Source of the DNA: a virus
Taxonomy: Duplodnaviria; Heunggongvirae; Uroviricota; Caudoviricetes
Length of the DNA stretch: 41,033 bases
IMG/VR virus record: IMGVR_UViG_2541047701_000006
Strand: one strand, 5' to 3'
Of the stretch, positions 1 through 41,033 are shown in pieces. The notes under the pieces were generated by a model. It was not told where the DNA came from and made no database searches. It was given only the letters and a program-made list of their open reading frames with translations. The position numbers and the translations under genes are program-made. Within the stretch, counting starts at the first letter, position 1. The number at the start of each line of letters is the position of its first letter.

Positions 1-462
1 ATGCTGGGTGATTGTTTCCCTCCTGATTTTAAGGCTAATTTTAGTCGTGAAAGAGGTATATCACCCGGTGATGTATTGTATCTTCATTGTGATTTTACGA
101 CCCCACCTAAAGTAAAATATATGGTGGTTGTTTGCTGTGAACCTCTTTTAGTTCTTCTAATAAATTCAGATATAAATGAATTTATTAAGAGAAACAATGA
201 TCTTATGGCTTGTCAGGTCGAAATTAATAGAGAGGACCATGATTTTCTTAAATGGGACTCATTTGTTAATTGCATTGAGGCTCATGCTGCTTTCGATCTT
301 GAAATTATTAAAGAGAAAATAGCCATCCAATATGGTGACGTGCTAAAAGGTCGCATTACAGATCATTGTATGAGACAAGTTCGATGTGCAGTTGAGATAT
401 CTAAAACTATGGTTAAACGGCATAAAAAACTGATACTCGCTGCTCTTCAACATTATGAATAA
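1..462 (+). CDS. Hypothetical protein, AT-rich orphan (cargo candidate)
   Basis: 153-aa ORF starting with ATG at nt 1; visibly lower GC than flanking phage genes; hairpin terminator directly downstream; no motif recognised. Confidence 0.45.
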   Translation: MLGDCFPPDFKANFSRERGISPGDVLYLHCDFTTPPKVKYMVVVCCEPLLVLLINSDINEFIKRNNDLMACQVEINREDHDFLKWDSFVNCIEAHAAFDLEIIKEKIAIQYGDVLKGRITDHCMRQVRCAVEISKTMVKRHKKLILAALQHYE

Positions 463-482
463 ACCCATCTTTGGATGGGTTT
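461..482. terminator. Hairpin between convergent genes (AAACCCATC-TTTG-GATGGGTTT)
   Basis: Perfect 9-bp inverted repeat with 4-nt loop immediately after the stop at 460-462; weak T-tract. Confidence 0.45.
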
Positions 483-495
483 ATTCATATTCTAT

Positions 496-768
496 TTAAA
501 TGAGCCTTTGTTTATGGGTTCTGACCCTTTCCCACTCAGCACGCCCTTCTTCTCGCCTTTTGTCTATGTATTCCGCAAGATCCTGAATATTGATGCAACG
601 TTTTGCTTTTTGTGATGTGCCGATGCGATATGTTGGAACGGGCAACTTACAAGCGTTTGCTTTTGCTTCTGCCGTGGCTGGACTCATGCCAAAGTACTTT
701 TGGCTAACTGCTGAGAGTTCAATGTTAGGGGTATTGAATTCAGCCATCAGTAAAAACAAGGTATTCAT
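496..768 (-). CDS. PrtN/AlpA-like small DNA-binding protein (possible excisionase or transcriptional activator)
   Basis: Translation MNTLFLLMAEF...KYFGMSPATAEAKA...LPVPTYRIG resembles the pyocin-activator/excisionase-like family from memory; GGAG 6 nt upstream of ATG at 768; track ORF extends to 795. Confidence 0.5.
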   Translation of the reverse strand: MNTLFLLMAEFNTPNIELSAVSQKYFGMSPATAEAKANACKLPVPTYRIGTSQKAKRCINIQDLAEYIDKRREEGRAEWERVRTHKQRLI

Positions 769-804
769 AATTTTCTCCATCAAAACCGGCTGCACCCGGG
801 AAAA

Positions 805-1380
805 TCATAATTCTGTGCTGGTGGCAGGAATTAATTTCTGCCAGATAGCGGAAACATATTTTGCCTGATGACGGGCATCGGCTAGGGCGTTGTGCCGTTC
901 GCCATCGAAAGGCATGTCCATTTTGGGGTCGAATCCGATGGAACGCCCAAGCGTAACGATCGTGCGTACATCGTGGTCATTCCAGTATGCCCACGGGCAG
1001 ATTTGTCCTGCTCGCTCATAAGCTCCACGTAAAATTACGTTGTCGAAGGTGGCCCCGTTACCCCAGACTTTTAAATATTTCGTATTGGCTGCGTGCCGGT
1101 TAATGAAATGATTTAGTTCTGAGAGAGCATCGCTGATCGACAAAGTATCATCAATACAGATTGCAGCTCGTGCTTCAGGGCTTTGTTTCAACCACCACAG
1201 GATGGTATCGCCGTCAGGTGTAGCTCCTTGCCCCATAGCACTTTCCAGGCTAACAACCGTATAGAATTCTTGTCCGATGTCTCCGGTTTCTGGAGTGAAG
1301 AACACCGCGCCAATGGAAACGATCGGTGCATCCTTATTTTTCCCCATCGTCTCAAGGTCGATCATTAAGTTGTTCATCAC
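805..1380 (-). CDS. Phage 3'-5' exonuclease (DnaQ/DEDD-like)
   Basis: N-terminal IDLETMG motif and overall DEDD-exonuclease-like translation; first gene-sized ORF of the leftward early operon. Confidence 0.6.
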   Translation of the reverse strand: MMNNLMIDLETMGKNKDAPIVSIGAVFFTPETGDIGQEFYTVVSLESAMGQGATPDGDTILWWLKQSPEARAAICIDDTLSISDALSELNHFINRHAANTKYLKVWGNGATFDNVILRGAYERAGQICPWAYWNDHDVRTIVTLGRSIGFDPKMDMPFDGERHNALADARHQAKYVSAIWQKLIPATSTEL

Positions 1381-2393
1381 TTCACCTCCTGCGGCGGTTC
1401 CGGTAGCGGCATCCAGTGAGTTGCTTGCTCAATACCATTACCCGGCTTAATCGTTGCATCTCCGCGCCGAAAGGTGCTTCCGGTATAGCGTGCGGAGCAT
1501 ATTAGCGGTTCAACCAGAGAGCTATCGAAATTCACCGAAATAAGCACGTTCTGGCCCTTTTCAGGCATTCGATCACTACAGCTTATCCAACTATCCGGAG
1601 TTCCCGGAGAGTTGCCATTTACATCGAAGTTTGGCTCTGCGTCCTGAACCAGGAGGATGTAACCATTCTTGGCTGTATCAAGTTCTAACGCCTCGGTGAC
1701 GGTGCCGAAATAGCGATTACCTAAATCAGCATCACAAGTGCTTACATCAATGGAAACTTCCATGCCTTCGATTAATTCTGGCAAGTTGTAAGTTTGGCTT
1801 ACAGGTTGGCTACCCTGAAGCATGGCAGCGTGGCAGGCTTCATCAACCATAGCTTCTACGTTTTCGAGAAGTACGTAACTGTACTGCTGCCCACTAACCC
1901 ATTCTTTTCTGCGAGGTAATGCGCGTGGGTCCGCTACAATGGTTCGCAAACGTTCCAGAACAGCAGGCACTACCGGCTCTACTGCCAACTGACTGGCATA
2001 TTTGTTAATGGTAACGATAAGCTCTTGCTCTGCCTCATCCAGACAATCACCGATACCTCGCCTGTCACCGTCAAAATCATCGAAATCGGCGCGAATCCTG
2101 GCAACCTCCCGGATTGCGGACAACACCTCATCAGGAATTACCGGTACTGGCTGGGCTATATATAGCGGCTGAACATACCAGCCATTCGATAACCAACTGT
2201 CAGCAATGTTTTTACTCCGGGTTATTGCCGGAATACCTAAGCCGTTGTCTGAATGCAGCCAGGCCACCGGTTCTGCTTCCAGCGAGGCTAACGCTATTTC
2301 ATAAGCCCGGCGCTCAATATTGTCTCGAACGTCCAGGCTGCCTATGCGCTCTTTGATTTCTTTAATCAGTTCTTTGTCGGTGAACGTTGTCAT
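1377..2393 (-). CDS. DUF551-domain phage protein
   Basis: C-terminal W-rich segment ending THWMPLPEPP typical of DUF551; start overlaps next gene; N-terminus MTTFTDKELIKEI shared with ORF 3163-3444. Confidence 0.55.
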   Translation of the reverse strand: MTTFTDKELIKEIKERIGSLDVRDNIERRAYEIALASLEAEPVAWLHSDNGLGIPAITRSKNIADSWLSNGWYVQPLYIAQPVPVIPDEVLSAIREVARIRADFDDFDGDRRGIGDCLDEAEQELIVTINKYASQLAVEPVVPAVLERLRTIVADPRALPRRKEWVSGQQYSYVLLENVEAMVDEACHAAMLQGSQPVSQTYNLPELIEGMEVSIDVSTCDADLGNRYFGTVTEALELDTAKNGYILLVQDAEPNFDVNGNSPGTPDSWISCSDRMPEKGQNVLISVNFDSSLVEPLICSARYTGSTFRRGDATIKPGNGIEQATHWMPLPEPPQEVK

Positions 2394-2403
2394 GTGTTAG
2401 TCC

Positions 2404-2667
2404 TTAACCCGCTGTGCTTTCAACTGACGAGGGGAACAAAATCTTTTCTTCAAATCCGGCATTCATATCATGGACAGCAACACACCAATCCATTGACGAA
2501 CGATTATCAAGAGCCTCCATGATTTCATCCATGCGGCGTAGGTCATACAGGTAAATGTTTTTATCGCCAATGGTGTAAAAACCAATTTTTTTCGGTGACG
2601 GGCAGCGATCAAGAACGTTCTGTAATTCGCTCAACCATGCCTGTTCCTTTTTTGTCAAAGTTGCCAT
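2404..2667 (-). CDS. Hypothetical phage protein
   Basis: 87-aa ORF starting MATLTKK; start sits in the repeated junction (AAGGAGAGTGATATGG) so the RBS lies in the upstream gene's last codons. Confidence 0.5.
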   Translation of the reverse strand: MATLTKKEQAWLSELQNVLDRCPSPKKIGFYTIGDKNIYLYDLRRMDEIMEALDNRSSMDWCVAVHDMNAGFEEKILFPSSVESTAG

Positions 2668-2668
2668 A

Positions 2669-3160
2669 TCACTCTCCTTTGATGCGAATGCCAGTGGTAC
2701 TCATTCTCCTGATTTCCCAGAGCACACGAGGAACACCACCGTTTCCGATCGGATCGCGTTTACTCCGCAGGGCGACGCTTGATTCCGCCCAGTTTTTTCT
2801 TGGAGGAAGCTCTTTCACACGAACAAAACCAGCTGCGCGAAGAGATGCTCCTGATTCATCTGCCTGGGTGTACGTAATACAACGTTGATAACCCATAGCT
2901 TTTGCTGCCCGCCAGACAGCACCATAAAGCGCGCTGTTAGCGTTGCGTTCTCCTGTGGTACATGTGCGATTTACTTCAAGCGTTAATCCATCGTCCAAAT
3001 GTCGTGCAACAGGTCGACCAGCTGTCGCCACACCTATCAATTCTCCGGCATCATTTATCAGACCAATGCTGAATTTATGCCCAACAGGTGGTTTATTGTG
3101 TCGGTGATGTCTGGATATAAACGCCTTCGCAACACGAAGAGTAACCGGTGAAATTTGCAT
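2669..3160 (-). CDS. Hypothetical phage protein
   Basis: ORF ending IRIKGE; start set at MQISP (ATG at 3160) 2 nt after the upstream TGA, RBS AAGGAGAG inside the upstream gene; track ORF extends to 3199. Confidence 0.5.
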   Translation of the reverse strand: MQISPVTLRVAKAFISRHHRHNKPPVGHKFSIGLINDAGELIGVATAGRPVARHLDDGLTLEVNRTCTTGERNANSALYGAVWRAAKAMGYQRCITYTQADESGASLRAAGFVRVKELPPRKNWAESSVALRSKRDPIGNGGVPRVLWEIRRMSTTGIRIKGE

Positions 3161-3162
3161 TC

Positions 3163-3444
3163 TCACTCTCCTTTGATGCGAATGTTTACAGCCTGACAAG
3201 CCTCTTCGAGAACCCAGTCAACAGCGTCTTTCCATGCTCCGGTTTCGACTGGCGGATTTTCACGCTTAACCTGTTCATAGAAGCGCACCGCTTTAACCAA
3301 TCCTTCTGGTGTCAGTGGCACAGGCGGGGCAGTGAATAACGCCTGAATTTCATAGTTCGGCCTGTCGTTGCAGTCTTCTTTTGTCGGTACGTATTTCCAG
3401 TCACTGATTTCTTTAATCAGTTCTTTGTCGGTGAACGTTGTCAT
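3163..3444 (-). CDS. Hypothetical phage protein (shares N-terminal module with 1377-2393 gene)
   Basis: 93-aa ORF MTTFTDKELIKEI..., ends NIRIKGE; about 50 bp at its start is repeated at 2350-2405. Confidence 0.5.
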   Translation of the reverse strand: MTTFTDKELIKEISDWKYVPTKEDCNDRPNYEIQALFTAPPVPLTPEGLVKAVRFYEQVKRENPPVETGAWKDAVDWVLEEACQAVNIRIKGE

Positions 3445-3447
3445 GTG

Positions 3448-3735
3448 TTAGTCCTCATCCACTTCAACGCCATCTTTCAGCGTGATGCCGTGCCAATCAT
3501 CAGCCCAACTGGTTAGCCCTGGCGCATCAATGCTAGGCATATAGACGCTTGCAGTGTGGTAGCCCTTATCGTTATCAATGCTGGCAACGTGCTCGCCGTT
3601 GTATGCGCTCAGCGTGTCCAGGACGCTATAAAACTTTCCTCCGGCTGCCCTGAAATCCTTTACAGCCTTCACAAGGCGATTCCACGCTTTTTCCTGTTCT
3701 GGCGTCAGGTCGATTAATTCCTGCAAAGTTGCCAT
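3448..3735 (-). CDS. Hypothetical phage protein
   Basis: Start set at MATLQELIDL (ATG at 3735) using the same junction/RBS repeat; track ORF extends to 3897 overlapping the upstream gene. Confidence 0.5.
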   Translation of the reverse strand: MATLQELIDLTPEQEKAWNRLVKAVKDFRAAGGKFYSVLDTLSAYNGEHVASIDNDKGYHTASVYMPSIDAPGLTSWADDWHGITLKDGVEVDED

Positions 3736-3736
3736 A

Positions 3737-4300
3737 TCACTCTCCTTTGATGCGAATGCCAGCGGCGCGCTCGGCTTCACTTTGTTCCCAAAACCACTTG
3801 TGAAGCGCCATAAGTTTTTCGTCAATCGGTGCATATTTGCGATTAAAGTAGGCCTGAGCATCTTTCTCAGATTCGTCCGGTAATTCGCCTGGGCCAAACA
3901 GTGTGTTATAAATCCATGCCAGTCCGCTCTTAGCGTCGCCAGTTGCCTGCCATTCGATAATGGCAGCCTGCATGACCAGAATGTTTTTCCCGATTAATAG
4001 GTCCAGTTCTTTGTACCGGTTGCGGATGTATGCATTCTCGCTTTGTAATTCAGCGTTTCGCTTCTCTGCTGCTTCCAGCTCATCCAGCAGCGCCAAGACG
4101 GTGGCAGGATTGGCGGCGGCTATGAATCGTTTATTGGCGCGATTATCTGGTCCTGAGCATGATGCTATGTAGTAATTGGCGTTCAGTCCGGCATCGGCAA
4201 TTACTCCATGGTAGTCATCAGCACACCATTCGCCTGGTGTTGCATTTTCTGCCGCCAGTCGCAGAGACTGATAGTTAATCTCGCTCACTGGTTGCCTCAT
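3737..4300 (-). CDS. Ead/Ea22-like protein
   Basis: N-terminal INYQSLRLAAENATPGEW and central coiled coil resemble the Ea22-like family of lambdoid early-left regions; ends GIRIKGE. Confidence 0.55.
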   Translation of the reverse strand: MRQPVSEINYQSLRLAAENATPGEWCADDYHGVIADAGLNANYYIASCSGPDNRANKRFIAAANPATVLALLDELEAAEKRNAELQSENAYIRNRYKELDLLIGKNILVMQAAIIEWQATGDAKSGLAWIYNTLFGPGELPDESEKDAQAYFNRKYAPIDEKLMALHKWFWEQSEAERAAGIRIKGE

Positions 4301-4524
4301 TTACGGATCTGCGCTGCGATGCGCGAAAAAAAAGACTCCCGCGTATGACTGTTAAGAGCTGGCGCGAACGCTGCGTTAAGAACGGCAGCATCACAGCCGT
4401 CATCGATATAGAGCGCAATTTTTTTCTCCAGGCGCGCTTTGGCTTCCTGCAACTGCATACCCCGGCACGCACGCGGGATATACTCAGCAATTTGAGCGAT
4501 AGATTTTTCGTTCTGTTTAAACAT
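4297..4524 (-). CDS. Hypothetical phage protein
   Basis: 75-aa ORF overlapping its neighbours by 4-8 nt in an operon. Confidence 0.45.
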   Translation of the reverse strand: MFKQNEKSIAQIAEYIPRACRGMQLQEAKARLEKKIALYIDDGCDAAVLNAAFAPALNSHTRESFFSRIAAQIRK

Positions 4525-4720
4525 GCTTCACCTCGATAGGCTTGATGCTGTCGATCAGCAGTCGGCGGCGCGTATTTTCTGCAAAGTGGCGGCGTCCGGT
4601 TTCTTTGTGGTAAAACTCGTTTTTTCCGACGACCCACATCCGCTTTGTCTGGTGCAGTTTTTTTACCTGCGGACCGTCTCGGGTGATAACAATTCCTGTA
4701 TGAGTTTTTATCACGCTCAT
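4517..4720 (-). CDS. Hypothetical phage protein
   Basis: 67-aa basic ORF, overlapping starts/stops with neighbours. Confidence 0.45.
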   Translation of the reverse strand: MSVIKTHTGIVITRDGPQVKKLHQTKRMWVVGKNEFYHKETGRRHFAENTRRRLLIDSIKPIEVKHV

Positions 4721-5079
4721 TTCTTATTCTCCGGTGCTTTCGGCATTACTGCCCAGTGAGTGATATTGACGTTTTCAAGGTCCCCGACCTGAAATGTCCA
4801 CTGCCATTCTCCGGTTTCTTTTTGTCCCCAGGTGTACCAGAGAGAACGCCAGCCAATTAGCCAGCCTTCTCCGTTAGCATCAAATAACAGAACACTTTCA
4901 TTTGCTGGTGGCAGTTCAGCTGACACTGGTATTATTTTGTTTTCCAGTTCCGCACATTTAGCTTCAAGCGCATCGAATTTACGTACCAGGTACTCAGCAT
5001 TTGTTTCGTTCACTTTCAGATCTCGCGGTACACATTTCCCGCGAAGAAACCCTTCCATTTCGAAAACATTCATGCGCAT
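4717..5079 (-). CDS. DUF551-domain protein (YfdS-like)
   Basis: GWLIGWRSLWYTWGQKETGEWQW...THWAVMP tryptophan-rich motif; 120 aa. Confidence 0.55.
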   Translation of the reverse strand: MRMNVFEMEGFLRGKCVPRDLKVNETNAEYLVRKFDALEAKCAELENKIIPVSAELPPANESVLLFDANGEGWLIGWRSLWYTWGQKETGEWQWTFQVGDLENVNITHWAVMPKAPENKK

Positions 5080-5606
5080 TTGCGTAACTCCGATAACTCG
5101 TTAAAACGTTCCATAAACATCCCGTAGGCATGGCCTGGTGACAGTGGAATAACTTTGAACATCTCTGTCGCCGGGATACCTTCCAGTACAGGCCAGAAAG
5201 AGCCATCATCAAGCCCGAGATCGCGGCGTTCGGTTGCCAGCATAATGAGATCGGCATATTTCACTGGCGTGCTCATAACAGGAGGTAACCCGTATTTCTC
5301 ACGGATTACGGCGTCTATTTTTTCTTCCATCCGTTTATAGTCAGGAAGAAGGCGTTTCAGTGGTGCGGGGATGTCCTGGCAATATGCTTCTGTTGCATCA
5401 TGCATTAACGCTTCAAAAGCAAATTCCTGCGGCACCAACTGGCTGCAAAGCACCGCATGCTGGGCGACACTGTAGAAGTGTGAAAGATGTCCTGCAAAGC
5501 GACAGATATTTGAAAGGGAAACTGCGATATCGTTAATCACGATGTCGTCTTTATTTATCTTGTCATAATAAAAATGCTTCCCGGAAAAAGTTTTAATAAA
5601 TGACAT
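5070..5606 (-). CDS. HD-domain phosphohydrolase, 5'-deoxynucleotidase-like (YfdR-like)
   Basis: HD-domain motifs (H...HD context: AQHAVL, ALMHDATEAY); 178 aa. Confidence 0.65.
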   Translation of the reverse strand: MSFIKTFSGKHFYYDKINKDDIVINDIAVSLSNICRFAGHLSHFYSVAQHAVLCSQLVPQEFAFEALMHDATEAYCQDIPAPLKRLLPDYKRMEEKIDAVIREKYGLPPVMSTPVKYADLIMLATERRDLGLDDGSFWPVLEGIPATEMFKVIPLSPGHAYGMFMERFNELSELRKCA

Positions 5607-5734
5607 TTCGTTCTCTACTTTATATGCGCTGCACCGCGTTGAATTCTGCTAAAAGGAAGCTCTCACCATCCGGTGATTATTGAGTTAATTACGTTTCCAT
5701 AAATGCCCCCGCAGGGGCATTTGCAGTAATGAAA

Positions 5735-6559
5735 TCAGGCGGTGAAAGTACCAATAAAGGTTTCTACTTTGCTGTCTTTGAATTTCTCAACAAGCAGATC
5801 ACGAAATTCGTTAGCCATTTCTTCCTGCACCGCTTCCAGCTGAATAATGCGCAGAACCAGTACAGGACGATCGCCAGTGATAATGCTGAGTCGTAATTTA
5901 AACGGACGTTCTTTCAGGCCTTCAAATGGAACGCATTTAAATTCAAATGCCACTGGCATAATGTCTTTGGTCTTCGCTTCGACAGATTCCATCAGGGAGC
6001 GTTTGCCGCTGAAGTCATTATCTTCAAAATCAGCGGTCTGGTTTGCTTCAATCGTGATTTTACGGATTGCCGCAGCCGCTTTTGTTGCCTGAATGGCGTC
6101 ACCATTAGCATCAAAGCCCACAAGGTAGTCGGCCCAGTCTTCAATCCATTCTGCCAGTGATTTCTGGGAGTTACGCTCGCCGTTAACAGACAACAGGGCA
6201 GAGAACGGTGCTGTCTTTTTCAGTTTGAGAGTGGCAGTGTTATCTGCGTGACCTGGTTCATCAATAGTACCCAGGTTAAGCACACTGACGGCACGCATAT
6301 TATCGGCATCGATAAAGCAGCGGGTGCCTTCATCTGCAAGATCTTTAGAATAACGGGTAAAGTCATCGATACTGGCAGTGGAAAGCGCACCACGGAAACG
6401 GAAGCGATTTAAATTAAATTTTTCCAGATCATGAATGCGGAAATTTTCAGGTAATACCACTGCGTCGGCACCAATCTTACTGATAATTTCATTAACACCC
6501 TGAGCAGAAATAAGGGCATGGATTTGATTAATTGCGGTTGCGTCTAAGTTCTGAGACAT
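5735..6559 (-). CDS. DUF2303 family protein (YfdQ-like)
   Basis: 274-aa [15 protein letters not shown]...; length and position match the YfdQ-type protein as recalled; RBS GTGAGGA upstream. Confidence 0.55.
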
Positions 6560-6624
6560 AATAAGTCCTCACTATATAAAGATATTCAGTTATGAGATAA
6601 ATAATCGGTTAATTAAGAACGATA

Positions 6625-6987
6625 TTAATGACCTGCTGCGCGGAGTTTTCCGTCAGGTTCACCGGCAAGAGTCAGTAATTGTCCCTGGTCTTCCTGCAGA
6701 ATAGTCAGGCGACCACCGCGATTGACATACATCGGCGTTTCGGTGGTGTCTTCTTCGGAAATTTTCCCGCGGTTAGTCGGGCGAACATATGAGAGTTTGT
6801 GTTTGATTTTTACACGGTTCTCATCAAATGGTTCGATTTCCAGGTTGAGTGAGACCTTACCTTTGGTTTTCGTGTTCATCACACCTGAAGCGACTTCACT
6901 GAGAACTGCGCCGATTTTGGTTTCAAATACGCCGCCGTCCAGCTCCCCGATAAATGCCTGCACATCAGTACTGCGTTCGCTAGCCAT
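6625..6987 (-). CDS. Hypothetical protein (YfdP-like), first gene of leftward early operon
   Basis: Start set at MASERSTD (ATG at 6987) with AGGAG 7 nt upstream; the longer track ORF to 7173 has an implausible N-terminus. Confidence 0.5.
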   Translation of the reverse strand: MASERSTDVQAFIGELDGGVFETKIGAVLSEVASGVMNTKTKGKVSLNLEIEPFDENRVKIKHKLSYVRPTNRGKISEEDTTETPMYVNRGGRLTILQEDQGQLLTLAGEPDGKLRAAGH

Positions 6988-7329
6988 TTTGCTGCTCCTC
7001 ATCATATCGACCCTGCAAGGTCGGTTGGTTTCTCCACAAAACAGAGAAGAACACCTGCGGTGGCAGCCGCCCGGATGGATTGGGTTATGAGCCCGTCGTC
7101 CGGTGATGCTCTTCTCTGTTTTGTAAAAAGAGCGGTACCAGCCGGAAGCAAGTGTACAAACTGGTACCGCCAAAGCAGTGGCTGTTGTGGTGACCGGTGC
7201 TGATCTCCGGCTTGCGGTTATTTCAGACTCTCACGGGCGTTTAATTGCCCCGCCGAACAGCTCTTTTCCGCAATAGCTGCAATGTCTTTCGCGCATCAGC
7301 CTGCGCCTTCACCACAACTCTAAAAACAA

Positions 7330-7382
7330 ATGTAGGATATCCAACATGTGAGTGTCAAGAGTTTATGTTGGTTATCCTACAT
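7330..7382 (-). promoter_or_regulatory. Leftward early promoter/operator module (PL/OL-like)
   Basis: Two inverted copies of an 18-bp near-palindrome (ATGTAGGATATCCAACAT at 7330-7347; ATGTTGGTTATCCTACAT at 7365-7382) flanking TTGACA on the minus strand; same architecture as the module at 8117-8165. Confidence 0.5.
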
Positions 7383-7398
7383 AAAAAGATAGGCTCAT

Positions 7399-7426
7399 AA
7401 AAAAACCGGGGATACCCCGGTTTTGC
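7399..7426 (-). terminator. Rho-independent terminator after repressor gene
   Basis: AAAAAACCGGGGATACCCCGGTTTTG: GC-rich stem plus U-tract on the minus-strand transcript, just past the repressor stop. Confidence 0.55.
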
Positions 7427-7444
7427 GATAGTGAGGAAGATGTG

Positions 7445-8098
7445 TCAAAAATCCATTATTACTTGTTTGACAAGACCAACTATTCTGCAGTTCTCACCGC
7501 ATTCAATAGTTTTATAGTTAGGATTTAGTGGGACGAGATACCTGTTCGGCCAGTCCTCAACAAATTTTTTGAGTGTCGCTTCTTGCCCACCATTGATATG
7601 GGCAACAACGATTTTTCCGTTAATACACTCTGTATCAATAATATCTGGCTCTACGATAACGATAGAACCTTCTGGTATCGATGGTGAGCCGAGGGGATTG
7701 GTCATTGAATCACCACGGACCCGTAGTGCAAATGCCATTTCTGATACAAGGGCGGTAGTATAAACCCACTCTTCAGCATCTTCTTTCCTGACACCAGGCT
7801 CCGTCATTGTCCATGAACCCGCCTGAACCCACGAGATGAGGGGGACTTTTTTAACTGCGAATATTTCAGGTTTTAGATTTATCTTTGGTTCAGGCGAGCC
7901 TTTTCCGCTAACAAGCCACAGAGGATCGCATTTAAGTGCGTTGGCTAGGGCTTGAAGGTTGGCTCCATTTGGTTGGTAGTCGTCCTTTTCCCATCCAGTA
8001 ACCGTGACACGGTTCACACCAGTCAAATCAGCCAGTGCTTGTTGTGTCAGGTTCAGTTCTTTTCGCCTTTGGCGAATACGATCACTCATGTTCATCAT
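7445..8098 (-). CDS. CI-like prophage repressor (HTH_XRE N-terminus, S24/LexA-type autopeptidase C-terminus)
   Basis: N-terminal HTH (LTQQALADLTGVNRVTVTGWE); C-terminal S24 signature (RVRGDSM serine, ATLKKF lysine); first ATG at 8098, track ORF starts at a TTG at 8122. Confidence 0.8.
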   Translation of the reverse strand: MMNMSDRIRQRRKELNLTQQALADLTGVNRVTVTGWEKDDYQPNGANLQALANALKCDPLWLVSGKGSPEPKINLKPEIFAVKKVPLISWVQAGSWTMTEPGVRKEDAEEWVYTTALVSEMAFALRVRGDSMTNPLGSPSIPEGSIVIVEPDIIDTECINGKIVVAHINGGQEATLKKFVEDWPNRYLVPLNPNYKTIECGENCRIVGLVKQVIMDF

Positions 8099-8116
8099 GT
8101 AGGCAATCCTACCACA

Positions 8117-8165
8117 TGCCAATGTAGGATTCTTGACATTGACATGTTGGATATCCTACATTTCT
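8117..8165 (+). promoter_or_regulatory. Rightward early promoter/operator module (PR/OR-like)
   Basis: Tandem TTGACA hexamers overlapped by operator ATGTTGGATATCCTACAT (8143-8160) and a partial copy at 8121-8134; between divergent repressor and cro-like genes. Confidence 0.5.
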
Positions 8166-8193
8166 GCTTAACGTAATTTAACGGGAGACAGAA

Positions 8194-8391
8194 ATGCGGA
8201 AATCCGACGTGATTAATTATTTCGGCGGAGTTTGTAAAACCGCCGAAGCCCTAGGTATTAAGCATCCGTCTGTTTCAGAGTGGCCTGAGATTATTCCTGA
8301 AGGCCGAGCGTACCAGTTAGAAAAAATTACTAACGGGAAACTGAAAGTTGACGTGTCTTTATATCAAAAGACTAACAGTGCTGCGGCATAA
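8194..8391 (+). CDS. Cro-like repressor (YdaS-type HTH)
   Basis: 65-aa ORF divergent from the repressor; position and size typical of Cro; RBS GGGAGA. Confidence 0.65.
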   Translation: MRKSDVINYFGGVCKTAEALGIKHPSVSEWPEIIPEGRAYQLEKITNGKLKVDVSLYQKTNSAAA

Positions 8392-8418
8392 AAACACCAC
8401 AGAAATGAGGAATTAACC

Positions 8419-9003
8419 GTGGGTAAAGAACCTGAATGGAAAGTTGATAAACAACCAGCATGGCTGGTGGCAGCAATACGAAGAACGATTGCTGATTTAC
8501 CTCATGGCTATGAGGAAGCAGCAGAAATTCTTGGTTTGTATAAATCTGATGATATCACCCCAGCAAAAGATCAATTGCATAACAGACTGCGTAGCGGTGG
8601 GGATCAAATTTTTCCACTTGAGTGGGCCATGGTTTTACAGGATGCCAGTGGTACCAGGCATGTAACAGATGCAATAGCCTGTCGTAGTAATGGGGTGTTT
8701 GTGCCGCTGGTGGTCATTGATGACATTGACAATGGTGACATTAATCAGCGGCTGATGGAGTCAATAGAATGGATTGGCAAGCATTCCCAGTACTTACGCA
8801 AGGCAACTGCTGATGGAGTTATTGACCAGGCTGAGCGTGAGCAAATCGAAGAGAACAGCTACCAAGTAATGGCGAAGTGGCAGGAGCATTTAACACTGTT
8901 ATTTCGTGTTTTTTGTGCGCCGGAAAAGAGTAACGCCCGCGAGTGTGCAGCTCCGGGCGTCGTGGCGTCGATTGCTTCTGGTTGTGGAGAAACTAACGCA
9001 TGA
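8419..9003 (+). CDS. CII/YdaT/YmfL-like early regulator (putative)
   Basis: 194-aa ORF right after cro, GTG start with GAGGAA RBS; assignment by synteny and size, not by a motif. Confidence 0.4.
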
Positions 9004-37465: not shown

Positions 37466-38020
37466 ATGCTTATTGGCTATGTACGTGTGTCAACAAATGA
37501 CCAGAACACAGATCTACAACGTAATGCGCTGAACTGTGCAGGATGCGAGCTGATTTTTGAAGACAAGATAAGCGGTACAAAGTCCGAAAGGCCGGGACTG
37601 AAAAAACTGCTCAGGACATTATCGGCAGGTGATACGCTGGTGGTCTGGAAACTGGACCGACTGGGGCGCAGTATGCGGCATCTTGTCGTGCTGGTGGAGG
37701 AGTTGCGCGAACGAGGCATCAACTTTCGTAGTCTGACGGATTCAATTGATACCAGTACCCCAATGGGGCGCTTTTTCTTTCATGTGATGGGTGCCCTGGC
37801 TGAAATGGAACGTGAACTGATTGTTGAACGAACAAAAGCAGGACTGGAAGCTGCTCGCGCACAGGGACGAATTGGCGGTCGCCGTCCCAAACTTTCACCA
37901 GAACAATGGGCGCAGTCCGGGCGACTAATTGCATCAGGAGTTCCTCGCCAGAAGGTGGCGATCATTTATGATGTTGGCGTATCGACTTTGTATAAGAAGT
38001 TTCCAGTCGGAGATAAATGA
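37466..38020 (+). CDS. pin: Serine recombinase, DNA invertase Pin/Gin/Hin family
   Basis: MLIGYVRVSTNDQNTDLQ catalytic-serine N-terminus, RLGRS, C-terminal HTH; near identity to recalled e14 PinE over the N-terminal 25 aa; ATG 37466 with GGGAGA RBS (track ORF from 37430 is N-extended). Confidence 0.9.
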   Translation: MLIGYVRVSTNDQNTDLQRNALNCAGCELIFEDKISGTKSERPGLKKLLRTLSAGDTLVVWKLDRLGRSMRHLVVLVEELRERGINFRSLTDSIDTSTPMGRFFFHVMGALAEMERELIVERTKAGLEAARAQGRIGGRRPKLSPEQWAQSGRLIASGVPRQKVAIIYDVGVSTLYKKFPVGDK

Positions 38021-38123
38021 AACCGTAGCACGTCGTATGCAAGAACGTGCCACGGCTGGCTGGCGAACTTTCGATAGTGCGAGTATTGAATGATTTCCAG
38101 CCGTTACCGATTTTACGTGTTAA

Positions 38124-38372
38124 TTAGTGAACAAACCACTCGTCAGCAGATTCCCAGGTATCTTTCAGAGTCTCCTGAACAAAAGTTTTTGCAGAATCCT
38201 TATCTGCGGTGCGTGTAACAGAAAGGCCATCGTTGCTGGTGGCTTTTACGATCACCTCTACATCGTCATAACGTTTACTGATGCGTCGGGTTAATTCTTC
38301 CTTTAACGCATCCACAGCACCGGTTGGCATTTTAGTCATTTTTTCTTTGGCTATGCAGATTTCAATACGCAT
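38124..38372 (-). CDS. dinI: DinI-like protein
   Basis: [10 protein letters not shown]...[14 protein letters not shown]...[16 protein letters not shown] parallels chromosomal DinI end to end; GAGGGA RBS. Confidence 0.8.
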
Positions 38373-38385
38373 AAAAGTCCCTCTA

Positions 38386-38429
38386 TACTGTGTTTGTATA
38401 CAGTATTGTTTTTAACTGTATGGATAAAC
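38386..38429. promoter_or_regulatory. Two LexA (SOS) boxes upstream of the dinI-like gene
   Basis: CTGTGTTTGTATACAG (38386-38401) and CTGTATGGATAAACAG (38414-38429) both fit CTGT-N8-ACAG exactly. Confidence 0.65.
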
Positions 38430-38433
38430 AGTG

Positions 38434-39531
38434 TCAAGGGGTCTTATTTCTGCTCCTTTGGAGCTCTTCAAAACGATTATGTAAAGATTTCGGATACAGT
38501 TCGGTATATACCTGCCATAGCACGTTTAATGAACGATGCCCTGTAACCTGGGCTACTTCCTCAATACTAAAACCAGCCTCAAATAAGCGACTTGCCCCTT
38601 CTCTACGCAAATCATGGTATCGCAGATCCTTAATACCTAATTTGCTTCTTACCCTCTGAAATCCCGCAGTAACAGAAGTGCTGTTATATGGAAAAATGAA
38701 TTCCGATTTTTGGGGCTGTCGTTGGACGATATCCCAGGCTTCCCCAAGCAAGGCTACTTTCATGTGGTTGCCTTCCTTTTTGCGTGGATCTTTCCTGTCT
38801 CTTACGAGTATAGATTTTTGTTCCTGGTCGAGATCTTCCCATCGTAACCGGCATACTTCTCCGATTCGCATACAGGACCACACAGAAAATTTGAGGATAT
38901 CAACGAACGGAATTTTTGAGCATTTATGAGTAGATCGTTGTTGAAGGCCTTCAATGAGCATGTCCAGTTCATCAGATGCTGGTCTACGATTACGACGGTT
39001 TGATTTACCAATCAAACCAAGTTTAAGTAGATATGGACGAGCACTTTTCGCCGGGTTTGATGTGTAATTAATTCCGTATACAGGTTTGGCCGCATCCAGA
39101 ACACTGCCAAGATAACTAACATCGTGGCTGACTGTTGCTGGACCTGCGCCAGCGTTGTTTCTTAGCCTGCAATGTTCAATTACGTCATTTTCTGTCAGTT
39201 CAGATAGTTTGATCGCGGAGATGTCACTATCCATAAGCAGTTCCAGCACATATCTTTTAGTACGGCCTGCTTTACCTCCGGCATTTGGGTCATTTAAATA
39301 TTTGTGTAGTAAGTCACGGACTGTAAGTCCGTCAACTGCATTTGATGATGGAATGCCATATAGATCTAATTCCATCACTTTCTGTGTGCCCCATGTTTTG
39401 GCATGAGCATGTTTAGGGAATGTTTTGCTTTCCCTGTAAGTGATAACACCTTTTTCTTTGATAATCACATTACAGCGATAGCGTGGTGTGCCATCGGATT
39501 TTAGTCGTTTCTCTATGTTATAGTACGCCAT
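38434..39531 (-). CDS. Tyrosine integrase, dusA-associated
   Basis: C-terminal catalytic motifs (LRYHDLRREGASRL, TGHRS, Y near C-terminus); adjacent to and divergent from dusA. Confidence 0.85.
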   Translation of the reverse strand: MAYYNIEKRLKSDGTPRYRCNVIIKEKGVITYRESKTFPKHAHAKTWGTQKVMELDLYGIPSSNAVDGLTVRDLLHKYLNDPNAGGKAGRTKRYVLELLMDSDISAIKLSELTENDVIEHCRLRNNAGAGPATVSHDVSYLGSVLDAAKPVYGINYTSNPAKSARPYLLKLGLIGKSNRRNRRPASDELDMLIEGLQQRSTHKCSKIPFVDILKFSVWSCMRIGEVCRLRWEDLDQEQKSILVRDRKDPRKKEGNHMKVALLGEAWDIVQRQPQKSEFIFPYNSTSVTAGFQRVRSKLGIKDLRYHDLRREGASRLFEAGFSIEEVAQVTGHRSLNVLWQVYTELYPKSLHNRFEELQRSRNKTP

Positions 39532-39619
39532 TACACGACCTCGTTATTTCGGGTTCCCATAAAACGTGGGAACCTGAGCGGGAACCTAACGCGAGAAAAA
39601 TAGCCTGAAATGTTCAAAA

Positions 39620-40657
39620 ATGCACGATAATCATGAAACACAAAAAATTAATCAAACCAGCGTGATGCCTGAAAAAACTGGTGTTTACTGGAATTCTCGG
39701 TTTAGCATTGCTCCTATGCTTGACTGGACGGACAGACATTGCCGTTATTTCTTGCGTCTGCTTTCCCGCAATACGTTGTTGTATACCGAAATGGTGACCA
39801 CAGGGGCGATTATTCACGGTAAAGGTGATTACCTGGCGTACAGTGAAGAAGAACATCCGGTAGCGTTGCAACTCGGGGGTAGCGATCCGGCGGCGCTGGC
39901 ACAGTGTGCGAAGCTGGCAGAAGCGCGTGGATATGATGAGATCAACCTGAATGTCGGCTGCCCGTCTGACCGGGTGCAGAACGGCATGTTTGGTGCGTGT
40001 CTGATGGGTAATGCGCAGCTGGTTGCCGACTGCGTGAAAGCGATGCGCGATGTGGTGTCGATTCCGGTGACGGTGAAAACGCGTATTGGCATCGATGATC
40101 AGGACAGCTATGAATTTCTCTGCGATTTCATCAACACCGTTTCCGGCAAAGGTGAGTGTGAGATGTTCATCATCCACGCACGTAAAGCCTGGCTTTCTGG
40201 GTTAAGTCCGAAAGAAAACCGTGAGATCCCGCCTCTCGATTATCCGCGTGTGTATCAACTGAAGCGTGACTTTCCGCATCTGACGATGTCGATTAACGGT
40301 GGTATCAAGTCGCTGGAAGAAGCTAAAGCGCATTTGCAACATATGGATGGCGTGATGGTCGGGCGCGAGGCGTATCAGAATCCGGGTATTCTGGCGGCGG
40401 TAGACCGAGAGATTTTTGGTTCCTCGGATACCGATGCCGATCCGGTGGCGGTAGTGCGCGCCATGTATCCGTACATTGAGCGTGAACTCAGCCAGGGTAC
40501 GTATCTCGGCCATATTACCCGGCATATGCTGGGCTTGTTCCAGGGTATTCCTGGCGCGCGGCAGTGGCGGCGTTATTTAAGTGAAAATGCCCATAAAGCG
40601 GGTGCAGACATTAATGTGCTGGAACACGCGCTCAAACTGGTGGCGGATAAGCGTTAA
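39620..40657 (+). CDS. dusA: tRNA-dihydrouridine synthase A (host)
   Basis: FMN/TIM-barrel Dus motifs ([30 protein letters not shown]); pspG is its downstream neighbour. Confidence 0.9.
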
Positions 40658-40739
40658 CTTTTCACCAAAAAGTAGTCAAATTCACCACGCCCTGCGCACC
40701 GTCGCGGGGCGTTTTGCTGTTAAATCAATAGATTATTTT

Positions 40740-40756
40740 TGGCATGATTCTTGTAA
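40740..40756 (+). promoter_or_regulatory. Sigma-54-type promoter (-24/-12) upstream of pspG
   Basis: TGGCATGATTCTTGTA fits TGGCAC-N5-TTGCA with two mismatches, about 35 bp before the pspG ATG. Confidence 0.45.
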
Positions 40757-40790
40757 TGCCAGCAAGAGATTTCATATTTGGGAGAGCATC

Positions 40791-41033
40791 ATGCTGGAAC
40801 TACTTTTTGTAATTGGCTTTTTTGTCATGCTGATGGTCACCGGTGTTTCGTTGCTGGGTATTATCGCCGCGCTGATTGTGGCGACGGCCTTTATGTTCCT
40901 CGGCGGTATGCTGGCATTGATGATTAAGTTGCTGCCGTGGCTGCTGTTGGCGGTTGCGGTGGTGTGGGTGATCAGGGCGATTAAAGCACCAAAAGTGCCG
41001 AAATATCAGCGTTATGACCGCTGGCGTTACTAA
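40791..41033 (+). CDS. pspG: Phage shock protein G (host inner-membrane protein)
   Basis: 80-aa hydrophobic MLELLFVIGFFVMLMVTGVSLLGIIAAL...KYQRYDRWRY; track ORF from 40581 is an upstream extension. Confidence 0.85.
   Translation: MLELLFVIGFFVMLMVTGVSLLGIIAALIVATAFMFLGGMLALMIKLLPWLLLAVAVVWVIRAIKAPKVPKYQRYDRWRY

Follow-up and report, generated by a model that had tools for sequence, protein, structure and literature searches.

The stretch of DNA analysed here (the window, 41,033 nucleotides) is an Escherichia coli prophage inserted into the 5' end of dusA. Its right end carries an ORF of the size of a tyrosine integrase gene (38434..39531, minus strand), followed by dusA (39620..40657) and then pspG, and it is therefore a prophage and not a free phage genome; a free circular phage genome, with the promoter of the first gene at the other end, is ruled out by this host dusA-pspG sequence. 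At the left end, a gene starting with the first nucleotide of the window converges on a gene of the PrtN family, and a symmetric hairpin lies between them (Table 1).

Table 1. Coordinates of the features at the left end of the window
Feature	Position	Strand	Description
panT-like gene (predicted toxin)	1..462	+	ATG at nt 1, TAA at 460-462, 153 aa
Symmetric hairpin	454..489		Perfect 16-bp stem, 4-nt loop: TATGAATAAACCCATC-TTTG-GATGGGTTTATTCATA
Right edge of the variable cassette	490..517		Similarity to most related dusA prophages restarts at about nt 518
PrtN-family gene (prtN), neighbour outside the toxin-antitoxin (TA) system	496..768	-	Pfam PyocinActivator/PrtN PF11112, E=2.9e-23

The initial annotation had described the first gene as an AT-rich, compositionally foreign piece of accessory cargo at the prophage end. 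This agrees both with the variability of the site, described below, and with its composition, since its GC content is 0.348 (GC3, 0.229), about three standard deviations lower than the mean of 0.508 (sd 0.053) obtained for 462-nt windows across the 41 kb. Equally low values recur in a single further patch, at about 29.6-30.2 kb. This second patch (29550-30260), in the tail region, reaches its minimum 462-nt GC of 0.333 at 29801 and holds a 173-aa ORF (29663..30184, plus strand) that may be another inserted cargo gene. It is flanked by a long ORF (27730..29631) and by a further one (30241..31614).

The hairpin covers the last three codons of the 153-aa gene and folds with -23.0 kcal/mol on the plus strand and -22.1 kcal/mol on the minus strand (z about -6 versus dinucleotide shuffles). 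T-rich sequence lies beyond it in both directions, and the stop codon of prtN is found 7 nt past the stem. The hairpin, which is part of the cassette, probably acts in both directions as an intrinsic terminator for panT and the convergent prtN, and these features, together with the match to PF11112, agree with the earlier proposal of a terminator shared with a convergent PrtN-like gene. prtN itself is the final gene of the leftward early operon and borders the cargo slot on its conserved, phage side.

The Panacea gene upstream of the window

The first 800 nt of the window were 100% identical to E. coli LH85-a and two other strains over the 800 nt compared. In LH85-a (locus L001) the gene order is zur, a DUF2713 gene, attL, about 110 nt of phage-end sequence, a Panacea-domain gene, the 153-aa gene and prtN. 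Here attL is a displaced 105-nt pseudogene, a remnant of the dusA 5' end, and the Panacea gene is located about 200 nt inward of it. Only 5 nt separate the TGA of the Panacea gene from the ATG of the 153-aa gene, so that the promoter does lie outside the window, as had been noted. In the identical LH85-a DNA, an in-frame TAG is present 15 codons 5' of this ATG; continuation of the ORF upstream is thereby ruled out, and the gene is not the tail of a larger one. The leftward extension proposed in the initial annotation thus uncovered a promoter-like site and a partner gene, and the terms orphan and isolated have to be abandoned, because the gene follows a putative Panacea antitoxin gene in a two-gene operon and its product belongs to a large protein family.

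The upstream protein (L001 7414/7468-7995) matched PF13274 (SocA_Panacea) with E=5.2e-20 and 72.9 bits (cutoff 25.7). Additionally, it contains GPV, the signature motif of the Panacea domain (PMC8832971), within the sequence KDGPVAS encoded in the L001 DNA. RefSeq annotates the LH85-a protein with 193 aa. The Panacea homologues of Klebsiella, Rahnella, Morganella and an uncultured island have 172-176 aa, and panA therefore probably starts at the in-frame ATG of L001 7468, for a product of 175 aa. Between attL and this ATG there is a single promoter-like site on the coding strand, TTGACC-18 nt-TAAGAT (L001 7372-7401). About 110 nt following the attL core (L001 7274-7385) are kept between prophages with different cargo and end in the -35-like TTGACC. 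Since this hexamer closes the block common to other dusA prophages and the sequences diverge directly 3' of it, each cargo cassette may supply its own -10 to a shared -35. In addition, no recognisable Shine-Dalgarno sequence was found in the 5-nt gap before the toxin ATG in LH85-a, which would fit translational coupling to panA and a low toxin output.

Predicted fold of the 153-aa protein

Pfam (E<=1) and NCBIfam gave no match for the 153-aa protein, PADLOC, which has no model for either gene of the pair, returned only a chance-level match of 12 bits, and the PHROGs match (phrog_29007, E 0.009, function unknown) was not convincing. Similarly, no Pfam match, including PemK_toxin PF02452, was found in 62 diverse family members (E<=0.1), a profile search of PDB sequences yielded no MazF and only chance matches (augmin, bungarotoxin), and hhalign against a four-sequence MazF alignment was not significant (P about 0.017-0.04). 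The AlphaFold2 model, built with 26 homologues, was confident (pLDDT 90.3, pTM 0.84). In Foldseek searches its best match in the PDB was MazF-mt3 with RNA (E 7.6e-4, probability 1.00), and the best matches in BFVD were phage PemK-like proteins and endoribonucleases. The model clearly predicts a CcdB/MazF SH3-like barrel of the MazF/PemK type. The structure prediction that the initial annotation had recommended has thus proved informative, and its statement that no domain could be recognised is correct for the sequence libraries but not for the predicted fold.

MazF and CcdB share this fold class, and a PanA-neutralised toxin that is not an RNase, either a CcdB-like gyrase poison or a protein with another target, was also considered. 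CcdB gyrase poisons are characterised by a CcdA partner and by conserved residues at the C-terminus that bind gyrase. Here MazF scored above CcdB by every method used, which makes a CcdB-like mechanism less likely, and we regard a toxin of this kind as an unlikely explanation compared with a MazF-like RNase.

The predicted protein resembles the MazF/PemK/Kid family (PF02452; PDB 4mzm, 6kys, 1m1f) in a GDV motif at the start of strand 1, a basic residue at the start of strand 2, a hydroxyl or amide residue at the end of strand 3 and a D-S pair before strand 5. It differs from this family in having no significant sequence match to it, in a Panacea antitoxin instead of MazE or PemI, and in its length, being about 40 residues longer due to an N-terminal helix (residues 2-17 of the model) and extra C-terminal helices (121-148). 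The catalytic Arg of MazF is R25 in Bacillus subtilis and R29 in E. coli, and the Thr is T48 and T52, respectively. In the four-sequence MazF alignment, with which the hhalign similarity is not significant, Lys39 stands at the position of the Arg and Asn55-Ser56 at that of the Thr, and the beta1-beta2 loop is three residues shorter. Seventeen residues (C30, F32, P35, K37, K39, P48, N55, S56, V73, H80, F82, L83, S87, C91, A94, H95 and I145) are invariant in close homologues down to about 41% identity (alignment A1), and K39, N55 and S87 are invariant throughout the 62 diverse members (alignment A2).

Relation to PanAT systems and conservation of the gene pair

Kurata et al. 2022 (PNAS, PMC8832971) gave the name Panacea to DUF4065, described 88 PanA-associated toxin clusters and validated nine pairs. 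PanA-PanT complexes co-purify, and PanAT systems are therefore of type II (PMC8832971). In the portion of Dataset S1 of that study covered here, Photorhabdus heterorhabditis WP_054475897.1 is a toxin of cluster T5 (pT5/T5) with a standalone PanA and a 3-nt gap, and the T5 representative reaches 99.5% to EndoA/MazF in HHpred, a published assignment that independently agrees with the fold predicted by us. The 153-aa protein is 53% identical (E 9e-51) to a homologue (P0033) that falls in the same 90% cluster as WP_054475897.1 (P0192), and on the basis of this portion of the dataset it is therefore assigned by sequence to PanT cluster T5. The gene organisation is also that of the T5 systems: an antitoxin-first two-gene operon, a standalone ('noNTD') Panacea/DUF4065 protein, a gap of a few nt or an overlap, and a hypothetical toxin of about 150 aa without CDD or Pfam domain.

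According to the portion of the published data covered, the only tested T5 member, from Chryseobacterium bovis, is toxic in E. coli, and its neutralisation by PanA was not demonstrated, nor that of any T5 member, because the PanA was itself toxic (PMC8832971). The PanTs of P. moraviensis (T6) and B. ruminantium (T25) share the predicted MazF fold and belong to other sequence clusters than T5; for these toxins, PanA complexes, neutralisation by PanA and a specific inhibition of translation/protein synthesis have been reported (PMC8832971). In this regard, standalone Panacea has been found to neutralise its toxin directly (PMC10440598). The type VI TA system SocAB of Caulobacter crescentus has an antitoxin with the same Panacea domain, but there SocA serves as an adaptor of ClpXP in the degradation of SocB, a DnaN-binding toxin unrelated to MazF. 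The match of the upstream protein to the NCBIfam SocA model was weak (E 0.0028, 17 bits versus an equivalog cutoff of 190). Cluster T5 has thus been catalogued before (PMC8832971), and what is new is the E. coli prophage member: the E. coli accessions WP_000900143 and WP_001535325 were absent from the searched portions of the supplements of both Atkinson/Hauryliuk papers, and the E. coli/Salmonella prophage member was neither among the tested PanAT pairs nor in the searched portion of Dataset S1 (PMC8832971).

A word-indexed search found 41 homologue clusters of about 153-157 aa, all unnamed, in Enterobacterales and Idiomarina, and an exhaustive profile search extended the family to 1246 representative clusters at E<=1e-3, of which 621 reach E<=1e-10; almost all of them have about 150 aa. 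The gene product, a hypothetical protein, is encoded on over 1000 contigs of E. coli and Salmonella. Megablast of the gene against 50,697 phage genomes gave no match, and tblastn of its product recovered one phage only, Serratia phage OS31.

Gene contexts were inspected in Idiomarina, Morganella, an uncultured integrase/AlpA island, Rahnella, Klebsiella and Serratia phage OS31. In every one of them save OS31, a PF13274 gene lies directly 5' of the homologue, either overlapping it or at most about 40 nt away. This holds for the Idiomarina homologue, with 42% identity, and for the Morganella pair, which is again found beside a dusA-type integrase; in the uncultured island the pair stands alongside a ParE-HTH TA pair. 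In a P2-like prophage of Rahnella the pair is flanked by the gpA replication gene on one side and the portal gene on the other, near an AbiJ-domain gene, and Klebsiella prophages have it either between the tape-measure and distal tail genes or within an Arc/antirepressor region of the P22-like type. The OS31 homologue lies between Q antiterminator/methylase and lysis genes, and the 178-aa gene abutting it upstream is unannotated. PanA and T5-type toxin genes stay paired in distant Gammaproteobacteria, in five or more phage or island contexts, and the flanking genes are wholly different between contexts, so it is the two genes that move together. In the Rahnella locus (L008), an AbiJ_NTD4-domain gene (5771-6688) follows the PanA/T5 pair directly 3', which leaves two candidate defence modules adjoining.

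This adjacency to panA, kept down to 42% identity, also bears on a type III system, in which a ToxN/AbiQ/CptN-like toxin would be controlled by a repetitive RNA antitoxin with the Panacea gene being incidental. The region from attL to prtN (L001 7000-8600) showed no tandem repeats and no Rfam match, and there is no room for an RNA antitoxin array because the gap to panA is only 5 nt. With the repeat array absent and the upstream sequence being the protein-coding panA, the type III arrangement was rejected as highly improbable.

The attL-proximal slot and the proposed function of the cassette

The 153-aa gene was present in 46 of 5426 complete E. coli genomes, as compared with 741 of the 5426 for the adjacent prtN, and is thus not a conserved core phage gene. 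In most of the 741 genomes, similarity begins at nt 518, within the 3'-terminal part of prtN, and as a consequence the C-terminal residues of PrtN differ between prophages with different cargo. The cassette spans from about L001 7385 to nt 517 of the window (about 1.13 kb) and has a GC content of 0.386. In strain A20 the same slot (L011 2221-3422) encodes a Panacea protein with 29% identity to that of LH85-a, together with ORFs of 128 and 57 aa, the former having no significant similarity to the 153-aa toxin (E 0.013 over 20 residues). In O157:H7 and O145:H28 strains (L012 and L013, 2519-3422) the slot is occupied by unrelated hypothetical ORFs of 177 and 57 aa, neither with a Pfam match. These comparisons of sequence point to the attL-proximal slot of dusA prophages as a site of exchange between different TA or candidate defence cassettes, among them a second, unrelated PanA pair.

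Furthermore, naturally shortened forms of the toxin were found. In AST240 (L015 1501-1965) and in the O166:H15 strains H18-H20 and H23, one additional A in the run GAGAAAATA after nt 315 causes a frameshift that cuts the toxin to 112 aa and leaves panA intact, and shortened forms of 112-113 aa occur on at least 82 contigs. A TA module in decay is expected to lose its toxin and keep its antitoxin, as seen here, although the observation is only suggestive.

These frameshifts are relevant to another interpretation, according to which the pair does not arrest growth in E. coli. In this view the 153-aa protein has the MazF fold but is non-toxic or degenerate, perhaps serving as an RNA-binding regulator or as an anti-defence factor, and only accompanies Panacea. 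Eight of 25 tested PanT candidates were non-toxic in E. coli, among them the 'mRNase' candidates of E. coli MOD1 and Salmonella phage Emek, and several putative RNases of cluster T1 that are linked to PanA, from E. coli and Salmonella phage, likewise showed no toxicity when tested (PMC8832971). The non-canonical residues at the catalytic positions would also fit such a passenger. Against it stand the invariance of the 17 residues in homologues as distant as about 41% identity and the full-length conservation of so large a family, the strict maintenance of the PanA pairing in unrelated contexts, the reported toxicity of the C. bovis T5 member in the published data covered here (PMC8832971) and the fact that the natural frameshifts strike the toxin only. 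We therefore consider a non-toxic passenger improbable.

Taking these data together, we find it likely that the 153-aa gene is the panT of a two-gene PanA-PanT type II TA cassette, about 1.1 kb long, which a lambdoid prophage in dusA carries as accessory cargo a short way inward of attL. According to this, panA and panT would be co-transcribed from the TTGACC-18 nt-TAAGAT promoter at the conserved phage end, and transcription of the cassette would end at the hairpin. PanA would bind PanT directly and hold the toxin inactive, as standalone Panacea antitoxins do. By analogy with MazF and on the basis of the predicted fold, freed PanT could act as a sequence-specific endoribonuclease that stops translation, possibly with Lys39 and Asn55/Ser56 used in place of the catalytic Arg and Thr of MazF.

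For the prophage, the benefit could be that other phages are met by a defence of the abortive-infection type, that the prophage itself is stabilised, or both. The initial annotation had suggested an exclusion, toxin or defence gene; the toxin part of this suggestion has been strengthened by the Panacea partner and the MazF-like fold, which predict a PanAT toxin. Since PADLOC lacks a model for both genes, we infer a defence role from genomic context alone, namely the P2-like cargo region near AbiJ and the lambdoid and siphovirus-type cargo positions. A more far-reaching and rather doubtful possibility is that the PanA/T5 cassette is a true anti-phage abortive-infection system exchanged between prophage cargo slots, in which the standalone Panacea would sense a phage trigger and release the MazF-fold nuclease, and the Lys/Asn-Ser variant and extra helices would confer a target other than that of MazF, such as a specific tRNA or rRNA site.

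The PanAT concept has already been published, and the advance made here is therefore incremental and its novelty modest. The analysis turns a widespread hypothetical protein into a testable prediction, that of a PanA-neutralised MazF-fold toxin. Because neutralisation has never been shown for T5, as far as the published data covered extend, and MazF has other catalytic residues, the native pair of E. coli could be a convenient system to study how a standalone Panacea controls a MazF-fold toxin, and whether lysogens are defended by the module against other phages.

Lastly, two kinds of repeats were observed elsewhere in the window. Inside the ORF 9348..10289, positions 9636-9758 hold a 15-nt periodic repeat (TCAAAATCTGAC-like) in six overlapping copies, which resemble the iterons of a replication origin in a lambda O-like gene. 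Near-identical direct repeats of 42-56 nt (2354-2409 and 3405-3460; 2656-2697, 3150-3191 and 3724-3765) sit at gene junctions of the leftward early operon, in the regions of start codons and ribosome-binding sites, and suggest duplicated or recombined ead/Ea22-like gene modules.

Follow-up and report, generated by a model that had tools for sequence, protein, structure and literature searches.

The idea of 'linkers' in the modular theory reportedly goes back to Susskind and Botstein in 1978, and Clark and colleagues are said to have described, in 2001, seven boundary sequences which delimit the functional modules of a whole 'metabolic domain'. Short conserved boundary sequences have been proposed as foci of homologous recombination in lambdoid phages, according to two papers (PMC3029335 and PMC2327257), both of which cite Clark, Inwood, Cloutier and Dhillon (2001, J Mol Biol 311:657). 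Minimal pairing lengths of 23–27 bp for Red-beta and of 31–34 bp for RecA have been reported, and no recent exchange between the lambda-like and the P1-P2-Mu groups of phages was found (De Paepe et al., 2014, PMC3945230).

The DNA analysed here (IMG/VR record IMGVR_UViG_2541047701_000006, 41,033 nucleotides in total, hereafter the window) contains the non-essential early-left (ea) operon of a lambda-like prophage. Within this operon, two short repeats, named J1 and J2, occupy the borders of small genes. They are an instance of the lambdoid boundary or linker kind already known from proposals made between 1978 and 2001, and we consider it likely that they are short conserved gene-junction cassettes which match these proposed sequences and act in both expression and recombination. 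Like the lambdoid boundary sequences, they are short, lie at gene or module borders, occur in a subset of related temperate phages, and have alternative, non-homologous flanks; J1 is present in HK620 itself (positions 2790–2830, hkaG/hkaF junction). They differ in that J1 and J2 delimit single small genes within the ea region, whereas the sequences of Clark and colleagues are said to border whole modules. Furthermore, J1 is contained in the ORF of the upstream gene and at the same time supplies the ribosome-binding site of the next gene. A preliminary description of the locus had already labelled it an early-left operon, which is consistent with the gene order: an excisionase gene at 496–795 and a repressor gene at 7445–8122 are followed rightward by cII-like and O-like genes.

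The core of J1 (ATTCGCATCAAAGGAGAGTGA, 21 nt on the minus strand, which is the coding strand) encodes I-R-I-K-G-E and the stop codon, and a strong ribosome-binding site lies within it. Exact copies are found at three places (2669–2689, 3163–3183, and 3737–3757). A fourth match was not found anywhere in the 41-kb window with up to three mismatches allowed, and 100 shuffled sequences yielded none. Full-length J1 measures about 31–37 bp, (CGCGCC)GCTGGC-ATTCGCATCAAAGGAGAGTGA-K-ATG, and forms a short stretch of conserved DNA at the gene border, with conservation reaching background outside about −12 to +24. All three copies lie on the minus strand. Copy 1 (2656–2697) connects the tail of an XF1762/Mom-like gene (..TTGIRIKGE, TGA at 2669–2671) across a 1-nt spacer to the ATG (2665–2667) and first four codons (MATL) of an 87-aa gene. 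Copy 3 (3724–3765) connects the tail of an Ead/Ea22-like gene (..AAGIRIKGE, TGA at 3737–3739), again across 1 nt, to the ATG (3733–3735) and first four codons (MATL) of a 95-aa gene. Copy 2 (3150–3191) is a diverged variant, in which the tail of a 93-aa gene (..AVNIRIKGE, TGA at 3163–3165) is separated by 2 nt from the ATG (3158–3160) of the XF1762/Mom-like gene; this junction is also found upstream of the XF1762 gene in six other loci (L003, L008, L009, L021, L025, and L073). The 42-nt units of copies 1 and 3 are 98% identical, and that of copy 2 is 74% identical to the other two. The three IRIKGE tails of the preliminary description are thus real and share an exact core, but the junctions are not all identical, copy 2 having diverged, and the stop codons do not literally overlap the starts (TGA-T-ATG in copies 1 and 3, TGA-GA-ATG in copy 2). 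A full-text literature search for 'IRIKGE' found no paper.

J2, likewise on the minus (coding) strand, consists of a ribosome-binding site, a stop codon, an ATG, and 13 codons (MTTFTDKELIKEI); it spans GGACTAACAC and the start of both the 338-aa DUF551 gene and the 93-aa gene. Its two units (2354–2409 and 3405–3460) are 96% identical over 56 nt. The duplication of about 50 bp previously noticed at two gene starts corresponds to an exact part of 50 nt (2354–2403 and 3405–3454), and the coordinates given at that time were correct to within about 5 nt. That description had also named the absence of the repeats on exact alignment as evidence against it; exact repeats are present. No J2 match was obtained in shuffled sequences, where none is expected by chance, and a chance origin of J1 and J2 is ruled out by the lack of shuffle matches. 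The conserved length of J2 is about 35–56 nt, with background conservation on either side. In copy 1, the TAA of the 87-aa gene (2404–2406) and AAGGACTAACAC precede the ATG (2391–2393) and first 13 codons of the DUF551 gene. In copy 2, the TAA of the 95-aa gene (3448–3450) lies inside GAGGACTAACAC and precedes the ATG (3442–3444) and first 13 codons of the 93-aa gene. At the 3' edge of copy 2 (3404|3405), these codons are joined in frame, and without homology, onto a ..DWKYVP.. module. This edge is a non-homologous join yielding the chimeric 93-aa gene, not a linker exchange, and no contiguous match to it was found in 5,426 complete E. coli genomes.

The genes between these junctions, all on the minus strand, are a heterogeneous set. 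The 338-aa protein (1377–2393) is a mosaic with a C-terminal DUF551 domain (Pfam PF04448, 2.4e-21); separate segments match separate PHROGs, and there are breakpoints within the gene. Its N-terminal module is common to the 93-aa gene (3163–3444), which carries 13 DUF551-type N-terminal codons and a portable C-terminal module (..PEGLVKAVRFYEQVKRENPPVETGAWKDAVDWVLEEACQAVNIRIKGE); the two proteins have only the first 13 residues in common, plus weak traces. The 87-aa cassette gene (2404–2667, phrog_1714) and the 95-aa cassette gene (3448–3735, phrog_2821), both of unknown function, are each bordered by J1 at the 5' end and J2 at the 3' end. Despite this identical border pair, their products are unrelated and gave no BLASTP alignment, and paralogy of the cassette genes is thereby ruled out. 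The 163-aa gene with a J1 tail (2669–3160) matches NCBIfam NF045478 (6.6e-61, residues 3–132) and phrog_1384 (7e-42). Because it passes the NF045478 cut-off (204 bits versus 50) and misses the gathering score of Pfam Mom (23.5 bits versus 27.1), it is classed by profile matching as an XF1762-family member that is only related to Mom. The 187-aa gene with a J1 tail (3737–4300) belongs to the Ead/Ea22 family (Pfam PF13935, 1.3e-18; 68.4 bits, cut-off 27). Exonuclease, DUF551, and Ea22-type proteins are the neighbours of the cassettes. In records of Stx phages, repeat features labelled 'arrangement cde; region IV' overlap Ea22-like ORFs. In lambda and Stx phages, ea22 genes with a mosaic structure have been described (PMC10834534), and the gene at 3737–4300 is of the same family (Pfam Ead_Ea22). 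It resembles them in combining a shared N-terminal and coiled-coil part with interchangeable C-terminal parts. That paper describes mosaicism at the protein level and is not known to mention a conserved junction of tail and ribosome-binding site.

Outside the window, the J1 core was found in at least 120 IMG/VR contigs. Among the matches listed, 111 loci carried one copy and nine carried two, and three copies were seen in the window only. The 126 J1 occurrences with flanks listed from public phage contigs join at least 23 upstream to at least 25 downstream sequence clusters in 63 combinations, where the invariance of the 21-nt core, as in the conservation and linkage analyses, is partly by construction, the core being the search pattern. 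For J2, 55 upstream-downstream combinations were counted. The modules on either side of both junctions thus differ from phage to phage and are non-homologous, and these combinations support the earlier suggestion of portable linkers. In a sample chosen via the downstream proteins and not via J1, the 87-aa gene was preceded by an IRIKGE-type junction in about 63 of 80 cases, and the sequences before that junction were of many kinds. In a sample likewise chosen via proteins, J2 follows both cassette genes (87-aa and 95-aa) and leads into at least 10 different gene bodies. Every J1 among the occurrences listed terminates a long ORF (46–393 codons), and of 132 occurrences, 120 have a single nucleotide between stop and start and seven have two. 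The junction is present in 1,617 of 5,426 complete E. coli genomes (~30%), with up to five copies per genome, and in 372 phage records; recombination partners therefore often share one cell. Carriers include HK620, HK022, Stx and P22-like phages, and P7. The occurrence of J1 together with Ead-like genes in P7 contrasts with the group separation described by De Paepe et al. In distant homologues, the junction sequence diverges together with the genome, and J1 is therefore not exceptionally conserved.

With respect to translation, J1 resembles the junctions of translationally coupled phage genes. AAGGAG is located 6 nt ahead of the ATG, in the last codons of the upstream gene, whose stop lies within a few nt (1–2 nt) of the next start. 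Pairing with the 16S 3' end is predicted at −14.4 kcal/mol, the second strongest value among 13 starts in the operon. Because the K-G-E codons form a ribosome-binding site and the stop is 1–2 nt before the ATG, any gene placed downstream of J1 would be expected, from the sequence, to be expressed and probably translationally coupled. Usual coupled junctions are idiosyncratic for each gene pair, whereas J1 is identical across dozens of pairs.

Comparison between phages points to recombination at the junction. Variants at −4 and further left go with the upstream gene, those at +21 and further right with the downstream gene, and the linkage phase flips across the J1 core; this switch in variant association agrees with the junction being the point of shuffling, as had been proposed. 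BLAST alignment (HSP) ends cluster at 2360–2419, 2680–2699, 3400–3419, and 3720–3779, and similarity breaks between related genomes thus coincide with the junctions. The closest relative, L085, is 99.5–99.9% identical to the window in the flanks and is missing precisely the 1,068-bp block that separates J1 copies 1 and 3 (2698–3765, minus strand), which is bounded by direct J1 repeats and comprises the 95-aa, 93-aa, and XF1762 genes and one J1 copy. Its single J1 is a precise hybrid of copies 1 and 3, with the crossover within the shared 39 nt. The comparison thereby lends support to the homologous recombination put forward in the preliminary description, and we infer that recombination occurred at J1; the difference to L085 could also have arisen by replication slippage or single-strand annealing between the direct repeats. 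Many other breakpoints of the region lie inside genes, away from linkers, with 0–2 nt of microhomology, and linkers are therefore not required for mosaicism.

Under the mechanism we propose, the K-G-E codons (AAAGGAGAG) of the upstream gene would act as a strong, extended ribosome-binding site, and J1 at the same time offers a patch of 24–40 bp identity between otherwise unrelated gene pairs. Homology-dependent exchange at this patch would allow whole genes to be swapped, inserted, or deleted in register between phages, prophages, and phage-plasmids of Enterobacteriaceae that reside in or infect the same cell. J2 would serve the 87-aa and 95-aa cassettes in the same way at their 3' ends. The window holds both alternative cassettes in tandem and, for that reason, three copies of J1 and two of J2; the 13 extra codons common to the J2 copies come from a separate in-frame non-homologous join, the source of the 93-aa chimera. 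Candidate enzymes are single-strand-annealing recombinases of phages or RecA. Rad52-like relaxed recombination (Martinsohn 2008, PMC2327257; De Paepe 2014, PMC3945230) accounts for mosaics bounded by traces of homology, and the published pairing lengths fit the identity at J1; for RecA, 24–31 bp would be marginal, close to its lower limit. The homologies in those studies are longer, diverged 'shoulders', whereas J1 is a tiny, nearly perfect island. In the phage, no single-strand-annealing recombinase of this type was recognised among the ORFs scanned at 805–7173 (early-left operon) and 11186–16490 (nin region). The phage does carry a RusA-like resolvase and an HNH endonuclease.

A stronger version, in which J1 and J2 go beyond leftover homology and form a selected 'plug-and-play' adaptor system, with J1 combining an extended ribosome-binding site, a stop-start, and a patch about as long as efficient pairing minimally requires, appears doubtful to us. 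If true, the accessory early operons of lambdoid, P22-like, and P1/P7-like phages and of other phage-plasmids would contain exchangeable single-gene cassettes defined by J1, an integron-like cassette pool in function that works by short-homology recombination instead of an integrase.

Among the alternatives, the one that survives best follows the view of Hendrix and Juhala: shuffling would be random and illegitimate, selection would retain joints at gene borders, and J1 and J2 would be kept only as good expression signals, with a strong ribosome-binding site and stop-start coupling. The most widely kept piece is indeed a 16-nt sequence (AAAGGAGAGTGATATG), which persists where the 15 nt before it vary; the tail accepts amino-acid replacements (R to G or D), the K-G-E codons of the ribosome-binding site being kept, and joints without homology occur in the same region. 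However, the 9–15 nt upstream of the ribosome-binding site (GCTGGCATTCGCATC) are unneeded for initiation and yet common to unrelated genes, and random joints would not all recreate the same 31–37 nt. The phase shift exactly across the shared core and the precise repeat-to-repeat event with a hybrid junction that separates L085 from the window also disagree with it, and we regard it as improbable.

Even less probable is a role of the tail ..AAGIRIKGE as a functional C-terminal peptide, such as a tag or interaction motif, the repeats then reflecting selection on the protein or the shared descent of a C-terminal domain. In favour of this reading, at least eight different N-terminal bodies are fused to a 45-aa C-terminal module with the ending NI[GR]IKGE, and diverged homologues retain tails of the A-A-G-I-x type. 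The XF1762, Ea22-like, and 93-aa proteins, however, have only their 7–9 terminal residues in common, one tail position can be R, G, or D although the ribosome-binding site is fixed in its nucleotides, and the identity runs beyond the stop codon into the next ATG and first codons.

Dedicated site-specific cassette sites, regulatory RNAs, or binding sites of RNA-binding proteins are very improbable. The picture resembles integron attC cassettes: small promoterless genes of unrelated function are shuffled within one operon between the same two recurring short borders. J1 and J2 lack, however, an attC-like hairpin, an integrase, and a fixed crossover point, and exchange is homology-dependent. Neither a hairpin inverted repeat nor an integrase or other dedicated recombinase was found next to the cassettes, the crossover position within the repeat varies, and the linker lies inside an ORF. 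J1 contexts showed no significant RNA structure (z-scores −1.15 to +0.75) and no hairpin common to the copies; apart from one J2 context at z = −2.0, no junction context folded better than its shuffles, and Rfam gave no match at E up to 1 in 1300–4400. Finally, a local tandem duplication peculiar to this prophage and without wider meaning has hardly any probability: three J1 copies in one element are unusual among the loci listed and the chimera was not found in contiguous form in the 5,426 complete E. coli genomes, but it is ruled out by the mutually unrelated sequences between the repeats and by the presence of each junction on its own, next to other partners, in hundreds of further phages.

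Gene-junction cassettes of the lambdoid linker kind leave current concepts unchanged. They bear on the long-standing debate whether phage mosaicism stems from homologous exchange at conserved linkers or from random illegitimate joining followed by selection, since traces of both can be seen next to each other in this 1.4-kb stretch and in L085: a precise 39-nt repeat-to-repeat exchange and two in-frame joints with 0–2 nt of homology. For annotation, the ORFs of this region are chimeras of small modules, and family names derived from a local match can therefore mislead. Because J1 is abundant, being carried by about 30% of complete E. coli genomes, often in several prophages per cell, and also by phage-plasmids, it lends itself as a natural marker with which to measure how genes move via linkers among temperate phages, Stx phages included.

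The phage is temperate and lambda-like, and the repeated junctions belong to its leftward early operon, where the minus strand carries every gene from 805 to 7173. In transcription order, an Ead/Ea22-like gene (187 aa, 3737–4300, Pfam PF13935), a 95-aa gene (3448–3735, phrog_2821), a 93-aa gene (3163–3444), an XF1762-family (Mom-like) gene (163 aa, 2669–3160), an 87-aa gene (2404–2667, phrog_1714), a gene (1377–2393) whose 338-aa product has a DUF551 domain at its C-terminus, and an Rv2179c-like 3'-5' exonuclease gene (805–1380) follow one another, all on the minus strand. YfdQ-like (DUF2303) and YfdR-like (HD phosphatase) genes also belong to this operon. The excisionase gene is located at 496–795 and the repressor gene at 7445–8122 (minus strand), with cII-like, O-like, RusA-like, Q-like, and lysis genes rightward of the repressor. 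A 153-aa ORF at 1–489 (plus strand), without a match in the PHROG search, begins at the window edge and may therefore be truncated. It ends in a perfect, terminator-like 16-nt hairpin (454–489), and its position is that of mEp460 gp23, between int and xis.

The core of the first junction, J1, is the 21-nt sequence ATTCGCATCAAAGGAGAGTGA, which encodes I-R-I-K-G-E-stop. Three exact copies were found on the minus strand (2669–2689, 3163–3183, and 3737–3757); the rest of the 41 kb contained no further match with up to three mismatches, and neither did 100 shuffled sequences. Copies 1 and 3 (2656–2697 and 3724–3765) are identical at 41 of 42 nt and read ..GGCATTCGCATCAAAGGAGAGTGA-T-ATGGCAACTTTG, so that the identity reaches the first four codons (MATL) of both downstream genes. 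Over 42 nt, copy 2 (3150–3191) is 74% identical, and 2 nt separate its stop from the ATG. The second junction, J2, consists of GGACTAACAC, ATG, and 13 codons (MTTFTDKELIKEI), with the stop codon of the preceding gene within or just 5' of the repeat. Its two copies (2354–2409 and 3405–3460) show 96% identity over 56 nt, 50 nt of which are exact. The repeats claimed for these early-left gene junctions in the preliminary description were thereby confirmed.

The closest relative, the near-identical L085 (99.94% identity over 1–1783, 99.7% over 2334–2697, and 99.5% over 3724–4095), does not have the segment that J1 copies 1 and 3 enclose. Its single J1 carries the copy 3 sequence toward Ea22 and the copy 1 sequence toward the 87-aa gene, and such a hybrid places the crossover within the shared 39 nt CAAAGTTGCCATATCACTCTCCTTTGATGCGAATGCCAG. 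The two sequences thus differ here by an insertion or deletion of 1,068 bp that runs precisely from repeat to repeat. Additionally, the DUF551 gene of L085 has a 552-bp in-frame deletion with 2 nt (CA) of microhomology (L085 7539|7540, corresponding to window 1784–2333), which results in a protein of 154 aa compared to 338 aa in the window.

An exact-match scan of IMG/VR revealed the J1 21-mer in at least 120 contigs. The flanks of 126 occurrences (upstream −260 to −20 and downstream +10 to +250 relative to the core; single-linkage, ≥80% identity over ≥60% of the length) formed at least 23 upstream and at least 25 downstream clusters, in at least 63 distinct combinations among the matches listed. 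With one representative per combination, conservation was high only from about −12 to +24 and at background outside; the conserved stretch is (CGCGCC)GCTGGC-core-K-ATG. J1 ended a long ORF in every case (46–393 codons, n = 128), and the stop-to-start spacer was 1 nt in 120 of 132. By BLAST with a 37-mer, J1 was found in 372 phage records, including Stx phages, HK022, P22-like Salmonella phages, and P1/P7-like phage-plasmids. It joins hkaG to hkaF in HK620, and the Ead-like Upf88.3 to Upf89.0 in the C1-controlled hea operon of P7. Among complete E. coli genomes, 1,617 of 5,426 carried J1, at up to five places per genome; 194 places were on plasmids.

P1/P7-like phages (phage P7, J1 at 88982–89018) and other phage-like plasmids, among them E. 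coli plasmids of 56–58 kb such as pSJ3-3, likewise contain J1, J2, and the cassettes with the XF1762 and 95-aa genes. Between the lambda-like and P1-P2-Mu groups, De Paepe et al. (PMC3945230) reported no exchange of recent date. In Stx2 phage I (AP004402, 5007–5586), repeat regions labeled "arrangement cde; region IV" by the depositors overlap Ea22-like ORFs of Stx phages.

Linkage was analyzed in 99 non-identical J1 contexts. At variable positions from −4 leftward, adjusted mutual information was 0.25–0.55 for the upstream cluster and did not exceed 0.13 for the downstream one; at +21 and beyond, the values were 0.29–0.56 for the downstream cluster versus at most 0.15 for the upstream one. 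The linkage phase hence flips over a core of roughly 24 nt. That the core itself is invariant is partly given by construction because it served as search pattern, but the phase switch is not. In a second sample, chosen via the 87-aa and 95-aa proteins independently of J1, about 63 of 80 loci had an IRIKGE-type junction directly 5' of the 87-aa gene, and the sequences upstream of that junction were of many kinds. J2 was usually found 3' of both genes, and at least 10 different gene bodies came after it. The two proteins showed no similarity to each other; their genes share the borders on both sides and thus behave like alternative cassettes, as pictured in the modular theory. The other predicted exchange product exists as well: the 95-aa gene followed by J2 and a DUF551 gene starting MTTFTDKELIKEIKERIGSL was a common arrangement among the loci. 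The proposal of portable linkers that shuffle early-gene modules by homologous recombination is supported, as far as sequence comparison reaches, by the phase switch, the alternative cassettes, and the hybrid J1 of L085.

A second, unrelated junction, ..AATCCGTATAAGGAAAACTGA[T/A]ATG, was observed after one particular upstream gene (loci L123–L279). It lies 5' of the 87-aa gene in 13 of 80 loci and of the 95-aa gene in 15 of 78, with TGA-N-ATGGCAACTTTG as the sole shared sequence. In locus L052, the J2 start 3' of the 87-aa gene runs directly into a J1-like end (ATGACAACATGGGAAAGGAAAGTGATATGGCG..), and the 11-codon mini-ORF that remains resembles a scar left by the deletion of a cassette.

The K-G-E codons of J1 are AAAGGAGAG. 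Together with the following UGAU, they are predicted to pair with the 16S 3' end, forming 11 bp and one bulge. At −14.4 kcal/mol, the predicted duplex was the second strongest among 13 operon starts, and only about −6 kcal/mol was predicted for J2. In wider samples, AAAGGAGAGTGATATG was the piece most often kept, even with differing upstream 15 nt, and the codon ahead of it varies non-synonymously (R, G, or D). Distant 95-aa homologues (79–90% amino acid identity) have the same architecture, with the RBS in the tail and the stop adjoining the start, and diverged junction sequences, for example GCTGGCATCCGCATAAACGGGGAGGGGTGATATG. No RNA structure or Rfam family was found at the junctions. Selection on the expression signal would keep the core constant, and recurrent exchange in the phage pool of E. 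coli, Shigella, and Salmonella would homogenize the rest of the junction. The resulting identity island would span 24–40 bp, similar to the published minimal pairing lengths of 23–27 bp for Red-beta and 31–34 bp for RecA (PMC3945230). No Red-beta, Erf, RecT, or Sak-type recombinase was recognized among the ORFs scanned at 805–7173 and 11186–16490; the nin region encodes a RusA-like resolvase (11753–12142) and an HNH endonuclease (12973–13968).

Linkers do not account for every joint in this region. J2 copy 2 reaches 13 codons into the 93-aa gene and ends abruptly at 3404|3405. Elsewhere, the module DWKYVPTKEDCN.. after this join is preceded by ..QWVG, and no homology was found at the join (..AAATCA|GTGACTGG vs. 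..GGGTTG|GTGACTGG). This makes the 93-aa ORF an in-frame chimera formed by an illegitimate joint, which was contiguous in none of the 5,426 complete E. coli genomes. End-points of BLAST alignments (HSPs) also cluster inside the DUF551 and Ea22 genes, and at least eight different N-terminal bodies carry, as a fusion, a 45-aa C-terminal module ending NI[GR]IKGE. Homology-guided and illegitimate events thus coexist, which fits the literature, where traces of homology are estimated for only about a third to a half of lambdoid mosaics (PMC3945230, PMC2327257).

The 45-aa module, PEGLVKAVRFYEQVKRENPPVETGAWKDAVDWVLKEACQAVNI[GR]IKGE, is located at 3163–3300 (minus strand) and recurs in loci L003–L122 and L123–L279; the bodies carrying it are unrelated and include Ea22-type coiled coils. 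The 163-aa protein of the XF1762 family (NCBIfam equivalog, 204 bits) has a relative in Mom, the DNA-modification protein of phage Mu (phrog_1384, 7e-42; Pfam Mom match below cut-off). The family profile covers residues 3–132 only; the ~31 residues at the end, with the IRIKGE tail among them, fall outside it, as if the tail were grafted on. Within the DUF551 gene (~1800–1860, minus strand), the internal ..DEACHAAMLQG|SQPV.. is similar to the termini of genes that stand separately in other phages (..ACRAAMLQGKGE-stop, then the J1 core), and 12 HSP ends fall at 1800–1819. This suggests a gene fusion or fission at a former junction.

Comparison of genomes shows short-homology exchange at a junction that would double as an expression signal; the enzymes and translational coupling are inferred. 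The idea that homologous recombination in lambdoid phages focuses on short conserved boundary sequences goes back to Susskind and Botstein (1978) and Clark et al. (2001), the latter with seven such sequences. It is taken up in PMC3029335 and PMC2327257, and PMC10834534 describes the mosaic nature of ea22 genes. A full-text search, with Clark et al. (2001) outside its reach, found no paper containing "IRIKGE". As such boundary sequences had been proposed and ea22 mosaicism published, J1 and J2 are assigned to a known kind: they are a further, well-documented member of the lambdoid boundary sequences rather than a new mechanism.

Follow-up and report, generated by a model that had tools for sequence, protein, structure and literature searches.

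The window analysed here, 41,033 nt of viral DNA (Caudoviricetes; IMG/VR record IMGVR_UViG_2541047701_000006), has about 340 nt between its leftward early promoter and the first early gene, with no antiterminator gene in the usual position. What does this leader encode? An initial annotation, made from the sequence alone, suggested that it may be a cis-acting RNA element such as a put-like antiterminator, a riboregulator or an sRNA. Judging from sequence comparisons, we find that the leader is instead a chain of at least two independent putative non-coding RNA modules that begins at pL and whose members are found separately in other phages: a homolog of the published sRNA-17 and, behind a terminator-like hairpin, a three-way-junction RNA that carries a copy of the initiator-tRNA anticodon arm.

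Organization of the early-left leader

6625-6987, minus strand: yfdP, the first early-left gene (ORF list; matches phrog_204)
6985-6987, minus strand: start codon of yfdP, with the ribosome-binding site GAGGAG at 6995-7000 (read from the sequence)
7008-7023, minus strand: small hairpin CGACC-UUGCAG-GGUCG ahead of the yfdP ribosome-binding site (predicted fold)
7329-7358, minus strand: pL-type leftward promoter, TTGACA-18 nt-TACATT (promoter scan, 10/12 matches)
7330-7347 with 7365-7382: operator-like 18-nt inverted repeat around pL (94% complementary; repeat search)
7445-8122: cI, with HTH_3 and Peptidase_S24 domains

Downstream of yfdP lie yfdQ (DUF2303) and yfdR, both with Pfam matches, in a gene order common to SfV, mEp460, cdtI and Stx2a_WGPS2. 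The only minus-strand ORFs between yfdP and cI are a 49-codon TTG ORF and an in-frame TTG extension of yfdP. As the initial annotation had noted, the ORF list places no N-family gene between pL and yfdP that could be the first gene of the operon. The whole minus-strand leader is predicted to be more stable than its shuffles (z -4.9), and (U/G)GCAG-loop hairpins recur in other copies at the position of the small hairpin ahead of yfdP. Homology to other phages breaks off at about 7172-7173, 7192 or 7321, depending on the phage compared. The leader, whole or in part, was matched in 2611 of 5426 complete E. coli genomes, that is, in about half of them; in the K-12 prophage CPS-53 it is deleted, so that prophage is of no use as a well-studied reference copy. 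A weak match to the Rfam Termite-leu family at 7357-7439 comprises the operator repeat and a hairpin/U-run 3' of cI.

The promoter-proximal module is a homolog of sRNA-17

sRNA-17 is a 193-nt RNA mapped by RACE and seen on Northern blots in a prophage of E. coli K1 strain RS218 (Sun et al., 2020; PMC7719688). We located its counterpart through the primer and probe sequences of that paper.

7126-7319, minus strand: sRNA-17 homolog, 194 nt (published primers and Northern probe map here)
7309-7318 with 7184-7193, minus strand: closing stem of sRNA-17 (repeat search), enclosing hairpins that include GCGCA-GGCUGA-UGCGC
7125-7172, minus strand: GGTACC-stem hairpin, 13 bp and GC-rich, followed by CUCUUUUU (fold -21.2 kcal/mol, z -4.2)

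The forward primer (7126-7157) and the Northern probe (7208-7257) match without mismatches and the reverse primer (7287-7319) with two; the polarity of the probe implies a minus-strand RNA. The -10 box of pL (7334-7329) lies 10 nt before 7319, the counterpart of the RACE 5' end, and the 3'-RACE end of RS218 corresponds to 7126, at the GGTACC hairpin and its U-run. The two prophages are of the same mEp460-like type and share the downstream gene yfdP, while their promoter and immunity regions differ. The published RNA thus covers the promoter-proximal part of the leader and ends before the inverted-repeat element. The sRNA option of the initial annotation holds for these 194 nt.

In PMC7719688 sRNA-17 is regarded as trans-acting and ArcA-controlled, and neither an origin from a pL leader nor an attenuator-like hairpin is mentioned. 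That a published, virulence-linked sRNA is the promoter-proximal part of a prophage pL leader alters how its phenotypes are read. When the sRNA-17 body was swapped for a resistance cassette in RS218, yfdP reads rose about 96-fold and yfdR reads rose as well. The strong yfdP rise may be a cis effect; it fits a purely cis role of the leader, though it could possibly be an effect of the cassette.

The GGTACC stem, which the initial annotation had placed at 7134-7168, was recovered as a 10-nt, 100% complementary repeat (7132-7141 and 7161-7170), and from its predicted fold the hairpin with its U-run reads as an intrinsic terminator or attenuator. Our automatic terminator scan did not list it; the scan covers loops of 3-8 nt and the predicted loop has 15. 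A T-run stands immediately 5' of the three-way-junction element in 146 of 150 distinct copies of the early-leader type, and any transcript running on beyond the sRNA-17 3' end carries that element.

The available sRNA-17 homologs, at least 97% identical, are too close for covariation. A diverged paralog on P1 plasmid keeps the closing stem and two hairpins, with four compensated pairs in a three-sequence comparison, and the sRNA-17 body also stands alone, after tRNA genes, on a P1-type plasmid.

The inverted repeat closes a three-way-junction RNA

7036-7124, minus strand: three-way-junction RNA (predicted fold z -7.3, and covariation)
7105-7124 with 7036-7055, minus strand: P1 helix (20 pairs, about 25 in the predicted fold)
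7097-7103 with 7071-7077, minus strand: P2 helix
7078-7096, minus strand: core AC-GGGCUCAUAACCC-AAUC, with a hairpin at 7082-7094 (three G-C pairs, loop CUCAUAA)
7057-7070, minus strand: P3 hairpin, loop CUGCCA
7028-7035, minus strand: tail GGAGAAAC just 3' of P1, predicted to pair with the upstream U-run and so to lengthen P1

The perfect 15-bp repeat reported by the initial annotation (7036-7050 with 7110-7124) is the outer part of two 25-nt arms (7036-7060 and 7100-7124) that are 84% complementary. The minus strand of 7020-7180 is predicted to fold at -72.4 kcal/mol, compared with -43.7 ± 3.6 for shuffled sequences (z -7.9; none of 200 shuffles as stable), and the plus strand folds less well (z -4.4).

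The initial annotation had asked for conservation of the pairing across relatives, and this was found. Among 47 distinct early-leader homologs, 94.2% of alignment cells are paired (96.1% in P1), as against 41-53% when the partners are slid. Both partners change at ten of the pairs, with a covariation score of 0.187 compared with 0.097 in shuffles (0/500). In 52 distinct cores, six of the seven P2 pairs change on both sides (score 0.311 compared with 0.120, 0/500). Compensatory changes thus support all the variable helices of the predicted element, and the sequences of P1 and P3 otherwise vary freely. The presence of the tail GGAGAAAC was a selection criterion for the 47-sequence alignment, so its conservation says little.

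P1 tolerates wobble pairs, U-G at one position in 42 sequences and G-U at another in 16. Since these would be mismatches on the other strand, the RNA sense is the minus strand, in agreement with the earlier view of a structured leader transcribed leftward. The same pairs bear on whether the repeat acts as DNA, as a protein-binding palindrome or a recombination site. Its length, the inter-phage homology breaks near its borders and the strings CACAAC/GUUGUG, which recur at module borders in a P1-type plasmid, would suit such a site. Several P1 G-U pairs, however, become A-C mismatches on the other strand, so what is conserved is not a symmetric DNA palindrome; the repeat also encloses a conserved asymmetric structure, and the element is always oriented like the surrounding operon. 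We therefore consider a DNA-level site very improbable.

A missed small protein, named by the initial annotation as a possible way to explain the region away, comes close to being negligible as an explanation. Candidate frames are present (the 49-codon minus-strand ORF at 7002-7151, an N-terminal extension of yfdP and a 47-codon plus-strand ORF), ORFs are annotated here in some records, and there are PHROG matches on both strands, all of them to families of unknown function (phrog_33599, phrog_3651). These frames are not conserved as reading frames, however. The distance from core to tail ranges from 38 to 64 nt and falls in all three mod-3 classes (83, 39 and 13 of 135 contexts), 37 of 135 variants interrupt the 49-codon frame with a stop, and substitutions keep base pairs, G-U included, rather than codons. 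K-12 YfdP uses the same ATG although the leader is missing there.

Three further ideas found no consistent support among the variants and were dropped: kissing of the P3 loop with that of the small hairpin, a pseudoknot pairing with the start codon, and a mini-ORF starting at the (A/G)UGGAGAAA tail.

One arm reproduces the initiator-tRNA anticodon stem-loop

The further hairpins that the initial annotation saw inside the repeat are present, and one of them had gone unrecognized: an arm of the junction shows CGGGCUCAUAACCC, exactly the anticodon stem-loop of E. coli initiator tRNA. A stretch of 14 nt, CGGGCTCATAACCC, is identical to K-12 metZ. The loop has seven nucleotides with U33 and A37; the stem has only three pairs and then opens into an internal loop, AC/AAUC, which flanks the arm in every copy collected. 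In the predicted structure the core is locally identical to a functional part of tRNA and is retained even as the helices around it covary.

The 20-nt core was itself the search pattern, and its constancy across the 52 cores is by selection; all copies but two on P1 plasmid were found with core-fixing patterns, so the degree of true invariance is uncertain. These two diverged copies came from a search with the element model and retain AC, GGG/CCC, UCAUA and AAUC. Copies with the CAU anticodon number at least 126, as against eight real copies with other triplets, none of which is altered at the third anticodon position. In the window the core occurs once (0.01 expected by chance), with none in the pR operon.

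A canonical tRNA gene was considered and rejected, as tRNA finders see no cloverleaf and there is no D arm or T loop. Neither the window nor the late-leader copies gave a tRNA with ARAGORN, and a late-leader copy went unmatched (E<=10) by the Rfam tRNA model, which scores the four tRNAs next to it at 54-66 bits. In the window copy the closing stem is 20-25 bp long, CCA and a D arm are absent, and the P3 loop, CUGCCA, does not qualify as a T loop. Rfam 15 yielded no gathering-score match in the window and nothing relevant at E<=10 within 6500-7500. The core sequence was found in no paper by our literature search, and searches on yfdP sRNAs, N-less SfV-type phages, tRNA mimics or decoys and the P1 ban operon returned only the sRNA-17 paper and general background. 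In databases the element region is listed either as nothing or as hypothetical ORFs on either strand. The anticodon-arm element is apparently undescribed and looks new, whereas the sRNA-17 part is already known.

The element occurs on two scaffolds in a wide range of phages

We found the element in about 12 genera of Enterobacterales and on one Acidobacteriaceae contig. Its carriers include Shiga-toxin phages, the serotype-converting phages of Shigella and Salmonella ST64B, with diverged copies in P1. For most early-leader copies the gene that follows is a yfdP homolog. A second group lies in late-operon leaders, which in Klebsiella, Raoultella and Pantoea follow Q-like genes or ORFs. Immediately before these copies comes a terminator-like hairpin with a U-run, at the place expected of the lambda tR' terminator. 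There the element is often the last unit of a tRNA array: it starts 6 nt after the CCA end of a tRNA and is closed by a 6-bp acceptor-like stem, GGCCUG/CAGGCC, followed by (A/G)CCA. We counted 24 distinct contexts that have both the upstream tRNA and the CCA end. Late-leader versions are near-invariant, too similar to one another for covariation to bear on the acceptor-like stem. Taken together, the comparisons describe the element as a widespread putative family of phage RNAs whose scaffolds are interchangeable: early-left leaders have the 20-25-bp stem, late ones the acceptor-like stem with CCA. The gene contexts of two metagenomic variants (L227 and L265) were uninformative.

These contexts bear on whether the tRNA likeness has any function. 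The element could be a decaying tRNA pseudogene or mosaic filler, given that tRNA genes adjoin it in several phages, that ARAGORN and the Rfam tRNA model reject it and that anticodon point variants exist. We regard this as quite improbable: the 20-nt core stays identical where the flanks share no similarity, the Acidobacteriaceae contig included, and compensatory changes maintain the helices in many lineages.

They bear equally on a purely cis-acting leader, in which P1 would be an RNase III site that, with the tail and the small hairpin, determines how stable yfdP mRNA is and how well it is translated, on the model of the lambda N leader; the hairpin/U-run would be an attenuator and the tRNA likeness an evolutionary leftover. 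P1 is indeed a 20-25-bp near-perfect duplex about 50 nt from the yfdP start, the tail GGAGAAAC and the small hairpin separate the element from the ribosome-binding site, yfdP homologs follow most early-leader copies, and disruption of the upstream leader in RS218 raised yfdP and yfdR reads. Yet what is conserved is the anticodon-arm core, not the duplex or the gene junction, with P1 and P3 varying freely, and the same core also occurs in tRNA arrays, ahead of unrelated genes and, in late leaders, at a distance of hundreds of nucleotides from the gene that follows. We take the purely cis-acting leader to be possible, though on balance unlikely.

Relation to antitermination

The absence of N raises the possibility of an RNA that replaces it, a processive antiterminator in the style of HK022 put or of boxA in rRNA operons. 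The put RNAs of HK022 stand before terminators in both early operons, form two stem-loops and act in cis on the beta' zinc domain of RNA polymerase. HK022 putL/putR and our element are both structured RNAs in the early leader of an N-less lambdoid phage; the element, however, comes after its hairpin/U-run, is single and forms a three-way junction with a tRNA-like arm. No motif is shared as judged by a search of the HK022 pL-nun region with the element model (E<=10), and the HK022 region folds differently.

N is absent throughout this phage group, the element sits in leaders of long operons, its late-leader copies lie just past a terminator-like hairpin at the place expected of lambda tR', and CGCUCUUUUUACAA at 7133-7120 resembles boxA. 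Within it the string CGCUCUUUUUA (7133-7123), which is like boxA (CGCUCUUA), overlaps the 3' arm of the hairpin and the U-run; it is not retained in other variants, which read GCCCUUUUU or GCACUUUUUU, and no boxB hairpin with a GAAAA-type loop follows it. An antiterminator would be expected 5' of the hairpin/U-run rather than 3' of it; only one copy is present in the window, and the pR operon lacks it; in late leaders antitermination is already provided by Q, alongside which the element is found; and farther along the pL operon few terminator-like sites turned up in a scan of the minus strand. The put-like reading of the initial annotation is thus not borne out, and we consider RNA-based antitermination improbable.

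A possible tRNAfMet mimic

The presence of an initiator-tRNA anticodon-arm mimic in leaders and tRNA arrays suggests phage interference with something that reads tRNAfMet. The reading we favour, tentatively and at somewhat less than an even chance, is that the leader is a chain of RNA modules from which the element is excised as a small RNA mimicking the tRNAfMet anticodon arm. The hairpin and U-run would act as an attenuator, with the element carried only by read-through transcripts. The two scaffolds would be processing cassettes that free a small stable RNA, the long duplex being cut by RNase III and the tRNA-like version handled by RNase P with 3' trimming. The released RNA would then occupy a host factor that reads tRNAfMet, for which a VapC-type tRNAfMet nuclease, the 30S P site with IF3, and MetRS are candidates, and the phage would benefit early after infection or induction and again late in its cycle. 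The initiator tRNA is cleaved by VapC toxins of enteric bacteria, and tRNA-fMet is generally avoided among phage-encoded tRNAs (PMC10264068).

Some observations are counterpoints to mimicry. The window copy has no CCA and lies behind a terminator-like hairpin and U-run, so its dose could be low; the resemblance could stem from tRNA-Met or tRNA-Ile2 ancestry, with a different function under selection; and copies with anticodon point changes exist.

A more specific version, which we offer as speculation and judge unlikely, is that temperate phages of Enterobacterales, and at least one prophage-like locus in Acidobacteria, encode an excised, trans-acting counterfeit of the tRNAfMet anticodon arm that serves as decoy or inhibitor for VapC-like nucleases or as a 30S P-site ligand. 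If true, this would be a so far undescribed kind of RNA device for counter-defence or for taking over translation, and the element could be one of a wider set of tRNA-part mimics on long processing stems.

Comparison with known RNAs

Imitation of tRNA parts on non-tRNA scaffolds is known from the thrS operator of E. coli, the 3' tRNA-like structures of plant viruses and mascRNA. Our element likewise imitates a tRNA locally, and its late-leader version even has an acceptor-like stem and CCA. It differs from these mimics in imitating initiator tRNA and in being phage-borne; its location is an operon leader, not a synthetase gene or the 3' end of a genome, and it shares no sequence homology with them. 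By its predicted P1, a near-perfect duplex of about 20 bp, it also resembles RNase III-processed leaders such as the lambda N leader and the processing stems of rRNA.

Phage tRNA arrays have been proposed to counter tRNA-cleaving host defences (PMC10264068; also the PARIS papers). They share with the element a neighbourhood, in late leaders and the P1 ban operon, and the idea of evading or compensating anticodon nucleases; the element itself, however, is not a tRNA and has neither D arm nor T loop.

DicF and other sRNAs of prophage early operons are, like the element, non-coding RNAs inside a repressor-controlled early operon. DicF is unrelated to the element in sequence, and we see no evident antisense target for the element. 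Diverged copies of the element lie among tRNA genes in the ban operon of P1, which is controlled by C1 and also carries a dicF-like region and a module with a perfect T-arm-like hairpin.

An N-less early region with a modular leader

The window, a lambdoid prophage without N, belongs to the SfV, mEp460, cdtI and Stx2c type. The region around its leftward leader (6988-7329, minus strand) contains:

8194-8391: P22-type cro, then a CII-like gene
7445-8122, minus strand: cI, encoding HTH_3 and Peptidase_S24 domains
7402-7424: 10-bp hairpin with A/T runs at its flanks, just 3' of cI
7358-7329, minus strand: leftward sigma-70-type promoter pL (TTGACA, 18 nt, TACATT)
6625-6987, minus strand: yfdP, the first leftward gene, followed by yfdQ (DUF2303) and yfdR

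A repeat search placed pL within an operator-like 18-nt inverted repeat. As the initial annotation had stated, no N-like gene is present, and genome comparison found the same order of cI, leader and yfdP, without N, in SfV, mEp460, cdtI and Stx2a_WGPS2. According to the SfIV genome paper, N, cII and cIII are missing from SfII, SfV and SfIV. A weak Rfam match to Termite-leu (21.7 bits, E 0.055) at 7357-7439, covering the operator repeat and the hairpin and U-run 3' of cI, is regarded as chance.

The leader is modular: other phages share different lengths of it, homology ending at about 7321 in some, at 7192 in others and at 7172-7173 in yet others. Part of it is matched in 2611 of 5426 E. coli genomes, and at least 80% of it in just 585. 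In the K-12 prophage CPS-53 the whole pL leader is deleted (yfdO-yfdP spacer, locus L130, 7248-7604), and an iteron-like repetitive stretch, continuing from the remnant of the replication gene yfdO, abuts the yfdP ribosome-binding site.

The first module corresponds to sRNA-17

Sun et al. (2020, PMC7719688) described sRNA-17, a 193-nt transcript of E. coli K1 RS218 that is encoded in an mEp460-like prophage, was detected by Northern blot and had both ends mapped by 5' and 3' RACE. Of their reagents, the full-length forward primer aligns to 7126-7157 (plus strand) and the Northern probe to 7208-7257, both with 0 mismatches, and the full-length reverse primer aligns to 7287-7319 (minus strand) with 2 mismatches. 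We therefore identify 7319 to 7126 on the minus strand, by sequence, as the counterpart of sRNA-17. The sRNA proposed initially as one role for the leader thus holds for this part, which is already known; what lies behind it is a separate module.

The 5' end of sRNA-17 falls 10 nt past the -10 element of pL, and its mapped 3' end falls within the U-run after a 13-bp GGTACC hairpin (predicted fold -21.2 kcal/mol, z -4.2), the previously noted stem of which was recovered as a perfect 10-nt repeat (7132-7141 / 7161-7170). A 10-bp stem (7309-7318 / 7184-7193) encloses the body; this stem and two hairpins persist, with four pairs compensated, in a diverged paralog from a P1-type plasmid (three sequences; weak evidence). 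A 21-codon ORF inside the body (about 7228-7293, minus strand; MRERHCSYCGKELFGGAIKRP) has no PHROG match and is absent from this paralog.

Replacing the body of sRNA-17 with a CmR cassette in RS218 raised yfdP reads from 0.5 to 47, which the authors took as trans regulation, and yfdR rose too (PMC7719688). The strongest 'target' in their Table 1 is yfdP, the next gene of the same transcription unit, and then yfdR. This geometry, with yfdP immediately downstream, suggests that a cis effect on read-through, or a polar or cassette effect, is at least as likely as regulation in trans.

The second module carries an initiator tRNA anticodon arm

Behind the U-run lies a second conserved RNA, here called the element (7124 to 7036), which folds as a three-way junction:

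7105-7124 with 7036-7055, minus strand: P1, formed by the inverted repeat and closing the junction
7097-7103 with 7071-7077, minus strand: P2, then an internal loop (AC opposite AAUC) and the hairpin GGG-CUCAUAA-CCC (7094-7082)
7070-7057, minus strand: P3, GCGG-CUGCCA-CCGC

The perfect 15-bp inverted repeat of the initial annotation forms the outer end of a longer, 25-nt repeat (7036-7060 / 7100-7124) with 84% complementarity. Above P2, the 14-nt CGGGCUCAUAACCC exactly reproduces the anticodon arm of the E. coli K-12 initiator tRNA metZ, including the run of three G-C pairs that is characteristic of initiator tRNAs. ARAGORN found no tRNA in the window, and this mimic matches no Rfam family and has no annotation in RefSeq records. 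Its core sequence had no match in the literature searched; most subscription journals were outside that scope, so an earlier description is possible. Devices that imitate tRNAs are in themselves already known.

Both folding and covariation bore out the structured RNA suspected initially. The minus strand was more stable than its shuffles (z -7.9 for 7020-7180, -7.3 for the element alone at 7026-7133 and -4.9 for the whole leader at 6980-7335); z was -4.4 for the plus strand of 7020-7180. Pattern scans matched at least 120 stretches in viral contigs, 25 in genome contigs and at least 120 in metagenome contigs. Among 47 distinct early-leader copies, 94.2% of cells held standard pairs, compared with 41-53% when the 3' partners were slid; ten pairs had changed on both sides (84 cells), and the covariation score was 0.187 versus 0.097 after shuffling. 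For 52 distinct cores the corresponding values were 90.8% versus 28-55%, six of the seven P2 pairs changed on both sides, and 0.311 versus 0.120. In neither alignment did any of 500 shuffles reach the observed score. Double changes occurred in P1, P2 and P3, and P2 takes at least 10 different sequences (for example CCGGGUG/CACCCGG, CCUGAUG/CAUCAGG, CUGUCUG/CGGGCAG and CUCCAAUCG/CGAUUGGAG). The G-U pairs of P1, with U-G at one position in 42 sequences and G-U at a second in 16, indicate that the RNA is read from the minus strand, and they speak against a symmetric site in the DNA.

In both alignments the hairpin loop and the three G-C pairs below it are invariant, but all homologs except the P1-plasmid copies were gathered with patterns fixing the core, so that this invariance is by selection and uninformative alone. 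Scans of the whole viral collection that forced another anticodon found only eight real non-CAU copies (UAU, AAU, CCU or CGU; loci L279 and L282-L288), all single-base changes in otherwise intact elements and none altering the third anticodon position; CAU copies number at least 126 in viral contigs. In two diverged copies from a P1-type plasmid, AC, GGG/CCC, UCAUA and AAUC are retained and loop positions 32 and 38 vary.

A missed small ORF, which the initial annotation had named as a possible refutation, fails because the frame is not conserved. The distance from the core to the tail just 3' of P1 is 38-64 nt and falls into all three mod-3 classes (83, 39 and 13 of 135 contexts), and a stop breaks the 49-codon frame of the window (7002-7151, minus strand) in 37 of 135 variants. 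On these figures the element is non-coding, and the covariation together with the frame statistics disfavours reading it as a pseudogene, small protein or DNA site. K-12 YfdP keeps the same ATG start despite the CPS-53 deletion. PHROG families phrog_33599 and phrog_3651 match opposite-strand translations (7002-7151, minus; 7060-7203, plus) and are probably families of mis-called ORFs; matches on both strands are expected from repeated mis-annotation of a conserved RNA.

The core occurs in interchangeable scaffolds

The matches listed represent 189 distinct contexts, and the locations include repressor-controlled early operons as well as late leaders. About 150 are of the early-leader type, in which P1 is long, P3 varies and the tail reads (A)UGGAGAAAC; 146 of these have a T-run directly 5' of P1. 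The early-leader copies inspected have a hairpin before the T-run, a small (U/G)GCAG-loop hairpin after the tail and, usually, a yfdP homolog as the following gene. About 28 contexts are of a tRNA-array type, in which the element starts 6 nt past a tRNA CCA and has a tRNA-like scaffold, the stem GGCCUG/CAGGCC followed by (A/G)CCA. In Klebsiella phages it stands last in tRNA arrays (Asn, Arg, Thr, Phe) situated between the gene for the antiterminator Q and the lysis genes; there the Rfam tRNA model does not match it, while the four neighbouring tRNAs score 54-66 bits.

The other contexts, about 10, include late leaders without tRNAs. With roles read from ORF translations, the element lies between Q-like and holin-like ORFs in Raoultella (then a lysozyme-like ORF), follows a Q-like ORF and a hairpin with U-run in Pantoea (then holin-, lysozyme- and Rz-like ORFs), and stands upstream of the lysis genes in Pantoea phage PA-1. 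On one Acidobacteriaceae contig a copy with unrelated P1 and P2 sequences adjoins a lysozyme-like gene, and metagenomes hold further variants. In every case the element is oriented with the surrounding operon.

Hairpins with (U/G)GCAG-type loops (for example GGCGG-UGGCAG-CCGCC and GCCC-UUGCAG-GGGC) recur at many loci as P3 and after the tail (7057-7070 and 7008-7023 in the window), and some long P3 inserts resemble a duplicated copy of this hairpin. The record titled Chryseobacterium sp. 18061 (L139) contains an early-leader copy of the usual enterobacterial kind, with a gene behind it that starts like yfdP homologs; assembly contamination or recent transfer is the probable source.

Related modules in the P1 ban operon

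In phage P1 the corresponding region is part of the C1-controlled ban operon, ordered P1ban/P2ban promoters with a C1 operator (Op72), dicF-like region, trnA, trnT, an unannotated stretch, tciABC, trnI and ban. The P1-type plasmid (L277) shares a common region with P1:

L277 1780-2900, minus strand: chain of long-stem RNA modules after trnA and trnT (P1 NC_005856, 69.5-70.2 kb; L278 1201-1935)

After trnT come a T-arm-like long-stem module, the sRNA-17 body, a second long-stem module and the two diverged mimics. The T-arm-like module (L277 2628-2722, z -5.7) displays a perfect T-arm-like hairpin, GGGUUCGAAUCCC, and the second long-stem module has z -5.4. On the strand opposite the chain, P1 has the annotated ORFs plp and upl, which may be spurious. 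Just 3' of the second mimic, L277 1825-1944 (minus strand) gives a sub-threshold Rfam match to the Salmonella sRNA STnc100 (39.2 bits, gathering threshold 47, E 9e-7); the window contains nothing similar.

Possible function of the mimic

The hairpin and U-run would act as an attenuator, so that only read-through transcripts would carry the element. The scaffolds resemble processing cassettes: RNase III cuts duplexes of the 20-25-bp sort, and an acceptor-like stem with CCA beside tRNAs is handled by RNase P and 3' exonucleases. The common product may then be a small RNA sharing just the anticodon-arm mimic. Because that would be its sole common part, we favour a trans-acting mimic of tRNAfMet. 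Readers of the tRNAfMet anticodon arm are the 30S P site with IF3 and MetRS. Enteric VapC toxins cleave initiator tRNA, according to the statement in PMC10264068 citing Winther and Gerdes (2011), and phages generally avoid tRNA-fMet as an encoded tRNA (PMC10264068). The P site with IF3, MetRS and VapC are all candidate partners, none singled out.

A purely cis role, as an RNase III site controlling yfdP, would account for the duplex, the tail and the outcome in RS218; it leaves unexplained why the anticodon-arm core is the conserved part, and why copies occur far from genes and within tRNA arrays. The put-like antiterminator proposed initially, or a boxA-like one, is attractive for phages of this group, which lack N. 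However, the element lies downstream of the hairpin and U-run, is present once in the window and coexists with Q in late leaders, and its model matches nothing in the HK022 pL-nun region. The string CGCUCUUUUUACAA (7120-7133, minus strand), which overlaps the hairpin 3' arm and U-run, resembles the boxA consensus GCUCUUUA(ACAA); other variants have GCCCUUUUU or GCACUUUUUU there instead, and the resemblance is probably fortuitous.

Follow-up and report, generated by a model that had tools for sequence, protein, structure and literature searches.

A DinI homologue beside the integrase

The locus analysed here, a dinI-like gene preceded by two LexA boxes in an E. coli prophage, raises the question of whether a prophage can carry an SOS-timed regulator of its own induction. 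The window, meaning the whole stretch of 41,033 nucleotides from the virus record IMGVR_UViG_2541047701_000006, contains the gene and its upstream neighbour as follows:

38124-38372, minus strand: dinI-like gene of 82 aa (Pfam DinI, PF06183), coding for a putative RecA-filament binder
38434-39531, minus strand: tyrosine integrase, dusA-specific (Pfam Phage_integrase, E=7.5e-21; RefSeq annotation; adjacent dusA gene)

The encoded protein matched the entire PF06183 profile (positions 1-63 of 63, residues 16-80; 70.9 bits where the family cutoff is 24.2, E=1.1e-19), and its sequence matched the E. coli DinI structures 1GHH and 7YWA with E=3.7e-13. An AlphaFold2 model (mean pLDDT 74) gave a small alpha/beta fold that has the element order E-H-H-E-E-H and closes with a long acidic helix at the C terminus, for which Foldseek returned 1GHH (TM 0.76) and 7YWA (TM 0.75/0.78) as best matches, the next one having E=0.07. 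In E. coli DinI, the residues touching the RecA filament are a pocket formed by L13, L21, W71, W77 and F78 and the acidic residues E24, E69 and D76 (Gao 2023). The aligned residues in the prophage protein are M15, L23, W73, W79 and F80 for the pocket and E26, D71 and E78 for the acidic positions, so all eight contacts are kept, five of them identical and three with conservative changes. Judged by its Pfam family, its match to 1GHH and 7YWA and its predicted fold, the protein is a DinI homologue, which agrees with the original prediction and with the RecA-contact residues. It is 100% identical in the phages mEp460 and SKA5. The chromosomal dinI of E. coli (b1061) shares the fold and the RecA contacts, and its promoter, too, is under LexA control and fits into a short gap after the preceding gene; it differs in sequence (49% identity), in having one LexA box that overlaps the -10 and in having no two-hairpin element at its 3' side.

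Two LexA boxes in the promoter region

The region between the integrase and the dinI-like gene contains these elements:

38432-38437, minus strand: -35 hexamer TTGACA, recognised from the sequence and from the promoter annotated in the mEp460 GenBank record; 5' edge of the cassette
38414-38433, minus strand: distal LexA box CACTGTTTATCCATACAGTT, exact CTGT-N8-ACAG, HI*=5.7, filling the -35/-10 spacer
38408-38413, minus strand: probable -10 hexamer (spacer of 18 bp), with the sequence AAAAAC here as against AAAAAT in all other copies
38386-38405, minus strand: proximal LexA box TACTGTATACAAACACAGTA, exact CTGT-N8-ACAG, HI*=4.5, over the predicted transcription start
38378-38383, minus strand: putative Shine-Dalgarno sequence GAGGGA, ending 5 nt before the ATG

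Two exact CTGT-N8-ACAG sites directly upstream of the dinI homologue had been claimed, and they are indeed present as 16-mers at 38388-38403 and 38416-38431; the distance given for them, 13 bp, has to be corrected to 12 bp (8 bp between the 20-mers and 28 bp centre to centre), and the boxes begin 13 nt upstream of the DinI start codon. The proximal and distal boxes agree with the consensus TACTG(TA)5CAGTA at 17/20 and 16/20 positions, respectively. The motif occurs three times in the 41-kb window, compared with 0.51 matches expected from shuffles, and the third match (35717) has a GC-rich spacer and a poor score. On HI*, which is our own scale and uses a position matrix that we compiled ourselves from a set of 26 LexA boxes of E. 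coli, both cassette boxes fell within the range of recA (4.8) and sulA (5.4) scored with the same matrix, and the next best LexA site in the 41 kb reached only 13.3. A search of the 41-kb window for other LexA targets, including an antirepressor and the repressor region, gave no credible site. Given one match, the probability of a second within 40 bp on either side was about 1e-3 (our estimate from the shuffle rate). Two such sites 8 bp apart ahead of the DinI start far exceed what chance would give, and the match rate together with the HI* scores ruled out a chance origin of the boxes.

The operators are also conserved among relatives. Two boxes are kept at fixed positions in 44 of 50 unique upstream regions, with the distal box at about -61 from the ATG, down to about 60% amino acid identity of DinI, and the CTG/CAG cores of the proximal box are invariant in 67 unique copies. 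The deviation per position in the unique copies was 2.7% for the CTG/CAG cores, 12.9% for the rest of the boxes and 15.2% for third codon positions, a pattern that points to selection on the operators.

The -35 hexamer is conserved as TTGACA in 57 of 64 aligned unique copies, and the promoter has the order TTGACA, box, AAAAAT, box, with the proximal box starting 2 nt after the -10. Transcription would start at about 38400-38402, as judged from the position of the -10, and the operators overlap the predicted core promoter and start of a promoter that is annotated in both mEp460 and VT1-Sakai. We therefore consider the cassette a candidate member of the SOS regulon, with LexA repression, promoter and start all predicted from the DNA sequence. 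More than one LexA box per promoter is a known feature of SOS genes such as lexA, recN and the colicin genes, and the recA promoter has its LexA box between -35 and -10, as is the case for the distal box of the cassette. A listing of LexA sites gives three boxes for recN and two for lexA. Since a centre spacing of 28 bp does not correspond to whole helical turns, cooperative binding of LexA cannot be assumed. On the plus strand, a weak TTCAAT/TATACT pair was seen by eye at the boxes as a divergent or antisense promoter, and the promoter scanner gave none.

A self-contained cassette that is widespread in E. coli prophages

The transcription unit ends in the following element:

38015-38104, minus strand: two-hairpin RNA element forming the dinI 3' UTR (fold z-score -3.5; covariation)

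The sigma-70 promoter, two LexA boxes, dinI-like gene and downstream hairpin together span 420 bp (38018-38437) and constitute a self-contained add-on unit, or 'moron', in the prophage, in which the gene is flanked by its own promoter and its own, predicted, terminator and has conserved phage genes on either side. Similarity to copies located elsewhere sets in at the -35 hexamer in 37 loci, which marks the 5' edge, and mostly stops 95-111 nt past the dinI stop codon, just beyond the hairpin, with the 3' ends clustering at 38018-38020 by the pin stop codon. The same cassette was found behind at least seven unrelated upstream sequences, in 106 phage records and in 1029 of 5426 complete E. coli genomes (about 19%), with up to three copies of the promoter variant per genome. 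In relatives, an integrase or attachment site lies on one side and tail-fibre or pin genes on the other. Here dinI directly follows the co-oriented integrase gene, whose TGA stop codon (38434-38436) falls inside the -35 hexamer. The adjacent integrase and the mobility of the cassette among phages support the earlier placement of the gene in a cargo slot next to the integrase, and this slot is variable. Nevertheless, the arrangement had been presented as notable and is instead a widespread cassette that is annotated already; a DinI gene behind LexA boxes is a real but ordinary feature, known from related phages, since phage records from 2000 on annotate the same cassette and experiments on the Gifsy prophages have established the SOS principle.

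The closest known systems are VT1-Sakai H0001 (AP000400), mEp460, SKA5, the cdtI phage, CP-1639 and many Stx1 and Stx2 phages, which carry the same cassette with a protein 95-100% identical. They share the TTGACA/box/AAAAAT/box layout, the location at the attachment site or integrase, and the 3' element. The VT1-Sakai record AP000400 annotates a 'putative SOS box' and a promoter, and the mEp460 record annotates the promoter; unlike our reading, records of the VT1-Sakai type mark only the proximal box and leave the distal box in the spacer unannotated. Additionally, VT1-Sakai has two weaker boxes, with HI* values of 8.4 and 9.7, and its element is followed by a truncated ORF resembling ykgJ, whereas the window has no ykgJ and carries a private change in the -10.

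Only 103 nt separate the dinI stop codon from the stop codon of the convergent pin gene. Inverted repeats that could delimit a pin-invertible segment were sought and only weak pairs were seen. A left-end attachment-site repeat was looked for in the window and not found, and the far end of the prophage may lie outside it.

Possible effects on prophage induction

A feedback on induction would involve the phage repressor:

7445-8098/8122, minus strand: lambda-CI-type repressor (Pfam HTH_3 and Peptidase_S24, E=4e-25)

The S24 repressor proposed at 7445-8098 proved to be a lambda CI homologue: it matches the lambda repressor structure 3BDN with E=7e-25, and its VQAG, GDSM and LKK motifs align with the A111-G112 cleavage site, Ser149 and Lys192 of lambda CI, respectively. 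Within the filament groove, lambda CI and DinI bind to one and the same part of RecA, the L2 loop and the basic patch K232/R243/K245 (Gao 2023), so competition between them is structurally reasonable. On the other hand, only four of the seven listed RecA-contact residues of lambda CI are kept in the prophage repressor, namely F141, L143, E188 and, as a conservative change, F106 to I; D187 is changed to Q and F189 to A, and F121 lies outside the comparison.

The explanation that in our view is likely to hold as a whole is that of an SOS-controlled, autonomous dinI cassette with a mild effect on induction. In the undamaged lysogen, two LexA dimers would sit on the promoter, one between -35 and -10 and one over the start, and keep the gene off; the pair would probably also stop transcription that comes in from the integrase gene. 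Upon damage to the DNA, RecA filaments would become active and LexA would cleave itself, and because both boxes, of recA/sulA strength, must be emptied, the gene is expected to switch on only once LexA is well depleted. The 82-aa protein would then bind the groove of the RecA filament through its hydrophobic pocket and acidic patch, as its contact residues suggest by comparison with host DinI. The weakest step of this scheme is the consequence, in which the phage protein would enlarge the host DinI pool, stabilise the filaments and compete with the more slowly cleaving groove substrates, UmuD and the prophage's own CI-type repressor. As an outcome, we would expect induction and SOS mutagenesis to be mildly delayed or their threshold raised, with the protein not being required for induction.

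A feedback of the cassette on the phage's own induction, as originally predicted, is plausible. Host DinI stabilises or inhibits RecA filaments depending on its concentration, and the feedback could therefore have either sign: cleavage of the repressor might just as well be stimulated, or left unaffected, as hindered. Furthermore, a LexA-controlled dinI is already present in the host, which may make the phage copy superfluous. LexA controls the dinI homologues of the Gifsy prophages, whose protein builds up after mitomycin C, and non-polar deletions in Gifsy-1 and Gifsy-3 left induction unchanged (Lemire 2011, PMC3121763); these deletions are not a clean test, because the Gifsy phages use antirepressors and not repressor cleavage. 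Nalidixic acid induced the Gifsy homologues 4.6- to 23-fold, and the dinI-like gene c0943 of a CFT073 prophage co-varies with sulA, umuD and recN. If phage copies of DinI do alter repressor cleavage, their number would affect the antibiotic induction of Shiga-toxin and other lambdoid prophages, and the mutagenicity of the SOS response would also be affected.

The strongest alternative, to which we give slightly less than an even chance, is that the gene is cargo that benefits the host, extra DinI limiting UmuD processing and mutagenesis, or damping or prolonging the SOS response, to the advantage of the lysogen and with no meaningful effect on the phage switch. The cassette moves autonomously among unrelated phages and integration sites, as such cargo would, and the Gifsy dinI deletions had no induction phenotype. 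In addition, a comparative study of E. coli associates a prophage region in which a DinI-like gene lies with mutations to quinolone resistance that were acquired afterwards, but this association concerns the whole viral region and not the gene; the annotation of a Citrobacter rodentium prophage calls the gene a fitness factor. Against a cargo role, the host already has a dinI. A benefit to the host would also be compatible with an effect on induction, because both would stem from the same biochemical activity.

A private change in the probable -10 hexamer

The copy in the window differs from its relatives at the last base of the probable -10, which is T in 66 of 67 unique cassettes, the sole C being that of the window, and T in 51 of 51 IMG/VR contigs. 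This T-to-C change is the single difference from strain CX21 over 37393-39720, and none of the 1029 cassette-bearing E. coli genomes is identical to the window over the 68-nt promoter stretch. A generic promoter scanner missed the dinI promoter because it demands a T at this last position. From the sequence, the change may weaken expression of this copy.

A more extreme consequence would be that the change inactivated the promoter and that the intact-looking boxes and gene are a relic in this strain, which we regard as possible but rather unlikely. There is a precedent in Salmonella ST313, where one T-to-C polymorphism in the -10 is enough to shut off the dinI-gfoA promoter of Gifsy-1 (Owen 2017). 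The C is the only difference from CX21 in 2.3 kb, is absent from the other cassettes and the IMG/VR contigs and is carried by no complete E. coli genome. Against this, the acting -10 hexamer is itself predicted, and the change falls outside the alternative reading, TAAAAA at 38409-38414 with a 17-bp spacer; the C could stem from faulty sequencing, transcription running on from the integrase gene could still provide for dinI expression, and the dinI ORF is intact.

A conserved RNA element in the dinI 3' UTR

The 3' UTR of the cassette folds into two hairpins, the first with GGCUGG/CCAGCC as its stem and a loop region of 33 nt that is conserved, the second with a 14-bp stem and the loop CUUGCAUAC, followed here by UUUCAUUUAU. 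The element probably also serves as terminator. A covariance model of the element found 77 copies, and, in an alignment that was fitted to the structure, compensatory changes occurred in 17 of 20 pairs, a level reached by none of 500 shuffles. This alignment replaced an earlier one, made of the 3' UTRs with MAFFT and RNAalifold, in which hairpin 2 aligned poorly and the consensus was weak, at -3.9 kcal/mol. The loops are conserved in sequence, and hairpin 1 is better conserved than the dinI coding sequence, with 80-91% identity in relatives against 39-52% at dinI third codon positions. At least 37 of 155 contexts have the element but no dinI, and 5386 of 5426 E. coli genomes (99%) carry it, in up to 10 copies. 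In unrelated contexts, a -10-like TAAAAT, TATAAT or TAGAAT lies at a fixed distance upstream of it. When compared with Rfam 15, the sense strand of the window had no match with an E value of 5 or less, and six diverse copies had none with 0.1 or less. The only match was on the opposite strand of the hairpin-2 region, where the 3' end of CssrB (RF02799) scored 31.8 bits compared with a gathering score of 76.

These data could mean that the product that matters is an RNA, in place of the protein or alongside it: the 3' UTR would be cut free, or transcribed on its own, to act as a small regulatory RNA co-induced by the SOS response, and dinI would partly be its carrier, an explanation that we hold only tentatively and consider improbable on the whole. 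The conservation of hairpin 1 beyond that of dinI, the strong covariation, the conserved loops, the contexts lacking dinI, the near-universal presence in E. coli and the upstream -10-like motif speak for it. However, the motif has no convincing -35 hexamer, many copies have no U-tract after hairpin 2, and the element could be a plain terminator or an RNA-stability element. A precedent would be DinR of Klebsiella, reportedly a small RNA from the dinI 3' UTR that pairs with ftsZ mRNA. No target was found for the element, and targeting of ftsZ in the manner of DinR was not supported: in a comparison with the ftsZ gene of E. coli that took in 150 nt or more ahead of its start, the best duplex and the longest complementary run were no better than those of shuffled sequences. 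An antisense type I toxin ORF was rejected, since it has 42 aa here and only 6-13 aa in other contexts (read by eye from the conserved ATG), and a general role as a ykgJ leader or attenuator is unlikely, ykgJ following the element in 12 of 155 contexts.

We consider it doubtful, yet worth stating, that the 3' UTR belongs to an undescribed, widespread family of structured prophage RNAs that is placed here under two-operator SOS control. If this were true, a damaged cell would receive both a RecA modulator and a regulatory RNA from each such prophage. A second, weaker reading is that phage DinI vies with the CI-type repressor for the RecA groove and thereby determines the induction threshold. 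The element is in any case a separate lead from the DinI gene, and possibly a more interesting one.

Lytic growth, antirepressors and the Gifsy operons

The DinI protein could also aid lytic growth, by stabilising RecA filaments and countering RecX, so that a sustained SOS response completes repressor cleavage, or by supporting recombination-dependent replication of the phage, which would be a positive feedback. DinI does lengthen RecA filaments in vitro (Gao 2023), and two strong operators imply late expression that would coincide with lytic commitment; however, DinI sits on the groove elements that CI needs and the Gifsy deletions gave no phenotype, and we find this role unlikely. A module inactivating the repressor directly, of the Tum or Gifsy type, is highly improbable, for although LexA-controlled antirepressors are tied to DinI sequences in 186 (Tum), PSP3, Fels-2 and the Gifsy phages, the activity there sits in a non-DinI part or in a separate small gene (Lemire 2011, PMC3121763) and the repressor here has a complete self-cleavage domain.

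Both known designs of this kind were compared with the cassette and rejected for it. Tum of coliphage 186 is also LexA-controlled, DinI-like in sequence and from a temperate phage, but it has 146 aa with an N-terminal antirepressor half, which is absent here, where a bare DinI domain of 82 aa is found. A dinI-antirepressor-irsA operon of the Gifsy type does not fit either, as no ORF of at least 30 aa follows dinI on its strand before pin. The dinI genes of Gifsy-1, -2 and -3 (PMC3121763) are likewise prophage-borne, with a LexA box at the promoter and experimentally shown SOS induction. Their proteins have 77 aa and 42% identity, and there is only one box, which covers the -10 and comes after a terminator. 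These genes belong to the nin region, where they head an operon that also includes irsA and an antirepressor gene (gfoA/gftA), whereas the gene in the window is monocistronic, has two boxes and lies beside the integrase of a phage with a cleavable repressor.

DinI homologue and tandem LexA boxes

The features at the integrase end of the prophage are:

37393-39720, pinE, a gene for a DinI-like family protein, a tyrosine integrase gene and dusA (RefSeq annotation)
38437-38432, minus strand, -35 hexamer TTGACA
38414-38433, distal LexA box
38386-38405, proximal LexA box
38124-38372, minus strand, dinI-like ORF of 82 aa
38015-38104, minus strand, two-hairpin RNA element in the dinI 3' UTR

The gene behind the boxes is a DinI family member, as originally predicted, with matches to Pfam DinI (E=1.1e-19) and to the E. 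coli DinI structures 1GHH and 7YWA (E=3.7e-13). When the protein was modelled with AlphaFold2 from 29 homologues (pLDDT 74), these two were also the only significant structural matches (TM 0.75-0.78). In E. coli DinI, the RecA L2 loop is held by L13, L21, W71, W77 and F78, and the RecA basic patch is faced by E24, E69 and D76 (Gao et al. 2023); the equivalents in the window protein are M15, L23, W73, W79 and F80, and E26, D71 and E78, respectively. Given the profile and structure matches together with these contact residues, binding of RecA filaments by the window protein is strongly expected.

On the minus strand the upstream region reads TTGACA, CTGTTTATCCATACAG, T, TAAAAA, CAA, TACTGTATACAAACACAGTA, TAGAGGGACTTTT and ATG. 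Both LexA-type sites are exact CTGT-N8-ACAG matches, in agreement with the original prediction, and the two 16-mers are separated by 12 bp, not 13 as it had stated. The window contains three such matches (0.51 expected). The third, CTGTGCTGGCGAACAG at 35717-35732, has a GC-rich spacer, scores above 15.8 on our heterology index (HI*, lower is better) and falls outside the 15 best matrix scores; it is most likely a chance match. HI* applies the heterology-index formula to a symmetrised count matrix of 26 E. coli LexA boxes, and its values are on our own scale. Both dinI boxes scored close to recA and sulA, and since the next best site lies at 13.3, the dinI promoter is the only plausible LexA target within the prophage.

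Table. HI* of LexA boxes (own scale)
Site: HI*
Proximal box: 4.5
recA: 4.8
sulA: 5.4
Distal box: 5.7
Next best 20-mer in the 41 kb: 13.3

The GenBank record of phage mEp460, which has an identical protein in a region 99.5% identical, annotates the promoter as TTGACA-N17-TAAAAA. In the VT1-Sakai record (AP000400), the homologous promoter is annotated and the proximal box is marked as a LexA-bound 'putative SOS box'. When 67 unique cassettes are compared, the columns of the hexamer one base downstream, AAAAAT, are A66, A64, A63, A67, A67 and T66, and the preceding T is C in four of the 67. This variation favours AAAAAT, at an 18-bp spacing, as the true -10. Under either reading the distal box fills the -35/-10 spacer. 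The recA promoter has this same layout, with a LexA box filling the spacer. The proximal box starts 2-3 nt past the -10 and covers the predicted start site. In sequence, the cassette promoter shows all the features of an SOS-regulon promoter.

A private change in the putative -10

Position 38408 is G on the plus strand, and hence C on the gene strand, as the last base of the probable -10 AAAAAT. The equivalent base is T in strain CX21, in 66/66 other unique cassettes and in 51/51 IMG/VR contigs, and this change is the sole difference from CX21 over 2.3 kb. Furthermore, no complete E. coli genome matched the window's 68-nt promoter exactly (best 98.5%), and the C allele was absent from all 1029 E. 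coli genomes carrying the promoter. If AAAAAT is the -10, the change removes its near-invariant final T. Either a promoter-down mutation or an error in sequencing could account for it. In Salmonella ST313, one T-to-C polymorphism in the -10 is known to silence the Gifsy-1 dinI-gfoA promoter (Owen 2017).

An autonomous and already known cassette

We gathered DinI loci from IMG/VR and genome contigs and kept the unique upstream regions for which 100 nt or more could be read. Of these 50 regions, 44 carry a pair of boxes scoring HI* <= 11, at roughly -61 and -33 relative to the ATG, including those of DinI copies only 60-72% identical with differing box sequences such as CACTGTATAAATAACCAGTT. At the CTG/CAG cores, 2.7% of unique copies per position differed from the majority, compared with 12.9% in the rest of the boxes, 12.3% at other promoter and 5' UTR positions, 15.2% at dinI third codon positions and 4.2% at first and second positions; these rates come from related sequences and are indicative rather than a formal test.

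As judged from BLAST alignment ends, cross-context homology begins at the -35 hexamer in 37 loci and mostly ends 95-111 nt past the dinI stop codon (window 38018-38020), edges that define an autonomous ~420-bp cassette. The phage records that carry it number 106, among them Stx1a, Stx2a, Stx2c, cdtI, CP-1639, mEp460 and SKA5, and a 68-nt promoter probe found it in 1029/5426 complete E. coli genomes, at one to three copies per genome. The cassette has every sequence feature of a moron. The TGA stop of the integrase lies inside TTGACA (38434-38437), exactly where the homology starts, and therefore the inserted cassette closes the integrase reading frame. There is no terminator between int and dinI.

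The prophage in the window is from E. coli and has integrated at the 5' end of dusA. Across 37393-39720 the window differs by a single base from the chromosome of CX21 and relatives. Leftwards of ~37393, a position-by-position comparison found the window and the CX21 prophage out of register or unrelated, and their repressor coordinates differ. This confinement of near-identity to the pin-dinI-int-dusA end indicates that the int-dinI-pin end is common to otherwise different prophages. No direct repeat of the dusA 5' region that could serve as a second attachment site turned up near the window's left end (1-4000 compared with 39450-39900), where the sole DusA-like translated match, at 309-386, was very weak; at its far end, the prophage may extend beyond the window.

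The cassette differs from chromosomal dinI, which has one LexA box, and from the nin-region clade of Gifsy, Klebsiella and Aeromonas (77-aa proteins whose genes have a single box, over the -10 and downstream of a terminator) in its second operator and its position near the attachment site. It is neither a Tum-type nor a Gifsy-type antirepressor unit. It is already known, because the same cassette has been deposited and annotated including an SOS box, and what we add is limited to the second operator, which had not been annotated, the private change in the -10, and the RNA element.

Possible effect on prophage induction

The quality, position and conservation of the operators, the identity of DinI and the cassette boundaries were established by sequence analysis. 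We infer that LexA occupies the two predicted operators and that dinI would come on late in SOS, because two strong boxes must be cleared. In the Gifsy phages, the distantly related dinI homologues are LexA-controlled and the protein accumulates after mitomycin C (Lemire 2011, PMC3121763), and nalidixic acid induces them 4.6- to 23-fold.

The presumed target of feedback on the prophage's own induction, the S24 repressor, had been correctly described: the ORF at 7445-8122 (minus strand) carries HTH_3 and Peptidase_S24 domains and aligns to lambda repressor (E=7e-25), with VQAG over the A111-G112 cleavage site, GDSM over Ser149 and LKK over Lys192. Lambda CI and DinI bind the same L2 loop and the same basic patch on RecA (Gao 2023).

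Once made, the window DinI would bind RecA. DinI reportedly blocks UmuD cleavage more readily than LexA cleavage (Lusetti 2004; Yasuda 2001). According to review literature, filaments are stabilised when DinI is stoichiometric, and high DinI levels are inhibitory. Because of these concentration effects and the readier block of UmuD cleavage, phage DinI might feed back negatively, if mildly, on slow substrates, among them the CI-type repressor, a step that we propose with low confidence and that is the most weakly inferred of all. Gifsy dinI deletions had no induction phenotype (Lemire 2011, PMC3121763); these phages do not rely on repressor cleavage.

A structured RNA element downstream of dinI

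The ~105 nt past the dinI stop fold as two hairpins (z-score -3.5), whose loops are conserved in sequence and whose stems covary. Among relatives of the Enterobacter and Klebsiella type, dinI coding sequences are 69-75% identical and third codon positions 39-52%, whereas hairpin 1 is 80-91% identical. A covariance model from 27 diverse copies detected 77 copies in 78 loci, and in its alignment 17/20 stem pairs were changed on both sides. Double-change cells numbered 150, compared with 39.9 +/- 5.9 in shuffles (0/500 reached the observed value). Paired cells reached 86.8%, compared with 21-50% for slid partners, in an alignment fitted to the structure and thus inflating pairing; a loop-anchored ungapped count gave 77%, compared with 28-42% for shifted partners.

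More than 120 viral contigs contain the 21-nt core of the loop. The element was seen in 155 distinct contexts: a dinI ORF precedes it in 104, at least 37 have no preceding dinI, and a ykgJ gene follows it in 12. A BLAST probe found the element in 5386/5426 E. coli genomes (median 2, maximum 10 copies). Rfam 15 gave no sense-strand family match, and pairing with ftsZ was not above chance.

Possible roles for the element are those of a terminator, a small RNA and a stability element. It is likely the dinI terminator, and it may be an SOS-induced small RNA. It might also have its own weak promoter: a -10-like TAAAAT (38110-38115, minus strand) lies 5 nt before it, with TGGTTT here and no convincing -35. 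Unrelated contexts show TAAAAT, TATAAT, TAGAAT, TACAAT or CAAAAT at equal distance. On the plus strand, hairpin 2 (37998-38054) gave a sub-threshold match to the 3' end of CssrB, Shigella sRNA B (RF02799; 31.8 bits, gathering score 76); lying opposite dinI, this match suggests that the hairpin also ends a convergent transcript, here that of pin.

Lastly, E. coli K-12 carries a copy in the ykgJ-ecpE spacer (NC_000913.3 ~304,200-304,460), just upstream of ykgJ and preceded by a frameshifted prophage-type dinI remnant reading NDVEAIVNITCNDGLS...EWF. In VT1-Sakai the order is dinI, the element and then a truncated ykgJ, and together with this remnant it makes the K-12 ykgJ locus look like the fossil remains of a phage cassette with dinI and ykgJ.

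Follow-up and report, generated by a model that had tools for sequence, protein, structure and literature searches.

A prophage junction in dusA with candidate integrase arm sites whose repeat motif tracks the integrase N-terminus

Results

An integrase gene lies divergent from dusA across a repeat-bearing spacer

The window analysed here is the whole 41,033-nucleotide stretch of viral DNA (Caudoviricetes; IMG/VR record IMGVR_UViG_2541047701_000006), towards the right-hand end of which the gene for a tyrosine integrase (Int) stands beside dusA (Table 1). The ORF coordinates agree with the initial annotation of this DNA, which had described the two genes as adjoining, divergent and separated by an 88-bp spacer; the spacer is exactly 88 bp (39532-39619). 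The dusA reading frame is uninterrupted, and its Pfam Dus match (residues 30-340) spans the junction between phage and chromosomal DNA described below.

Int is predicted to consist of an N-terminal beta3-alpha domain (residues 2-58) followed by a core-binding and then a catalytic domain. The catalytic R-H-R-H-Y set is complete (R222, H306, R309, H332 and Y342), with H332 and Y342 invariant and H306 and R309 nearly invariant among 59 homologues. Pfam assigned no arm-binding domain to Int, the nearest being a sub-threshold Int_N match at residues 72-165, and a PDB sequence search with Int returned catalytic-domain structures as its sole matches. The best structural match was lambda Int. Fold searches with the isolated N-domain gave non-specific matches, and sequence similarity between this domain and the N-domain of lambda Int was not detectable.

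The spacer carries GGGAACC three times, as one inverted and two direct copies, the direct copies being 12 bp apart start to start. These three repeats had been listed in the initial annotation; the three copies are real, but the first two ranges given were each one base off at one end. The inverted copy and direct copy 1 together form a dyad, GGTTCCCA-N7-TGGGAACC, which the initial annotation did not mention. GGGAACC occurs 10 times in the window against 4.55 expected, and 3 of the 10 copies fall within 35 bp. When the whole window was simulated with a first-order Markov model (n=400), clusters of at least three copies within 40 bp appeared in 0/400 simulations and clusters of at least two in 1.75%. 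Across 34 distinct close relatives, 2/23 repeat positions and 15/65 positions in the rest of the spacer were variable, a difference that was not significant (Fisher p = 0.22).

Table 1. Features of the integrase-dusA region and of the opposite end of the prophage
Feature	Positions	Strand	Remarks
PrtN-family gene	496-768	minus	90 aa; Pfam PF11112, E 3.9e-23
int, tyrosine integrase, dusA-associated family	38434-39531	minus	ORF, 365 aa; Pfam PF00589 Phage_integrase, E 7.5e-21
TGnTATAGT, extended -10-like element	39516-39524	plus	Overlaps int codons 3-5
Inverted copy, putative distal P-arm site	39552-39558	minus	Exact GGGAACC; position conserved in relatives, sequence class-specific
Direct copy 1, GGGAACCT	39568-39575	plus	Exact GGGAACC at 39568-39574
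Direct copy 2, GGGAACCT	39580-39587	plus	Exact GGGAACC at 39580-39586
AAAATA block	39597-39602		P arm; no variation among 19 aligned elements (at least 12 genera)
AATGCAC block	39619-39625		Invariant in the 19 aligned elements; contains the ATG of the phage-supplied dusA 5' end
dusA	39620-40657	plus	ORF, 345 aa; Pfam Dus, E 7.8e-105
Phage-derived dusA 5' end	39620-39715	plus	First 32 of 345 codons; 39715 is the last phage-specific base
attR core TCCTAT-GCTTG-ACTGGA	39712-39728		Left half-site phage, right half-site chromosomal
Chromosomal part of dusA	39724-40657	plus	~99% identity to dusA of an empty-site genome from 39707 on
P' segment TTTGTGGGAGCCTATTGGGAACC			P' arm

Phage DNA extends into the first codons of dusA

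The end of the phage DNA was set by a four-way alignment that included two types of empty-site allele and a plasmid secondary insertion. Phage DNA ends at 39715-39723. The alignment with the zur-dusA type of empty-site allele (L003) starts only at about 39707, while the K-12 type (L001) aligns from 39617, with ~83% identity over the first 100 nt and no alignment to the window upstream of 39617. The first 96-104 nt of dusA differ from both allele types and are the same as a segment found inside intact attP. In the comparison with uninterrupted alleles proposed in the initial annotation, the match is lost, or falls to ~83% identity, left of about 39707-39716, and this upholds the suggestion that the first dusA codons may be phage-derived: instead of being identical to the empty-site alleles through its 5' end and promoter, dusA here diverges from both L003 and L001.

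An 8-bp block, ATGCTTGA (39716-39723), is common to attR and attB and contains the crossover; junctions at secondary sites terminate at ...TATGC. Judged from these alignments, everything to the left of the core ATGCTTGA is phage DNA, which takes in the spacer, the probable dusA promoter and ~32-34 codons. The int-dusA junction is present in 742/5426 complete E. coli genomes (about 14%); the remaining genomes match only from 39617 (~94-95% overall) or from 39707 (~99%).

The upstream region of K-12 dusA was also considered as a fossil attR and rejected, significant homology to element-borne sequences beginning only at AAAATGCACGG. The K-12 homology to these sequences spans the first ~100 coding nt at 83-87%, and the similarity further upstream is not significant.

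The attP site of related phages and attL of proxy genomes

The virion-derived genomes of phages mEp460 and SKA5 hold an intact attP, in which int, the spacer and the dusA 5' mimic are those of the window and meet phage DNA at TCCTATGCTCGATAGGA. With the published experiments on the 99.5%-identical integrase (PMC6328086), this gives indirect support to excision as a circle that would restore attP and attB. This core, TCCTATGCTCGATAGGA, is a perfect inverted repeat (TCCTAT-GCTCG-ATAGGA). We examined attL in strains A24, UTME-7 and LH85-a, which are proxy genomes sharing the left-end genes. In all three, the displaced 5' end of host dusA is fused to TAGGATGTACC..., with ...ATGCT(T/C)GA on one side of the join and TAGGATG on the other. 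UTME-7 and LH85-a are 99.9% identical to the left 2.5 kb of the window, but UTME-7 shows only 98.2% identity at its right end and LH85-a has a different prophage body; A24 is 99.9% identical at the junction and differs in the leftmost 517 bp. A direct repeat of the dusA 5' region was not found within the 41-kb window. The repeat of the dusA 5' core that the initial annotation had placed beyond the left window edge corresponds to the displaced host 5' end at attL of these three genomes.

A tandem pair of the repeat, TGGGAGCCTATTGGGAACC, lies on the P' arm at the other end of the prophage, as read from attL and attP sequences of this phage family. It has the form GGGA(G/T)CCT-ATT-GGGAACC, is situated about 45-60 bp beyond the core, and is followed directly by the end of inter-phage homology. 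Between the core and this pair, at +28 from the core, four attPs carry a match to the IHF consensus WATCARNNNNTTR (a consensus match only), exact in YeP1 and EKP1 and with one mismatch in mEp460 and SKA5. No IHF consensus was found in the P arm, where the invariant AAAATA block might serve to bend the DNA, to bind an accessory factor or as part of a promoter. The second invariant block, AATGCAC, is also kept in relatives that do not adjoin dusA.

A related element has been shown to supply a dusA promoter (PMC8409611). Here, the TGnTATAGT element is a candidate phage-supplied dusA promoter; it also occurs upstream of both empty-site dusA alleles. A generic promoter and terminator scan of 39300-39900 found nothing. 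In the circular form, the PrtN-family gene sits across attP from int. RdfN, a protein of this family, has been shown to be the recombination directionality factor (RDF) of dusA-specific elements (PMC8409611), and by analogy the gene in the window is probably an excisionase, an RDF of the RdfN type.

The repeats recur on both arms and their motif class tracks the integrase N-terminus

About 40 relatives, spread over at least 12 genera, keep the inverted-direct-direct layout beside int, each class with a motif of its own; other motifs found in the same layout are GGGGTGCT, GGTGTACT and GGTGTCCT. In 29 of the 47 regions upstream of int that were scored, at least 7 nt were repeated exactly and in tandem with a 12-bp spacing (p<=0.03 versus shuffles), mostly 25-50 nt from the int ATG. 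In the Vibrio relatives (50-52% identity), no obvious repeat pattern was seen in the first 100 nt. The same class motif was found on both arms in six attPs, intact or reconstructed, namely those of the E. coli phages, YeP1, EKP1, Kp4887-1, L215 and L204; in a further attP, that of L150, the two-arm match was partial only.

Which motif class an element carries can be predicted from Int residues 1-45 but not from residues 61-360. At the N-terminus, the integrases of L018 and L019 share only 64% identity, against 94% in the rest, and their motifs are GGTGTCCT and GGGGTGCT, respectively. A similar comparison of L021, L022 and L024 with L028 gave 88-90% for the rest and 73% for the N-terminus, so that integrases 88-94% identical over residues 61-360 differ in N-terminus and motif alike. 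Conversely, Int pairs of the same class that are only 58-60% identical in the rest retain 76-80% identity in the N-terminus. Four motif classes correspond in this way to four N-terminal signatures, which is a correlation.

The N-terminal codons lie just 20-55 bp from the P-arm repeats, and the co-variation could partly reflect linkage within swapped segments. The co-variation in the swapped pairs is that seen on the P arm; the Rosenbergiella swapped-pair element is a full-size prophage, so that its attL falls beyond the 10-kb flank.

Three lines of comparison thus support the proposal of the initial annotation that the repeats are candidate arm sites: the presence of the motif on the opposite arm of attP as well, a layout common to at least 12 genera, and co-variation of the motif with the N-domain. 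From these we infer that the GGGAACC repeats are arm-type sites of a lambda-like integrase.

Alternative readings of the repeats

The dyad raises the possibility that the inverted copy and direct copy 1 act as a stem-loop, instead of or besides being protein sites. This would be a hairpin in RNA (the phage-supplied dusA 5' UTR or the leader of int) or a cruciform in DNA, with effects on transcript stability, insulation or translation. The plus-strand fold of 39545-39580 has a predicted energy of -20.2 kcal/mol (z = -6.1; whole spacer, z = -3.0), while the minus-strand fold is no better than shuffles (z = -0.04). The sole variation inside the repeats among close relatives, in L011, is a paired change (T39555C + A39571G) that preserves the dyad, and in L018 and L026 the stem reaches 13 bp, extending past the shared motif, where one position shows a compensated A/T to T/A change. 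Both observations hint at a further constraint from a hairpin or dyad. In quasi-palindromes, however, compensated changes can come from template switching without selection. Of the 48 spacers of relatives scanned, 27 (28/49 with the window) contain a Watson-Crick stem of 6 bp or more, formed in about 20 of them between the inverted motif copy and direct copy 1, but such a stem is missing from the other 21/48, and several of the stemless relatives (Serratia, Pseudomonas lundensis, Idiomarina and Hyphomicrobiales) have a third direct copy instead. The stem has no downstream T-run and is therefore not an intrinsic terminator. A hairpin also leaves unexplained direct copy 2, the tandem on the P' arm and the co-variation with Int residues 1-45. 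We regard such a structural role as unlikely, if still worth weighing.

It is considerably less probable that the repeats are, rather than arm sites, operators of the divergent int and dusA promoters, bound by a phage repressor, the PrtN-family RDF or a host factor. They do sit between divergent genes, where promoters must be, in the kind of dyad and direct-repeat layout that operators typically show, and in a related element an int promoter in the same position is constitutively active (PMC8409611). Operators would not account for the same motif pair across attP, where no shared promoter lies and the pair marks the end of inter-phage homology, nor for a motif class that tracks the Int N-terminus even where integrases are 88-94% identical elsewhere. 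Moreover, the same integrase and repeats occur in phages of unrelated content (an Stx phage, a lambda-like phage and the Mu-type-tail phage of the window).

Finally, the notion that the repeats are chance matches or leftovers and that dusA is a native allele beside an unrelated integrase, for which one might cite that GGGARCCT alone is not over-represented in the window (3 observed, 1.83 expected), is refuted by the simulations, by the conservation of the layout across genera, by the departure of dusA from both empty-site types exactly up to the core and by the presence of the same 5' segment in intact attP.

Discussion

The arm-site reading is the one that we favour: the locus is, in all likelihood, the attR of a ~40-kb lambdoid prophage of the mEp460/1720a-02 integrase family, inserted at dusA codon ~33, with the repeats as Int arm sites. 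Recombination took place within the 8 bp of identity at ATGCTTGA, inside the perfect dyad of attP. The phage DNA carries a look-alike of the dusA 5' end, and therefore a full-length, in-frame dusA is rebuilt, presumably transcribed from the phage-supplied promoter. The host's own dusA 5' end is left at attL, about 0.7-1 kb past the left window edge. The three GGGAACC(T) copies would serve as P-arm sites and the tandem pair as the P' arm, with the IHF-consensus site between the core and the P' pair as a putative bending site. With its beta3-alpha N-domain on the arm sites and its core-binding and catalytic domains on the core, Int would, like lambda Int, bridge bent DNA to form an intasome, and the PrtN-family RDF would direct excision.

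Integration into dusA and replacement of its 5' end are already published (PMC6328086, PMC4482086). Farrugia et al. 2015 (PMC4482086) described dusA-associated integrases and dusA-specific prophages and genomic islands, with E. coli among the hosts. The locus studied here shares with those systems a divergent tyrosine integrase beside dusA, insertion in the dusA 5' end, a supplied replacement 5' end, a displaced host 5' end at the other junction and semi-conserved att repeats, and differs in nothing essential. Arm-type sites, an RDF and accessory sites are not described in that paper, in which the word 'arm' is absent, and no description of the present sites was found in the literature searched. 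Such sites are nevertheless the expected kind of feature here.

The closest experimental counterpart is the Stx2d phage 1720a-02 (KF030445), the integrase of which is 99.5% identical to that of the window; that of the lambdoid phage mEp460 (JQ182728) is 98.9% identical. Both phages match the window exactly over the spacer, the repeats and the dusA 5' mimic, barring GTGC (GAGC in the window) between the direct repeats. Experiments with 1720a-02 demonstrated integration 100 bp into dusA, a 7-base core, an in-frame phage dusA' ORF and Int-dependent attP formation (PMC6328086). In contrast to 1720a-02 and mEp460, the prophage in the window lacks stx, carries genes for a Mu-type baseplate and tail and for a Gin/Pin invertase, and has other cargo by attL. 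A more distant comparison is provided by IMEVchUSA3 and other Vibrio dusA elements (Durand et al. 2021, PMC8409611), which use the same target site and have a PrtN-family RdfN excisionase across attP from int. Those elements are IncC-mobilisable islands with AcaCD-controlled rdfN, whereas the window holds a tailed prophage with its PrtN gene in an early leftward operon, and their integrases are only ~50-55% identical to that of the window.

Lambda, with its P1, P2, P'1-3 and IHF sites and Xis, is the model of a heterobivalent integrase. The system described here resembles it in having a three-domain integrase and, on both arms, short repeats with no relation to the core sequence, in the placement of P-arm sites (about -140 to -170) and P' tandem (about +45 to +60) within an attP of ~240 bp, and in the IHF-consensus site that separates the core from the P' sites. 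It differs from lambda in that the RDF is of the PrtN type and not lambda Xis, int and the RDF gene flank attP instead of lying on one side, the P arm has no IHF consensus, and the sequence of the P arm also serves a host gene, as its promoter, 5' UTR and first codons. The dusA integrase family also differs in combining one core target with several arm-motif classes; lambda and HK022 present the reverse pattern of core-target and arm-motif variation.

It is tempting, if rather speculative, to extend the co-variation into a rule for the family, in which dusA integrases keep one core target and fall into at least five arm-specificity classes that arise by swapping a ~45-residue N-module together with matching repeats on both arms. 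The proposed classes are GGGAACCT, GGGGTGCT, GGTGTACT, GGTGTCCT and GGTTCCC/GGATACCT-like. If they are functionally orthogonal, the integrase and RDF of one element would not act on others that compete for dusA or lie there in tandem, and the family would offer a naturally occurring series of orthogonal arm/N-domain pairs that share one catalytic scaffold.

The junction itself is routine, dusA being a documented insertion hotspot. What is added here is an attP anatomy for the family, in which three P-arm sites and a dyad at the core are accompanied by an IHF-like site and the tandem of the P' arm, and the swapping of arm motifs together with the integrase N-module while the dusA core target stays unchanged. 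Part of attP is under dual constraint, being also a host-gene promoter and coding region. More speculatively, since the P arm is at once the dusA promoter, 5' UTR and first codons, Int occupancy, which may influence dusA or int expression, could couple expression of a host tRNA-modification enzyme to prophage state. Together, these features help to delimit dusA prophages and islands exactly, to predict cross-talk between co-resident elements and to choose integrase/att pairs for engineering.

Junction of phage and host DNA within dusA

The right end of the window carries, in order, a Gin/Pin-type invertase gene, a DinI-like gene, int, a spacer, dusA and pspG. The ORF coordinates (see table) agree with the initial annotation that int adjoins dusA and diverges from it across an 88-bp spacer. 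When 39400-40100 was compared with complete E. coli genomes, the dusA part was matched in 5426/5426 and the int side too in only 742. Empty dusA sites fell into two types, zur-dusA (allele L003) and K-12 (zur-DUF2713-dusA; allele L001). Similarity to the window starts only around 39707 in the zur-dusA-type allele, and from 39617 in the K-12-type allele, where it is only ~83% across the first 100 nt with none upstream. Plasmid pEND_Eco18005 carries the same phage within parB; this copy matches the window base for base until 39719 and diverges from there. Three strains with the window's left-end genes (A24, UTME-7 and LH85-a) have attL about 0.74-1.0 kb past the left window edge; the displaced host dusA 5' end adjoins zur or DUF2713, and its fusion to phage DNA reads ...ATGCT(T/C)GA followed by TAGGATGTACCG.... 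An uninterrupted attP is present in the virion-derived genomes mEp460 and SKA5; there, the int start is followed by the same spacer and the dusA 5' mimic seen in the window, then by TCCTATGCTCGATAGGA and lastly by the phage sequence that also occurs at attL.

Coordinates of selected features in the window
Feature	Position	Strand	Detail
PrtN-family gene	496-768		PF11112, E 3.9e-23
LexA-box match 1	38386-38405		TACTGTGTTTGTATACAGTA
LexA-box match 2	38414-38433		AACTGTATGGATAAACAGTG
Integrase ORF	38434-39531	minus	365 aa
int-dusA spacer	39532-39619		88 bp
GGGAACC, inverted copy	39552-39558	minus	exact match
GGGAACC, direct copy 1	39568-39574	plus	exact match
GGGAACC, direct copy 2	39580-39586	plus	exact match
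dusA ORF	39620-40657		345 aa

Collectively, the empty-site alignments, the plasmid copy, the attL junctions and the intact attP indicate that dusA bases 39620-39715 are phage-derived, that crossover occurs within ATGCTTGA (39716-39723) and that the chromosome begins at 39724. The proposal that the phage supplies the first dusA codons is thus borne out: alignment to uninterrupted alleles located the junction, the 5' end is identical to neither empty-site type, and the dusA 5' core expected beyond the left window edge was found at attL in the three strains. The dusA ORF is continuous through the junction, which the Pfam Dus domain spans.

Some attR junctions among IMG/VR loci (L063-L142) are hybrid within the dusA 5' mimic, phage-type through ...CTGAAAAAACTG and then K-12-type, which implies that in K-12-type hosts the dusA 5' ends at attL and attR have exchanged sequence by homologous recombination or gene conversion. 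The first ~100 nt of K-12-type dusA (L001 1500-1620 vs window 39619-39723), including a 15-codon N-terminal extension, are 83% identical to those of this phage and 86-87% identical to the 5' ends carried by elements in Kosakonia, Phytobacter and Pluralibacter; the 5' end of the zur-dusA-type allele is shorter and unrelated. From these comparisons, the reference E. coli dusA 5' end would be either a relic of an earlier element or a sequence captured by elements. The insertion in parB of the 205-kb APEC plasmid (L002 6300-6340) has the junction ...CCTATGC followed by GGCACCGGACAGTC, and a second non-dusA insertion of the same phage family, at another chromosomal site in one IMG/VR locus, reads ...CCTATGC followed by GTGGCTGGGCGCAC. 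Both secondary sites retain a CTGG/CCGG-AC-like right half-site.

Integration at dusA by this very integrase is already known. dusA-associated integrases and 5'-end replacement were defined by Farrugia et al. (PMC4482086). Phage 1720a-02, whose integrase is 99.5% identical to the one studied here, integrates 100 bp into dusA with an in-frame phage-encoded dusA' segment and a 7-base core, and its attP formation requires Int (Balasubramanian et al., PMC6328086). Durand et al. (PMC8409611) identified RdfN, a PrtN-family protein, as the excisionase of dusA-specific elements and reported that such an element provides a new dusA promoter and N-terminus. In the circular form, the PrtN-family gene of this phage lies across attP from int.

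Other features of the prophage

Between the int stop codon (38434) and the minus-strand DinI-like gene, which starts at 38372, there are two matches to the LexA box; the window contains 3 instances of CTGT-N8-ACAG where 0.51 would be expected. These matches suggest a dinI moron under SOS control. The Gin/Pin-family invertase (37430-38020; Resolvase and HTH_7 domains) stands beside oppositely oriented tail-fibre and tail-fibre-assembly ORFs, and region 35700-38020 is an invertible host-range segment, annotated as such in relatives. At the left end, ORF 1-462 (plus strand) gave no match in Pfam. It follows a Panacea-domain gene just inside attL in proxy genomes (L005 2926-3962; L004 7740-8728), with a different partner ORF at its place in strain A24, and the pair resembles a PanA-type antitoxin and an exchangeable toxin carried by the prophage as cargo. 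Six imperfect iterons with 15-bp spacing (TCAAAATCTGACNCR; 9636-9758) lie inside ORF 9348-10289, an HTH-domain protein by annotation in relatives, and look like a lambdoid-type replication origin inside the initiator gene. Direct repeats of 56 nt (2354-2409 and 3405-3460; 96% identical) and 42 nt (2656-2697, 3150-3191 and 3724-3765; 74-98% identical) span the 5' ends and upstream parts of small minus-strand ORFs that follow one another in the early-left region, and suggest duplicated or recombining gene starts.

Spacer repeats as probable integrase arm-type sites

Three GGGAACC-type repeats had been noted in the spacer as candidate integrase arm sites; all three are present, with the first two ranges each corrected by one base at one end. 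The direct copies form the 8-mer GGGAACCT, spaced 12 bp. GGGAACC occurs 10 times in the window against 4.55 expected, with 3 of the 10 inside 35 bp, and none of 400 Markov simulations of the window had at least 3 copies within 40 bp. The cluster is real and not due to chance. Across 34 distinct close relatives, only one sequence has any change within the repeats, and the difference in variability between the repeats and the remaining spacer does not reach significance (p = 0.22).

Four comparative lines support the assignment of the repeats as arm-type sites. First, the P' arm carries the motif again as a tandem pair, TGGGA(G/T)CCT-ATT-GGGAACC, 45-60 bp past the core in attP or attL, and similarity between phages with different cargo ends directly after this pair. 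Second, the layout beside int was compared in 52 integrase relatives of other species and in additional IMG/VR relatives. In most, an inverted (or third direct) copy precedes two direct copies 12 bp apart, after which come AAAATA and AATGCAC, two invariant blocks. The motif sequence varies: GGGA(A/G)CCT in Escherichia, Kosakonia, Pluralibacter and Phytobacter; GGGGTGCT in Izhakiella, Mixta, Xenorhabdus, Serratia, Sodalis, Morganella, Yersinia and Pseudomonas lundensis; GGTGTACT in several enterobacterial elements, two of them from Xenorhabdus; GGTGTCCT in Rosenbergiella gaditana, Proteus, Erwinia dacicola and Aeromonas; and further motifs in Shewanella, Idiomarina and a Hyphomicrobiales MAG. 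Of the 47 int-upstream regions scored, 29 have an exact tandem of 7 nt or more, spaced 12 bp (p ≤ 0.03 vs shuffles). Third, both arms carry matching motifs in the intact attPs of YeP1 (P arm GGGGTGCT, P' GGGGTGCTATTGGGGTGCT) and EKP1 (GGTGTACT, GGTGTACTATTGGTGTACC), as they do in Kp4887-1, L215 (GGTTCCC) and L204, each with its own class motif; the arms of Proteus element L150 match only partly.

Fourth, motif class can be predicted from the ~45 N-terminal residues of Int but not from the remainder. Class signatures fall in predicted N-terminal strands: ..V(I/L)(I/V)..IT(Y/F)RE, TVGV..YIYRE, TVGI..HLHRE and SVS(I/V)..RI(F/Y)NE. Integrase pairs such as L018 and L019, whose motifs differ, are 94% identical in residues 61-360 and 64% in residues 1-45, while same-class pairs ~59% identical elsewhere reach 76-80% in the N-terminus. 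For the pairs with differing motifs, classes were compared on the P arm, and some of the co-variation could be linkage because the N-terminal codons are physically near that arm.

The dyad of the inverted copy and direct copy 1 might act as a hairpin, in a secondary or additional role. As plus-strand RNA it folds strongly (-20.2 kcal/mol, z = -6.1), the sole variant inside the repeats is a compensated pair, and in two relatives the dyad reaches 13 bp with a compensated position. A hairpin nevertheless leaves direct copy 2 and the P' pair unexplained, and among 48 spacers scanned in relatives, 21 lack a Watson-Crick stem of 6 bp or longer, which argues against a pure hairpin role; we regard the hairpin as unlikely.

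The AAAATA (39597-39602) and AATGCAC (39619-39625) blocks are invariant and at fixed spacing in 19 elements from at least 12 genera, and are retained in relatives not integrated at dusA, where no ORF follows. They may serve in translation initiation, as an int promoter, or as a binding site for an RDF or a bending protein.

Proposed mechanism of integration

With the repeats as arm-type sites, the Int N-domain would bind the arms and its other two domains the core dyad. The intasome would assemble through bending at an IHF-like site on the P' side and, by some means, on the 130-bp P side. In intact attPs (L146, L147, L006 and L148), the stretch between core and P' sites matches the IHF consensus WATCARNNNNTTR at +28 from the core, exactly in YeP1 and EKP1 and with one mismatch in mEp460 and SKA5; the 41-kb window has 7 exact matches. 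Integration would replace the host dusA 5' end with that of the phage, and a PrtN-type RDF would direct excision. The P arm would double as the promoter, leader and first codons of dusA. A candidate promoter is TGnTATAGT (39516-39524), which overlaps int codons 3-5 and resembles an element found ahead of both empty-site alleles; a generic promoter scan did not call it. Of these steps, only integration at dusA and the requirement for Int have been demonstrated experimentally, by others (PMC6328086).

The word 'arm' is absent from PMC4482086, PMC6328086 and PMC8409611, and in the literature searched, co-mention of 'arm-type', integrase and dusA is confined to two general works on integrative and conjugative elements and genomic islands. 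As far as we found in the literature, the putative arm-site assignment is new, though sites of this type were to be expected. More interesting is that arm specificity appears to have diversified in modular fashion on a core target that stayed fixed.
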